Positions 1 through 64,000 of a DNA stretch of 64,000 nt are shown one piece after another. A model generated the notes under the pieces. It was not told the origin of the DNA and made no database searches. It saw only the letters and a program-made list of their open reading frames with translations. Made by a program: the position numbers and the translations under genes. Origin of the DNA: Nitrospirota bacterium (lineage in GTDB: Bacteria > Nitrospirota > UBA9217); contig CAVTRN010000001.1 of the NCBI GenBank assembly GCA_963737155.1, forward strand, positions 1,568,001 to 1,632,000. Direction: 5' to 3'. Each line of letters begins with the position of its first letter. Position 1 is the first letter of the stretch.

Positions 1-573
1 GAGCTTGATAACCATATCGAGCAGCTTCGGCAAGTCTTTAACGTTGTGTTTCGTTATGGTGGTATTCACCTGGAACTCCAGGCCGACCTTCTTGAAATTC
101 TCAATAGCCTTCATTACACTCTCGAAGGCACCTTCCACACGGCGGAAGTTGTTATGCTGCTCCGCGGTAAGGCCGTCGATCGAGAGTGAAACACGCATGA
201 TGCCCGAGTCCTTCATCTTCTGCGCTAGCTCCTCGGTCACCAGAAGACCGCAGGGTGCCATAACCATCCGGAGGCCGATAGAAGTGCCGTGTTTGGCGAT
301 ATCGTAAATATCCGGCCGCATCATGGGCTCTCCGCCTGTCAGGATGATGATCGGGTCGCTGAAGGATTTGACGTCGTCCAGAAAACGAATGCATTCCTCA
401 GTTGCCAGCTCGCCCGGATAGGGCCCGTATTTGGCCGCAGCCCGGCAGTGGATGCAGTTCAGTACGCAACTACGCGTCGTTTCCCAAGCAATAAGCCTCG
501 GAAGATACTTCTTTTCTTTATTCTCGGTCACGGGATGACCGTGAGGCGCTTTCTCAGCACGGGGATGGGACAT
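1..573 (-). CDS. ahbD: Radical SAM heme synthase (AhbD-like), 3' end truncated by window edge
   Basis: Not in the ORF track; manual translation MSHPRAEK...PRLIAWETTRSCVLNCIHCRAAAKYGPYPGEL...IIILTGGEPMMRPD shows CxxxCxxC and GGEP motifs typical of AhbD/NirJ; GGAG RBS upstream. Confidence 0.8.
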   Translation of the reverse strand, partial: MSHPRAEKAPHGHPVTENKEKKYLPRLIAWETTRSCVLNCIHCRAAAKYGPYPGELATEECIRFLDDVKSFSDPIIILTGGEPMMRPDIYDIAKHGTSIGLRMVMAPCGLLVTEELAQKMKDSGIMRVSLSIDGLTAEQHNNFRRVEGAFESVMKAIENFKKVGLEFQVNTTITKHNVKDLPKLLDMVIKL

Positions 574-706
574 AAACCTCTCCTTTTTTGGGAAAGCTAA
601 ATTTCAAAATCCGGCCTTCAGACGGTGTAGCGTCATTTTGAACTTTGAGCTTTGAAATTCGAACAGTTTATATTAACCAATTGGTAGGGATTAGTAAAGA
701 TCAAAT

Positions 707-918
707 TCAGGCGCAAACTCGGTTTCGGCACTGCGCTTTTGCCCGGTAGAGGGTATCGTCAGCTCGCTGAATCAGCCCTTCCGATTAGGGAAAGATAATC
801 TCGGTCGGCAACCATGACTACCGTGGTTTCATCGAGGATCAATAAAAGAGGCGATCAAAGTCGCGCCCCGCCTGAGCCGAAGGTCGATCATGAGCAGGAT
901 CGAAAACCGTTCGTGATA
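707..918 (-). pseudogene. Remnant of a GGDEF diguanylate cyclase domain
   Basis: Fragments YHERFSILLMIDL and GLIQRADDTLYRAKAQCRNRVCA* match GGDEF N- and C-terminal motifs; the core is missing and the fragments are separated by stops. Confidence 0.65.
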
Positions 919-970
919 TGCATTAGACTTTTTGTTCAGACATGGAACGCATTTCATAATAGTAACAAAA

Positions 971-1624
971 TTAGGGCTGTTCAGCCCTGAAGAGTTTCTT
1001 CAATTCCGCCAGTTCGCGGATCACATAGTCCGGCCCCACCTTCCGCAGCTCTTCTTCAGGTCGAAAGCCATAGGTTACAGAACAGGTGATGACGCCGGCC
1101 GCCTTACCAGCCTGAACATCCGTTGTCCCGTCACCCACAATCACAGCCCGCTCTTTCGGCATCCCGAAATCCGACAGAACTCTCAGCACAGAATCCGGGG
1201 CTGGCTTGAGGGACAGGCCGGAATCAGCGCCAATCACGAGTTTGAAATACTTTGCAATGTCTAATTGCTCGAGCAGCGGCGCGACAAATTCCGTCGTCTT
1301 GTTGCTAATCACCGCCATGTGAAGAGATTTAAAATGTTCAAGTGTATCAGACACGGTCGGATACAGCCGGGAGCGCACTACCAAGTTCTCGCGGTGGTGC
1401 TTTTTATAAATAGCGACGGCCTCGTAAATATTCTCCGTTTTCCCTCCGAGGGAGCGGATCATCAGCGTTTCGATTCCGTCACCCACATATCGGCGAACAG
1501 TATCTTCCGTCAAGGGCATCCGGCCAAGCCGATTGAGCGTGAAATTGACTGAGGCCGCAATGTCCTCGAGTGTGTTTACGAGGGTTCCATCTAGGTCGAA
1601 TATGAGGAGACCGATAGGTTTCAT
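971..1624 (-). CDS. gph: HAD family hydrolase, phosphoglycolate phosphatase-like
   Basis: IFDLDGTL motif I, KPAP and VGDGTTD motifs; start placed at MKPIG. Confidence 0.85.
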   Translation of the reverse strand: MKPIGLLIFDLDGTLVNTLEDIAASVNFTLNRLGRMPLTEDTVRRYVGDGIETLMIRSLGGKTENIYEAVAIYKKHHRENLVVRSRLYPTVSDTLEHFKSLHMAVISNKTTEFVAPLLEQLDIAKYFKLVIGADSGLSLKPAPDSVLRVLSDFGMPKERAVIVGDGTTDVQAGKAAGVITCSVTYGFRPEEELRKVGPDYVIRELAELKKLFRAEQP

Positions 1625-1745
1625 GATGAGGGCAAAGAACGATACGGAACCACAAGGATTCGCTGGAAAGACCGTTCGCGTCTTAAACTTTTCAGCCGTC
1701 ACACCACAGTTTAAGTGTTCCGGCTGTTCGAGGGCTAAACAGCGT

Positions 1746-2621
1746 TCACGAGGTCGTTGTCATTCCCAAATACTTCATTGGGTTTTCCGATCCGAACTGG
1801 ACGGCCCATTCCTGCGGAATTCCGAGTAGTGTCAGGTTATTGACGGCATCAGCCAGCGGGATACCGCTGCCCAGAAGTGTGCCGCCCGCACCCCGGATTG
1901 GTCCGTTTCCCCAACCGACTCCCATGACCGAGTCGGAAACGAGAAGGATCTTATCCAGACCTTTCATGTCGAAGATCATTTTCAGGCTTTGTCGGTGTAG
2001 GTGCGCCATGTCCGCGATGATCTCAACATAGATGTCCTCGTCCATGATCCCGAACCCGGCAAGGCCGGGCTCCCGATGATGAAAACCCCGCATGGCATTG
2101 AAGAGGTGGGTAATGCCCGTGGCCCCCGCCCGCTTGCCTTCTTCCGCTTGGTCGAACGATGCATCGCTGTGGCCCATGTGGACTAGGAAACCTTTTTCAC
2201 GGCTCATTTCGATCAGACGCAACGCGCCCGGCAGCTCGGGGGCAATCGTAATGATCTTGATGATGTCTTCGAAATCCTCCACAAGCTGCCTGAATGCCTC
2301 GACCGAGGGATCGAGAAAACTGTTTTTATCCAGCGACCCTGCCCGCTCCGGGTTCAGGAAGGGACCCTCCAGATTCACGCCAAGGATGGTGGCGCCCTCT
2401 CGCTGAACCGACATCGCGCGCCGGACAGCTGCCATGTTCTCGCGCATAATCTCGATGGATCCGGGATAGAGCGTCGGCAGCAGGGCCGACGTCCCGCGAT
2501 GGCCATGTATACACGCTACCTGGAGGATATCGTCCTGCCGTCTTGTGCGCGTATCATACTTTTCGGCGCCATGTACGTGAATATCGATAAGATACGGCTT
2601 GCTTCCGATAGCGTAGGCCAT
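1746..2621 (-). CDS. nagA: N-acetylglucosamine-6-phosphate deacetylase-like amidohydrolase (short form)
   Basis: IDIHVHG, LEGPFL, TIAPE, GHSDA, THLFNAM and LVSD motifs. Confidence 0.8.
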   Translation of the reverse strand: MAYAIGSKPYLIDIHVHGAEKYDTRTRRQDDILQVACIHGHRGTSALLPTLYPGSIEIMRENMAAVRRAMSVQREGATILGVNLEGPFLNPERAGSLDKNSFLDPSVEAFRQLVEDFEDIIKIITIAPELPGALRLIEMSREKGFLVHMGHSDASFDQAEEGKRAGATGITHLFNAMRGFHHREPGLAGFGIMDEDIYVEIIADMAHLHRQSLKMIFDMKGLDKILLVSDSVMGVGWGNGPIRGAGGTLLGSGIPLADAVNNLTLLGIPQEWAVQFGSENPMKYLGMTTTS

Positions 2622-2694
2622 AGAAATATCCCGAGTTTGAGTTCAATGTACAAAGTGCTCAGTTCATAGTACAATGCCGGTATATATATGGATG

Positions 2695-2931
2695 CTAGGT
2701 GATCTTCCCCCTGCGCGAAAAGAATTCCGAAAGCGCTAGGCGCACCACGGCACCACGGTCCCATGGCTGTCTGAGCTCTTTCGTCATCTCAACAGCAATC
2801 TCATCAAGCGCATCCAGATGCTCGTCTTCAAGAAGGAGCGTCACCTCAACCAACTCATGATGCTCGTGCCCCTCATTGCCATTATAACCCGCTGTGTGAC
2901 GTTTGTGTGCGTGAACGTGTTTATCATCCAT
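2695..2931 (-). CDS. Small protein with His-rich N-terminus and ribbon-helix-helix-like C-terminus
   Basis: MDDKHVHAHKRH...GHEHHE followed by VTLLLEDEHLDALDEIA...RGAVVRLALSEFF; GAGG RBS. Confidence 0.6.
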   Translation of the reverse strand: MDDKHVHAHKRHTAGYNGNEGHEHHELVEVTLLLEDEHLDALDEIAVEMTKELRQPWDRGAVVRLALSEFFSRRGKIT

Positions 2932-2988
2932 GAAGCACCTCACTATGACGGAGGAAACCAGAGCGTGATGGCACCTTCCGTCTTCGGC

Positions 2989-3915
2989 CTAGAACAGTAT
3001 TCTCATCATTACGGGCATCGTAAAGAATAACGACACAGTCGATACGGCAATGCACGCTGCGGCAAGCGGGACATCGAGATTGAATTCATCGGCGATCACA
3101 AGAGACAACACCATAACCGGCATAGCGCCTTCAATGGTCACAGCCTGAAGAACTTTCCCGGTGATGCCGAGCCGCGAAGCAATCCACCATGCCACAACAG
3201 GAGCAAGAAATAACTTGATTGCGATGGCCGGAATGGCTATGGGGAGTCGTTTAAAATCGCGAAAGTCGAGCGCTAACCCCACGGTAAATGTCATAATCGG
3301 GATCACGGCCATTCCCATGAGCCCCGCCGTGTCCAATACAAGCTGCGGAATCAACACACCGCTGAGACGAACCGCAATCCCGGCGGCCGCGGCCCAAAGT
3401 GGCGGGAGCATAACTACCCGTTTGAGCGATGCAGCGAACGATACGGTTTTGCCGCTTCCGTACCGTGCCGAGAGGAAAACTCCTGCTGTCAGCAGAAGAG
3501 GCGTCGATGCCAGGAGATCATACAGGATAGCCACATAACCGTGTTCCCTGCCGAGCATCTCTGTAATGACCGGCAGGCCGAGATACGTTACATTCCCGTA
3601 AGTAGCTGCAAGAATCATGACACCGAAAGCCGACTTGGGAATGTTTCTGAATCCAGGCATCAGCTTATAAACCGCAAATACTGCCGCTGTGCACAGAAGA
3701 ACGACTGCGGCGGCAGCGAGCGGTATGGTAACGAAGTTCACATCGGCATGGGCTGTTGCCACGAGTCCGAAGACAAGGGCGGGCAGGAAAACATAAAGCA
3801 CTGCAACGCTCATTACTTGCCGAACCTGGTGACGATCAAGCCCTCCGGGATCGAAAAATCTCCATGCATATCCTGCTGCGATGACCAGACCGAATGAATA
3901 CAAAACTTTATTGAT
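2989..3915 (-). CDS. AEC (auxin efflux carrier / malate permease) family transporter
   Basis: About 10 hydrophobic segments, YVFLPALVF, GNVTYLGLP and IKLFLAP motifs; start is either ATC at 3915 (after AAGGAG) or TTG at 3903. Confidence 0.85.
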   Translation of the reverse strand: MNKVLYSFGLVIAAGYAWRFFDPGGLDRHQVRQVMSVAVLYVFLPALVFGLVATAHADVNFVTIPLAAAAVVLLCTAAVFAVYKLMPGFRNIPKSAFGVMILAATYGNVTYLGLPVITEMLGREHGYVAILYDLLASTPLLLTAGVFLSARYGSGKTVSFAASLKRVVMLPPLWAAAAGIAVRLSGVLIPQLVLDTAGLMGMAVIPIMTFTVGLALDFRDFKRLPIAIPAIAIKLFLAPVVAWWIASRLGITGKVLQAVTIEGAMPVMVLSLVIADEFNLDVPLAAACIAVSTVSLFFTMPVMMRILF

Positions 3916-3977
3916 ACACTACTCCTTATATCGATTATACCAGCAACTAGCCGAAGATTGAACAGGAATTTTCATGC

Positions 3978-4010
3978 TGACATCCTCCCCTGGATGAAGT
4001 CCGGGGATTT
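3978..4010 (-). mobile_element. Orphan IS200/IS605-type right-end hairpin
   Basis: Minus strand AAATCCCCGGACTTCATCCAGGGGAGGATGTCA resembles the common IS605-family right end (GAATCCCC..hairpin..GGGGAGGATGTCAA); no tnpA/tnpB nearby. Confidence 0.55.
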
Positions 4011-5326
4011 AACAGCAGAGGGGCACACCCCTACTTTCCATGTTTTATGGTATCATTGGTCTACAGTAATTAAAACAATATTAGACAAGCAATCATTGTG
4101 TATCACATTTATCACATTTGAATGTTCATTTTGTCTTTGAGACTAAGTACAGACGACACATATTCGTGTTTACGGAATGCTTAAGTTTATAGGACTTAAG
4201 CATGCTTGTGCGCCATCAGATGCTGGATAATCGTTCCTGTCTTGCGTTTGTATCTTTGCTGGCAGCTATATATCCTTGCGCAAAAAGAAGTGATTATAGA
4301 GGGTCTTCATGCTCCTCGACAATAAGAGTAACTGATTTATTTTGCGAAAAATGCCGCCATTTTTTTGTGATTCGTTGATGCCGAAACCAACTTCCGCAAC
4401 AGCGTATGAGACTCTATATCCCTTGCAGTTCAGTGATCAAGATGCCGTTGTTGTTGCGATTGTAGATTATTATTCTCTGGTGAAGACACCCTGCAGCAAA
4501 TTGCCATATTTACTTCGAAAGTCTGGACGAACGTATTCCCGCGTAATTACTGAACCGGCATGATAATAGTTCCATGCGGTTTTGAAAGTTAACATAATTT
4601 TTTTTCGCATAATGACGCAGATTTATATGCCATAATATGGCACGATTTTTCTCGAATTGCAAATGCATTGTCGAAGTTTAGCAATGCTCTCCAAAACTTA
4701 TGGTCACTTGCTAATAAATCTGTCATTAACAGCGGTAAAAGCTCAGCAGTTGTTGTATGTAACGAGAAAAGAACGCTGTCGTTAAAATGCGCTTTAAATT
4801 GACGATTAAAATAAATGGTGATACCATTGTTTTGTACGGGAACATCCATATTGTCCTCCATTTTTTTGGTTTTAATTTCTCCAAAACTATTGCTACTATA
4901 AAATGAAGGGCAATTTATGCTACTTTATATCCAAGCCTTTTTCCACTCTACTAGATTTAATGCGTTGTAGTCATCAGCCCGTTCTGTTTTGAATTGGGTT
5001 ACAATGCCGAAAATGACCCCGGAAGTCTGGGCTGAAAAGTTTGGGTCTGCTTTATCAGACAATCTGAACAGGGAGGATGAGGAACCTTCCACATCCATTC
5101 AACTCCCTGAACATGTGACAAACCACGAGATCAATCAACATGATGTGGGAAGGACAATGTTTGTCTTTTGGAGGACATCGCAGCCGGAAGGTAGAAGGCA
5201 TTGAGGTTCCCTGGCGCCGGTTTATCTGCGTAAGGGACGTCTTCAGGAAGTGCGGAATCAGGCCATTCAATGAAGAAATACGTGTAAATTGGCTAGCATA
5301 TTTTGATCGAGGAAGGGAATCCATCC

Positions 5327-7090
5327 ATGCTGGGTGATGATCGAAGACTAAGATATAGAAGCGTTAGCACTGTCATTTGTCTCATATTATTTCTCGCGGG
5401 AAGCGCTATTGGCCTCTATTACTGGCTTGTCGCAGGCCGCGTTCCGGGGCAGGTGATCCTGGAAATAGACTTTGATAAAGGGATAGCCGAATATGTGCCA
5501 GATGATCCCCTTGCCCGTCTTGTGCTAAAGCAAAAAATTCATTTGCGTGACATTGTGGAAGCGCTGCAGAAAGCCGCGACCGACGATCGGGTCAAGGGGC
5601 TTGTGGCACGGGTTGGCGGCTCGACGCTTAAACTGGCAGGAGTACAAGAAGTGCGTGATGCAGTCGTCTCCTTCCGGGCCACAGGAAAACCCGCGATCTG
5701 CTATGCCGAAACGTTCGGTGAGTTTGGGCCGGGAAATGTCTCGTACTATCTTGCGACGGCCTTTGACGAGATCTATCTGCAGCCGTCCGGCGATGTGGGG
5801 CTCACGGGGCTTATCTACGAACAGCCCTTTATTCGGGGAACATTGGATAAGCTGGGCATCGTTCCACGTGTTGATGGCAGAAAAGAATATAAAAGTTTTC
5901 GGTATATGTTCACGGAAACCAAATATCTGCCGCCGCATCGCGAAGAGATTGTCCAGGTGATGGACTCCCAGTTTTCACAGATCGTCAAAGGGATTGCAGT
6001 TTCGCGCAAGAATTCAGAAGATAACGTACGGTTGCTAGCCGACAGGGGGCCCTTCGCTGGTCAGGAGGCTGTGGATGCAAAGCTTGTGGACGGGCTCGCG
6101 TATCGCGACGAAGTTTACGATAAGATCAAGGCCAAAGCGGGAGCGAAGGCCGAATTTCTCGATCTGGCTGAATACCTGAAACGAGCGGGAAGCCCGAACG
6201 AAAAGGGAACGACCGTTGCCCTCATATACGCAGTGGGTGCGATTGAGCGCGGAAAAAGCGGTTACAATGCAGTAACCGGCGAGATTGTTTTGGGTTCTGA
6301 TACTATTTCCTCGGCGCTTAGAGAGGCGGCGAAGGACAAGGACGTCAAGGCCATACTGCTCAGGATTGACAGCCCTGGCGGGTCCTACGTTGCGTCAGAC
6401 ACGATCTGGCGCGAGACAGTAAAAGCCAGGAAAGAGGGTAAGCCACTTATCGTGTCGATGGGAGACGTGGCCGCTTCGGGCGGTTATTTCATCGCTCTGG
6501 CTGCGGACACAATCGTTGCCCAGCCCGCGACGATTACGGGATCCATCGGCGTGTTTGGTGGGAAGTTGGTGACCACGGGCTTTTGGAAAAAACTTGGCGT
6601 AACATGGGACGAAGTGCACACGAGCCAGAACGCCGACGCATGGACCATGACCAAGGATTTTACACCTGCACAGAAAGCCCGCTTCGAGGAATGGCTCGAC
6701 CGGGTGTACGGTGATTTTACGTCAAAGGTAGCCGAGGGAAGAAATCTTACCAAAGAAGCTGTGGAGAAAATTGCAAAAGGCAGGATCTGGACTGGAGAAG
6801 ATGCGAAAAAAAACGGGCTTGTTGATGAACTCGGAGGTTATCCCATTGCGCTGAAGAGTGTGCGTAAGGCACTGAAACTCTCCGATAATGCTCTGATCAA
6901 ATTGAAAGTATATCCTGAGCAAAAATCGTTGCTCAAGCTTCTTTTGGAGCTGAAGTCTGCCACAGGCGAAGACGAAGATTCAACTGCCATTACTCGCACG
7001 CTCAAGGAACTTCAACCGATAGCAAGAACTATCAAGACACTTGGATACTCCTCACAATCTGATATACTAAGGTTGCAGGAATTTGAATAA
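5327..7090 (+). CDS. sppA: Signal peptide peptidase SppA, 67K two-domain type
   Basis: N-terminal TM segment, YYLATAFDEIYLQPSG, LRIDSPGGS, VAASGGYFIA and TITGSIGVF motifs. Confidence 0.92.
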   Translation: MLGDDRRLRYRSVSTVICLILFLAGSAIGLYYWLVAGRVPGQVILEIDFDKGIAEYVPDDPLARLVLKQKIHLRDIVEALQKAATDDRVKGLVARVGGSTLKLAGVQEVRDAVVSFRATGKPAICYAETFGEFGPGNVSYYLATAFDEIYLQPSGDVGLTGLIYEQPFIRGTLDKLGIVPRVDGRKEYKSFRYMFTETKYLPPHREEIVQVMDSQFSQIVKGIAVSRKNSEDNVRLLADRGPFAGQEAVDAKLVDGLAYRDEVYDKIKAKAGAKAEFLDLAEYLKRAGSPNEKGTTVALIYAVGAIERGKSGYNAVTGEIVLGSDTISSALREAAKDKDVKAILLRIDSPGGSYVASDTIWRETVKARKEGKPLIVSMGDVAASGGYFIALAADTIVAQPATITGSIGVFGGKLVTTGFWKKLGVTWDEVHTSQNADAWTMTKDFTPAQKARFEEWLDRVYGDFTSKVAEGRNLTKEAVEKIAKGRIWTGEDAKKNGLVDELGGYPIALKSVRKALKLSDNALIKLKVYPEQKSLLKLLLELKSATGEDEDSTAITRTLKELQPIARTIKTLGYSSQSDILRLQEFE

Positions 7091-7192
7091 TTCTGAGAAG
7101 TTGAAATCACAATGCGGTGATGTATGCCTGCTGGTTTTTTTAGAGATGAATTCACTTTACCACATGTACTTCACTGATTAAAGGAGTAGGCC

Positions 7193-8134
7193 ATGAGATT
7201 TTTGCTGAGAGCTCTTTTCGTATTGACGTTGTTGACCGTACTTTCCGGGTGTTTTAATATCAAGGTCAACGTTATCCCAGAGGTGCTGCCTCTAAAGGAA
7301 CGATTAATCTCGGGCGAGGGTAAGGACAAGATTGTTCTCATCGATATCTCCGGGGTCATCACGAGCGCGGAAGACGGTTCTTTCTTAAGTACGACGAAGG
7401 AACCGGGGATGCTAGCCCAGGTACGCGAAGAACTCGATCAGGCGCGCAGTGACAAGAACGTCAAGGCCGTCGTGCTGAGAATCAATAGCCCCGGAGGCGG
7501 CGTCACAGCGTCGGATACACTCTATCATGAAATAAAAAAATACAAGAAGGAAACGGGCGTGAAGGTCGTCGCCCACTTTTTGGATATGGGAACGTCGGGA
7601 GCCTACTATGTCGCTCTCGCATCCGACCAGATCATAGCGCAGCCTACAAGCATTGTCGGCAGCATCGGAGTGACCATGCTCCGTATAGATGCAACAGGAC
7701 TGATGCAGAAGATAGGTGTTCAGGCGCTGCAGATTTCGTCGGGAGAATGGAAGAGCATGGGTTCCCCCTTCCGTCAAATCTCGCCGGAGGAAACGCAGCT
7801 TTTTCAAAACATGATCGATAATCTCTACGGTAAGTTTGTGGATGCTGTCGCCGATCAGCGGAATATGGTGCCTGACCGGGTTCGGGAAATCGCTGACGGG
7901 CGTATTTATACAAGCCAGGAGGCCAAGGACAAAGGCCTCATCGATGGCATTGGTTACCTCGAGGATTCCCTGGAAAAAGCGAAGAGCCTGGCGAATGTGA
8001 CGAAGGCCCGAGTCGTGACCTATTCCCGTCCCGGTGAATATCGAGCCAATATCTATTCAAGGAACCTCATCAACATTAATGTCGGAGAATTTGCTAGGCC
8101 AGGCGTGACTTTCGCATACGTGTGGTTTCCCTGA
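7193..8134 (+). CDS. sppA: Signal peptide peptidase SppA, 36K type, predicted lipoprotein
   Basis: Lipobox LSGC; LRINSPGGG, GTSGAYY and GSIGV motifs; AAGGAG RBS. Confidence 0.9.
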   Translation: MRFLLRALFVLTLLTVLSGCFNIKVNVIPEVLPLKERLISGEGKDKIVLIDISGVITSAEDGSFLSTTKEPGMLAQVREELDQARSDKNVKAVVLRINSPGGGVTASDTLYHEIKKYKKETGVKVVAHFLDMGTSGAYYVALASDQIIAQPTSIVGSIGVTMLRIDATGLMQKIGVQALQISSGEWKSMGSPFRQISPEETQLFQNMIDNLYGKFVDAVADQRNMVPDRVREIADGRIYTSQEAKDKGLIDGIGYLEDSLEKAKSLANVTKARVVTYSRPGEYRANIYSRNLININVGEFARPGVTFAYVWFP

Positions 8135-8345
8135 TCATTACAACAAAGCGTGCAGTTGGAGCTAACCGGACGTTACTTTGTAACTAATGGGAGCAGGTGC
8201 CTACCTGATATAATCTATTTAGCATTTGCCTCGGCTTCAGGCCTCGAGAAGGCCAAGAACATCGTCTTTTCAGTAACCTGGGTACTTTTCTTTTTTTATC
8301 CGAGATTTATTGGAAATAATTCCCAATTGAAAGGTTATTCGTAAA

Positions 8346-11300
8346 TTACTTTATCTCCTGTTCCTTTTCCTTCGGCAATATTGGCGAAATAATATCAACA
8401 GGTAGCTTGATGAAGGTCTCCAGGAGATTCATGATCCGCGTGCCTACAGCAGTGGGAGAGAGAAAGACGACGTCGGGGTTCGCGAGATCGCCGGAGACAT
8501 GGACCGGGATCGAGATGAGCGTGCCGCCCATGATATTGCCGATAAGAGGGGTGTTCCGAATGACCCAATTAATCGTTGAAAAAGGCGCCACGAGGACGGT
8601 GAGGTCCATCTGTTTCTTCACGAGATTTATCTCGCCTTGAGCGATGAGGTCCATCGATTCCCCGCCGATAAATGCTTTATCAACGATAAATTTCCCCTTA
8701 TGGATATTCCCGCTCACTATCAAGGAATGATAGGGGAAGCCGTTTCCCCCCAGATCAGGGGCCTGACCACGAAATACTTCAAGCACGCTCAGAACGGAAA
8801 ATATTTTTTGCAGGGTAGGATAGCGGTAAATTCTTCCATCCATAGCCTCAAAATCCACTCTGCCTTCTAGGGACGAGAGTAGATCCTCACCCGTTCCCTG
8901 CGCCTGGATTTTCGAACTTAAGTCAAAGGTTCCGCTAAGATGAACTTCCTCGCCGGCCAGACAGTCGATAGTGGATGCAAGAGGTTCTTTCTTTGCCACA
9001 GGAGTAAAAGCAAAAGATATGCTTTCCTGGGAGATTAGAATTGTCCCTGGCATTGAAAGTCCGCAGGTCTTGGTGTTGGTAAATTTCATATTTACCCCGC
9101 CCGAGTTCACGGTTATGACAGCTTGAGCAGGAGCAAAGGTAAAGCGTCCGAATTTAACATACGCCGAATTGGCACGAAGGTTCCCCTCTATGGGCGGCAC
9201 GGGAAAAGATCTGACTTCTTGACCGGTGTTTCTTTTGCCGAGCTGCTCTAGGACTTGTTGGATAGCTTGTATTTCAATGCCGTCAGAGGTGAGGTCCATG
9301 TTGAAAGCGATTCCCGCCTCCGAGGTTGCTGCAACGCCTGCCATGGAGTAATGATTCTTGCCCCATGTAACATCGGCGGAGTCGATGGTGAGTACGTGGT
9401 TGTCGGCATGGGCAGCGAATTTGTCTACTGTAATCGGGAGCGGCATGCTCCAGGGGATGGAAATGTTGTCACCAGCAAGTTTCCCCTTTACTCGAGACTG
9501 AAGCGGTTGATCCGCATGGATCACCGCGTGAATATCGCCATGCATTGTCCCTTTGCCGAAGGTTCCCTGTTTGAATATTCTCCCCAAAGTCGCCTGCGCA
9601 AGAAGGCCCGAGAAGGAAACGTCCACTACCTGCTTTTGCCAATTCATGGTCATGGACGCCCGTGTCTCTTGATCCGTGATCGTTAGTCTGTGGATAGCGA
9701 AATCCGCGCCGTGCTGTGAAAGATTTATGTAAAGCACTGGCCCGTTTGCCACTGATGCATTTCCCGTAATCGATATGCCTGTTGTTCTCCCCCAGACTAG
9801 ATGGCAATCGGTAAGAGCAAGGGGAGCATTGATCATGAGCGCAGGTGGTAGCTCGAGTTGGTCAAAAACCCAATCAAGAGTTTTCCTGCCTGCTCTCCCG
9901 CTCAAGGTAAGGTCGATGCGACGCAAGGTGTTGGTAATGCGGCTGACCAGGGCCGTTCCGGTCATTGTCGAATCAAGAATTGTCGCCTCTTGCAGCCCGA
10001 AGGACAATTTATCGGGGACAAGACTGAAATTCCCTCTTAACAGACCGATCCGTCCCGGCAGCAAGGAAGAACTAAAAACAATTCGGTCAAGACTGCCGAG
10101 TGCGGAGATTTTCCATGTCTCGGGCCTGAACAGGGGTCCCTTGAAACTCATTGAGGATATGGTTATCATACCATCGAGCTCGTTTACGCCATGGAGAATT
10201 TTATACAATGAGTTGTACTTTGACCGCCATTGGAAAAATTCGCCAAGATGAATGATGGCTCCGCCGTCGAGAACCTCAAGGGCGGGTTCTTTGCGCCCCG
10301 TTATGCTCGCGGTAATATGGGACAGCGATGACTTGCCGAGGTGCACGGACGCCTCGGAAATGGTAATTTTATTCTCTTCCGCCATGAATTCTCCATTTAC
10401 AGCCAGGGGTGAGGGAAGACGAGAAGAGTTGACGACGATGTCTTTTGCTGCTCCCGCTATCTTCAGGCTCCACGCCGCGGGATGGAGAAGGGGGCCGCTG
10501 AGCCGAATCGATGACAAGGTGACCGTTCCAGCCAAGTCTTTTACCTCGTTCGAAAAGGTGCCCAACGTCTTGTACTTATTTTGCCACTGAAAAATCTCGG
10601 GAAGGTTGATCTCTGCGCGGCCGTTGTAAACGTCGAAGACTGGTGTCGTGCTCTCCACAATCCGGGCGGAAATTTGATCAAGAGATGACGCGCCCATGTG
10701 GACGGATAGCCCGGAAGCTGACAGCGTATTGTCGTCAATGACGAACCGGCTGCTGACGTACACGGGAGCAGGTATCCATGGCGATTCCGCGACGAGGCTT
10801 TTCACTTCACCCTCTATTTTTTTTCGCCATTCCTCGGGGCGGTCGACCGGTCCGCTGATCTGCATCGACGAGATGGTAAGAACGCCGCGTAGTGATCGAA
10901 CGTTTTTCAGCACGGGGATCAGGCTTTCCGAGGACGACAGCCAGGGATATATTTCATCGAGTGCAACCGTCGCGTGGCCTGACAAGACTTCCAGTTGGGG
11001 AATCCCGTTCCATGCCAGATTTGCGGAAAATCCGGAAAGGGAAGACCGGCCCATAGAAACAGTGAGATCCTTGACTCCCGAATTCACCTCATTAAAGGAA
11101 TAAGTCCCGCTGAGCAAAAAATTCCCCCACTGTTCAGTGGAAGCCTTGACGAAAATCTTCATATCGCCGGGGGGCGCGTTGAAATGCACGGTAACATTCC
11201 GGAGAGAGAGAACATCCTGGCGGCTTCCTCTAAATAGGAATTTGCCCATATCCATTTCCACGACAAGACCCGAGCCGATTGCCTGCAAATAAGCCAGCAC

Positions 11301-11720
11301 AGAGCGGATATTTTTTTTTGACTCCTCCAGGGATGGAAGTTCAGATGATGTCGACTCGGTGATCGTTGCAGGTAGGATGATTCTGACATCGGGCTTGATG
11401 ATCTGAATCCTCGAAAATAGAAGTTTGCCTTTGATGAGCGGCATGATTTGAGGATAAATGCTGAGCGACTGAAGCGATCCTCGGAAAGTCCTGGGATAGG
11501 CGAGGAGCATTTTCTTGATTACCACATGGGGACGGGGGAAGAGTGAAAGATCGATTCTTTCATAAGACATCTTTCCGCCGAGTTTCCTTGAAACGGTGTC
11601 TTGAATCCCGCTTTTCACTGATGCCGAATTCAAATAAATCGGAGTCACGATGAACGCTGCGACCATAAGAGCCATTACGATGCCTGAAGACAAGAGCAGT
11701 ATTTTTTTTCTGGTTGTCAT
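8346..11720 (-). CDS. AsmA/YhdP-like envelope-spanning protein
   Basis: N-terminal TM anchor, long beta-rich body, AsmA_2-like C-terminus (GRVDFEAMDG...PLIGNIMGG...VSGDLANPDV). Confidence 0.8.
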   Translation of the reverse strand: MTTRKKILLLSSGIVMALMVAAFIVTPIYLNSASVKSGIQDTVSRKLGGKMSYERIDLSLFPRPHVVIKKMLLAYPRTFRGSLQSLSIYPQIMPLIKGKLLFSRIQIIKPDVRIILPATITESTSSELPSLEESKKNIRSVLAYLQAIGSGLVVEMDMGKFLFRGSRQDVLSLRNVTVHFNAPPGDMKIFVKASTEQWGNFLLSGTYSFNEVNSGVKDLTVSMGRSSLSGFSANLAWNGIPQLEVLSGHATVALDEIYPWLSSSESLIPVLKNVRSLRGVLTISSMQISGPVDRPEEWRKKIEGEVKSLVAESPWIPAPVYVSSRFVIDDNTLSASGLSVHMGASSLDQISARIVESTTPVFDVYNGRAEINLPEIFQWQNKYKTLGTFSNEVKDLAGTVTLSSIRLSGPLLHPAAWSLKIAGAAKDIVVNSSRLPSPLAVNGEFMAEENKITISEASVHLGKSSLSHITASITGRKEPALEVLDGGAIIHLGEFFQWRSKYNSLYKILHGVNELDGMITISSMSFKGPLFRPETWKISALGSLDRIVFSSSLLPGRIGLLRGNFSLVPDKLSFGLQEATILDSTMTGTALVSRITNTLRRIDLTLSGRAGRKTLDWVFDQLELPPALMINAPLALTDCHLVWGRTTGISITGNASVANGPVLYINLSQHGADFAIHRLTITDQETRASMTMNWQKQVVDVSFSGLLAQATLGRIFKQGTFGKGTMHGDIHAVIHADQPLQSRVKGKLAGDNISIPWSMPLPITVDKFAAHADNHVLTIDSADVTWGKNHYSMAGVAATSEAGIAFNMDLTSDGIEIQAIQQVLEQLGKRNTGQEVRSFPVPPIEGNLRANSAYVKFGRFTFAPAQAVITVNSGGVNMKFTNTKTCGLSMPGTILISQESISFAFTPVAKKEPLASTIDCLAGEEVHLSGTFDLSSKIQAQGTGEDLLSSLEGRVDFEAMDGRIYRYPTLQKIFSVLSVLEVFRGQAPDLGGNGFPYHSLIVSGNIHKGKFIVDKAFIGGESMDLIAQGEINLVKKQMDLTVLVAPFSTINWVIRNTPLIGNIMGGTLISIPVHVSGDLANPDVVFLSPTAVGTRIMNLLETFIKLPVDIISPILPKEKEQEIK
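10040..11060 (-). repeat. Three tandem ~119-aa repeats inside the AsmA-like protein
   Basis: Units begin VSMGRSSL (~11060), VHMGASSL (~10703) and VHLGKSSL (~10346), 357 nt apart, sharing L.E...W, G..T.SS....GP..RP..W and S...P motifs. Confidence 0.8.
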
Positions 11721-11956
11721 GGATAGAGTCCTGAGATAGCCGTGCCTTTATTCCGAGCTTTTGTCTTTCTATTATACGTGAGGCTGCGCTCCAGATCAAT
11801 CAAATGAATATCACCCTGGCCTGAAACTTTTTAGGCGCTTTTTTGCCTATTGCAGTCGCAGTAGGAAAATCCATCCTTGAGAAAGTCCGTTATGAATCAG
11901 AAAAGAGTCAGCAGCACTTGCAGTTCTGATTTTACTAGTCATGGGGATTTTTTGAA

Positions 11957-11992
11957 CTTGCTATTCTCCGTAGCTTGCTGCGAGGTATTGAT
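11957..11992 (+). mobile_element. Collapsed copy of palindromic mini-element family B
   Basis: TGAA|CTTGCTATTCTCCGTAGCTTGCTGCGAGGTATTGAT is the left flank of the 48738 copy fused through one hairpin to its right flank. Confidence 0.7.
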
Positions 11993-12134
11993 TTATTCGC
12001 ACCTGTAAGATAAGTCCAAAAGCATTTGCAGCAAAGTTCAACATTCCTATGCCGGAGGACCAAGGAGTGAAGCTTACATACCGGATGAGGACGAAGCATT
12101 AAGGGGTGAGGGGCAGAAGTGATAGATATTACTT

Positions 12135-12930
12135 CTACGACCACTTTTTGCGCCAGGAATATAATGAGTACGGTAATCCCGGCTATAACGAGACGTAACG
12201 CGGGATAGCCCTATTTCTATTCGAGTTTAGGCAGGATTATGAAATACATGCTATAAACTCCGGTAATGAAGGTAAGCGGTATACAGATAAGTGAGATTAT
12301 GGCAAGGGCTATCACCACTTCGTTCAGATGGTTGCTAAAGTTTGACATGTACATGTCAAGAATACCGGTTTCTAAGACGGATTTATTATGAACTCCATTT
12401 TTAGCACCTCGAGCTTTTCGACGATTACGAAGTACTGGTCCAAGTGGTGTCGGACAGGGCATAGGGAGACAATCGGCGCCCATTTGCAGCTGCTGCCCTT
12501 GCCGTTCCTGATGGGGTCGCGACTACAGTTATAGCATCCTCCTCGATATTTTCTGGAACGAGAGTATGAATTTGGACCCATAATGATGCAGATATGCTCG
12601 GTTAATATCTCTCCGTTCTTGCCGCTCGCAAGCATTTTAAGTACGTATGGGGTCGCTGAAGTCCTCCAGCCGCAGGCAAGGCTTCAGGATGACTTCCGTA
12701 AGCAGCCTTTGCAGCCATAAACATTCTCAGTTTTTCGAAGAACCGATACCTTATGGCCTCCATCGACATTAATCCAGGTGACGGTGGGTTTGTTCTTTTA
12801 GGGGATGTAGGCACCGATGGAAAGGTGTCTTGTTAGGAAAAAGCTTGTCTCGTTGAAATCGCCGCGGTGCATATCGATTTTTTCATTTTTTTCGTCGCTG
12901 TAACGCAGCGATTCGATAGAGAGGGCCGTC
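12135..12930 (-). pseudogene. corA: Degraded magnesium/cobalt transporter CorA
   Basis: Frameshifted fragments KDKPTVTWINVDG, DPIRNGKG, LDQYFVIVEKL and GILDMYMSNFSNHLNEVVIALAIISLICIPLTFITGVYSMYF..PKLE*K*GYP; the GMN signature is lost; boundaries approximate. Confidence 0.8.
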
Positions 12931-12982
12931 CTTATCGCACTTTGTTATAGAATGCTCCGTATGGTTAGGTTCACCGGCCGCG

Positions 12983-13930
12983 TCACCGTGTTTCCACCTG
13001 GTTTTTTCCGGCCCGCTTCGCTATATACAACCCCATATCGGCCCGCTGCAGCACCGACTCCAGCGTGTCTCCATCAACATATTCCGTGACACCGGCCGAG
13101 ATCGTGATTGGCTCAGATATTGAGAATTGGTTCTTTGAGATGGTTTGCCTCAGCCGTTCCGCCTGCGTGCGCCCCTGTTCCTTTGCGGTGTGAGGAAGTA
13201 AAACGATGAACTCGTCGCCACCGCGGCGATAGAGGCTGTCGTTGTCGCGGATAAAATGGGTGACCACACCCTCCAGCTCCTTGAGAATGTCGTCGGCTTT
13301 AACGTTGCCGTAAGCATCATTTATTCGCTTCAGAGAGTCAACATTAAAAACAACAACGGACAGATTCACTTTGTACCGCTTCGCCCGCGCTAACTCATCG
13401 TTGAATCCTTTTTCCAGCTTGTCTCGGTTGAATGCTACCCGTGTCATCGTTTCCGGTGCCGACAGGCGTTTCAACTGCTGTTTCATCTGATCAAGGTGCT
13501 CGGCTAGCTGTGTCAGTTTCGCTTCGGCGGTTTTTCGCTCGGTAATATCGCGAGTAGCTCCCACGAAAGCGACCAACACACCATTCTCTATCACGGGATT
13601 GATCGTGATTTCCGTCCAGATAATATGCCCGTTCTTGCAGATTTGCTGAACGTCCGGCAGCACCACGGAGGAAAACCTGCCCTGCTCGCCCGACTTTGCA
13701 TATTCGGTTGTCGCCTTGAGCACGTATTTCTGCGACTCATCGGTGAGAAACGTAAACAAGTGCTGGCCGATTACTTCGAACGTGTCATACCCGCGCTGTC
13801 CCTTGTCGCTCGAACTGATATAGGTAAAGACGAGTCGAGGGTCAAGTTCCCAGATTACATCTTTGATGTTTTCCATGATGTACTTTGAGCGTTTGTTCTG
13901 CCAGTTTACATCTTCAGCATTGCTCATCAT
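12983..13930 (-). CDS. PAS-GGDEF diguanylate cyclase
   Basis: PAS/PAC region (KNGHIIWTE..RDITERK), coiled coil, RRGGDEF and RADMGLYIAKRAGKN. Confidence 0.9.
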   Translation of the reverse strand: MMSNAEDVNWQNKRSKYIMENIKDVIWELDPRLVFTYISSSDKGQRGYDTFEVIGQHLFTFLTDESQKYVLKATTEYAKSGEQGRFSSVVLPDVQQICKNGHIIWTEITINPVIENGVLVAFVGATRDITERKTAEAKLTQLAEHLDQMKQQLKRLSAPETMTRVAFNRDKLEKGFNDELARAKRYKVNLSVVVFNVDSLKRINDAYGNVKADDILKELEGVVTHFIRDNDSLYRRGGDEFIVLLPHTAKEQGRTQAERLRQTISKNQFSISEPITISAGVTEYVDGDTLESVLQRADMGLYIAKRAGKNQVETR

Positions 13931-14185
13931 TGTCCCCTGCATACAAATAGTCCGCGCTAAAATCCTTCACCGATGCGGTATGCGGGCTGTTTCCCGTGTG
14001 CACCAGGTTTAGACAGTACTCTCTTCTTGTTCATTGAACGTCGCGTATTCAAATGCAGGGTTCGTAGCAGACTGAACCGGCCCTGCCGCACCCACATGAG
14101 TTGATGCGTAACCGCTGTCTACGGCCGCATGAATCTATCCGAAGTGTCCGTAGGGTATACTGAGGCAAGCATGAAGGTCGGGCGA

Positions 14186-14518
14186 CTATCGGATGTTTTC
14201 TATTGAGATCGTTCCTGAACCGAGGAGTCGTGAAAGAAGAATGTATCCGCCGCAGGGCCGGGCCTGTGGGTCCTGCGCAAAGTCGCAGTCATTCTCACCG
14301 AAATCACAGGCGCCGCACAGCACTCTTGCCATGAGATCAGGTGCAGCCTCATCGCAGTTTATAAGTTTTGCTCCCCCAGTGACTACAGCCTCGCCCGACC
14401 GTATTAATCGATCAACGATAAGAGCCCCCCTGCAGAGCATCTCTTCGTTTTTGCCCGGCTTGTAGTAGACGCAGTAAGGGAGACAAAGTACTCGAACCAA
14501 AGCTTCGTTTTTGGCCAT
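14186..14518 (-). CDS. Small Cys-rich protein of unknown function (putative metal or Fe-S binding)
   Basis: 110 aa with CLPYCVYY..LCRG and LCGACDF...CDF...PCGGY; divergent from the radical SAM gene. Confidence 0.7.
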   Translation of the reverse strand: MAKNEALVRVLCLPYCVYYKPGKNEEMLCRGALIVDRLIRSGEAVVTGGAKLINCDEAAPDLMARVLCGACDFGENDCDFAQDPQARPCGGYILLSRLLGSGTISIENIR

Positions 14519-14565
14519 GTTGTTTCATTATAACAAAAACAGGCCCTCGGTGCTATAATAACTTC
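14519..14565. promoter_or_regulatory. Back-to-back extended -10 promoters (leaderless or near-leaderless)
   Basis: Plus strand TGCTATAAT (14551-14559) lies 6 nt before ATG 14566; minus strand TGTTATAAT (14535-14527) lies 8 nt before ATG 14518; neither gene has an SD. Confidence 0.7.
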
Positions 14566-15696
14566 ATGAATTATTACCTGGCAAGACGGGCTGTTCTAAA
14601 ATGGCTTGAAAACCCTTCGGTGTATCAGCTTGCAAAAGATGAGCTGTACGAGCTCGATGACGAATCTTTTCGTTTCTTCCAAAATTGCTCTTCCAAAGAC
14701 GGGTGCTCATCAAAAAACAGCGCATTTGTCGATTACTGCGTAGAGGAAGGCCTACTCACCACGGAAAAAGTGTTTCATACAGGGTCTGTGGTCGAGCGCG
14801 CGCCGGTACCGTCCCTTCGCTATCTTGAACTCCAGATCACTGATGCCTGCAATCTTGCCTGCAAACATTGTTATATCAATAGCAGTCAACGCCATGAACT
14901 TTCGGCTGATGAGGTGTATTCCGTTTTAGGAGAGTTTCAGAATATGCAAGGTTTACGGGTCCTTATCACGGGAGGCGAACCACTTGTGCACGGGAACTTC
15001 GACGAGATCAATGAAATGCTCCCCGATTTCTTTCTTCGCAAGGTTCTTTTCACAAACGGAACGCTCCTGAAAAAAGACGGAATAAACACGCTGAAGTTCG
15101 ACGAATTTCAGGTGAGCATCGACGGCATGGAAGAGGCGCACGATTATGTTCGTGGACCGGGGACATTCAAACGATCGCTGAAGACGATACGACGTGCGCT
15201 TGATGCGGGGTTTGATGTCTCCATTTCAACTATGATTCACCGTAGCAACCTGTCGGATTTCGACAGTATGGAGCATATGTTCAAAACAATGGGGATAAAG
15301 GACTGGACCGTGGATGTGCCTGTTTCGGTCGGCCGTCTTGAGGAGAACAGTAATCTGATTATAAGCCCTGAAGAAGGCGGCAAGTATCTAGGATATGGGT
15401 ACGGCGGCGGTCTCCATTTGTCCAGCAAGGGGTTTGGTTGCGGATTGCATTTGATGTCCGTCATGGCTGACAGGAGGATCGCGAAATGCACGTTTTATCA
15501 TGATGAAGCAGTAGGTTCGCTGGAGCATGGCTTACGGGCTGCGTGGACGAAGATTCGTCCGGTATCTCTCAACGAGCTGTCCTGTGCCTGCGAGTACCGG
15601 GAAATATGCAGGGGAGGCTGTCGCTATCGGGCGGAAGTGCTGGAAGGAAAAGGAGGAAAAGACCTGTACCGGTGTATGCTTTATGGTATAATATAA
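14566..15696 (+). CDS. Radical SAM/SPASM protein with RRE-like N-terminus, putative peptide maturase
   Basis: CNLACKHC, ITGGEP and SIDG motifs; C-terminal SPASM-like Cys array (GCG..AKC..CACEYREICRGGC..YRC); N-terminal ~65 aa with LYELDDESFRFFQNC..FVDYCVEEGLL resembling a PqqD/RRE fold. Confidence 0.85.
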   Translation: MNYYLARRAVLKWLENPSVYQLAKDELYELDDESFRFFQNCSSKDGCSSKNSAFVDYCVEEGLLTTEKVFHTGSVVERAPVPSLRYLELQITDACNLACKHCYINSSQRHELSADEVYSVLGEFQNMQGLRVLITGGEPLVHGNFDEINEMLPDFFLRKVLFTNGTLLKKDGINTLKFDEFQVSIDGMEEAHDYVRGPGTFKRSLKTIRRALDAGFDVSISTMIHRSNLSDFDSMEHMFKTMGIKDWTVDVPVSVGRLEENSNLIISPEEGGKYLGYGYGGGLHLSSKGFGCGLHLMSVMADRRIAKCTFYHDEAVGSLEHGLRAAWTKIRPVSLNELSCACEYREICRGGCRYRAEVLEGKGGKDLYRCMLYGII

Positions 15697-15803
15697 CTCA
15701 TTCTATACTTCTTTCTCCTTATCCCTTTAAAGCAGAGTTTAAAAAGACTTTTTGGAAGATAACGTTGTTTCATCGATAAAAAATAAAGAAAGGAGGATAT
15801 CAT

Positions 15804-15866
15804 ATGACAATCAGAAAAGTGACGAAAAAAATGGCGGTAACCTGCAAATGCAAAAGCTCTTGCTGA
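15804..15866 (+). CDS. Putative RiPP precursor peptide MTIRKVTKKMAVTCKCKSSC (20 aa)
   Basis: AAAGGAGG RBS 7 nt upstream of ATG; basic leader-like N-half and CxCxxxC C-terminus; 107 nt downstream of the rSAM gene and followed by a terminator; below the ORF track cutoff. Confidence 0.75.
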   Translation: MTIRKVTKKMAVTCKCKSSC

Positions 15867-15894
15867 CGAAAAATCCTTCAAGGCATCAAACCAG

Positions 15895-15934
15895 AACGAG
15901 CTCGACAGACCACTGCCGAGCTCGTTATTATTTT
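15895..15934 (+). terminator. Intrinsic terminator after the peptide gene
   Basis: AACGAGCTCGACAG-ACCA-CTGCCGAGCTCGTT hairpin followed by ATTATTTT. Confidence 0.7.
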
Positions 15935-15993
15935 ATTAGTCTTATTTCCCAAGGGACGCGCCGACTCCTCCATTTATCCTGGCATGACCAATT

Positions 15994-16269
15994 TTAAGCG
16001 GTCTTCCTGCTGAAAACCTGCCGTTCTTCGAAGTTCCTGATGAACTGAGCGACCTGGATGCCGAGAGAAACGCACTTAATGCCATTCATGCAATCATCTG
16101 CGTCCTGCTTTTCGAGATGGGTGGTGAGTGTTTCTGTTCCCCGTTTGAAAGTCAGAATATAAGCATTGGTCTGTTCGTCAAAATTCAATCCCACAGAAAC
16201 CTTATGGTCTTCGATTTCCGGATACATTTCCCGAATTTTGTCTTCTAGTGCGGCATTTGTGAATATCAT
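15994..16269 (-). CDS. Hypothetical protein (91 aa)
   Basis: AAGGAGGG RBS before MIFTNAALEDKIREMYPEI; globular composition with CxxGxxC. Confidence 0.7.
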   Translation of the reverse strand: MIFTNAALEDKIREMYPEIEDHKVSVGLNFDEQTNAYILTFKRGTETLTTHLEKQDADDCMNGIKCVSLGIQVAQFIRNFEERQVFSRKTA

Positions 16270-16386
16270 TGTTCCCTCCTTCGTCCTTCGCTCAGTGAAT
16301 GGGAATCGAAGCATCGGCGCCGCCCTCAGGAAAGTCCTTTGCTGCCGATGATCCATTTTCGCGCATCGCGACAGAGAAAAGTGACG

Positions 16387-16875
16387 TCATCCGCCTTCTA
16401 CGATGCCCCGTTCCTCCCAGAGGAACCAGTTTCCCGTGTCCGAAAGGAACTGGTACGTGTTTGCAAAAATATCATAGTGCTGCTTTTCTTCTCGAATCAG
16501 GCGCCGGAACAGCTCTTTTTCTTTTTCTGTCTTTACCTGATTCAGCGTCTTTTCATAGAATTGCTTGCCCTCTTTTTCCATCTGCATGGCGATCTTGAAT
16601 GCTTCGAGTTCGTCCTGTGTCGCCTCAACTTTTTTCATCATTTCATTCTTCAGGGATTCAAAGATAGTCTTAACGCTGGTGATCGGGCTCACATCCTCGT
16701 GGGAGATGTTGAGACCCTTGATGATTTCTGAAATCATTTGCAGGTGTCGTTTCTCGTCTTCTGTTACCGATTCGAACATCTTTCTGCCGGCCGTGTATTT
16801 AGTTTTTCGCGCTGCTTCCATATAAAATGCTATTGCGTCAGTTTCCATCTTCTTTGCAATTTCGAGAGCATTCAT
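16387..16875 (-). CDS. Ferritin-like / rubrerythrin-family protein
   Basis: Paired E..FY and EKRH / EKQH diiron motifs; AGGAGG RBS. Confidence 0.85.
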   Translation of the reverse strand: MNALEIAKKMETDAIAFYMEAARKTKYTAGRKMFESVTEDEKRHLQMISEIIKGLNISHEDVSPITSVKTIFESLKNEMMKKVEATQDELEAFKIAMQMEKEGKQFYEKTLNQVKTEKEKELFRRLIREEKQHYDIFANTYQFLSDTGNWFLWEERGIVEGG

Positions 16876-17121
16876 CCCTTCCTCCTTGATGTAAAGCATC
16901 TAATGCTTGAGACATTTCACAGCACCGCAATAATTCTCTCTCGTGGGTTCTGCAGACGCGTTCCTCTACCCCTTCGCAATGCTGAATTAAGTATATCATA
17001 ATCAGAAAAAGGCATCAACGCGGCCCTGGACGGAACGAGAGAGAGGATGTAATTTTGTTCAGGCCAGTAAGGAGTTTCCCTTTCCGCTCGGATTGGGTTA
17101 GGAAGCAGCGACGGGCGCGGG

Positions 17122-18243
17122 CTACTTTCTCGGTTTTTCTCCAAAGACCTCTTTCACTTTATCGAAAAAACCTTTTGTGATCGGTGTTGCTCCATCCGTA
17201 TTTAAGCGGTCGAATTCCTGGAGCAACTCTTTTTGTCTTGCAGAAAGCTTGGTCGGGATTTCAACGATAATCCGGCAGAGCTGGTCTCCGGACCCCGAAC
17301 CGCGCAGATGGGGGAACCCCTTGCCTTTGAAGCGGAAAACATGTCCTGGCTGGGTGCCGGCAGGTATTTTTAATTTCGAGTTGCCTGTGAGAGTTGGCAC
17401 ATCTAGCTCGGTGCCCAAGGTGGCCTGGGTAAAGCTGATCGGAACTTCACAAACGACGTCCTGTCCTTCCCGTATGAACAGGGCATGGTCTTCCACCGTA
17501 ATAAACACGTAAAGATCTCCGGGAGGCCCCCCGTAGGAGCCTATTTCTCCCTCGCCGCTCAAACGGATCGTATTGCCGGTCTCGACACCGGGAGGAATCT
17601 TCACCGATAGGGTCCGTTCCCGTTCAATGCGCTTTTTCCCGTTACAGGCAGAGCAGGGGTCGGTGATTACCCTGCCTTCCCCTCCGCAGCGCGAGCAGGT
17701 ACGACTGATGCTGAAAAATCCCTGCTGTGTACGGATCTGTCCAGCTCCACGGCAGTTTGTGCAGACCTTGATATCGTCTTTTGATTTTGCGCCGGTGCCG
17801 TCACATTCAGGACAGCGTTCCCAGCGGGGAACCCGGATTTTTGTGGATGTCCCGAAGGCCGCTTCTTCAAACAAGATCTTGAGATTGTACCGTAGATCGT
17901 CACCGGCCGTTGCTCGCGCCCGACCACGTCCGCTGCCGAAGAAATCCTCGAAGATGTCACCGAAGATGTCGCCCATGCCCATCCCCGCGCCGAACCCACC
18001 AAAGCCCGGCCCAGTTCCCTGGGCACCCGGCGCAACGCCGTACTGGTCATAGTAAGCCCGCTTCTGCGGATCGGATAGGATTTCGTAAGCTTCGCTGATT
18101 TCTTTGAATTTTTCTTCAGCAGCCTTGTTGTCTGGATTCTTATCGGGATGAAATTCGAGTGCAAGTCTGCGGTATGCCCGCTTGAGCTCTGCGTCAGTGG
18201 CGTTTTTGTGAACACCGAGCAATGCGTAATAGTCCTTTGCCAT
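17122..18243 (-). CDS. dnaJ: Chaperone DnaJ
   Basis: J-domain HPD, G/F-rich region, four CxxCxG zinc-finger repeats; start at MAKDYY. Confidence 0.97.
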
Positions 18244-18382
18244 AAATCCTTTCAAATCGAAGCACATCATTTCGAGGAAGCAGCGACCCAAAAGGAAGCA
18301 ATACTGAAGAGGGCTGCTCCTCACGAGTGCAACCGAACTCTGTTTCGCGTCATCCTATGCGTTTCGATCCACTGCCGCGCTT

Positions 18383-18419
18383 AAAAAAAAGAGGATAACA
18401 GGCAATCCCCGTTATCCCC
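18383..18419 (-). terminator. Intrinsic terminator between dnaK and dnaJ
   Basis: GGATAAC..GTTATCC hairpin followed by a T-run on the minus strand. Confidence 0.6.
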
Positions 18420-18433
18420 GGAAAAAATCGCAG

Positions 18434-20359
18434 TTATTTCTTGTCCTTGTCCACTTCCTCAAACTCCGCATCCACGACTTTCTCACTGGATGCTTTCCCG
18501 TCGCCACCCGGTGCGGACGTGGAGGCGCCTGCGCCGGACTGGTCCTGCTCCCTGTTCATTTTGGAGTAGACTTCCTCCGCAAGCTTATGTGACGCTCGGG
18601 AGAGCTCCGCCACCGCCCGTTTGATGGCATCGATATCGCTTCCGTCCTTCACTTTCCGTGCTTCTTCGAGGGCCTTCTGAATGTCGGCCTGTTCGGCATC
18701 CGTCAGTTTGGAGCCGTACTCTGCAACGGACTTCCCCACAGAATACACAAGCGTATCCACTTCATTCCGAGCTTCGGCGAGCTCTTTCTTTTTCTTGTCA
18801 TCGGCGGCGTGAGCATCCGCTTCCTTGATCGCTTTATCAATCTCATCCTTGCTCATGCCCGATGACGCCGTAATTTTGATGGACTGTTCTCTTCCCGTGC
18901 CAAGGTCCTTTGCCAGCACGTGGACAATGCCATTCGCGTCGATGTCGAATGTGACTTCGACTTGGGGGATTCCGCGAGGTGCTGGCGGAATGCCCACGAG
19001 TTCGAATCGGCCAAGCGTCTTGTTGTCCGCTCCCATTTCGCGTTCACCCTGAAGCACGTGGATGGAGACCGCAGTCTGATTGTCCGAGGCGGTGGAGAAA
19101 ACCTGGCTCTTCTTCGTCGGAATCGTCGTGTTCCGCTCGATGAGGCGCGTGGTTACGCCTCCCAGGGTTTCAATGCCGAGGGAAAGAGGCGTAACATCGA
19201 GAAGCAAAACGTCCTTGACCTGGCCCGTAAGCACAGCACCCTGGATGGCAGCGCCGATCGCCACGACTTCATCGGGATTAACACCGCGGTGTGGTTCTTT
19301 CTTGAAAAATTCCTTCACCGTGGAAATGACCTTGGGCATGCGTGTCATGCCGCCCACGAGCACCGCTTCATTTATCTGGCCGATATTCTTTCCAGCATCG
19401 TTGAGCGCTTTCTTCACCGGTTCTATGCTCTTGCTGACGAGGTCATCAACGAGCTGTTCGTACCGAGACCGTGAGAGCTTGTACAGAAGGTGCTTCGGGC
19501 CTGTGGCATCGGCGGTAATAAAGGGGAGATTTATCTCAGTCTCCATGACTGTTGAGAGCTCTATCTTGGCTTTTTCAGCTGCTTCCTTGAGCCGTTGGAG
19601 CGCCATCTTGTCTTTCTTGAGGTCGATGCCCTGGTCCTTGAGGAATGAGTCGGCGAGCCACTTGATGACGCGGTCATCAAAATCATCGCCGCCTAGGAAC
19701 GTGTCTCCGTTAGTTGATTTCACTTCGAATACGCCTTCGCCCAGCTCTAGGATGGAGATGTCGAAGGTGCCGCCGCCAAGGTCATAAACTGCGATCGTCT
19801 CGTCCTTCTTTTTATCGAGACCGTAGGCTAGCGACGCCGCCGTTGGCTCGTTGATGATGCGCAGAACGTTCAGGCCCGCGATTTTCCCAGCATCCTTGGT
19901 GGCTTGACGCTGGCTGTCATTGAAGTAAGCCGGCACAGTCACTACCGCATCGATCACCTTTTCTCCCAAGTAATCCTCGGCGGTCTGCTTCATTTTTTGG
20001 AGAATCATCGCCGAGATTTCGGCAGGACTGAAAACTTTGCCCCGAACCTCTACATGGGCATCGCCGTTGGCTGCCTTCACAATCTTGTATGGAAGGTGTT
20101 TCATCGCGACCTGCACCTCGGCAGAATCGTATTTCCGGCCGATCAGCCGTTTGATCGAAAAAATCGTGTTATCAGGGTTCGTGATGGACTGCCGCTTGGC
20201 GATCTGGCCGACGAGCCGCTCGCCGCCTTCGGTAATGGCAACGACCGATGGCGTGGTCCTACTCCCCTCCGAGTTCGCGATTACGACCGGCTCCCCGCCT
20301 TCCATAACGGCGACGCAGGAGTTCGTAGTACCCAAATCAATGCCGATAACTTTTGCCAT
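18434..20359 (-). CDS. dnaK: Chaperone DnaK
   Basis: [17 protein letters not shown] and VNPDEVVA motifs. Confidence 0.99.
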
Positions 20360-20479
20360 GATATCCTCCTTGATTATCTCTGAATCAGAAAACGTGAATA
20401 CTCAGTTATCAGAATTCAGTTTATGAACTTCTCTCGACACGCCTCACATTCTAATCTTCGATGCCGGAGTTTTACTCAC

Positions 20480-21088
20480 TCAATCACAAATCGGCCCCGT
20501 CTCTTTCGGTGGGGGGTTTTTCGCGACGCCGACCTTCGCGTGGCGTATTATTTTGTCAAAATATAGATAGCCTTCCTGGAACACCTGCACGACCGTGTTT
20601 TCGGGCGCGTCCGAGGTTGGCACCTGCGTCACGGCGTCATGCTTTGCGGGGTCAAAGAGTTCCCCTGCAGCATTGAAGGATTTGATTCCGAATTTTTCAA
20701 GAATGTCTCGGAACTGTTTGTATACTAGCTCGACGCCCTGCCGCAGTCCTTCGTTCACTTCTCCTGTCTCTGATGACTCTGAAGCATGTTTCAACGCCAA
20801 ACCCAAGTGGTCCACTACAGATAGAAGTTCCAGCGCCAGCTGTTCGTTAGCATACTTACGGAAGTCGGCGAGGTCCCGTTGCATCCTTTTCCGATAATTC
20901 TCAAAATCAGCATAGGTCCGCAGGTATTTGCCGTTCGCTTCCGCCGCTTCCCTGGTTTTTTGTTCCAATGCCTGCGTCAATTTTTCGATGACTGTAGAGG
21001 ATTCCTCCTCCTGTGCCTTCGTCTCGTCATCCTCAGGAGGAACAACCTCGATGTCTTTATTTGATATATCGTCATATTTATTGCTCAT
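20480..21088 (-). CDS. grpE: Nucleotide exchange factor GrpE
   Basis: ADFENYRKR, FDPAKHDA and GY..RHAKVGV motifs; position in the operon. Confidence 0.96.
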   Translation of the reverse strand: MSNKYDDISNKDIEVVPPEDDETKAQEEESSTVIEKLTQALEQKTREAAEANGKYLRTYADFENYRKRMQRDLADFRKYANEQLALELLSVVDHLGLALKHASESSETGEVNEGLRQGVELVYKQFRDILEKFGIKSFNAAGELFDPAKHDAVTQVPTSDAPENTVVQVFQEGYLYFDKIIRHAKVGVAKNPPPKETGPICD

Positions 21089-22131
21089 CGGTCTATGCCC
21101 CTCTGAAATCGCTCATCCAGGAGTTTCGAAAGTAGCTTTGCTGTATAGTCGACGACCTGGATGACCTGTTTATAGTGCATTCTCGTAGGTCCAATCACGC
21201 CGAGGGTTCCTAGGACGTTTGCGCCTGTTTTGTAACTGCTTACGACCATGCTGCACCCCTGCATCTCGAAATAAGGGTTCTCGGACCCGATAAAGACTTT
21301 AATGCCCTTAGCTGCGACGCTCCATTCCAGGAGCTTGAGCAGTTTGTACTTGTCTTCAAAGGCTTTAAACAGCGCCCGCATTCTCTCGACGTTTGCGAAT
21401 TCCGGCGTCTCGAGAATCTGAGATGCTCCACCGATATAGATTTTTTCGCTGTCTCGCTCCTGTACCTCCCGGCTGGCGCGATACGTTTCGTCCATCAACT
21501 GCGCGAAAAGGAGTCTCTCTTCGCGTATTTTCTCGATCAGACTCTCCTTGATTTCGTTTAAAGTCCAGCGCTCTAGTTCCTCGTCGAGGTAGACGCTAAA
21601 CCTGTTTAGATCGTGCTGCCGGATGCTTTCGTCAAGTTCGATGAGCTTGTTCTGAACAATACCACTAGCGGTTACGAAAATGATCAGAACTTGTTTACCC
21701 CGCAGCCTCATGAACTCGATGTGCCGATATGTCGCTTCAGGCTCACTTGGAGCGACTACGACCCCCGCGCACCGCGAAAGAACGGCAAGAAAGCGGCTCG
21801 CTTCCTCCATCAGTTCATTCAGGTTTTCCCCACGCAGGCCAGGCGTCTGACGCAACTGATCATCAAGCTCCTCGGCCTCTTTCTCAATACTGATCAGACT
21901 GTCAATATAGTAACGATAGCCCTGATCTGTGGGTATCCTGCCTGCTGATGTGTGAGGGTGGGTCAGGAATCCGAACTCCTCGAGTTCTGCCATGATATTG
22001 CGAAGCGTAGCGGAACTGACACCGAAATCATACTGCTTAACCAGCACATTGGATCCAATAGGCAAACCGCTGGCAATGTAGCTATCTATAACAGCCTGGA
22101 GCACCTTTCTATTTCGTTCATCGAGATCCAT
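21085..22131 (-). CDS. hrcA: Heat-inducible repressor HrcA
   Basis: SSATLRNIMA, PHTSAGRIPT and VIGPTRMHY motifs. Confidence 0.97.
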   Translation of the reverse strand: MDLDERNRKVLQAVIDSYIASGLPIGSNVLVKQYDFGVSSATLRNIMAELEEFGFLTHPHTSAGRIPTDQGYRYYIDSLISIEKEAEELDDQLRQTPGLRGENLNELMEEASRFLAVLSRCAGVVVAPSEPEATYRHIEFMRLRGKQVLIIFVTASGIVQNKLIELDESIRQHDLNRFSVYLDEELERWTLNEIKESLIEKIREERLLFAQLMDETYRASREVQERDSEKIYIGGASQILETPEFANVERMRALFKAFEDKYKLLKLLEWSVAAKGIKVFIGSENPYFEMQGCSMVVSSYKTGANVLGTLGVIGPTRMHYKQVIQVVDYTAKLLSKLLDERFQRGIDR

Positions 22132-22193
22132 AAGCAATGCTTATTTATGCTAAAACAAGAAATCGTATCCTGATCATCTGTTAATTTTCTTAA

Positions 22194-22220
22194 TTAGCAC
22201 TCATCATAATAGAGTGCTAA
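22194..22220. promoter_or_regulatory. CIRCE operator
   Basis: Perfect TTAGCACTC-N9-GAGTGCTAA upstream of hrcA. Confidence 0.97.
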
Positions 22221-22221
22221 T

Positions 22222-22250
22222 AATTTATCATAGAGACAGTTTTGTGTCAA
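22222..22250 (-). promoter_or_regulatory. Sigma70 promoter of the hrcA operon
   Basis: TTGACA-17nt-TAAATT with TG extension, immediately upstream of CIRCE. Confidence 0.75.
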
Positions 22251-22794
22251 GCACTTATTTTATTATTGGATTTCATATAGATATAATTTAAAACGAGCTT
22301 GATTCAGAACGCTTATAAGAGGACCCTCAACCTTATACCATGGCAGAAAAACCATCCAGAAGTACATTATTCCTAATAACGCGTTAAAACGCGATAGTAT
22401 AAAATTCAGCCGAAATGCATTTAGAACGCTATAATCCGTCCGAAATGGACGGTTTCTGGAAGAAGCCATTTGCTCATCCTTTTTTACGTATAAACTATGT
22501 TAAATGACATGCAAACAATGCTTTTTTCAAAGATACTCGCCTAATGCTATCCACGGCATGATGCTTCTTCAACGGTTTTGCAACAAACTCAGACGTCCTT
22601 ATTTTATTCGTCGAGGCAGGTCATTTACGACAGCTTGGATTCGTGCTGAATAGAACACGGTTCATCAAACGGTTCCAGACGTATCATCATCCTGAATGCT
22701 TCTCATCGAGCCGGTTTTTCTCTAATATTAGTGCATTAGCACCTTAACAACGAGAGCGATAATTAGTTAACATATTGATTTACCGTTGTTTTAT

Positions 22795-22932
22795 AAAGCT
22801 GTCCTGAAACACCCTGCAGCTCTACTGCTGGGACGCAAAGGAAATCCTGACGAAGCCAAGATAAGTCTTCAGCCTCTTTGCTCCTTTTTTTAATGTTCCG
22901 AAGTCCCGCAGCTCTGCTGCGGGGTAAACCAC
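22795..22932 (+). mobile_element. Palindromic mini-element family A (IS200/IS605-type non-autonomous), diverged copy
   Basis: Aligns end to end with 62856-62999; preceded by TTAT; terminal hairpin CCCGCAGC..GCTGCGGG. Confidence 0.75.
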
Positions 22933-23094
22933 TTAGTAAAGGGTGTTCAGGGAATTTAATGAGGAGCGATACATTCTCGCTCGTTCAGGCAATCCCCTCG
23001 GAGGAGTTTATATTCTCACTCAATGGATCAATGAAAAATTGAAGCAACTTATTGACTTTGCGTGAAACTATAGTGTCAACTACTGTTTTCATAG

Positions 23095-23862
23095 CTATTC
23101 TTTCTTGTTGAATGATAGTGCCGCGAGAGCCATCATTATAACGGATAAAGAGCTGACGACGAAAATGTCCAGAGAGAGCGGGAATTCTTGGCCGAGGGGA
23201 GGGGCGCTATCCCGGAGAAGGGCATGCTTCAATGCATCAATGCCGTAAGTAAGGGGGTTGATGAGTGTAAGATGGCGGAGGGTGCTTGGCAATGAGGTGA
23301 CTGGATACATGGCGCCGGAAAGGAAAAGCATGGGCATCACGAGGAAGTTCATGATGATATTGAACCCGTCAAATGACGTTAGCCTTGTGGCAATCAAGAT
23401 GCCCAGCGAGGTTATGCAGAATGAAACAAGGGTGGATATAGCTACTACCTCAAGAAGTTGCGTAATAGTCAAATGAATCCCGAGAAATGGAGTCAGCAGC
23501 AGGATGATAATAGCCTGGGCCACGGAAATCAAAGTTCCGGAAATCGCTTTCCCCACGACTATAGAGATCCGAGAAATCGGCGCTACAAGCATTTCTTTCA
23601 TGAATCCGAATTCCCTGTCCCAGACGATCGAAATGGACGAGAAAATGGACGAAAAGAGGATGGTCATGCCTATCATGCCGGGAAAGATGAACTGCAGATA
23701 AGAGAATCCCACATGAGGCCTGATGAGCGAACCCATGCCGTTTCCAACAACGAAGAGCCATAGGATGGGTCGAGCCAGCGTGCCGAGAAGCCGGCTTTTC
23801 TCCCGGAAGAACTTTTTGAATTCCCGCAAACAGATTACGTAAATCGGCCGCACCTGGATCAT
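23095..23862 (-). CDS. ABC-2 type transporter permease (DrrB/NodJ-like)
   Basis: WDREFGFMKEMLVAPISR, FLSGAMYP and NPLTY motifs; 6 TM segments. Confidence 0.9.
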   Translation of the reverse strand: MIQVRPIYVICLREFKKFFREKSRLLGTLARPILWLFVVGNGMGSLIRPHVGFSYLQFIFPGMIGMTILFSSIFSSISIVWDREFGFMKEMLVAPISRISIVVGKAISGTLISVAQAIIILLLTPFLGIHLTITQLLEVVAISTLVSFCITSLGILIATRLTSFDGFNIIMNFLVMPMLFLSGAMYPVTSLPSTLRHLTLINPLTYGIDALKHALLRDSAPPLGQEFPLSLDIFVVSSLSVIMMALAALSFNKKE

Positions 23863-24842
23863 CGCTGGGCTCTCCGGTGGCTGCGCACGAATTCTCGGGT
23901 CGTTTCCTTATTATCATTGAGGACGTCATCCCTGATAGTTCTGCCGGTCAGTTTAAGAAATACATCATTCAAGGTCGGTTTCTTGAGACTTACGGACAGG
24001 GTCTGCATCGGCAGCGTGCGAATCAGCTTAGGGATGAGCTCCTCGCTTTTTTCCGCATCGAGCGACAGCCCTCCGTTCTCCTCGCGAGCAGTTATATGAA
24101 ATAACTTCTCAATCTCCTGGATTGCGCGACTGTTGTCCGATGTCACAAGATGGATTATTTCACCATGCACCATCTGTTTGAGTCTGGTCGGTGTGTCGAG
24201 CGCGATGATTTTGCCATGGTCGATGATGGCGATGCGGCCGCAATTTTCCGCCTCCTCCATGTAATGTGTGGTCATGAAGATGGTTATTTTTTCCTGTTTT
24301 CGGAGTGTGCTGATGAAGTCCCAAATGGTGTTTCGCGTCTGGGGGTCGAGTCCGATGGTCGGCTCATCGAGAAACAGCACTCGGGGATAGTGAAGGAGTC
24401 CGCGGGCTATTTCAAGCCTGCGCTTCATACCACCGGAGAAGTATTTGACCAGATCGTGTTTTCTGCCTTGGAGTTCGACGACGGAGAGCATCTCGTCAAT
24501 TCGCTTCTCGGCTAGCTTGCTGTCAAGGTTGTAAAGGTAAGCGTGAAATTTGAGATTTTCATACGCGGTCAGCCCTGCGTCCAGCGTCGTGTCCTGAAAA
24601 ATGAGGCCGATAGAGGAGCGCACCTTGTCAGGACTTCTGACGCAGTCGAAACCGGCGATCTCGGCTTTTCCTAGGGTTGGTGAGAGGAGGGTGCATAGGA
24701 TGTTGATGGTCGTTGTTTTCCCCGCGCCGTTGGGGCCGAGAAAGCCGAAAACCTCTCCCTCGTCCACGGAAAACGAGATGCCATCGACGGCATTAAGGAT
24801 TTTGAACTGTTTGACAAGATTTTGAACACTGATAATGACCAT
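23859..24842 (-). CDS. ABC transporter ATP-binding protein (DrrA/NodI-like)
   Basis: GPNGAGKT, FSGGMKRR and LDEPT motifs. Confidence 0.93.
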   Translation of the reverse strand: MVIISVQNLVKQFKILNAVDGISFSVDEGEVFGFLGPNGAGKTTTINILCTLLSPTLGKAEIAGFDCVRSPDKVRSSIGLIFQDTTLDAGLTAYENLKFHAYLYNLDSKLAEKRIDEMLSVVELQGRKHDLVKYFSGGMKRRLEIARGLLHYPRVLFLDEPTIGLDPQTRNTIWDFISTLRKQEKITIFMTTHYMEEAENCGRIAIIDHGKIIALDTPTRLKQMVHGEIIHLVTSDNSRAIQEIEKLFHITAREENGGLSLDAEKSEELIPKLIRTLPMQTLSVSLKKPTLNDVFLKLTGRTIRDDVLNDNKETTREFVRSHRRAQR

Positions 24843-24883
24843 GTCTTATGAACGTTGAACTCCATTTTCCATACTGTTTTTTA

Positions 24884-26506
24884 TTACCACTCCGCCTTGT
24901 TTTGCGGCACGTACCAGTGGATAAAATTATACATGATGCCGAGGGGCTCGACCTTGACGCCCTTGAACCGCTTGTGCACAATCGGCGTCGCATCGGGAAC
25001 ATATAGAAAAGCATAGGGTTGTTCTTCTGCCAGGATTGCGTGGATTCGGTAGTAGATTTTTTTTCGTTTTTCAATGTCGAACGTCTGGCGACCTTCGACA
25101 AGCAAGCGGTCGACTTCGGAATTCTTGTAACCGATAAAATTGTATTCACCTTTTTTAGTTTTACTTGAATGCCAGATATCATAGATATCCGGGTCACGCC
25201 CCATGCTCCAGCCCAGGATGATGGCGTCAAAAGAGCGCTTATCGATCTGCTCCAGGAACGCCTGCCACTCCATAACCCGGATTTTCACATCAATGCCAAG
25301 AGCCTTCATGTTCTGCTGAATCATTTCGGCCGTACGAATACGTTCGTTGTTCCCCTGGTTGGTCATAATGGTAAATCGGAATGGTTTGCCATGCTTCTCC
25401 AAAATGCCATCGCTGTTCAGGTCTTTCCAACCGACATCCGCGAGCATGCGCCGCGCTTGTGCCGGATCGTAGTCGTAGCTTTTTGCGTTGGGGTTATATG
25501 CCCAGGACACATAGGAGAAAGGGCCGGTGCAGGGCCTACCCAGCCCGAGCAGAATCCCGTCAATGATACCCTGACGGTTTATGGCATAAGAAAGCGCCTG
25601 TCTAACTTTGATTTCGCTGAACAGGGGATTCCGCAGATTGTAACCCAAATATGTGAATGCATTTGCGGGATAGCGGAACTTAACGTAGTTTTCCTTAATT
25701 CGGCGTGTCTCACTATCGCGCAGATACTGAAGCGGGTTCAAGCCCATCATATCCACCCCGCCGGAGAGCAACTCCTCGAACATGGTAGTGCTGTCGGGGA
25801 TGATGCGGTAGATATACTGGTCGATATTCGGCATACCTTCGAAATAATCCTTGTTTGCATCGAGAACGATTTTCTGGCCTGAAATCCATTCCCTGAATTT
25901 ATACGGACCGGTACCGACGGGGTGACGGTTGAACGGGTCTGTATTGATGTCCTTTCCGTCCAGCAGATGCTTTGGGATCATGCCCACGGCCCAGCTTTCC
26001 AGAGCGGGAGAAAAGGGCTCCTTATACGTCACCCGGAAAACATATTTATTGACGACCTCTGCTTTGGAAACCGCTGTGTACGAACTGCTGTAGGGGGTGA
26101 CCACTTTGGGATCGATGAATTTCTGATAGGTAAAGAGGCAATCCTCGGCGGAGAATTCCACGCCATCGTGCCATTTGACGCCCTCGCGGAGATAAAAGGT
26201 TATAGTCTTGCCGCCGTTTGATATCTCCCATCGCTTGGCAAGGTCACCTATCAGCTTGATGTCCTTATCGTACTTGACCAGACCGTTGAATATTTGGTCG
26301 TTAATTGTACCAGATGCATTGTCATTGGCAATGACCGGATTTAGCCGGCGCGCATCGCCGATGGAAGCCTCAACGAAGGTATTCTGGTTGCGTTCAACTT
26401 TCTCGCCGCAGGAGGCGAATAAAAAGCCGAGAGTGAATACGATGATCCATAAAGTACCCAGAGCAAAAGTGAGCGATATGCGCGTATGGAAATGATTATT
26501 TTTCAT
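24884..26506 (-). CDS. Peptide ABC transporter substrate-binding lipoprotein (AppA/OppA-like)
   Basis: Lipobox FASC; LREGVKWHDG, GTGPY and VRQALSYAINR motifs. Confidence 0.9.
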   Translation of the reverse strand: MKNNHFHTRISLTFALGTLWIIVFTLGFLFASCGEKVERNQNTFVEASIGDARRLNPVIANDNASGTINDQIFNGLVKYDKDIKLIGDLAKRWEISNGGKTITFYLREGVKWHDGVEFSAEDCLFTYQKFIDPKVVTPYSSSYTAVSKAEVVNKYVFRVTYKEPFSPALESWAVGMIPKHLLDGKDINTDPFNRHPVGTGPYKFREWISGQKIVLDANKDYFEGMPNIDQYIYRIIPDSTTMFEELLSGGVDMMGLNPLQYLRDSETRRIKENYVKFRYPANAFTYLGYNLRNPLFSEIKVRQALSYAINRQGIIDGILLGLGRPCTGPFSYVSWAYNPNAKSYDYDPAQARRMLADVGWKDLNSDGILEKHGKPFRFTIMTNQGNNERIRTAEMIQQNMKALGIDVKIRVMEWQAFLEQIDKRSFDAIILGWSMGRDPDIYDIWHSSKTKKGEYNFIGYKNSEVDRLLVEGRQTFDIEKRKKIYYRIHAILAEEQPYAFLYVPDATPIVHKRFKGVKVEPLGIMYNFIHWYVPQNKAEW

Positions 26507-26569
26507 TCTTAAAAATTTATGCGGTAGCAGGTCTTATCGTGCCGCATGAATAGTCTTCATGGAAAAAAC

Positions 26570-26596
26570 AAAAGGGTAGGCAAGGGGCCTACCCCG
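26570..26596 (-). terminator. Terminator after secG
   Basis: GGGTAGGC..GCCTACCC hairpin followed by TTTT on the minus strand. Confidence 0.55.
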
Positions 26597-26629
26597 TGAG
26601 CTTATCGGAGATTGTCATTTCATGTGCAA

Positions 26630-26962
26630 CTATTTTGCCGGTGAGGGAGTCGGCACCTGCTGCGTGTGTGGGACAAGAGGCAGCGAAGGTGCAGTCTGCG
26701 TCTGTGCCGGCGAAACGTTTTCCATGACCGAGCTCTTTTTTGTCGTCGTCAAAGCGAGACCCAGCGATGTGAACATGAACACGATCGCTGCTCCCGTGGT
26801 CAGCTTTGCCATAAAACTCTGGGCGCCCCGAGGACCGAAAACCGTCTGCGATGCGCCGCCGAATGAAGCACCAATGTCTGCTCCCTTGCCCTTCTGTAAG
26901 AGAACCATCCCGATTAGGATGGCGGAAACGATGACGTGAAGTGATACAAGAAAAATGCGCAT
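26630..26962 (-). CDS. secG: Preprotein translocase subunit SecG
   Basis: VLLQKGKGADIGASFGG motif; follows tpiA. Confidence 0.95.
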   Translation of the reverse strand: MRIFLVSLHVIVSAILIGMVLLQKGKGADIGASFGGASQTVFGPRGAQSFMAKLTTGAAIVFMFTSLGLALTTTKKSSVMENVSPAQTQTAPSLPLVPHTQQVPTPSPAK

Positions 26963-27012
26963 TGCTTAACTACCTCCCTTTGTATAACTGCTTAAACCGT
27001 TTTTAGCATGCA

Positions 27013-27774
27013 TTACTTGAAATTCACAAGTGCTGCGAAGGACTCAGGCTTGAGACTCGCTCCGCCTACAAGAGCGCCGTCAATGTCTGGTTTGGCCATT
27101 AGCGCAGACACGTTCTCCGGTGTTACACTGCCGCCGTATTGAATGCGAATACCTTCGGCTACATGGGTATCGTATAGGGATTTTACCTTCTGCCGGATAA
27201 AAGCATGTATCTCGTTTGCCTGGTCCGGGGTCGCGGTTTTTCCCGTGCCGATCGCCCAGACGGGTTCATAGGCGACAATGACCTTCGTCATTTCAGCAGT
27301 GGTCACGCCCTTGAGTGCTCCGGTGACCTGGCGGTCGATCACGTCATGCGCCCTGCCGGCTTCCCGTTCACTTAGGAGCTCGCCCACGCAGACGATAGGG
27401 AGAAGTCCTTTATTCAAGGCCTGCCGGATCTTCTTGTTTGCCGTTTCGTCGGTTTCTCCAAAAAATTGCCGACGTTCACTATGGCCTATAATAACATACT
27501 TGCAGCCCAAATCCAACAGCATTTCAGCGGATATCTCACCGGTAAACGCTCCTTTGTCCTCCCAGAACAGGTTCTGAGCCGATAGCGACATGTTCGTCCC
27601 CTTGATGGTATCGCTTACGGCATGAAGAGCCGTAAAGGCCGGGGCAAGCACGATTTCTCGGTCCGTTACGCCGACAACGAGCGGAATGAGCTTGGCGGCC
27701 AGGCTTTGTGCCTCGACCACGGTCTTATTCATCTTCCAGTTGCCTGCAATGATCAGTTTGCGTTTTGGATTCAT
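27013..27774 (-). CDS. tpiA: Triosephosphate isomerase
   Basis: AGNWKMN, GHSERR and AYEPVWAIGTG motifs. Confidence 0.99.
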   Translation of the reverse strand: MNPKRKLIIAGNWKMNKTVVEAQSLAAKLIPLVVGVTDREIVLAPAFTALHAVSDTIKGTNMSLSAQNLFWEDKGAFTGEISAEMLLDLGCKYVIIGHSERRQFFGETDETANKKIRQALNKGLLPIVCVGELLSEREAGRAHDVIDRQVTGALKGVTTAEMTKVIVAYEPVWAIGTGKTATPDQANEIHAFIRQKVKSLYDTHVAEGIRIQYGGSVTPENVSALMAKPDIDGALVGGASLKPESFAALVNFK

Positions 27775-27884
27775 GGGGCTCCTTTTATTGAAAAAAGGTT
27801 TACCGCGGAGAACGCTCAGGACGCGAGATGACCCTGATTCCGGAATCCGGGAGTTGACTCCGGTGTCTCGGCGGCGAAACGTTT

Positions 27885-29078
27885 TTATTCCTTGTCATCC
27901 GTCAGCGCCGCGAGGCCGGGTAACTCCTTGCCTTCTAACAGCTCCAGCGATGCGCCACCTCCGGTGGAGATGAAGGTAATGCTGTCTGAAACCCCGGCTT
28001 TATGCACGGCCACGTCCGTGTCGCCACCTCCCACGATGGTCGTCGCGTAGGCCTCCGCCACGGATCGCGCTATGGCGAAGGTTCCGCGGGAATAGGCGTC
28101 CTTTTCAAACATGCCCATCGGGCCGTTCCAGATGATGGTTTTAGCATCTTGGATCGCTTCCGAGAAGAGCCTGGTTGTGGCCGGTCCAATGTCAAGGCCG
28201 ACCCATCCCTTCGGAATCTCCTGGGATGTAACGATTTTGGATTCCGCCCCGTCATTCATGTTCTCCGCAGCGACAAAGTCAACGGGCAGGTAAAATTTAA
28301 CGCCTTTTTCGCGAACGCCTTTCCTGAGTCGCTGGGCCATCTCAAGCATTTCCGGTTCAACGAGCGAGGCGCCCACGTCCTGCCCGCGAGCCTTGATGAA
28401 CGTGAAAGCCATAGCGCCGCCCACGATGATCTTGTCGACCTTGTTCTGGAGGTTTTCGATCACGCCGATCTTGCCCGAGACCTTGGCTCCGCCCAGGATT
28501 GCGACAAAGGGACGAACGGGATTCGCAACAGTCTTCTGGAGATATTCGATTTCCTTCTTCATGAGGAAACCGGCTACTGATTGTTTCACGTGTTTTGTAA
28601 TGCCGTATGTGGAAGCATGGGAGCGGTGAGCGGTTCCAAAGGCGTCGTTCACGTACACATCGGTGAAGGCCGCGAGGGCTTTTGAGAATCCATCGTCGTT
28701 CTGCTCCTCTTCGACATGAAATCTCAGGTTCTCAAGGAGTAAGACATCGCCGGGACGCATCCCCGCGACGAGGTGCTCCACCTCAGGGCCGATGCAGTCT
28801 TTGGCAAATTTTACTTCCTTGCTGAGGAGACGATTTAGCCGCAGAGCCACGGGTGCCAGGCTGTACTTGGGACTCGGTTTGCCTTTAGGGCGTCCGAGGT
28901 GTGACGCAAGGATAACCTTTGCGCCTGCATCAAGGGCATAGTTAATCGTTGGGAGTGTGGAACGGATACGGCCGTCGTCGGTGATGTTTCCGTTCTCGTC
29001 AAGCGGCACGTTGAAGTCAGCGCGGATGAAAACCCGCTTGCCCTTGAGATCGACTTTTTCAATGGTCTTTTTGTCCAC
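27885..29078 (-). CDS. pgk: Phosphoglycerate kinase
   Basis: RADFNVP, LLENLRF and ISTGGGA motifs. Confidence 0.99.
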   Translation of the reverse strand: MDKKTIEKVDLKGKRVFIRADFNVPLDENGNITDDGRIRSTLPTINYALDAGAKVILASHLGRPKGKPSPKYSLAPVALRLNRLLSKEVKFAKDCIGPEVEHLVAGMRPGDVLLLENLRFHVEEEQNDDGFSKALAAFTDVYVNDAFGTAHRSHASTYGITKHVKQSVAGFLMKKEIEYLQKTVANPVRPFVAILGGAKVSGKIGVIENLQNKVDKIIVGGAMAFTFIKARGQDVGASLVEPEMLEMAQRLRKGVREKGVKFYLPVDFVAAENMNDGAESKIVTSQEIPKGWVGLDIGPATTRLFSEAIQDAKTIIWNGPMGMFEKDAYSRGTFAIARSVAEAYATTIVGGGDTDVAVHKAGVSDSITFISTGGGASLELLEGKELPGLAALTDDKE

Positions 29079-29138
29079 GCCGGCCCCCCCAAAAATTCGG
29101 TATAAACTGGTAAAAACGATCGCTTTTTTTGAACGGAA

Positions 29139-31555
<2,417 letters not shown>

Positions 31556-31607
31556 TGATAACGTCCTTGCCCTCATGCAAGCCTGAAATGCATCTGAAAA
31601 GACTTAT

Positions 31608-31706
31608 TTTATAGCACAGCGCTTGTTTTATTGTCAATATATTATATTTTCAAAATCTCGCAAGGGCAATAATGCCCTTGACCGGCCTCCGGTTTGTCAG
31701 TATAAT
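31608..31706. promoter_or_regulatory. Divergent sigma70 promoters with an inverted repeat between them
   Basis: Minus strand TTGACA-18-TATAAA (31637-31608); plus strand TTGACC-17-TATAAT (31678-31706); CAAGGGCA-N4-TGCCCTTG at 31661-31680. Confidence 0.7.
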
Positions 31707-31791
31707 ATAAATAAATCATTCTTGTTTACATGCAGGTCACCGCACAAATCGTCGACTACACTCCCTAAAAAAAGATAAGGTATGAAGATAT

Positions 31792-32346
31792 ATGCAAAAA
31801 ATGGGAAAGAGGTTGTCATTGGGAAGAAGTAAGGGGTACTTGCACGCTACAGGCCCCCAGTTTCGGTTCATCCTTTTTCTCATTGGCCTGCTGATATCCT
31901 ATACTATTTTGCTCCGTGTGTTTCAGAAGCTTGCCGAGATTGTGCAACTCCCTATCTTCCTGCCTATCTCGCTTATTGTACTTCTAATTTTCATTGGCAT
32001 TGGCGGTATCCTGTATTCCCACACCTTTGTCGGACCTGTAATCCGCATACGAAAAACTCTCGAGTGTATGGCAGAAGGCGATACGTGCATTTCTCTCCGT
32101 CTCCGGGATTCCGACGATCCCATGCTCAAGGACCTCGTAGAAGTCATTATGGTAGTGTGTGAAAACAACCGGGCTTCTCAATCGCTGATAGGGGACACGT
32201 CGCGGGAACTTTTTAGCGAGATCACTGCGCTTCAGAACAGCATTCATCGCGGTGCGGACAAGACGGAACTTCAAAAGCACTTTGATGAGATAAGCACAAA
32301 GCAGGGTATCCTGGAACAGGCTATCAAAACATTCGGGAAACCGTAG
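31792..32346 (+). CDS. Membrane protein with two TM segments and a HAMP-like region
   Basis: SHTFVGPVIRI...MAEGD...LRDSD pattern after the second TM segment. Confidence 0.7.
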   Translation: MQKMGKRLSLGRSKGYLHATGPQFRFILFLIGLLISYTILLRVFQKLAEIVQLPIFLPISLIVLLIFIGIGGILYSHTFVGPVIRIRKTLECMAEGDTCISLRLRDSDDPMLKDLVEVIMVVCENNRASQSLIGDTSRELFSEITALQNSIHRGADKTELQKHFDEISTKQGILEQAIKTFGKP

Positions 32347-32354
32347 GAGCGGCA

Positions 32355-32636
32355 ATGGCGGAAAGCGGCTTTAAAGGAAAAAGCATGAAAATGCTTGCCG
32401 AGGACGTCGCTGAGGGCTTCATCACGGTAAACCCGCTTTTTCTGAAAAAATTTGACAAGGATATGATCAAAAACCTTTTCGAGAACCTGAACAGGACGCT
32501 TACAGGCATCAGGAACGAGAAACTTGAATTTGGGAATCAATCGGCTTTGAGAATCCGGAACATGAAGCTCCAGCGTATGCACAATGCCGTGATTATCATC
32601 AGGAATATCGCACGGGAGAAACGAATCCCGTTATAG
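32355..32636 (+). CDS. Hypothetical protein (93 aa)
   Basis: AGGAG RBS, coupled to the upstream gene, helical composition. Confidence 0.75.
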   Translation: MAESGFKGKSMKMLAEDVAEGFITVNPLFLKKFDKDMIKNLFENLNRTLTGIRNEKLEFGNQSALRIRNMKLQRMHNAVIIIRNIAREKRIPL

Positions 32637-32646
32637 TCGCAGTAAT

Positions 32647-32685
32647 AAAAAAAAGTCCGAGGCGGTCACATTTCGTCTCGGATTC
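32647..32685. terminator. Terminator between convergent genes
   Basis: A-run followed by TCCGAGGCG..CGTCTCGGA hairpin. Confidence 0.55.
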
Positions 32686-32708
32686 AGCACGCGTGCCTCT
32701 CACAACAA

Positions 32709-33944
32709 TTATTCGACCGCAGCCGAATACCGTTTCACAAAATCCTCCGTTGTCATTTTCGCCGTCGTGGCAAGCTTCTTTAGCGTTTCTCCCTCCATAT
32801 CTTCCTTTTCCAGCCTGAGCATATAGCGCCGAGCCATGTGATAATCGTCGGAATTGATGTCTATAGTGCGTATTCTCGTCTTACCTGTCTTGGGGTCGAG
32901 AAGGTTCGCGAACTCGATCGGTAGACACACCCCGTCCTTGAGCATTATCATTGCTCCGGAGCCGCCCGAGACGAGAAATTTCACGGCGCTGTAACCGAGG
33001 TAGCGCGTATATTCCCGGTCGAAGGAAATGGGTGGATGACAGCGTAACTCGTAGCCGATGTCCTTGGCAATGACCGTGGTCTTGAGGCCCAGGGACTCGA
33101 GACCTGCCATCACCCGCTGCTTGAGTATGTCGCCCAACGGGATCTCCGCCAAGCGGATGTTTCCATGGTCGTCCTTGGGTGCATCCTTGAGAAAGGTCAG
33201 TTCCTCGGCATCGAACCGCGTTGCAACACCTTCGGCTATGACTGCGACCCCATGGTTTCTGCCGTATGAGAGACGCTTGATAATCGCTCCTTCGAGGATG
33301 GCAATGACCTTGTTCAGCGATATTTTGTTCCCGAGTTCTTCGGGGATGAGCGTGAGGGTAGCGCCAGCGCCCATACCCATGCCGAGCGCCAAATGACCGG
33401 CCGATCGGCCCATGGCGATCACGAAGTACCATCTGCTCGCAGTGCGGGCGTCCTCCATGAGGTTTTCAACGAGCTGGGTGCCGAGGGAACGTGCGGTTTC
33501 AAAACCGAAGGTTGGGACGCCATGTGGAAGCGGCAGATCGTTGTCTATGGTTTTAGGTACGTGGCAGACGGCGATCCGGCCCTGCGCTTCCTGCTCTACT
33601 CGAGTGGACGTATAAGCGGTGTCGTCGCCGCCTATGGTGACGAGGTATTTTACTCCGAGACTCGTCAGAGCCTTGATCACATTTCCCATCTTTTCAGGGC
33701 TCTTGGTTGGATTGTCGCGGGATGTTCCGATGATCGACCCCCCACGGAGATGAATGCGTGAAATTTCGCCATTATTCAGTATGGTGGTATGGGAGATGTC
33801 GCCCTTGGAAAGCCATTTGAATCCATCGTGGACACCGATGACTCCAAGGCCCTGCTTGACTGCCTCGAAGGTTACTGCGCTGATAACCCCGTTGATTCCC
33901 GGCGCTGGCCCACCGCCAACCACTACTGCAAGCTTGCCTTCCAT
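32709..33944 (-). CDS. pfp: Pyrophosphate-dependent phosphofructokinase
   Basis: GGGPAPG, GGDDT (Asp marks PPi use), PKTIDND, MGR and GYELR motifs. Confidence 0.92.
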   Translation of the reverse strand: MEGKLAVVVGGGPAPGINGVISAVTFEAVKQGLGVIGVHDGFKWLSKGDISHTTILNNGEISRIHLRGGSIIGTSRDNPTKSPEKMGNVIKALTSLGVKYLVTIGGDDTAYTSTRVEQEAQGRIAVCHVPKTIDNDLPLPHGVPTFGFETARSLGTQLVENLMEDARTASRWYFVIAMGRSAGHLALGMGMGAGATLTLIPEELGNKISLNKVIAILEGAIIKRLSYGRNHGVAVIAEGVATRFDAEELTFLKDAPKDDHGNIRLAEIPLGDILKQRVMAGLESLGLKTTVIAKDIGYELRCHPPISFDREYTRYLGYSAVKFLVSGGSGAMIMLKDGVCLPIEFANLLDPKTGKTRIRTIDINSDDYHMARRYMLRLEKEDMEGETLKKLATTAKMTTEDFVKRYSAAVE

Positions 33945-34190
33945 AGCTGCCTCCTGCTAGATTGAGACTTTCCTGACCGCGATACAGGCGTGATATTCAC
34001 GCATCACGCAAATGTAGCAAATCGTGACATGCTTGTCAATACGAAAGGCCTCACCAGCCTCACCAGAAGATCGCAAAATAACCATACATTTTGCTCTTTC
34101 GGAATGGGGCTCGCTACGGCCCGTTCCGAGATAAAAAATTTTCATCATGTACTTCTATGTTATAATTATCATAAAGGAGAAAACCTATAA

Positions 34191-34430
34191 TTTATTCGAT
34201 ATGTCGTATCGACCAAACCGGTAAGAGTCACCCATTCTGAAGAAGAAATCGAAAAAATTGAGAAGAAGCCCTTTTCGGTCCCCGACGGTGGTGGGGTCGC
34301 AAAGTGTCGGCTTCACTATGAATTAAAGAAGTCCAGCGTAAGCGGCAAGGGCCGACTGGAAACCAGAGCTTTTTTTGAGAATGTCTTAATCGAACTCAGC
34401 GAAAAAGATAAGGCTGGCATCCCCCTGTGA
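34191..34430 (+). pseudogene. Possible small gene with lost start
   Basis: Open frame FIRYVVSTKPVRVTHSEEEIEK...AFFENVLIELSEKDKAGIPL* just after an AAAGGAG RBS, with no in-frame start at the RBS. Confidence 0.3.
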
Positions 34431-34458
34431 GATGTCGATGGGTCTGCACATACTTGAA

Positions 34459-34586
34459 CTTGCAATTGCCAGTCGCTTGCTACACGGTCACCGCATAGAG
34501 GGGAGAGTTTGAGAAATCGCAGGTTTTCAAAAGATTATCGTCCTCTTTTCTATAGATACCCCGCAGCTTGCTGCGGGGAGGTTCAT
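34459..34586 (+). mobile_element. Palindromic mini-element family B, left hairpin degraded
   Basis: Aligns with 48738-48857 (GGTCACC..ATAGAGGG.AGAGT..GAGAAA.CG.AGGTTT); right hairpin CCCCGCAGCTTGCTGCGGGG; preceded by TGAA and ends TCAT. Confidence 0.75.
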
Positions 34587-34636
34587 TCTGGGCTGTACAG
34601 TCGCCGCATTTAAATGAGCCGTTACGACCGATAAAC

Positions 34637-35845
34637 ATGGCAATAGACAAGACTATATTCGGCCTTCGCTTCGGAGCGGATGATGTACTCTGCCCCTCAC
34701 AGGAGGATCTCAGGGTTTTTCTTGAGAGCCCGAAAGAGGAGAAGAGCATGGAGCTGAATGGCGAAGATCTGACGGTATATAACGAGATGCTGGCAAGCGT
34801 TAAAGCGTTCGGTCAGTATGATGCACGCGGCACTGTTGCTGAAAGGCTCCAACGGAAGCTGTTCTTCGGTGCCCTGGAGCATGTTTCTTTTTTCAACCCG
34901 GCGTTCAAATCGGTGATCGCACAGTACAAATATCACCTCTATGCACTTAAAGCGATTGACTTTAAGAAACCGAAGGGATTCATCAAGTCTGCTGAGGAAG
35001 AGATCAGGAGGCTCAATCCGAAAAAAAAAGATGAAGCGACAAGACGAGCCAGACTGCAGGTAATGGTAGAGGAACGGAAAAACACGCTTGAGGTGCTCGA
35101 GAAACGCTGGGTGGCATTGGCAAAAGAGCTGAATAACATCGCACTCTATGTCATGGAAAATCTGGCAAAGATAGAGAAGCTCTCGGGGATATCGGTCAGC
35201 ATACTCGAGGATCCTCAATTGGCCATAAGCGAGGACAGACGTATTATCGACGAAATAAAGGCTCAGTTCAAGGAGATTCTGAAGGATTTCCTGCCTCGGC
35301 ACCAGGTTGCCAAGCACGACCTCGAAGACGCAAAAAGAGTGGTTGGCATCCTCTCCAGAGAAATATCGGAATTCGTTAGGGATGATTTGAAAGCGCTGAC
35401 CGAGCTGTACAAATCCATTTACAGCCACGCTCGTAATCCTGTCCACGCTCTCGACAAATTAACGATGAAGACCGAGGATAATGAGGATAAAAGCCTTGAG
35501 GATTACCGCAAACTCTTCGTGCAAATCGAAGGAGTGTTAGTCTCGGTCGTTTCAGAGTATAGTTTTGAGATCAAAATAAAGGAATCTTACAGCGAAACAG
35601 TGTACCGGGATATCCTTGACGAAAAAAGAAAAGAAATGATCGATCGTGTCCTGGAACTGCTGTTCAAAGAGAACAGGCTATGGGATGATCGAAGATATGC
35701 AGAGAGAAGAAAAATTAGGGACCCCGGTTACAAGGGTCCCGAGCGGAGAAATGGGCAAGACAGAAGAGCGGGAAAAAGACGAGGCGGAGGGTTGGGCTGC
35801 ATGAGACGACCGCATATAAGTGATCCGTTTCGACCGTTATCATGA
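34637..35845 (+). CDS. Hypothetical coiled-coil protein with C-terminal DRR/ERR repeats
   Basis: Long helical ORF; tail WDDRRYAERRK..PERRNGQDRRAGKRR; start MAIDK supported by the paralogous start at 35842. Confidence 0.8.
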   Translation: MAIDKTIFGLRFGADDVLCPSQEDLRVFLESPKEEKSMELNGEDLTVYNEMLASVKAFGQYDARGTVAERLQRKLFFGALEHVSFFNPAFKSVIAQYKYHLYALKAIDFKKPKGFIKSAEEEIRRLNPKKKDEATRRARLQVMVEERKNTLEVLEKRWVALAKELNNIALYVMENLAKIEKLSGISVSILEDPQLAISEDRRIIDEIKAQFKEILKDFLPRHQVAKHDLEDAKRVVGILSREISEFVRDDLKALTELYKSIYSHARNPVHALDKLTMKTEDNEDKSLEDYRKLFVQIEGVLVSVVSEYSFEIKIKESYSETVYRDILDEKRKEMIDRVLELLFKENRLWDDRRYAERRKIRDPGYKGPERRNGQDRRAGKRRGGGLGCMRRPHISDPFRPLS

Positions 35846-36012
35846 CGATAGACAAGATGATATTCGGCTTTCGTTTCGCAACGAACGATGAACTCTTCCC
35901 GAATCAGGACGATCTCAGGATTTTTTTCGAGAGTCCGAAAGATGAGAATGGCATGGCGCTGCTCGGCGAAGATCTGACGGTGAATGGCGGAATGCTCGAT
36001 ATTCCGCAATAA
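35842..36012 (+). pseudogene. Truncated tandem paralog of the 34637 gene (56 aa)
   Basis: MTIDKMIFGFRFATNDELFPNQDDLRIFFESPKDENGMALLGEDLTV aligns with MAIDKTIFGLRFGADDVLCPSQEDLRVFLESPKEEKSMELNGEDLTV; about 35 nt of upstream DNA is also duplicated. Confidence 0.8.
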
Positions 36013-36131
36013 AACGCAAGGGCAAAATTCGATTGACACGCTGTCTGCAACACGCTATTATTTTAATTGTTCATGGACTGTGAACCGGATTCTTCGGGAT
36101 CATTCCACGAACGATTACAAAGGAGATAAGC

Positions 36132-36608
36132 ATGCATAAGTATTCGATCGATGAAATCATGGAAATGGCGATTCAGACGGAGATTCTCGGTTATCAGTTC
36201 TACACCGGAATGGCGGAGAAATTTAAGATAGACGACCGGTTGGTCAAGCTCTTCAGCATGCTGGCGACCAAGGAAAAGACGCATGAAAAGATCTTCAAGG
36301 GGCTGAAGGAGTCGGTGGCAAAGACCGGCATAGAGCCGGTGCAGTGGGAAGAGGTCAGCAACTACATGCGGGCCTTTGTGGAATCGGAGTTTTTCCTCGG
36401 CACAGCCAAAGCCCTCCCGTCTATGGACCACATCAAGACCGTGCAGGATGCGGTGAAATTCGCGATCGGGTTCGAGAAGGAGACGCTTCTCTACTTTATG
36501 GAGCTGAAGGCCATTGTGAAAGAGAAAGGGGCTGTCGAGGAAGTCATCAACGAGGAAAAAAGCCATATAACGTGGCTTGATACATTTAAGAGGGGCCTTG
36601 CCAGGTAA
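36132..36608 (+). CDS. Ferritin-like / rubrerythrin-family protein
   Basis: E..GYQFY, EKTH, EKETLLYF and EEKSH motifs; AAGGAG RBS. Confidence 0.87.
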   Translation: MHKYSIDEIMEMAIQTEILGYQFYTGMAEKFKIDDRLVKLFSMLATKEKTHEKIFKGLKESVAKTGIEPVQWEEVSNYMRAFVESEFFLGTAKALPSMDHIKTVQDAVKFAIGFEKETLLYFMELKAIVKEKGAVEEVINEEKSHITWLDTFKRGLAR

Positions 36609-36699
36609 GCGCAGACGCTTCGAAAACGGGCATAGAAAATGCGCGATGCATGAATGACGAACGAAGACTTCCCACATCGTGCATCGCTATTTCAACCAG

Positions 36700-37431
36700 T
36701 CACTCCTCAAGCATTTCGCCCACTGTCACGAGAGTAAATCCTTTTTCGCGCAAACCCTTGATGATTGCCGGCAAAGCCTCTGCCGTGTGTATGCCTTTTT
36801 TGTTTACATGAAAGACGATGATACTCCCTCCTTTTGCATTCCGAAGCACGCTCCGCACGATCCGCTCCGTTGAAAGGCCCGGATCGGGGTCGCCCGATGC
36901 GATGTCATATTGTATCGTCACAAGCCCAGCCTCTTTTGCAAGTTTTGCTATCCGTTCATCAACCTCGCCGTAAGGCGGCCGGAAATAACGGGGTGTCTTG
37001 CCCGTGACTTTTTTAATGATTAATTGTGTACTCTTCATTTCTCGGAGCACCCGTGCGTCATCTTTCTCAAGCAGGTGGGGGTGCCAGTAGCTGTGGGCCG
37101 CAATCTCGAATTCCTCATGGTCCGCCAGGTACTTTGTTTTCTCCGGATTTTTCTCTACCCATCGTCCGCTTAGGAAGAACGTGGCGGGAGTTTTCTCACG
37201 CAGAAGGACTTCGACGACCTTTCCGTCATATTCATCAGGCAAGCTCGTAGGACATGCATCGAATGTTAGCGCAATCCGCTTGTCCCTTTTGCCGTGTTCG
37301 ATGATTAGACTTTCCCGTGCGGCATGCACCAGCGCCGGTAATCCCAGAAGATAAATAACAGCGGTAACGAGAAAAACGGGGACGATCAGGCGCTTACGGG
37401 CGTTTGCTGCGGTTAAAAGGTGCATCAGCAT
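36700..37431 (-). CDS. Polysaccharide deacetylase (NodB family), exported
   Basis: IALTFD, ATFF, HSYWH, FRPPYG and IIVFH motifs; signal peptide. Confidence 0.9.
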   Translation of the reverse strand: MLMHLLTAANARKRLIVPVFLVTAVIYLLGLPALVHAARESLIIEHGKRDKRIALTFDACPTSLPDEYDGKVVEVLLREKTPATFFLSGRWVEKNPEKTKYLADHEEFEIAAHSYWHPHLLEKDDARVLREMKSTQLIIKKVTGKTPRYFRPPYGEVDERIAKLAKEAGLVTIQYDIASGDPDPGLSTERIVRSVLRNAKGGSIIVFHVNKKGIHTAEALPAIIKGLREKGFTLVTVGEMLEE

Positions 37432-37482
37432 ATTGTATCCTCGATTCCGTATTTTTCAGCTTCTCAATTGCATCCGACGCCG

Positions 37483-39474
37483 TTAAACTCGGATGGGTAG
37501 GATGACGACAGGAATTCCCTGATTATAGAATCTTCTCTGTACAGCGAAAATCGTATAGTTGTGGAATAAGCCCGAAAGTACGTTGGTCCTGGGGAATACC
37601 AACTGGCCGCCGAAGAAGACGGCATTCGGGAAGCGTTCAAGAATCTGCGGGGTGAGGCTGGCGATTTCATCAACAACATCATTGCCGAACGAGGCATAGG
37701 AGGCGGAATAATATCCGTGACACCGCATATAGTGCACGTAGCGGTCCAGCTCTTTTTTAACGTCGTTTTTCATATGAGACACTTCTTCGGCGCCCTTGAA
37801 ATTTCCGGCATCCACAACGCCGATCTGGATGAAAACGAAATTCTTAAAGGTTCCTCCAAAGAGACGTATGATGCTGAAGAGCGTATGAAGTCCCAGTCCG
37901 TTAAAGCCGTTGACGAGCAGGATCGCAGTCTTGTCCTGGGGATCGTACTTTATCTTAAGGTCCTTTTCCGCGTCGCCGGGCAGCGAGGGGCAGGAAGTTT
38001 CCGCCGCCTTCACCAGTTCATCAAGCCGCTTGAGGATGTGGAAGGTGTTTTGATAGTGGCGCCGTGTTAGTAGCGCGATGCCGATCAGCGACCCCGTCAA
38101 GATCAGGGTGATCCATCCTCCCTCATGGAATTTGATGATAGTCACAGTGACGAGGATGAAGAAGGTGAGCGTCATGCCCAAGCCGTTGATGAACAGTTTC
38201 TTTTCCCAGTGGTCCTCCTGTTCGCGAACCTGCCACCAATGGCGCACCATGCCGAGCTGGGACAGGAAGAAGGTGATGAATACATTGATACTGTACAGGA
38301 CGACGAGGTACGTTACCGAACCGCCCGTGAGCAGCATGGTAGTGAGCGCCGCCCCACCCATCATCATGATGCCTTTCTGTGTCACCAGTCGATCACTCAG
38401 CATGGCAAATTTGGACGGGAACCAGCGATCGAGCGCCATGTTCGCCAATACCCGCGGTCCGTCGAGAAAACCCGTCTGTGCTGCGATGAACAGAAGTGCG
38501 GTCTCGGACAAGAGTGTAAAAAGAACGAACACGGTTCCTGACTGGCCCCAGTTTCTGGTCATGGTCTCGAACAACACCGCGTTTAGCGTTTTCCCGGACT
38601 GGGGAACGACGTGATAGAGCAGGTAGGCCATCATCAGCCCCATGACGACCAGTGAAAGAGATATGGCCATGTAGCGCATGGTGCGCTTGCCGGTCTGCAC
38701 CTTTGGTTCCCGCAGAATCGGCAGACCGTTGCTTACGGCCTCGATCCCAGTATACGTGCCGGCCCCCAAGCTGTAGGCGCGTAGAATGAGTACAGCCATG
38801 CCGGCGAATCCGAGTTCCGCCTGTGTCCTCATTACATCGGCCTTCGTTGCCGCGGCCACCTGGCCGAAGCTCCCGAGGTTCGCGAAAATCGCATAACCGA
38901 TGATGAAGGCGTGGGTGATCACAAAGGTTAAAAATATAGGGACGAGGGGAAGGACGGATTCCTCCCCGCGCATGTTCATGATAGTGAGGAGCAGAACGCC
39001 TGCGAACGCAAAGGGGAGTTTGTAATGGAGCCATGCAGGAGGCAGAAAACTGAACAAAGCATCGGCGCCGCTGGCTACGGAAATCGTGATGGTGAGAACA
39101 TAATCGATCAGGAGAGCTGAACCGGAGACCATGCCGGCTGTAGGAGAGAGCAGTTTGCTCGCCACCAGATAACCGCCGCCTCCCGACGGAAAAAGCTCGA
39201 TGATCTGTGAGTAACTTGTCGCAATGATGAACACTGTAAGGCCCGTCATGATCGCAACGAAGACGCTGAGATACATATGGCCGTGGACCGCGTTAAATGC
39301 CTCCTCAGGGCCGTAGCAGGATGATGACAACCCGTCGGCACCCAGCCCGACCCAGGCAAAGAAGGCTATGAGTGAGAGCTTGTGAAACAGCGAGCGGTCA
39401 TCGATATTATGTTTGCCACCAATGATAACGGTTTTTAAACGTTGCAAGAGGGAAAGTTTCGGTGTTCGTTCCAT
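37483..39474 (-). CDS. APC-superfamily permease, KimA/YdaO-like putative K+ transporter
   Basis: GADGLSSSCYGPEE, PSGGGGY, LIDYVLT and TGIEAVSNG motifs; ~12 TM segments plus a cytoplasmic C-terminal domain; downstream of kdpE. Confidence 0.8.
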   Translation of the reverse strand: MERTPKLSLLQRLKTVIIGGKHNIDDRSLFHKLSLIAFFAWVGLGADGLSSSCYGPEEAFNAVHGHMYLSVFVAIMTGLTVFIIATSYSQIIELFPSGGGGYLVASKLLSPTAGMVSGSALLIDYVLTITISVASGADALFSFLPPAWLHYKLPFAFAGVLLLTIMNMRGEESVLPLVPIFLTFVITHAFIIGYAIFANLGSFGQVAAATKADVMRTQAELGFAGMAVLILRAYSLGAGTYTGIEAVSNGLPILREPKVQTGKRTMRYMAISLSLVVMGLMMAYLLYHVVPQSGKTLNAVLFETMTRNWGQSGTVFVLFTLLSETALLFIAAQTGFLDGPRVLANMALDRWFPSKFAMLSDRLVTQKGIMMMGGAALTTMLLTGGSVTYLVVLYSINVFITFFLSQLGMVRHWWQVREQEDHWEKKLFINGLGMTLTFFILVTVTIIKFHEGGWITLILTGSLIGIALLTRRHYQNTFHILKRLDELVKAAETSCPSLPGDAEKDLKIKYDPQDKTAILLVNGFNGLGLHTLFSIIRLFGGTFKNFVFIQIGVVDAGNFKGAEEVSHMKNDVKKELDRYVHYMRCHGYYSASYASFGNDVVDEIASLTPQILERFPNAVFFGGQLVFPRTNVLSGLFHNYTIFAVQRRFYNQGIPVVILPIRV

Positions 39475-39725
39475 GAAATAATACTCCGTCCTTTTCAAAG
39501 TCGCGATTCATGCGGCATCTAAAATGTGTGTACCGCGGACAATTGTCAAGTGTGAAGCAAGGTCAATACCATTATGAGGCATAGGGCAGCCGAAGATGAA
39601 AGCATTGATTCTCTTTCAAAACATTTACGCGACTTTTCCAGCTCGGGTTGAAGAAATAATGCAACATCGATGCTTTTTTTGTGCACTTGCCCAGGAAGTG
39701 CGCAGCTTTGAGCTTAACCGACGGC

Positions 39726-40433
39726 TTAATCCTGGGGGTCGTATTTTAGTCGGTATCCGATTCCCGGCTCGTTCATCAAGAATCGGGGTCTTGCCGGATC
39801 AGCCTCCAGTTTGTGTCTGAGCTGGGTCATATAGACGCGCAGATACTGAATTTCATTGACGTGCGCGGGCCCCCATACTTCCTTCAGGAGTTGATTATGT
39901 GTAATCACCTTGCCGGCATAGCGAACCATGACTATGAGCAGCTTGTATTCAATCGGAGTCAGGTGAACTTCTTGTTCTCCGACGAATACCTGGCGTCTGG
40001 CTAGGTCCACGCGCAAATTATCGAGAATGAAGATTTGATCCTGCTGGTCTGTGTTGCGTCGCGCCGCATGTCTCAGGGCTACGCGGATGCGAGCCAGGAG
40101 TTCTCCAGCGTTAAATGGCTTAGTAAGATAATCGTCGGCGCCGGCATCGAGAGCACGGATTTTATCCTGCTCCTGCTCCCGTGCGGAAATAATGATGATC
40201 GGTGTCTGCGTCCATTCGCGCAGACGCTTTGTGACATCGATGCCGTCGAGATCGGGCAGGCCCAGATCAAGCAAGAGTACATCGGGATTTCGCATAGCTG
40301 CCTGCTTCAAACCGTCGTTGCCCGTCTCCGACTCGACCAGGCGGTAGCCCTGGCTCTGCAGCGTTATCCGCAGAAATCGCCGCATCTGCGGCTCGTCTTC
40401 GATGAGTAATATGAGTTCCTTGTCTTCATTCAT
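39726..40433 (-). CDS. kdpE: Response regulator KdpE
   Basis: Receiver (LLDLGLPD) plus OmpR-type HTH (YLRVYMTQLRHKLEADPARP); start at MNEDK. Confidence 0.95.
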   Translation of the reverse strand: MNEDKELILLIEDEPQMRRFLRITLQSQGYRLVESETGNDGLKQAAMRNPDVLLLDLGLPDLDGIDVTKRLREWTQTPIIIISAREQEQDKIRALDAGADDYLTKPFNAGELLARIRVALRHAARRNTDQQDQIFILDNLRVDLARRQVFVGEQEVHLTPIEYKLLIVMVRYAGKVITHNQLLKEVWGPAHVNEIQYLRVYMTQLRHKLEADPARPRFLMNEPGIGYRLKYDPQD

Positions 40434-40494
40434 GGCATGTTTGAAAAAATGTTCAAGCCGTTGATACAGTTTCACGGCTGAACCGTTTGAACTG

Positions 40495-43188
40495 TCAGTT
40501 TTGCTCCTCTTCCATGTTCGTCGCTGGAGGAAGGCCCACTGCCGGCAGAGTGAACCGGAATACAGCGCCACCACCTTCACGGTTCTCGGCCCATATTTTG
40601 CCGCCATGGGCATTGATGATGGTGCGGCAAATGGCGAGTCCCAGTCCGACGCCGCCGCTTGTGCTGCGGCCTCGAACGAATTTATCGAAGATGTGTTCCT
40701 CCTCTCCCGGGGGAATTCCCTGTCCCCGGTCAGCAAGTTCGACGGTTACTGTATAAAAGGATTCAGATGCCGAAAGCTCGAGCGGCGTCCCTGGGGGAGA
40801 ATATTTAATGGCATTGTCAAATAGGTTCATGAAAACCTGCTCAAGGAGCAGACTGTCAAAGGGAATGAGAGGCAGGTTTCCCTGGAGATTCACCGTCACA
40901 GGATGATCATTTAGTCGTTCTCCGAGTCGGTTCAAGACGGCACCCACGATCTCCTCAAGGGGCTGCCACTCCTTATTCAAATTGATCGCGCCTGATTCGA
41001 GGCGGGTCATGTCGAGAACATTCTTTATGATCCGGTTCAGATGCTCAGCCTCCTCCTGAATGGTCTGCAGCAATTCCGCGCGGGTATTTCTGTCGAAGGC
41101 AATGTCCTTCTGTAGCAGCGTTGTTGCGGCCCCCGTGATTGCTGAAAGGGGTGTTCGCAGATCATGAGATATGGAACTGAGCAGGGTATTACGGAGACTC
41201 TCCGTTTCCGCCTTCAAAAGGGCCCGTTGCGCCGCCTCGCCCAAGAACGACCGTTCGATCCCAATGGCTGTCTGGTTCGCAAAGGCCTCGAGATAGTGGA
41301 ACTGTTCAGGTTCAAAACCATCGCCCGTGTTTTTTGGCAGAATGCCGATCACGCCTATTGCACCGGATGATGCGACGAGAGGCAGATACAACGCTTTGGC
41401 GCCAGGGAGCGTGTCCGTGCCGACCCCGGCCGGCTGACGATGTTCGAATACCCACTGGGCGACACTGATTTCCTGTTGGTCCGGCGTAAACGAAGAGGTG
41501 CCGCTAATCGCCGGCACCAGATGGTTCTGATCGTTGGGAATAAGGATAGTGACTTGGCTGTCGAACACCTCGCTGATGTGCTTTATGGAGATTTCGGAGA
41601 GCCGGACTGTACCCCGCTCCCGGACTAGGTCGCGGCTCAGTTTGTAGAGCGCCGCGGTTCTACGTTCGCGCAATCGAGCGGATTCGGCCTGCTGTCTGAC
41701 CCGTATCGTCAATCGGCTAATGACCAGGGAGACTAAAAACATTACGGCGAACGTGAGGAAAAACCGGACATTGCTGACAGTGAAGCTATAATAAGGCGGA
41801 ACGAAGAAAAAATCGAACGCGGCGATGCTCAGAATGGCGGCGAACAAGGAGGGCCATTTGCTTGCACGGATCGAGGTAATAACGACGCTGAGCAGATACA
41901 GCATTGCGATGTCCAACTGCTCGAAATAAGGGACCAGGAGTTTGGCGAGTCCCGTACAGGCCGCAACCGTCAAAATGCTCCATGCCCATTCCCGTTTGCG
42001 CCAGGTACGGGGACGGCCCGTCTGAGCGGGGTGCATGTGTGGTTCTGAGACGTCGCCCGAAATCACATATACATCGATGTCACCGCTTCCCCTCACGATC
42101 TCATCAAGCGGCGAACCGAAAAGCTTGTCCTTCCACCGGGGATGAGTCGGTTTCCCAATGATGATTTTGCTTACATTCCGGCTGCGCGCATACGTAAGGA
42201 TCTCATCGCTCATTCGCTGGCCGGAGAGCGTCACGGTCTCCGCGCCTAGGCTCTCGGCGAGCCGCATATGGTCAGTAAGCTGTCTGAGATCCTGCTCCGA
42301 GGGTCTTACCTTCGAAGGGGCCTCAACGTACACGGCGATCCATTCCGTGCGAAGCACTGCGGCAAGCCGTCGGGCGGCATGGATCAGCCGGATCGAACGC
42401 GGGTTCGCGCCTATACATACCATGATCCTCTCGCCTGCCGGCCATATGTTTGTGATCCCTTTGTCCTGCCTGTAGACCTGCATCTGCTCATCCACGCGGT
42501 CGGCGGTCCGGCGGAGGGCAAGTTCCCGAAGAGCTATCAGGTTTCCCTTCCGGAAAAAGTTTTTGATAGCTGCAGCAGCCTGCTCCGCCATGTATACTTT
42601 GCCGTCCTTCATGCGTTGGAGCAGATCATCGGGTGGCAGATCGATTAGTTCGATTTCATCGGCGCGGTCGAGCAGGAAATCGGGGACCGTTTCGCGAACG
42701 GTGATTCCTGTGATCTGGGCAACCACGTCATTGAGGCTTTCGAGGTGCTGCACGTTCATCGTGGTGTAGACGGCAATACCGGCGCCAAGCAGTTCATAGA
42801 TATCCTGCCAGCGTTTCTTGTGCCGTGATCCCGGAGCATTGGTATGGGCGAGTTCATCAACGAGAATAACGGCGGGTTTGCGGCGGAGGACAGCGTCGAT
42901 ATCGAATTCCTTGAGGACTGTGCCGCGATATTCGACGTTCCGACGGGGCAGAATTTCCAATCCTTTGAGGAGCACTTCGGTCTCTTGGCGGTTGTGAGTC
43001 TCGGCAAGACCGACGACGATATCGACACCCTCTGAAAGTTTCTGTCGCGCGGCTTCAAGCATGGCATAGGTCTTGCCGACACCTGGCGCTGCGCCGAAAA
43101 ATATCTTCAGCTGTCCTTCGCGCTTCCGCTCTTCCTCTGCGCGGGCACGCTGGAGAAGCTGGTCGGGATCCGGTCTACGTTCTTCCAT
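40495..43188 (-). CDS. kdpD: Sensor histidine kinase KdpD
   Basis: GAAPGVGKTYAML, DELAHTN, USP domain, 4 TM segments, GAF region and SHDLRTPL. Confidence 0.98.
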   Translation of the reverse strand: MEERRPDPDQLLQRARAEEERKREGQLKIFFGAAPGVGKTYAMLEAARQKLSEGVDIVVGLAETHNRQETEVLLKGLEILPRRNVEYRGTVLKEFDIDAVLRRKPAVILVDELAHTNAPGSRHKKRWQDIYELLGAGIAVYTTMNVQHLESLNDVVAQITGITVRETVPDFLLDRADEIELIDLPPDDLLQRMKDGKVYMAEQAAAAIKNFFRKGNLIALRELALRRTADRVDEQMQVYRQDKGITNIWPAGERIMVCIGANPRSIRLIHAARRLAAVLRTEWIAVYVEAPSKVRPSEQDLRQLTDHMRLAESLGAETVTLSGQRMSDEILTYARSRNVSKIIIGKPTHPRWKDKLFGSPLDEIVRGSGDIDVYVISGDVSEPHMHPAQTGRPRTWRKREWAWSILTVAACTGLAKLLVPYFEQLDIAMLYLLSVVITSIRASKWPSLFAAILSIAAFDFFFVPPYYSFTVSNVRFFLTFAVMFLVSLVISRLTIRVRQQAESARLRERRTAALYKLSRDLVRERGTVRLSEISIKHISEVFDSQVTILIPNDQNHLVPAISGTSSFTPDQQEISVAQWVFEHRQPAGVGTDTLPGAKALYLPLVASSGAIGVIGILPKNTGDGFEPEQFHYLEAFANQTAIGIERSFLGEAAQRALLKAETESLRNTLLSSISHDLRTPLSAITGAATTLLQKDIAFDRNTRAELLQTIQEEAEHLNRIIKNVLDMTRLESGAINLNKEWQPLEEIVGAVLNRLGERLNDHPVTVNLQGNLPLIPFDSLLLEQVFMNLFDNAIKYSPPGTPLELSASESFYTVTVELADRGQGIPPGEEEHIFDKFVRGRSTSGGVGLGLAICRTIINAHGGKIWAENREGGGAVFRFTLPAVGLPPATNMEEEQN

Positions 43189-43300
43189 AAATTAGTAAGC
43201 TCTTAAGAATGGACAGTGACAACCTTTATCAACTCTATTTTCCCACATTTTTTGCATCCTGTGCAAATTTTTTATAATAAATGAACTGGAACAAAATTGC

Positions 43301-43327
43301 CGTAAAAAAGTGTTAAAGTGCATTAAA
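43301..43327 (-). promoter_or_regulatory. Putative KdpE-type direct-repeat site upstream of kdpD
   Basis: Minus strand TTTAATGCACTTTAACACTTTTTTACG resembles the E. coli KdpE box TTTATACTTTTTTTACA. Confidence 0.45.
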
Positions 43328-43332
43328 ATTAT

Positions 43333-43830
43333 TTAAAGTTGGAAAATTGTCGAACTAAGTGAGGATTTGCCTGCGTTAAATGAGAATGGGCAGGATAAAT
43401 TGTTTTCCGTTAAGCAAGGGCAGGAGGTCTGGATGGTTCCCCTATTTGACTTTTTCCCCGATGATACTATCAAGCTTGCGACATCACCTTTTTTTGCGGT
43501 GTCGTCGGCGTTCAACTCCCCTTTGACCACATCACCTTTGCTATGATCCGCTGCGATATACGATAGCGCACTGATTTTCCCTTCCACGAGTTTATGTGAC
43601 CTAGTTTCGCGACATCTCGGGAGGACATCATTCAAGGACATCGCTTTCCTCACATCTGTTGTATCGCTCTGGACCAGGCAAACAATGTCCCCTGTCTCCA
43701 TGATTCCCCCGGCAGCCATCTCTGCACTCTCCGCTTGAATAGGGGAAAAGATGATACTGTTTGCCTTCAATGGGAAGACTCATGATGCCAAGAGATATAC
43801 GATGATTAAAATCCGTGCGACTATTTTCAT
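43333..43830 (-). pseudogene. Exported protein between kdpC and kdpD with an in-frame TGA at codon 17
   Basis: ATG at 43830, 4 nt after the kdpC stop, gives MKIVARILIIVYLLAS*VFPLKANSII..., in frame with ORF 43333-43770. Confidence 0.65.
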
Positions 43831-43834
43831 GGTT

Positions 43835-44404
43835 CTATTGCCCATCAAGCGCCAGATTCAGTTCGAGGACATTGACCACAGGTTCGCCGACTACGCCGAT
43901 CCAGCGTCCATTCGTGTGCTCTTCTATCAGGGCGCGGATCTTGGATTCATCGATACCACGGTTTTTCGCTATCCGATGCAATTGGTACTCGGCTGCAGCA
44001 GGGCTTATGTGCGGGTCGAGGCCGCTGCCCGAAGCGGTAACTAGATCCACCGGGATCTTTGCCTCGTAGCCTGGATCTGCTGACTGCAAGGCTTGAATCC
44101 GCGCTTGCACTGCCTTCATGAGGTCAGGATTGTTCGGGCCGAGATTAGACCCTGATGACGACCCGCCGTTAAAAGGGTAGGGGGTTGTTGCGGAAAGTCT
44201 TCCCCAAAAATATTTGGAGTTCTCGAACTGTTGGCCGAGAAGCGAAGAGCCAACCGGTTTTCCATTCTTTGTAATGATGCTGCCGTTTGCCTGGCCCGGG
44301 AAAATAACTTGCGCCAGTCCGGTCACGGCAAGGGGATAAATCAGCCCCGTGATTATTGTGAACAACAGAAGGGACATGAGCGAGTTGCGAATCATGGTTA
44401 ACAT
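43835..44404 (-). CDS. kdpC: K+-transporting ATPase subunit C
   Basis: QANGS, YFWGRLS, TASGSGLDPHIS and VNVLELNLALD motifs. Confidence 0.98.
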   Translation of the reverse strand: MLTMIRNSLMSLLLFTIITGLIYPLAVTGLAQVIFPGQANGSIITKNGKPVGSSLLGQQFENSKYFWGRLSATTPYPFNGGSSSGSNLGPNNPDLMKAVQARIQALQSADPGYEAKIPVDLVTASGSGLDPHISPAAAEYQLHRIAKNRGIDESKIRALIEEHTNGRWIGVVGEPVVNVLELNLALDGQ

Positions 44405-44417
44405 GGTTTCCTCCGTC

Positions 44418-46493
44418 TTAAACAATATGCAAAGCCGTTATAAGTAAATCGATCAGTTTAATACCTATGAACGGAACGATCAGCCCGCCGACACCATATA
44501 TAAGAGTGTTATTTCGTAAGACTACCGACGCACCGAGGGGGCGATATTTCACTCCTCGAAGGGCCAAGGGAACCAGAAAAATAATAACCAGGGCGTTAAA
44601 AATTACGGCAGACAACACAGCACTCTGTGGCGTTGCAAGGCCCATGATATTGAGAGCCCTGAGCGCTGGATAAATGGAGATGAACGCCGCAGGGAGAATG
44701 GCGAAATATTTCGCCACGTCATTCGCTATGCTGAAGGTGGTGAGTGTGCCGCGGGTCATGAGCAATTGCTTCCCGATCTCGACAATCTGAATGAGCTTCG
44801 TCGGGTTGGAATCGAGGTCCACCAGGTTGCCTGCCTCCTTTGCGGCTTGGGTCCCGCTGTGCATGGCCACCGCAACGTCAGCCTGAGCAAGGGCCGGTGC
44901 GTCGTTTGTTCCGTCGCCGGTCATGGCTACCAGCCTTCCGCCCTTCTGATATTCACGGATCAATTTGAGCTTGGTCTCCGGCGTTGCCTGGGCCAGGAAA
45001 TCGTCGACGCCTGCCTCGGCCGCAACTGCCGCCGCGGTGAGTGGGTTATCGCCGGTGATCATGACGGTTCTGATACCCATTTTACGCATATCAGCGAATC
45101 GTTCCTTAATGCCGCCTTTCACAATATCGTTCAGCCGTATGACGCCGAGCACCTTTGGACCTTCGGCTACTACGAGCGGTGTGGCTCCCTGCTTTGCGAT
45201 GTCATCCACGATCGACCGAACATCGACAGGAAACATACCACCTTTTTGTTTGACATACTGTTCCACGGCGTCGACCGCGCCCTTGCGCACTTCCCGGGGG
45301 CCGAGGTTTACGCCGCTCATCCTGGTTTGGGCAGTGAAGGGCACAAAAACTGCGCCGATGCTATGAAGGTCCCTCGCTCGAAGTGTGTATTTCTCTTTCG
45401 CCAGGACGACGATGCTTCTTCCTTCCGGCGTTTCATCGGCAAGAGAGGCAAGTTGTGCCGCGTCCGCAAGCGTTGAAACATGTACCCCTGGAGCTGGAAT
45501 AAACTCCGTTGCTTGGCGGTTTCCAAGCGTGATTGTGCCGGTCTTGTCCAGGAGTAAAACGTCAACATCTCCGGCCGCTTCTACGGCGCGGCCTGACATG
45601 GCGATCACATTGGCTTGAATCATCCGGTCCATGCCCGCGATGCCAATTGCCGCGAGCAGGCCACCGATGGTAGTTGGGATGAGGCAGACCAGAAGCGCCA
45701 CCAAAACGGTGATGGTCACAGGGCTCCCCTGGCCCGCGGCGTTAACGCTGAAAATGGAGTAGGGAAGCAGCGTGACGGTTACGAGCAGAAAAATGATCGT
45801 CATTCCCGCAAGTAAAATGTCGAGAGCTATCTCGTTCGGAGTTTTTTGGCGTTTTGCACCCTCGACCATGCTGATCATTCGATCGAGGAATGTCTCGCCC
45901 GGACTCGATGTAATCCGCACAACGAGCCAGTCGGATAGGACCATGGTTCCGCCCGTTACCGCGCTCCGGTCCCCGCCGCTTTCACGGATGACCGGTGCGC
46001 TTTCTCCAGTCACGGCGCTTTCATTTACCGATGCCACACCCTCGATTACTTCGCCGTCCATGGGGACGATATCGCCTGCTTCCACCAAGACGATGTCTCC
46101 TTTTTTGAGTTGCGAGGAAGACACCGGACTAACTTCTGATTTAAGTTCAGGATTGGCAATTTGTTTGGCCATGACATCGCGCCGCGTTTGGCGAAGCGCT
46201 GAGGCCTGTGCCTTACCCCTGCCCTCTGCCATGGATTCGGCGAAATTGGAGAAAAGCACCGTTATCCAGAGCCAGATGGATATTTGCAGAATGAATCCAG
46301 GCGATGCCTCGCCCTTGCCGGTAAGGACGGCATGAAAGAACAGAAGCGTCGTAAGAATGCTCCCCACCTCCACGACGAACATGACAGGGTTCTTGATCTG
46401 GTAGACGGGATTGAGTTTTTTTATCGAATCCCACATCGCCTGTTTGAGGATTGTTGGTTCGAAGAGAGATTTCTTTTTAGACTTGCTACTCAT
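44418..46493 (-). CDS. kdpB: K+-transporting ATPase subunit B
   Basis: [19 protein letters not shown] and CLIPTTIG motifs. Confidence 0.99.
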
Positions 46494-46519
46494 TGTCACT
46501 CCTCCTGTAATGATTCCTG

Positions 46520-48322
46520 CTAACGCGCAGCCATCAACTTTTCGGCGATCGGTCCGAGGGCCCAGGCTGGCATGAACGTCAGAGCGCCTACGATCACGAT
46601 GACTCCGATTAGGAGCGCCACGAACAGGGGCGTATGAGTTGGTAGCGTGCCTAAGCTTGCCGGTACCTGTTTCTTCTTTGCCAGAGATCCCGCAATGGCT
46701 AGCACTGGTATGATCACCCAGAACCGGCCGAGGAACATGGAAATGCCGAGAGCGGTATTATAGAAAACGGTGTTTGCGTTTAAACCCGCAAAGGCGCTGC
46801 CGTTGTTGTTCGCGGCTGACGAGAAGGCATAGAGAATCTCTGAAAATCCGTGTGGCCCAGGGTTTGCGACTCCCGCAACTCCCGCTTTTGTCGTAACCCC
46901 GACAGCCGTTCCGATTTTGACCAAGGCATTAACAATGAGCACCACGAGCGCGGCCATCTTCATCTCGAACATCTCAATCTTTTTGCCCATATACTCAGGT
47001 GTGCGGCCGACCATAAGGCCTGCTATGAAAACCGTAATGATGGCCATGATCAGCATGCCGTAGAGCCCGGAGCCCACACCACCAAAAATGACCTCCCCTA
47101 GTTCGATAAGCGCCAGCGGGTAAAGGCCGCCCATTGGGGTGTAGGAGTCATGCATGGAATTGACCGAGCCGTTCGAGGCTGCCGTGGTCGCTGTGGCCCA
47201 GATCGTGGAATTCACGATCCCGAAACGGGCCTCCTTGCCTTCCATGTTGCCACCGGGCTGGAGATTGCTTGCCTGCTGATCTATGCCGAGCGAAGGAAAG
47301 CGTGGATTGCCGCCCTGTTCGCTCCATGTGCATAAGAACGTCAGCGTTACGAGCACAATGGTCATTGCGGTGAGGAGCGACCACCCCTGTTTCATATCCC
47401 CCACTATTTTGCCGAAGGTAATGCAGAGAGCGGCTGGTATCAGCAAAATAGCTAGTACCTCCAGAAAATTGGAGAATGCTGTTGGGTTCTCAAAGGGATG
47501 GGCTGAATTCACGTTGAAGAATCCGCCGCCGTTTGTGCCGAGCTGCTTTATGGCGACCTGAGAAGCAACAGGTCCAAGTGGTATGATCTGCTCCTTCATT
47601 TCCGCTTTCTCGGTCACGGGGTTGCCCTTTTCATCCTTCACCGGGTTGCCCTGGGCATCGAGCTTCGGGTTATCATAGGTGATGGTCTGAGTAAGTGTCA
47701 CATTCTTATTCGCGCTGAAGTTCTGCACAACTCCCTGCGAAACGAGCAGCAGCGAATAGATCAGCGAAAGCGGAATCAGGATATATAGCGTAGAACGGGT
47801 GAGATCGACCCAGAAGTTTCCGATGGTTTCCGCAGAGTGCCTTTTGAACCCACGGATCAATGCAACAAGCACGGCCATGCCTGCTGCTGCTGACAGGAAA
47901 TTCTGTACTCCCAGTCCGACCATCTGGGTGAGGTAGCTCATCGTTGTTTCGCCGCTGTACCCCTGCCAGTTGGTGTTTGTGATAAAGCTGACGGCAGTAT
48001 TAAAAGAAGAATCAGGGGAGACGGACAGGAACTTCTGTGGATTCAGCGGCAGTATTCCCTGTAGGCGTTGTAGGAGATAGAGGAAGAGCAATCCTGTAGC
48101 GCTGAAAACCAGCACAGCTCCGGTGTACTTTTTCCATCCCATCTCTTCCTCCGGCTTAATGCCGCATAGCCGGTAGAAAAGGCGTTCAACAGGGCTGAGC
48201 ACGCGGTCTAGGCCGGAAGGCTGTCCTTCGTAAACCCGCGCCATGTAGACCCCGAGAGGTTTTGCGAGAAGCAACAAAACGCCAAAATATAAAATTATTT
48301 GCACAATATCATTGCCAGTCAT
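46520..48322 (-). CDS. kdpA: K+-transporting ATPase subunit A
   Basis: TNTNWQ, GTNGGG, SNGS and NNGSAF selectivity-filter motifs. Confidence 0.99.
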
Positions 48323-48411
48323 GAGAATGTCTCCGGTTTAAGAAGTGCTATCATGAGATATATTAACAAACCTACGGCGACTAGGCCGCCTATCCAATAG
48401 AATAATTCCAT
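48319..48411 (-). CDS. kdpF: K+-transporting ATPase subunit F (30 aa)
   Basis: [30 protein letters not shown]; YL..ALL.PE.F motif; ATGA overlap with kdpA; GGAGG RBS. Confidence 0.92.
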   Translation of the reverse strand: MELFYWIGGLVAVGLLIYLMIALLKPETFS

Positions 48412-48421
48412 AGTGATCCTC

Positions 48422-48502
48422 CTAGACTCGTTCAATGAGCTTCATGAGCAGCCAGCTGAATGCGAATAACGCTATACAGATCCCAAGATAGACAATGTCC
48501 AT
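48422..48502 (-). CDS. Small membrane peptide upstream of kdpF (26 aa)
   Basis: MDIVYLGICIALFAFSWLLMKLIERV; AAAAGGAGGT RBS; its stop overlaps the kdpF RBS. Confidence 0.8.
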   Translation of the reverse strand: MDIVYLGICIALFAFSWLLMKLIERV

Positions 48503-48570
48503 CGGCTACCTCCTTTTTCATGACCAATTTATATCACAATAGATAATTAATATGCTATTAAGATTCATCG

Positions 48571-48596
48571 AAAAAGAATAAAAATAGTATAAATGC
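48571..48596 (-). promoter_or_regulatory. Putative KdpE binding site
   Basis: Minus strand CATTTATACTATTTTTATTCTTTTT, close to the E. coli KdpE box, upstream of the kdp operon. Confidence 0.6.
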
Positions 48597-48737
48597 TTTT
48601 CCTGGGTTCTCGTGGGGCATAAGTTCTCAACCATTCAATATTTAATTGTATATTAGCTTATTTTGTGATGCAATACTTACAATATAATTTAAAAATAATA
48701 GCTAACTATCAGTAAACTAACAACTTGAGGTCATGAA

Positions 48738-48857
48738 CTTGCTATTCCACGCAGCTTGCTGCGTGGTCACCTTATAGAGGGAAGAGTAAGAGAAACCGTA
48801 GGTTTCTTAGTTGAAATCTTTCCTTTATACCCCGTCAGCTTGCTGCGGGGTATTGAT
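48738..48857 (+). mobile_element. Palindromic mini-element family B, best-preserved copy
   Basis: TGAA|CTTGCTATT-CCACGCAGCTTGCTGCGTGG ... TATA-CCCCGTCAGCTTGCTGCGGGG-TATTGAT; homologous to 34459 and 11957. Confidence 0.78.
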
Positions 48858-49349
48858 TCAGAGGCATGAGCCTGAAGTTAACGGATCGGCGTGAACCTGT
48901 TCAGTTGCTGTCCCAGTACATGGAAACAAAAATACTATATTTTCAGAAACAGCGCCTAACAGCGTTTTGCGAGAACAAGAGGCCTGCAAACCTATCTTCC
49001 GCAGTTACCCAACGGATGTTTTATAATTCAAGCAGTCAGCTTTTTTAAAAAGTCAGATTCTGAACAAAATCTTGGACTTTTATTGGCCTTATGAAGTAGC
49101 GACAGCTTGAGCCTCTGAAGGAGAAGTGCACAGTCTTGTGCGATTCGCTCGCGATGCGCAACCTGATCGTTATATTCCCCGTTGGCAACAACGCGTTCAG
49201 TGATCTTTTTTCTGAGAGTTCCTCGGTGCAGCAGGATAAGCCCCCTCGGTTGCTTTCAGCGGGTGCAATTTCCGCCTGGAATGCGTTTATAGCAGCTCAA
49301 AGTGAACTAAATTTGTGATAATTGACAAAAAATAGGCTAAGGTTGACTG

Positions 49350-49385
49350 AAAAAAAACCGGAACCCTGAAAAAAGGGTTCCGGTT
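49350..49385 (-). terminator. Intrinsic terminator after glnA
   Basis: AACCGGAACCCT..AGGGTTCCGGTT hairpin followed by a long T-run on the minus strand. Confidence 0.85.
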
Positions 49386-49409
49386 GTGCTGGTTCCTATA
49401 CATGATCTC

Positions 49410-50825
49410 TCAGATGTCATAGTAGAGGAAGAATTCATAGGGATGGGGCCGAAGACGGAGGGCATCCACTTCTTTGGTCCTCTTATACTCAATCCACATC
49501 TCGATGGCGTCCTTAGTGAACACGTCACCCTTCATTAGGAAAGCGTGATCCGCTTCGAGGTTGTTGAGCGCCTCGTCGAGCGAACCGGGCATGGACGGCA
49601 CATTGGCTAGTTCTTCGGGCGCCATATCGTAGATATCCTTGTCCAGCGGCTGGCCCGGATCGATCTTGTTTTCGATGCCGTCCAGACCGGCCATGAGCAT
49701 GGCAGCGAAAGCGAGATAGGGGTTGCAGGAAGGATCAGGGAACCTTACTTCGATACGTTTTGCTTTGGGGCTCGGGCTGTACATCGGGATGCGAACGGAA
49801 GCGGAACGGTTCCGGCTGGAGTAAGCCAGGTTTACCGGCGCTTCGAATCCTGGCGTCAGGCGCTTGTAGGAGTTCGTCGTAGGGTTCGTGAAAGCCGCGA
49901 TTACTTTTGCGTGCTTCAGAATGCCGCCGATATAATAGAGCGCAAGCTGGGACATTCCAGCATATTGGTCGCCGGCGAAAAGGGGCTTGCCACCCTTCCA
50001 GATGGACTGGTGGGTGTGCATGCCTGAGCCGTTGTCGCCGAAGAGCGGTTTGGGCATGAAAGTCACAGTTTTGTTGTGTCTCTTCGCCACGTTCTTAATA
50101 ATGTACTTGAAATACATGAGATGGTCTGCCATTTTGACCAGTGGGCTGAAGCGCATGTCGATCTCGGCCTGGCCTGCGGTTGCAACTTCGTGGTGCTGTT
50201 TTTCTACATAGATCCCGACCTTTTGCATTTCCTCAACCATCTCGGTGCGGATATCTTCCTGGCTATCGATCGGAGGCACTGGGAAGTAGCCCTCCTTATG
50301 GCGGGGCTTATAGCCCAGATTTGGATTTTCAACGCGGCCACTGTTCCAGATACCTTCCACGCTGTCAATGTGATAGTAGCCCTCGTGGGAATTCTGGTCG
50401 AAGCGGACATCATCGAAGATGAAGAATTCAGGTTCAGGACCCATGTAACTTGTGTCACCGATGCCGGTAGATTTCAGATAGGCTTCCGCCTTCTGTGCGA
50501 TATGGCGCGGGTCACGGCTATAGCGCTCCTTGGTGATGGGGTCTACGATGTTGCAGATAAGCGAGAGCGTGGGGTACTTGGTAAAAGGATCCATCACCGC
50601 AGTTTCCGCATCCGGGACCACGAGCATGTCGCTCGCATGGATGGCCTGCCAACCGCGGATACTTGAGCCATCGAACCCGAGCCCGTCTTCAAAAACGGCC
50701 TCGGTAAGTTCGGCAAGCGGCGCAGAGAAGTGCTGCCACAGCCCTGGGTAGTCCATGAATTTGAAGTCCACCATCATTGCCTTGTTTTCTTTTGCCAGCT
50801 TCAATACATCGTTGGGTGTCATCAT
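49410..50825 (-). CDS. glnA: Glutamine synthetase type I
   Basis: [32 protein letters not shown] and IEVRFPD motifs. Confidence 0.99.
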
Positions 50826-50918
50826 GTTCCTCCTCTATTATAATTTAGTTCTTAGTTTTGAGTTATAAGCCTTTGTCTCTGAACTGTAAACTCACGACTC
50901 AACACTCTCCGTTCGTTT

Positions 50919-51391
<473 letters not shown>

Positions 51392-51394
51392 AAA

Positions 51395-54300
51395 TTAGTT
51401 TTTTACTCTGTCGTTTTTTTGGATTTTTTCCTCTCGTTCTATCCGTTCACCTTCCTCAAGGAATTTCGACGAGATTTCCTTCTCAATATCGTCCTTAAGC
51501 TGATCAAGTGAAATTAAGTCTCCTTTTCTAAGCTCCTTGAGTTTCGCGTTAATATCCCGATAGCGGGGGTTGATGCTCTGGACTTGCTGAAATTCCCGGA
51601 GGGCGCTGTTGGTATTTCCCGCGCCTTGGTAGGCAAGACCAAGGTCATAACGCATTTCGACATCCGCCTGCTCGTCTTCGCCCATGCCTTTCAGGTTAGT
51701 GAGGGCATATTCAATTTCAATGATGGCATTTTCGAATTCCCCCTTTTCCATGTAGCAGAGTCCAAGCATATAGCGGCTATGAACAAATTTTGGCCCTCCT
51801 TCGGTGGGCAGATTGAACTCCGCGATGGCGTCATCGAGAAGCCCCATTTCCTTGTAGGCAACGCCGAGGTTATAGTGAGAATCAACGTCCTCATAGGTTG
51901 ATTGTTCGACACCGCGCTTGAATTCCTCGAAGATTTCATCGAGGCTCTGCTCCTTGGCAGCGGCAGACTGATCAGGAACTGCTATGCCGCTAAGATCATC
52001 CCTGAGTTCTGAAGCGAGGTCGAAGTAATCGTTGGACTTCTGTTCCTGTCTCCCAGCGTTGGATGCATGACTATCCTTTTGCAGCTCTTCTCCCAGGTCA
52101 AAAAACTCCTCTTCTTCGGTTCCCTGGGTCGGGCCAGCAACTGCGTCTGCTGGGTCCTCCTCTATCCAGGGAGGATCAGACGGCTGGTGGGTTTCGGTTT
52201 TCCGCGGCGTTGTGGGAACAGGTGGTTGCTGCTCTAGTTTCTTCAGCGCTGAAATCTCGCTCATGAGATCGCGAACAGCCTCTTCATCCGAGGCACTCAA
52301 CGGCAGCTCTTGATCCGTGGGCTGGGCAGAAAGGGCTCTTTCCAGGTCCTCAACAGCGTCGGCCAAGCGGGTGAATTTCTTTGTCTCTTCCTCCTCCCGT
52401 GAAATTTCGGCAAGACGCGCAATAGCCTGCTTCTCATCGGGGTTTAGCTCGATGATTTTCGCATAATGCTTTTTGGCTTCATTAAACAGGCCTTGCTGAT
52501 AGTAGAATTCAGCCTCAGCCCACATTTCGTTGCTGTCGACTTCGACAGACGGTTCCTGGACAGGCTCTTCCCCGGCCTGTCCGGAAAACTCTTCCTCCCC
52601 TTTCGGCTCGATGGCGGTCTCCGCGGTTATTTCCACTAATGCCGATTTCTCGGCAACTGGTGTGGTTTCGTCAACAATGATCTGGGGCTCGATTTCCGGA
52701 GTGGTTTCCCCATTGCTTGGTGGCTCCTGTTCATCCGGTGTGGGTTGCTCGATGAAATTCCGGTAACCGCTTTCGGTGACGGATGATTCGACGGCAGGCG
52801 AAACCTCCTGGACAATGTGTGGTGGGGTTAATTCAGACTCAAGATAGTCGGTACTGAAGGAACCTTCTTCAACACCGTGTTGGGATTCTGGTTCAGAAGG
52901 GGTGGTGAGCAGGGCGGAGGAATCGACCTCCGCGGTCTGGAGCGCGTCCCCATGGAAGCTCTCGAAAACGCTCTCATCGGTGGGAGCGGGTTCGTGGGCG
53001 GGCAATTCCTCCGATGGGGGAGGCGTTGTTTCGACTTCCTGAACGACTTCGGCGGGCAGGTTATAAGCCGTATCATGGGTGTCAGGAGAAAACACTGTTG
53101 GTCCTGTCTCTGCAATATGTAGTTCATTGGTCACGGCGATTACCGGAGCCACCTCGGGCGTTTCCACAAGGGGTTCGCCAAAGAGCTTGGACTGGACCTC
53201 TGCATTGGTAGGGTCAATTGCCAACACTGTCCGCAATATTTCTTCTGCTTTGTCCTGCATTCCTCGCGCGGTATAAAGATCGGCAAGGATGATCATGTGC
53301 GAGGCCGACTTGCCCATCTGACCGAGATCGCCATAGAGATTGCCCAACTTGACGCGGATCTGGATGTTTTCAGGGGATTTTTGCGCCAGGTTCTCGAGCT
53401 GTTCAAGCGCTTTTGTCGCTAATCCGTACTTGACGAGGACATCAATTTCAGCACACGCTTCGGTGATAGCCGGGTCTATGACTTCCGGTTCAGGAGCCCT
53501 CTCCGCCGACGGGATGACGGACGGAGTTTCCATGATCGGAGTTTCGGTATAAGGCGGTTCTTCGACCGGCGTTTCCAAATCCGGGATTGTAGACTGCCAT
53601 TCAACAGGTTTCCATTCGACCGACTCCACAACAGAAGCAGAAATTTTCGGCTCTTCCGGCTCAGCTGAAGGAGAAATGGCTATGATCGATGTACTCAGTC
53701 GATTGCACAGTTCGTGGGCCTCAGACATTTCGGGGTTGATATCGAGGGCCCGCCCAAGCACTGCTTTCACACCGTCTCGGTTACCCTGATCATAAAGGAT
53801 TTCAGCTGCTTGGAGAAAAGTCCGGGCGGCATCATCATCCCGTCTTACGGAGATATAAAACTCGGCCAGTTTCAACCGCCCCAGCGTGTAGTTCGGGAAC
53901 GCGGCAATGAATTTTTTCAGGCTAGCTTCGGCTGCATTCTGGTCGTCCTGTGCGATGAAGACGTTGGAAAGAGCCACTGCCATATTAAGCGCCTTGTCAT
54001 GGTCTTTTCTTGATAGATATATCGTATATAGTCTCTGAATGGAATCTATTCTGTCGGGGGCCGCGTCGATGATTCTCCTGAGCACCAGTTCCGCATCATT
54101 GTCTTTACCAGCGTTGATAAGCGCGTCCACGTAGGTGTCGGCTAATTCCCGGTTGTCGGGATCGTTTTCAAAAGCGGGCTTCAGGGCTTTACAGGCTTCG
54201 CTGAATTTCCCTTCTTTAATATAGACAATGCCGGCTTTGTGATAGACGTCTTTGTTTTCGGAATCGAGAGACAGAACTTTTTCGAACAGTTGGCGGGCGT

Positions 54301-54853
54301 CATTGAATGCATTTTTCGAGAGGTAAACATCCGCGGCGTCTAGATATGCCTTTGACGCTTCGGCAACCATGCCCTGTTTTGCATACATGTCGGCGAGTTT
54401 GATCCGGAAAGCGATGTTGGCTGAGTTCAGGTCAGCCATTTTCTGATAGATGCTGAGAGCTTTGCCCATATCCTTCTGCTGGGTATAGTAATCTGAAACG
54501 ATCTTATAACTCTCTAATGCGTTACCGGTAAGGCCCTTCTCCGCGTTCAGATCGCCGAGGGCGAGATACACCTCAATATTTTGGGGGTCAATGTTAAGGG
54601 TTTTTTTATAGAGGGCGATGGCTTTGGATGTAAAGCCGTCCGAGGCTAGAATATCAGCGGCCCGCCGGTACGCCTCAACAGCATCGGCTTTTGCGTCCTT
54701 TTTCATGCATAGGTCACCGATGGTGTTGTAAAGATTGGCGTCATGCGACGATTCGCATAGGAGTTTTTTCCATTCCGCAATGGCCCTGTCATATTGGCCC
54801 CGTGCAACGAACTTCTGGGCCTCTGCCATTACGATATTTTTGTCGAGAGCCAT
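51395..54853 (-). CDS. Large TPR protein with an acidic Pro/Glu-rich linker
   Basis: N-terminal TPR array, long E/P-rich disordered middle, C-terminal TPRs (SHYNLGVAYKEMGLLDDAI); start at MALDKN. Confidence 0.85.
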   Translation of the reverse strand: MALDKNIVMAEAQKFVARGQYDRAIAEWKKLLCESSHDANLYNTIGDLCMKKDAKADAVEAYRRAADILASDGFTSKAIALYKKTLNIDPQNIEVYLALGDLNAEKGLTGNALESYKIVSDYYTQQKDMGKALSIYQKMADLNSANIAFRIKLADMYAKQGMVAEASKAYLDAADVYLSKNAFNDARQLFEKVLSLDSENKDVYHKAGIVYIKEGKFSEACKALKPAFENDPDNRELADTYVDALINAGKDNDAELVLRRIIDAAPDRIDSIQRLYTIYLSRKDHDKALNMAVALSNVFIAQDDQNAAEASLKKFIAAFPNYTLGRLKLAEFYISVRRDDDAARTFLQAAEILYDQGNRDGVKAVLGRALDINPEMSEAHELCNRLSTSIIAISPSAEPEEPKISASVVESVEWKPVEWQSTIPDLETPVEEPPYTETPIMETPSVIPSAERAPEPEVIDPAITEACAEIDVLVKYGLATKALEQLENLAQKSPENIQIRVKLGNLYGDLGQMGKSASHMIILADLYTARGMQDKAEEILRTVLAIDPTNAEVQSKLFGEPLVETPEVAPVIAVTNELHIAETGPTVFSPDTHDTAYNLPAEVVQEVETTPPPSEELPAHEPAPTDESVFESFHGDALQTAEVDSSALLTTPSEPESQHGVEEGSFSTDYLESELTPPHIVQEVSPAVESSVTESGYRNFIEQPTPDEQEPPSNGETTPEIEPQIIVDETTPVAEKSALVEITAETAIEPKGEEEFSGQAGEEPVQEPSVEVDSNEMWAEAEFYYQQGLFNEAKKHYAKIIELNPDEKQAIARLAEISREEEETKKFTRLADAVEDLERALSAQPTDQELPLSASDEEAVRDLMSEISALKKLEQQPPVPTTPRKTETHQPSDPPWIEEDPADAVAGPTQGTEEEEFFDLGEELQKDSHASNAGRQEQKSNDYFDLASELRDDLSGIAVPDQSAAAKEQSLDEIFEEFKRGVEQSTYEDVDSHYNLGVAYKEMGLLDDAIAEFNLPTEGGPKFVHSRYMLGLCYMEKGEFENAIIEIEYALTNLKGMGEDEQADVEMRYDLGLAYQGAGNTNSALREFQQVQSINPRYRDINAKLKELRKGDLISLDQLKDDIEKEISSKFLEEGERIEREEKIQKNDRVKN

Positions 54854-54989
54854 AGAATAAAAATACCATAAAGCTCGCCGGAGTGTCAACATGAACGTCT
54901 TCGCAATCTTCGCAGACTTCTGTGTGAACGGAGAGATTACCCATATTCCGCCTTGATTTTGATCGAGAATCATGTTAAATATAATTATA

Positions 54990-55508
54990 ATGACAATTCG
55001 CATAATTCGAACTTATCCGGATCCTGTATTACGTATCAAAACGGCCCGGGTTGAAAAAATTGATAATTCCCTGAGTCAGCTCATACAAGACATGATCGAG
55101 ACAATGCATGCTGCGCCGGGAGTCGGACTCGCAGCCAACCAGGTAGGGGTATCGCTCCAGCTAGCTGTAATCGATCTGAGCAGCAGGGAGGAAGATCAAC
55201 AGCGTCATCCGCTCATGGTCATAATCAATCCCGAAATCCTTTCCTTGGATGGGACTGTTGTTGAAGAAGAAGGGTGCCTGAGCATCCCTGACTATGCCGA
55301 GAAGACGAAGCGCGCGTCAAAGGTCAGGGTGCGCGCCCAGGATCGAACGGGAAAATTTTTTGAAATTGCCGCGGAAGGTTTGCTGGCAAAGGCCTTGCAG
55401 CATGAAATTGACCACTTGAACGGCATCTTGTTCATCGACAGGCTCAGTCCCCTCAAGAAAAGCATCTTCAAGCGAAGATTCAAGAAACTCGCGGTTGAAC
55501 AGGCATAA
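54990..55508 (+). CDS. def: Peptide deformylase
   Basis: GVGLAANQ, EGCLS and QHEIDHLNG motifs. Confidence 0.98.
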   Translation: MTIRIIRTYPDPVLRIKTARVEKIDNSLSQLIQDMIETMHAAPGVGLAANQVGVSLQLAVIDLSSREEDQQRHPLMVIINPEILSLDGTVVEEEGCLSIPDYAEKTKRASKVRVRAQDRTGKFFEIAAEGLLAKALQHEIDHLNGILFIDRLSPLKKSIFKRRFKKLAVEQA

Positions 55509-55648
55509 ATCACCAGTCAAACCCCGGGAATCAGGCGACTTATTCCGGCCGACCGACGGTAATCGTGCTTATGATCAAACATAGCACGAGAACCATCGAC
55601 AAAACTGCCGTTTGTAGGAGTCCGTATCCGCGATTCAGGACATCCGAC

Positions 55649-56581
55649 ATGAAACTTGTTTACATGGGAACGCCGCACTTTGCCGTACCGCCGCTTCGCG
55701 CGCTTGCAGCTGGGGGACATGAAATCGTCGGTGTTGTGACACGGGTCGACAAGCCAGCGGGAAGAGGCAGGGTTCTTGCCTCGCCTCCGGTAAAGCAAGC
55801 TGCTGCTGAAATGAAGCTTCCGCTGTTTCAGCCGCGGCGCGTTCGGGAGCTCGAATTCATCGCCAGGCTCCAAACACTGAACGCTGAAGCCATTGTGGTT
55901 GCCGCCTACGGACAGATTTTGCCGAAAGAGATACTGACAATCCCGAAATTTGGCTGCATTAATATTCATGCATCGCTGCTGCCGCTCTATCGCGGCGCCG
56001 CGCCAATCAACTGGGCCATCATGCACGGCGATGCCGAGACCGGGATTACGATCATGCAGATGGATGAAGGAATGGACACTGGCGCGATGCTTCTGCAGGA
56101 GAGCATTCCGATCGATCCGAAGGATACGGCGGGTTCTATGCTTGAAAAGCTTTCCTCACTGGGCGCCCGGCTCATCTCTGCGGCATTGCCGTTGATTGCC
56201 GCTGGGAGTATTGTTTCCCGCATACAGGACAATTCGAAGGCGACACTCGCACCGCTTCTTAAAAAAGAAGATGGGTTCATTGACTGGCAGCTGTCCGCTG
56301 TCGAGATACACAATCGTGTTCGCGGACTATCCCCTTGGCCAGGCGCGCACACATCCCTGGATGGGAAAATGATCGAGATCCTTGAGTCGGAGGCAATGGC
56401 TGGCAAAGGGGGGGAGCCAGGCGTTTTGGCCGAAGCGGAGAAGGGCGTGCTGGCTGTCGGCACCGGTTCCGGACTACTCCGAATTGTAGCGCTGCAACCG
56501 GAAGGGAAAAAGCCTATGACAGCTGCGGATTTTTTACGGGGCTACCACGGCCTGGCGGGAAAAAAGCTGTCAAAGAAGTAA
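55649..56581 (+). CDS. fmt: Methionyl-tRNA formyltransferase
   Basis: MGTPHFA, NIHASLLP.YRGAAP and MDTG motifs. Confidence 0.98.
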   Translation: MKLVYMGTPHFAVPPLRALAAGGHEIVGVVTRVDKPAGRGRVLASPPVKQAAAEMKLPLFQPRRVRELEFIARLQTLNAEAIVVAAYGQILPKEILTIPKFGCINIHASLLPLYRGAAPINWAIMHGDAETGITIMQMDEGMDTGAMLLQESIPIDPKDTAGSMLEKLSSLGARLISAALPLIAAGSIVSRIQDNSKATLAPLLKKEDGFIDWQLSAVEIHNRVRGLSPWPGAHTSLDGKMIEILESEAMAGKGGEPGVLAEAEKGVLAVGTGSGLLRIVALQPEGKKPMTAADFLRGYHGLAGKKLSKK

Positions 56582-56643
56582 TAAATCAATAACCCTCAAT
56601 GTTGTGTTGAGTTGACCCTGAACATTGAATTTGGCGGATACTT

Positions 56644-57411
56644 ATGCCGGAACCCCAAAAAAGAATCTTTATTGGCCTTATCGTCTTCTCGGTGTTTCTC
56701 ATCACCGCAGTTACGGTGGGGCTGTATCTGATCCCCTATATAGGGCTCAGAAATATCCATCCCTTTGCACCGGAGATTGTTTGTATCACCATGGGAACGG
56801 TGATCGCTGCACTTGTCATCGGCGTGGGACTGCTCATCCTGACGCTTGTCCGAGGCAGGGAAATTTTTTTTGCATCACGGCTTCGTGGGATCGTAATTGA
56901 AGTGCTCTTTCCCATTATGATCGGCATTGGAAAAATCCTCGGTATCTCTAAGGAAAAGATTCAGCAGTCCTTTGTCGAGGTGAACAACCTTCTGGTCAAG
57001 GCCAAATGCAGCGATATTAAGCCTAAACGCATTCTGCTTCTCATGCCCCACTGTCTCCAGTTCAGCGACTGCGCCATCAAAATAACGAGCGATGCCTACA
57101 AGTGCCAGTCCTGTGGCAAGTGCAAGATAAAAGACCTTGTCATGCTTGCCAAAAAACATGACGTGCATCTATCTGTTGCGACGGGAGGAACTCTCGCCCG
57201 GCGGAGGGTCGCGGAGGCGAAGCCTCAGGCCATCATCGCCGTTGCCTGTGAGAGGGATTTAACGAGCGGCATTCAGGACGCCTACCCGCTTCCCGTGATT
57301 GGTATTTTGAATGACCGTCCCTTTGGCCCCTGTTACAATACGAGCGTCGATATTAGCAAGGTTGCCGAGGCGCTCGAATTCCTCGCGAACGACCGCTGTG
57401 AGCCTCGTTAG
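56644..57411 (+). CDS. DUF116 family membrane protein
   Basis: LMPHCLQ, CxxCGKC, VATGGTLA and AVACERDL motifs. Confidence 0.88.
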   Translation: MPEPQKRIFIGLIVFSVFLITAVTVGLYLIPYIGLRNIHPFAPEIVCITMGTVIAALVIGVGLLILTLVRGREIFFASRLRGIVIEVLFPIMIGIGKILGISKEKIQQSFVEVNNLLVKAKCSDIKPKRILLLMPHCLQFSDCAIKITSDAYKCQSCGKCKIKDLVMLAKKHDVHLSVATGGTLARRRVAEAKPQAIIAVACERDLTSGIQDAYPLPVIGILNDRPFGPCYNTSVDISKVAEALEFLANDRCEPR

Positions 57412-57479
57412 AAAACGCCGAAGATGGATTCTTACGGGCATTGATTTTCGAACGCCATTGCAGGGGCAGGTTAAATCTG

Positions 57480-58811
57480 GTGAACTATATCGATAAACCG
57501 CGGGAGAAAGCGGTCGAGATCCTTCATCGTGTGGAGGAGGGCTTTTTTGCCGACTCCTTGCTCGAACAGGCGCGGCAAACCTTCGGGGCGCTGGACAGCG
57601 CGTTCATTCTTGAACTCGTCTATGGGATCCTCAGGAACCGCGCCCGGCTGGACTGGGCCTTGAATCTCCTTTCTGCTCAGCCTTTGGAAAAAACCGATGC
57701 CTGGACTCGGAACATCCTGCGAATGGGCGCCTATCAGCTGCTCTTTCTGGACCGGGTTCCTGCGAGCGCAGCGGTGAATACGGCAACTGAGCTAGCGAAA
57801 GTGTACGGGAAAAAGCAGGGCTATGTAAATGGGTTACTCAGAAATCTCGACCGAAGGCGGAGTGCGATCTCCTTTCCTGGACCGGATGATCTGGTAAAAC
57901 GTCTGGCTGTTCTCTACTCACACCCCGCGTGGCTGATCAGACGCTGGCTCGAACGATATGGTGCCCAAACCACGGAGTCGCTACTGGGCACCAATAACCT
58001 GCCTGCATCGCTTGTGATCAGGTGTAATACCCTCAAGGTAACGAGAGATGAGCTGAAAGCGTCCTTGGCATCGCAAGGGGCTGAATCGCGGGAAACATCC
58101 TATTCGCCGGTCGGGCTCGAAATTTTTTCGTCACCAGGCATCCGCGCACTTTCGGCCTATGAACAGGGTTGGTTCATGGTACAGGATGAAGCGGCCCAAC
58201 TTGTCAGCCTTCTGCTTGCTCCTGGACCAGGCCAAACCGTCCTCGACGCCTGCGCAGCGCCTGGAGGAAAAGCCACGCATCTGGCCGAACTTATGGGGGA
58301 CCGCGGAACTATTGTAGCCCTTGATAGCGATCACACGCGGGTCGCTAGAATCCGGGAAAATATCAGCAGGCTTGGGCTGAAGATCATTACCCCAGAGAAA
58401 GGCGACGCGACACAGTATCGAGAACGCTCGTTCGATAAGGTCCTGATCGACGCGCCGTGCTCGGGTTTGGGCGTTCTGCGGAGGCATCCCGACGGCAGAT
58501 GGCTTAAGAATGAGCGGATAATCTGGGAGCGGGCAGCGGTTCAGCAGCGGATTCTAGAAAATTGCGCGAACCTGCTAAATCCTGGTGGGGTGCTCGTCTA
58601 TGCGACCTGCACAACAGAGCTGGAGGAAAACGAGGGGTTAATCACCGATTTTCTCACCGGAAGAAGAGGCGATTTTACAATCGATGATCCCCGTCCGTTT
58701 CTACCCGTACAGGCTGCAGTTTTTGTCAACGATACGGGATTTTTTTGCACGTTCCCTAACACATTGGGCATGGATGGCTTTTTCGGGGTGAGGCTGGTGA
58801 GGAAACACTAG
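57480..58811 (+). CDS. rsmB: 16S rRNA m5C967 methyltransferase RsmB
   Basis: NusB-like N-terminus; VQD, DACAAPGGK, DAPCSGLG and YATCT motifs; start approximate. Confidence 0.96.
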   Translation: MNYIDKPREKAVEILHRVEEGFFADSLLEQARQTFGALDSAFILELVYGILRNRARLDWALNLLSAQPLEKTDAWTRNILRMGAYQLLFLDRVPASAAVNTATELAKVYGKKQGYVNGLLRNLDRRRSAISFPGPDDLVKRLAVLYSHPAWLIRRWLERYGAQTTESLLGTNNLPASLVIRCNTLKVTRDELKASLASQGAESRETSYSPVGLEIFSSPGIRALSAYEQGWFMVQDEAAQLVSLLLAPGPGQTVLDACAAPGGKATHLAELMGDRGTIVALDSDHTRVARIRENISRLGLKIITPEKGDATQYRERSFDKVLIDAPCSGLGVLRRHPDGRWLKNERIIWERAAVQQRILENCANLLNPGGVLVYATCTTELEENEGLITDFLTGRRGDFTIDDPRPFLPVQAAVFVNDTGFFCTFPNTLGMDGFFGVRLVRKH

Positions 58812-59026
58812 GAAAAGACGGCTGGGGATGGTATTTGCCAACCCCTGCTATTCGGAAGTTCTTGCATCTTAATTTCAATATGGTAAAATACATATTCCGC
58901 TGCGATGCGTCTAAGGATTGCATCCTCCAAGGAGGTACGAATCCGATCGTCCTCTTCACGATCATTGCCTTCACCCTTGATCCCTTGCCATAAGCGGGGA
59001 GGAGCTTTTGAGAAAGGCTTTTTTAA

Positions 59027-59743
59027 TTGAAACAGTTCCTGAAAAGTCTTGTTATTTTTATTGCACTTGTTGGTATCGGCATTGTCAGCGCCTTTGCCGT
59101 CGTTGCCCTTCTCCTCCGCCAGGAGGAGGTGCGCGTGCCCGATCTTGCGGGCCAGGACATCGTGAGCGTACTTGAAACGGTTAGACAGCTGGGCCTGGAA
59201 ATCAAGGTCGACCGGAGAGAGCCCAGCCAAACACTGCCACAAGATACCATTATATCACAGATCCCAGCGCCAGGAAGCGGGATAAAAAAAGGACGACAGG
59301 TACGGGTTGTCGTGAGTCAAGGTTCCAGTGAATATTTAGCGCCGAAGCTCGTGGGTGAAAATTTTCGCAAAGCCGACATCATGATTCGGCAGGCCGGTTT
59401 TTTCACTGGGGCAGTATCGAGGGTCTCCTCCGACAGCATCGAACGTGACATGGTGATAGCCCAAGCCCCACAGGCGGGTAGTTCGCTGGAAAAGGGTGGT
59501 ACCCTCAATTTACTGGTGAGTGCCGGCAAAAAGCCGAAGATCTTGAGCATGCCGGAGCTAACTGGCAAACCGCCAGAAGAGGCATTAAGAATCGTTGATC
59601 GGCTTTATCTGCAGCACCGGGTACTGATGCGGTCCGCAGGCTCAAATGCCGCGGGACCGAACCGGATTGTGATTAGCCAGAAGCCGACCGCAGGCTATCC
59701 TGTATCAACCGATGCAATAGTGGATATCGTGATAAATAAGTAG
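59027..59743 (+). CDS. PASTA domain membrane protein
   Basis: One TM segment plus three PASTA repeats (VPDLAG, PKLVG, MPELTG; ISQ.P..G). Confidence 0.9.
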   Translation: MKQFLKSLVIFIALVGIGIVSAFAVVALLLRQEEVRVPDLAGQDIVSVLETVRQLGLEIKVDRREPSQTLPQDTIISQIPAPGSGIKKGRQVRVVVSQGSSEYLAPKLVGENFRKADIMIRQAGFFTGAVSRVSSDSIERDMVIAQAPQAGSSLEKGGTLNLLVSAGKKPKILSMPELTGKPPEEALRIVDRLYLQHRVLMRSAGSNAAGPNRIVISQKPTAGYPVSTDAIVDIVINK

Positions 59744-59950
59744 GGGTAGCCCGATGCGGTTGCTGACGGTCAGGCGAATGTTTTACGAATCCGGGTCTCG
59801 TTTTAGAATAGTTTTTAACTATCTGGGAATCAAATCCGTTACCCGCAAAAAACGCGAACGATGCTAAGGAAGCCTAAAAGTTAGACATGAGCCCTCATTG
59901 ATCGCCACGAAATAATTTATTATTATAGATTTTAATCTCAAGGGAGTCAC

Positions 59951-60610
59951 ATGACCTATAAAATCAGGGTAGCGCCCTCCATTCTTTCCGCTGACTTTTC
60001 CAGACTGGGCGAGGAGATCAAGGCCGTTGAAGCTGCGGGCGCGGACATTATTCATATCGACGTAATGGACGGACACTTTGTTCCGAACATCACGATCGGG
60101 CCGATCATTGTGGAAGCAGCACGCAGGTCCACGAAACTTCCCTTGGATGTACACCTCATGATCACCAATCCCGAATTGTATATTGCCGATTTTGCAAAAG
60201 CGGGGGCCGATTACCTCACGGTGCACGTCGAGACCGCCTTTCACCTCAATAGGCTTGTCCAATCCATCAAGGAGCATCAAGGCGTGAGGGCGTCGGTGTC
60301 CTTGAATCCGGCAACCCCGCTTTCGAGCTTGGATTATATATTGCCGGAGGTGGATATGGTGTTGATCATGTCCGTAAACCCCGGGTTCGGCGGACAGGCC
60401 TTTATTCCATCAGCGCTAGACAAGATAGCAAAACTCAGGAAGTTGATCGATGCACTGGGCCTCAAGACCGAGATCGAGGTGGATGGAGGCGTTAAGCCCG
60501 ATAATGCCGCAGCTGTCATCAATGCTGGCGCCGACATCCTCGTCGCAGGGTCGGCGATCTTCGGCAAGAAGGACTACGCAGCGGCGATCAGGGGTATTCG
60601 TGGAAATTGA
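59951..60610 (+). CDS. rpe: Ribulose-phosphate 3-epimerase
   Basis: [31 protein letters not shown] and VDGG motifs. Confidence 0.99.
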
Positions 60611-60696
60611 ATAGTCGTCGGTGCTATTGAAATTTATATGTTATATATTGATCTCTGTATATTGAATTTTGAAGTTATTTTCCGGAGGTGCATTCC

Positions 60697-62487
60697 ATGA
60701 CTATTAAAAGGCAGACAGTAAAAATTCCCTTCGAACTCAAGGACGTGAAGGAGGCTGTTCTGTACCGCGAAATGTTCCCCTATTCGAGCGTACCGAGAAT
60801 CGTGCTTGAAGACCGGCTTATTCAAACCAACATCCCGAAGGACATTTGGATCACCGACACGACGTTTCGCGATGGGCAACAGTCCCGGCCACCCTATACG
60901 ATCCAGCAGATCGTCGATATCTTCGATTTCCTTCACCGGATGAGCGGCCCCAATGGAGTGATCCGCCAGTCAGAGTTCTTTCTTTACTCGGAGAAGGACC
61001 GTGAGGCGGTGCGGCTCTGCCTGGGGCGGGGATACCGTTATCCGGAAGTTACTGGATGGATTAGAGCAAATAAGAACGATTTCAAACTTGTGAAGGAAAT
61101 GGGTCTCAAGGAGACGGGCATTCTTACCTCGTGCTCGGACTACCACATTTTCCTGAAGTTGAACATGTCTCGACAAGACGCTATGAAACAGTATCTCGGT
61201 ATCGTGACGACGGCGCTTGAGCAGGGCATCAAACCACGCTGCCATCTGGAAGACATTACCCGGGCTGACTTCTACGGTTTTGTCATCCCCTTTGCGCAGG
61301 AATTGATGAAATTGTCGGAATCGTCGAAAGTCCCCATCAAGATCCGCGCTTGCGATACCATGGGCTACGGATTCCCATTTCCCGGCACGGCGCTTCCGCG
61401 CGGAGTGCCGGAAATCTTCTACGCGCTCATTCATGACGGCGGCGTACCTTCAGAACAGCTTGAATGGCACGGCCATAATGATTTTCATAAGGGGCTGGTA
61501 AACGGCGTTGCCGCGTGGATGTATGGCTGTTCGTCGGTAAATGGCGCGCTTCTTGGATTCGGTGAGCGTACAGGCAACACTCCCATTGAGGCAATGCTGA
61601 TGGATTATATCAGCCTTACCGGCAACGATTCAGGCATCGATACGACAGCGATCACTGAAATGGCTGAATACTTCCAGCGTGAGATGAAATTCCCGATCCC
61701 GTCCAACTATCCCTTCGTTGGCTCCGAGTTCAACTCCACGAGCGCTGGCATTCATGCCGACGGCATGATGAAGAATGAAGAAATATATAATATCTTCGAT
61801 ACCATGAAGATCCTGAAGCGGCCCATGGGCGTGATTATTACAGACAAGTCGGGGGTCGCTGGCATCGCTCACTGGGTGAATAGCCACTTGAACCTGGACG
61901 CGGACAAGAAAATCGACAAGCGCCACCCGGGCCTTGCCAAGATGCATAAGTGGGTGATGGAGCAGTACGAGCAGGGCAGGACCACGAGCATCTCGCACGA
62001 CGAGCTGTTGGAAAAAGCGAAGAAGTATCTGTCCGAGTATTTCGTCTCAGATCTCGATAAACTGAAGAAGAAAGCGCAGGAGATTTCTCTCCATCTCGTC
62101 GAGGAAATGGTGGAACGGAAAGAGATGCGCACGATGGAGCACGCGGAGCAGGAGTCGGTCCTGCAGAAGCTGCTGGACGATAACGCCTTCATACAATTTG
62201 CCTACGTCGTGAATGGCGAGGGGAAAAAAATCACGAAGAACATCACTCAGATCCAGTACAAGGCCCAGTTCGAGAATTCGGGGCTGGGGGACAACTTCTC
62301 GGATCGTCCCTGGTTCATCAGCCCCGTGAAGGATGGTAAAAGCTTCGTGTCGGATTTTTATACGTCGAAGATAACTGGTGCCCTGTGTATCACGGTATCG
62401 GCGCCTATTGCCAGCGACAGCAACAACATCATCATCGGCGTTTTCGGTGTGGACATTCGGTTCGAAGACCTGGTGCGGGCAGAATAA
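60697..62487 (+). CDS. DRE-TIM metallolyase, Re-citrate synthase-like, with a C-terminal Cache/PDC-like domain
   Basis: DTTFRDGQQ, EWHGHNDF, GERTGN and AGIHADG motifs; C-terminal FSDRPWF..SDFYTSKITG..ITVSAPI..GVFGVDI. Confidence 0.8.
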   Translation: MTIKRQTVKIPFELKDVKEAVLYREMFPYSSVPRIVLEDRLIQTNIPKDIWITDTTFRDGQQSRPPYTIQQIVDIFDFLHRMSGPNGVIRQSEFFLYSEKDREAVRLCLGRGYRYPEVTGWIRANKNDFKLVKEMGLKETGILTSCSDYHIFLKLNMSRQDAMKQYLGIVTTALEQGIKPRCHLEDITRADFYGFVIPFAQELMKLSESSKVPIKIRACDTMGYGFPFPGTALPRGVPEIFYALIHDGGVPSEQLEWHGHNDFHKGLVNGVAAWMYGCSSVNGALLGFGERTGNTPIEAMLMDYISLTGNDSGIDTTAITEMAEYFQREMKFPIPSNYPFVGSEFNSTSAGIHADGMMKNEEIYNIFDTMKILKRPMGVIITDKSGVAGIAHWVNSHLNLDADKKIDKRHPGLAKMHKWVMEQYEQGRTTSISHDELLEKAKKYLSEYFVSDLDKLKKKAQEISLHLVEEMVERKEMRTMEHAEQESVLQKLLDDNAFIQFAYVVNGEGKKITKNITQIQYKAQFENSGLGDNFSDRPWFISPVKDGKSFVSDFYTSKITGALCITVSAPIASDSNNIIIGVFGVDIRFEDLVRAE

Positions 62488-62519
62488 GAAAATCCAAAAG
62501 CCGCGAATATAACGCAAAG

Positions 62520-62555
62520 GGCCTTGCGGTTCCTTCCGGAATGCGAGGCTTTTTT
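62520..62555 (+). terminator. Intrinsic terminator
   Basis: GCCTTGCG..TTCC/GGAA..TGCGAGGC hairpin followed by TTTTTT. Confidence 0.75.
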
Positions 62556-62739
62556 ATTGCAAAACAGCGCTGATACAGTGCCTCGAATTTTTTTTCTGAT
62601 TCTTACTCCGCGTTTACCGTAGATTCATCCACTATCAGATTACGATGCATCTCTGCTCGCGTTAATTATGGGTAATGTTAAGACGCCCAGTTATTACCAA
62701 TAATAATAGAAGCCGCTTATAATAATAAACCTAAATTAG

Positions 62740-63060
62740 GCAGTTTAAAAGCGAATTAGTCTATTCAAACCTGACATCAAGGTGCTGTTCTTCAGCGGAT
62801 ATACCGCCTATGTCGTTAATCAAAAAGGCTGCTCGACAGGGATCTGATTTTTTATAAAACAGTCCTGAAATACCCAGCAGCTTGCTGCTGGGATGAAAAG
62901 GACATCCTGGCGAAGCCAGGATAAGTCTTCAGCTTCTTTGTTGTGCTTTTTTAAGGTTTCAAGTTCCGATGCCCCGCAGCTTGCTGCGGGGTAATTCACT
63001 TTCAAGCCTGTTACTATGAACGAACTGCTCAGAAAAAAAAGGTCGATCCTCGACCGCTGA
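62740..63060 (+). pseudogene. C-terminal remnant of a receiver domain, interrupted by a mini-element
   Basis: KPDIKVLFFSGYTAYVVNQKG before the element and FKPVTMNELLRKKRSILDR* after it. Confidence 0.75.
62856..62999 (+). mobile_element. Palindromic mini-element family A, intact copy (144 bp)
   Basis: TTAT| ...AATA-CCCAGCAGCTTGCTGCTGGG...ATCCTGGCGAAGCCAGGAT...GATG-CCCCGCAGCTTGCTGCGGGG-TAATTCAC|; homologous to 22795-22932. Confidence 0.82.
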
Positions 63061-63173
63061 ACCCATGCCTCAAGCTACCCTTGGGCGTGTTGTTAGCCAT
63101 GCTAATCCGTAGTCAGATGCTGTTTTCAGGATTCATCAAACTGTCTCGCATTGCACCGCCCACCTAAATTGTT

Positions 63174-63202
63174 TTGCCTTGGGAAGTCAGGCAGAGTATA
63201 AT
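63174..63202 (+). promoter_or_regulatory. Sigma70 promoter, leaderless type
   Basis: TTGCCT-17-TATAAT, 5 nt before ATG 63208, no SD. Confidence 0.7.
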
Positions 63203-63207
63203 CTCCT

Positions 63208-64000
63208 ATGTCGCAAAAACTGCGTGACAAGACTGATTCTCTGCTCTCTGCGGAGCGCGGAACGGTGTATAAAGCCCGCGGCGCCGAGGTGGAGGTCGCG
63301 CTAGCCTATCCGAACTCCTACCATATCGGCATGTCGAACATTGGCATGCATCAGATCTATTTCCTGCTGAATAGGCGAAATGATACATCCTGTGAGCGGG
63401 TGTTCTTGCCCGATGACGAAGATATCAAAGAGTATGAAGTGAGCCATACGAAACTATTCAGCCTCGAAAGCAAACGGCCTATCAGCGATTTTGACATCCT
63501 GGCATTCTCGGTCTCGTTTGAGCAGGATTATCTGAACATCCTTGAAATGCTCCGGCTCGCTGGCATTCCCCAGGAGAAGGAAGAAAGAACATCCGGATAC
63601 CCCATTATCGTTCTTGGTGGCATCTGCTCGTTTTTCAATCCCGAACCGCTTACGGATTTTTTTGACCTCGTGATCGTGGGAGAAGGCGAAGAGGTTATAG
63701 GCGAATTTATCGACATGTTCAAGGCGAACCGCGGCTGCGACAGACACAAGCTCCTTCTGGCATGGAGCCGGATCCCCGGCGTGTATGTTCCCGAGTTCTA
63801 TGAAGTCCTGTTTAGTGCTGACGGCACGATAAGGGAGCGCAAAAAAAAGGAGCCCGGAGCGCCGGACAGGATCGTCAAACGCACGGTCCAGGGACTCGAC
63901 ACTTCTGCGGCTGCAACAGTCATTCTGACGCCCCATACCGAATTTAATGATCGCCGTTTGGTGGAAATAACGCGCGGCTGCGGCAGGCACTGCCGCTTCT
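63208..64000 (+). CDS. B12-binding-domain radical SAM protein, truncated by window edge
   Basis: Not in the ORF track; MSQKLRD..LAYPNSYHIGMSNIG..CERVF..FSLES..NPEP..GEGEE..EITRGCGRHCRF. Confidence 0.85.
   Translation, partial: MSQKLRDKTDSLLSAERGTVYKARGAEVEVALAYPNSYHIGMSNIGMHQIYFLLNRRNDTSCERVFLPDDEDIKEYEVSHTKLFSLESKRPISDFDILAFSVSFEQDYLNILEMLRLAGIPQEKEERTSGYPIIVLGGICSFFNPEPLTDFFDLVIVGEGEEVIGEFIDMFKANRGCDRHKLLLAWSRIPGVYVPEFYEVLFSADGTIRERKKKEPGAPDRIVKRTVQGLDTSAAATVILTPHTEFNDRRLVEITRGCGRHCRF

Follow-up and report, generated by a model that had tools for sequence, protein, structure and literature searches.

A cysteine-rich 20-residue peptide and a radical SAM/SPASM enzyme retained together in anaerobic Nitrospirota: a candidate two-gene peptide-modification cassette

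The window analyzed here is a 64,000-nucleotide stretch of a Nitrospirota genome (GenBank assembly GCA_963737155.1, contig CAVTRN010000001.1, positions 1,568,001 to 1,632,000), in which a gene for a radical SAM/SPASM enzyme is followed, 107 nt beyond its stop codon, by the ATG of a tiny cysteine-rich ORF with its own Shine-Dalgarno (SD) site and then by an intrinsic terminator. The features of the locus are the following:

14186..14518, minus strand: P0122, a Cys-rich protein of 110 aa, divergently encoded, a frequent though not universal neighbor
14530..14559, plus strand: promoter-like site of the enzyme gene, ATAACA and a TG-extended TATAAT spaced by 18 nt (10/12 matches, TG present)
14566..15696, plus strand: P0001, the radical SAM/SPASM enzyme (376 aa), a putative peptide maturase
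14566..14808, plus strand: RRE-like N-terminal domain of the enzyme, residues 1-81, four short strands and then two helices (model pLDDT 86)
14848..14871, plus strand: CxxxCxxC motif CNLACKHC (C95, C99, C102) for the SAM-binding 4Fe-4S cluster, invariant in 34/34 aligned orthologs
15439..15675, plus strand: SPASM region with the invariant cysteines C292, C308, C340, C342, C348, C352 and C370
15789..15796, plus strand: SD site AAAGGAGG, separated by a 7-nt spacer from the peptide ATG at 15804
15804..15866, plus strand: P0002, the peptide gene, 20 codons plus stop, product MTIRKVTKKMAVTCKCKSSC
15895..15938, plus strand: intrinsic terminator, a 10-bp GC-rich stem (hairpin 15895-15926) with a U-rich tail

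An earlier, sequence-only reading of this DNA had placed the 20-residue ORF, its SD site, the 7-nt spacer and the 107-nt gap exactly where we find them. The strong terminator that it had called behind the ORF also stood up: the predicted hairpin has a folding energy of -24.2 kcal/mol as against a shuffle mean of -12.1 (z -4.83), with 0 of 200 shuffles being as stable, and it escaped a simple terminator scan because its loop is larger than the limit of that scan. At the upstream end, the TATAAT of the promoter-like site ends 6 nt before the ATG of the enzyme gene, which suggests that the enzyme mRNA is leaderless; of 38 orthologous loci, 29 have a -10-like hexamer that ends 5-9 nt upstream of the enzyme start codon, and none has an SD-like site before the enzyme gene. 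The seven sequencing runs listed for the stretch are all DNA metagenomes, none of which contains more than a quarter of the words sampled, and no RNA run is listed.

The membership of the enzyme in the radical SAM superfamily is clear from its match to PF04055 (75.5 bits, cut-off 29.5). The CxxxCxxC motif and the SPASM-like Cys array that had been recognized in the single sequence are both invariant among the orthologs, and the seven C-terminal cysteines agree with the seven or eight, with two auxiliary clusters, by which a C-terminal SPASM domain is defined; in fold, this part matches anSME, CteB, SuiB and PqqE. When the AlphaFold2 model (pLDDT 91.9) was compared to known structures, the best Foldseek matches were SkfB (4.4e-16), CteB (9e-15) and SuiB (3e-13). 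SuiB is the best whole-chain structural match, with residues 3-376 of the model placed on 2-439 of its chain (Z 26.5, 348 aligned, identity 14%), while the CteB alignment spans residues 82-375 with Z 23.0 at about 17-21% identity. By sequence, SkfB is again the best match (E 1.5e-22), the alignment with CteB starts at query position 16, and further sequence or fold matches include MftC, anSME and the epimerase EpeE/YydG. None of the 25 NCBIfam families shown for the enzyme reaches its cut-off, and the SCIFF maturase model is not among these 25.

The extra N-terminal segment noticed earlier is indeed present, but at about 80 residues it is somewhat longer than the ~65 first estimated. Its proposed identity as an RRE is borne out by fold: the isolated domain matches TbiB1 (Z 7.4, rmsd 2.3, 65 aligned), a lasso B1 protein (Z 6.9), PqqD (Z 5.5) and the RRE of PbtF (Z 5.2), with TigE, McbBCD, MccB and ThcOx also among its best matches, such that the structural match list consists almost wholly of RRE domains. 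These matches are moderate in strength, Z values of 7.5 or less lying in a range that the tool itself warns is common; RRE proteins likewise lead the Foldseek rows at a best E of only 0.06. At the sequence level, 0 of the 34 N-terminal domains of aligned members match the Pfam PqqD model, and hence it is the fold that makes an RRE-like domain a moderately strong prediction.

The small ORF codes for protein, and purifying selection on it is strong. Across 42 distinct peptide copies, the third codon position is variable at 19 of 19 codons, as opposed to 10 of 19 for the first and 11 of 19 for the second (pooled pS 0.83 vs pN 0.16); in the last eight codons the corresponding values are 8/8, 1/8 and 2/8. 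Those codons encode an almost fixed T-C-K-C-K-S/G-S-C-stop, and the Cys-bearing C-terminal block previously read as seven residues is thus conserved but comprises eight (T-C-K-C-K-x-S-C). It is preceded by a conserved, Lys-rich N-terminal half, M-T-I-K/R-K-V-x-K-K. The peptide has three cysteines, lacks aromatic residues and ends in Ser-Cys, the third Cys being its last residue in all 42 distinct copies as well as in all peptide-like matches from metagenomes. Each of the 42 ORFs has an SD-like site of the GGAGG or GGGGG type upstream, and a length of 19-20 codons and the stop are kept in all copies. Moreover, the peptide remains nearly invariant while enzyme identity drops to about 40%.

No NCBIfam family matches the peptide, and neither NCBIfam nor Pfam has a named precursor/maturase family that fits, as had been surmised. 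An exact look-up of two peptide variants found neither in ~15 billion predicted proteins. A search of article full texts returned no paper with the C-terminal motif and none that joins Thermodesulfovibrio with radical SAM RiPPs, and the titles and beginnings of abstracts of further literature contained nothing on the peptide/enzyme pair. The peptide is, hence, new in the sense that it has neither a curated family nor, in the literature searched, a paper, the protein databases having been checked by two variants only.

A conserved short ORF ending in C-x-C-x3-C had been anticipated beside homologous radical SAM genes, and of 20 related loci, 19 indeed have such an ORF downstream of the orthologous enzyme. 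In a larger set of 45 loci (some genomes being reached twice), 36 have the peptide 28-147 nt downstream of the enzyme, and among the genomes with both positions listed it is directly downstream in 116 of 141. The expected adjacency accordingly holds for most genomes but not for 25 of the 141 (about 18%), among them one entire family with small complete genomes, which retain both genes with the peptide free-standing and far from the enzyme. There, it sits behind genes for an HD-GYP-type phosphodiesterase, a trehalose-phosphate synthase or an uncharacterized 180-aa protein; it carries its own SD and relocates in genomes as a unit. Where the two genes are adjacent, they remain so at 40-45% enzyme identity, at which the other neighbors seen in the window are absent. 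A metagenome scan using the peptide pattern alone yielded 44 peptide-like matches: 33 have the enzyme directly upstream, 8 lack it over a span of at least 600 nt, and 3 offer too little sequence to judge.

In 401 genomes of the phylum we found the enzyme in 162 and the peptide motif in 151 (1 match for the reversed control of the pattern): 149 genomes have both genes, 13 have just the enzyme, 2 just the peptide and 237 neither of them, i.e., 149 of the 164 with either gene carry both, in a 2x2 table that overstates the association because the genomes of one phylum are related and not independent. In the partly positive families f11, f13, f18, f20 and f24, the identical genomes carry both genes. 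Family f16 includes several single-contig genomes. Variant peptides account for 4 of the 13 enzyme-only genomes; the motif is absent, even with one mismatch allowed, from the enzyme-bearing G015, G019, G320 and G378 (98-100% complete) and is also absent from the enzyme-bearing G050 and G093, whereas two peptide-bearing genomes (99% and 94% complete) have only generic radical SAM matches at 32% identity. Since a few genomes carry one gene alone, the coupling of enzyme and peptide is strong but not absolute; the pair is retained across an entire anaerobic branch of Nitrospirota, a class-level lineage.

Other genes of the neighborhood follow the enzyme over shorter evolutionary distances and are not conserved outside the enzyme family. 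Of 20 family loci, 19 have P0122 next to the enzyme, and P0122 lies beside many orthologs with at least 54% enzyme identity, with none found at 53% or below; it belongs to no known family, its matches being confined to hypothetical clusters of Nitrospirota. This Cys-rich protein reaches further among the orthologs than the other neighbors do. A 120-aa protein, a rubrerythrin-like protein and the dnaJ/dnaK cluster were considered as parts of the system and rejected because, syntenic only at about 54% enzyme identity or more, they are lost beside more distant orthologs. Atlas and NCBIfam searches with two unknown neighbors returned hypothetical clusters of Nitrospirota or nothing. Neither a protease nor an exporter was found among the conserved neighbors of the pair, in keeping with what had been noted for the single locus.

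Several known systems offer points of comparison. The SCIFF ranthipeptide systems of Clostridia (CteB, Tte1186) share the succession of an RRE-like N-terminal domain, a radical SAM core and a seven-Cys SPASM, the short Cys-rich precursor gene beside the enzyme, and the retention of the pair across a large anaerobic lineage without a dedicated protease or exporter. An excerpt of PMC10114670 places SCIFF, CteB and Tte1186 in the class with S-C-beta and S-C-gamma links. However, the SCIFF precursor has ~45 residues with six Cys, as opposed to 19-20 residues with three here; judged by precursor size and curated models, our peptide and enzyme fall outside SCIFF, and they differ from it further in phylum and in being unlinked in about 18% of genomes. 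SuiB, which modifies SuiA to streptide, is alike in whole-chain fold including the N-terminal RRE, but it makes a Lys-Trp carbon-carbon link and the peptide here offers no aromatic residue. The sporulation killing factor sactisynthase SkfB, the best match by both sequence and Foldseek, has an N-terminal domain of another type and a precursor far longer than our peptide, and the enzyme obtains 70.1 bits from the NCBIfam SkfB model with its cut-off of 300. SkfB forms Cys-to-alpha-carbon thioethers, as described in the same excerpt (PMC10114670).

The PQQ and mycofactocin systems (PqqE/PqqA/PqqD and MftC/MftA/MftB) resemble the pair in combining a short (20-30 aa) conserved precursor with an RRE-using radical SAM/SPASM enzyme, and their products are used inside the cell. 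Usually, the RRE of those systems is a protein on its own and the pathway continues with additional enzymes; moreover, their targets (Glu/Tyr and a C-terminal Val-Tyr, respectively) are missing from our peptide, and the enzyme reaches 81.6 of the 265 bits that the MftC model (TIGR03962) requires. The highest-scoring curated families are AhbD and NirJ of heme b and heme d1 synthesis, at 105.2 and 96.2 bits, i.e., about a fifth of their cut-offs of 500 and 515.45, with matches that span residues 90-281, the radical SAM core, to the exclusion of the N-terminal domain. As the build of the peptide resembles that of methanobactin, a route of that type (MbnA with MbnB/MNIO) was considered; it was rejected because the window's own 100% complete genome has no MbnB-family gene (0 matches to PF05114, MbnB/DUF692).

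Taken together, these observations point to an enzyme-modified peptide with a housekeeping role, and we consider it fairly probable that the two genes form a peptide-modification cassette, a new precursor/maturase pair to be placed with those of the sacti- and ranthipeptides, with thioether chemistry. Such cross-links are suggested by the fold of the enzyme combined with a Cys-rich peptide. Under this proposal, a single transcript, closed by the strong terminator, would carry the probably leaderless and weakly translated enzyme message and, 107 nt downstream, the peptide gene with a near-perfect ribosome-binding site. The RRE-like domain would bind the peptide through its Lys-rich N-terminal half; from the T-C-K-C-K-S/G-S-C block, a Cys thiolate would coordinate an auxiliary cluster, and the 5'-deoxyadenosyl radical would take a hydrogen from a neighboring Thr, Lys or Ser carbon, such that one or more Cys-to-carbon thioether rings may form as in sacti- and ranthipeptides. 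As no protease or exporter accompanies the pair and the peptide stays near-invariant while the enzyme diverges, the whole small product would remain in the cell and serve its physiology in a conserved way, the same being suspected for SCIFF. In this form, the interpretation given by the sequence-only reading is partly supported.

One could imagine instead that the pair is genuine and the chemistry different, the product being small, cofactor-like and redox- or metal-active. MftC performs oxidative decarboxylation and cyclization at a C-terminal Tyr and anSME oxidizes Cys or Ser side chains; by analogy, the options range from oxidative decarboxylation of the C-terminal Cys with cyclization to epimerization and Cys/Ser side-chain oxidation. 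The unfailing termination of the peptide exactly at its third Cys, a degree of conservation resembling cofactor precursors rather than antibiotics, the want of an accompanying protease or exporter, and the presence of MftC, anSME and EpeE/YydG among the matches would all sit well with such an outcome. Yet the top whole-chain structural matches, SkfB, CteB and SuiB, are cross-linking maturases, the MftC score is far under its cut-off (81.6 bits vs 265), and the peptide has neither an aromatic residue nor a C/S-x-P/A-x-R motif; we therefore regard different chemistry as unlikely, if worth keeping in view. A slightly poorer prospect is that the peptide works independently as a tiny protein of its own, say in metal binding or regulation, with the enzyme acting on some other substrate and their adjacency being merely inherited gene order. 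The 25 of 141 genomes with unlinked genes, the unrelated genes that precede the unlinked copies, and the genomes holding one gene without the other lend it some color, as do the heme-pathway enzymes heading the family scores. Against this, it is only the enzyme-peptide pair that persists when all other neighbors change, presence and absence are concordant in the five partly positive families, the heme-family models give scores of roughly one fifth of what they require, and the enzyme has a domain of the peptide-recognition type, which heme-pathway SPASM enzymes are not known to need.

That the ORF might be untranslated, an RNA element or a chance reading frame 3' of the enzyme gene, could be argued from its being too short for gene callers and from the absence of the two variants from ~15 billion predicted proteins. 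This view is already contradicted by the codon pattern, with wobble positions saturated and amino acids kept, and it sits no better with the properly spaced SD site upstream of every copy, the preserved 19-20 codon length and stop, or the relocation of the ORF together with its SD as one unit; we give it hardly any credence.

New ribosomal peptide chemistry is reached mainly through RRE-bearing radical SAM/SPASM enzymes, whose precursors are often overlooked because they are too short for gene calling. For annotators, the motif T-C-K-C-K-x-S-C-stop following an SD site finds the gene described here, and with two genes and a synthesizable 20-mer the system is small. Returning to the favored cassette, the peptide is among the most conserved genes of its neighborhood across a class-level anaerobic lineage, and the role of the modified peptide is probably physiological rather than antibiotic, like that of SCIFF in Clostridia. 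More speculatively, and in our estimation improbably, the pair could yield a peptide-derived small cofactor or a redox- or metal-handling factor belonging to the core physiology of anaerobic Nitrospirota. If so, it would stand beside PQQ and mycofactocin as an intracellular cofactor made by a radical SAM/SPASM enzyme from a ribosomal peptide, with a precursor of 19-20 residues that would be among the shortest known and the use of an invariant C-x-C-x3-C block that includes a free C-terminal Cys.

The enzyme, a radical SAM/SPASM protein, and the Cys-rich peptide encoded behind it are laid out in the window as follows, every coordinate assigned by the sequence-only reading having proved correct on re-reading:

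14566–15696 (+), enzyme ORF of 376 codons, the radical SAM/SPASM gene
15789–15796 (+), Shine-Dalgarno (SD) site AAAGGAGG, then a 7-nt spacer to the peptide ATG
15804–15866 (+), peptide ORF of 20 codons, reading MTIRKVTKKMAVTCKCKSSC, 107 nt after the enzyme stop
15895–15926 (+), hairpin with a 10-bp stem, then a U-rich tail; folding energy -24.2 kcal/mol versus -12.1 +/- 2.5 in shuffles, 0/200 of which are as stable

Enzyme orthologs were gathered from related genomes and a species-level genome collection, giving 45 loci (some genomes being reached twice). A 20-codon ORF ending in T-C-K-C-K-S/G-S-C-stop lies 28–147 nt 3′ of the enzyme gene in 36 of these 45, which bears out the proposal of a conserved short Cys-containing ORF beside homologous radical SAM genes. 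In the other nine, the peptide is situated 2.2 kb downstream of the enzyme in one case, is cut by the contig end with its first 15 codons visible in another and was not found within the locus in six; the remaining locus extends for only 149 nt beyond the enzyme. Across 42 distinct copies, the third codon positions vary at 19/19 sites as against 10/19 first and 11/19 second positions; in the last eight codons the respective figures are 8/8, 1/8 and 2/8. The pooled synonymous difference is 0.83 (saturated), versus 0.16 for the non-synonymous one. Moreover, all 42 ORFs are preceded at the proper distance by a GGAGG- or GGGGG-type site, and they share a conserved N-terminal half, M-T-I-K/R-K-V-x-K-K. 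The codon-position pattern and the SD before every copy indicate that the ORF is a translated protein-coding gene and not an RNA element; the alternative of an untranslated ORF is contradicted by the same pattern. The gene escapes annotation: the peptide has no match in Pfam or NCBIfam, and an exact look-up of two variants found neither among about 15 billion predicted proteins.

To survey the phylum, we scored the peptide by the pattern T-C-K-C-K-x-x-C-stop, with the reversed pattern as control, and the enzyme by an ortholog match at E 1e-40 or better, in the same 401 sampled genomes. The pattern occurs in 151/401, nearly always once per genome (the reversed control gave one match), and the enzyme in 162/401. 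Both are present in 149 genomes, the enzyme only in 13, the peptide only in 2 and neither in 237, counts that we give without a probability as relatives are not independent. Neither gene occurs in some large families (0/76, 0/40 and 0/28), and in the partly positive families (f11, f13, f18, f20 and f24) both are carried by the same genomes. Four of the 13 enzyme-only genomes harbor variant peptides missed by the pattern, which stand next to the enzyme in two cases and at a separate site in the other two; in two more of the 13, the enzyme lies at a contig end. Conversely, when metagenomes were scanned with the peptide pattern alone, one Cys codon being fixed, 80 loci with DNA were recovered: 44 peptide-like, 32 chance-like (with neither SD nor N-terminal motif) and 4 in which the filter applied detected no in-frame stop after the motif. 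The enzyme is directly upstream in 33 of the 44 peptide-like loci and absent within at least 600 nt in 8, the other 3 being too short.

Both positions are listed for 141 genomes, and in 116 of them the peptide comes directly downstream of the enzyme on the same strand. The two remain adjacent at 40–45% enzyme identity, a distance at which the other neighbors seen in the window are all missing; hence, the conserved unit is the pair rather than the neighborhood. An independent micro-protein, whose adjacency to the enzyme is merely inherited, is an explanation kept alive by the genomes with unlinked genes and by about six with a single gene. The former comprise 25 of the 141, with the peptide far from the enzyme or on another contig, and include an entire family whose genomes are small and complete and have the two 120–680 kb apart. 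Regarding single genes, the motif was not found, even with one mismatch allowed, in four enzyme-only genomes that are 98–100% complete, nor in three further ones that are 65–93% complete; in the two peptide-only genomes, the radical SAM matches are generic only (32% identity). Co-occurrence and adjacency nevertheless show that the enzyme and the hidden peptide were rightly read as a genetic pair.

Pfam detects only the radical SAM domain in the enzyme. With E values of 1 or below allowed, NCBIfam returns 80 families, of which none among the best 25 comes near its cut-off; the top score is that of AhbD (105 bits versus a cut-off of 500), and the named families SCIFF, SkfB, MftC, AhbD and NirJ were rejected on this basis. 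An alignment of 34 orthologs (39–83% identity) has C95, C99 and C102 invariant, as are seven further Cys within the last 90 residues, which form the SPASM pattern. With seven rather than eight SPASM Cys, one auxiliary-cluster site would be left free to bind a thiolate of the substrate, as it is in CteB. The confident AlphaFold2 model (pLDDT 91.9) ranks SkfB, CteB and SuiB at the top in Foldseek; in VIA-align, SuiB reaches Z 26.5 over residues 3–376, including the N-terminal domain, and the core matches SkfB at Z 26.0, anSME at Z 23.9 and CteB at Z 23.0. Folded alone, residues 1–81 adopt four short strands and two helices (pLDDT 86), and nearly every match to them is a RiPP recognition element (RRE): the TigE N-terminus (Z 7.5), TbiB1 with leader (Z 7.4, rmsd 2.3), lasso B1 (Z 6.9), McbBCD, MccB, ThcOx, PqqD (Z 5.5), the PbtF RRE, LynD/TruD, SuiB and CteB. 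These scores are of intermediate strength, in keeping with an alignment of 65 residues. Pfam PqqD matches 0/34 of the orthologous N-terminal domains. The model thus lends moderate support to an RRE fold, as had been suggested for this segment.

The data establish that the 20-mer is translated, that the radical SAM/SPASM enzyme bears a domain of the recognition type and that the two are genetically coupled. We propose that the N-terminal half of the peptide would be the handle gripped by the RRE and its invariant C-terminal block the site of modification. The enzyme would form at least one thioether ring, from a Cys sulfur to a carbon of Thr13, Lys15/17 or Ser18/19. The lack of any aromatic residue in the peptide speaks against SuiB-type carbon–carbon cross-links; alternatively, the pair might be real with some other chemistry, for example at the invariant C-terminal Cys. 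A methanobactin route was rejected, no MbnB-type enzyme being found in the window's own genome. The peptide is almost unchanged while the enzyme drops to 40% identity, and neither a protease nor an exporter accompanies the pair among the neighbors of this locus, as already remarked, or of its orthologs. Such near-invariance without a protease or exporter is unusual for antibiotic-type RiPP cores and usual for cofactor precursors and SCIFF.

The promoter scan of the window revealed a promoter-like site 5′ of the enzyme (ATAACA, 18 nt, TG-extended TATAAT; 10/12 matches) ending 6 nt before its ATG, and none in the 107-nt spacer; hence, the two genes most simply share one transcript. An SD-like site is seen at the enzyme start in 0/38 orthologous loci and a -10-like box ends 5–9 nt before it in 29/38, suggesting that the enzyme is probably translated at a low rate from a leaderless mRNA. 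In contrast, the peptide SD is near-consensus, a layout that fits an enzyme/substrate pair. Further upstream, a conserved box, ATTATAACAAAA (in reverse complement, TGTTATAAT), stops 7 nt short of the ATG of a divergent gene coding for a 110-aa protein with eight Cys (14186–14518, -). The divergent gene may thus be leaderless like the enzyme gene, the promoters of the two standing back to back in the 47-nt gap (14519–14565). The 110-aa protein belongs to no Pfam or NCBIfam family and matches only Nitrospirota hypothetical clusters; its gene is adjacent to the enzyme in 19/20 family loci and many more distant ones, and the protein may be either a third component or a mere syntenic neighbor.

Downstream (15994–22137, -) are genes for a 120-aa protein of no family, a rubrerythrin-like protein (16387–16899) and the heat-shock cluster dnaJ, dnaK, grpE and hrcA (17122–22137), an order kept at about 54% enzyme identity or more and lost beside more distant orthologs. 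Two tandem peptidase S49 genes (5303–8134, +) and one for a 1124-aa AsmA/YhdP-like protein (8346–11720, -) are ordinary and unrelated to the pair. In two loci (L028, L029), the place of the peptide is taken by an ORF that begins 9 nt beyond the enzyme's stop codon and, as judged by eye, resembles a SAM-dependent methyltransferase; both genomes encode the peptide at another site, downstream of an HD-GYP-type phosphodiesterase gene. In L042 and L044, which lack the peptide, the enzyme is followed by a TPR lipoprotein gene; in L079–L086 (family f16), which lack the enzyme, such a gene follows the peptide. This is a hint that enzyme, peptide and TPR gene once stood in that order, which was then broken in different ways. 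In a close relative (G011:C14:21736-22864; L011, L023; 84% identity), the enzyme match is split between two frames (residues 1–83 and 66–376), which points to a frameshift or to a fault in the assembly; the peptide that follows is intact.

The pair would work like SCIFF/CteB and other sacti-/ranthipeptide systems, as these are described in PMC10114670. Neither the motif nor the lineage combined with RiPP terms gave any result in full-text searches of the article literature; with no Pfam or NCBIfam match for the peptide and none of the best 25 NCBIfam models for the enzyme above its cut-off, the view that the precursor falls in no named family stands. The kind of system is known, and the pair is a new family of it, distinguished by a very short, deeply conserved precursor.
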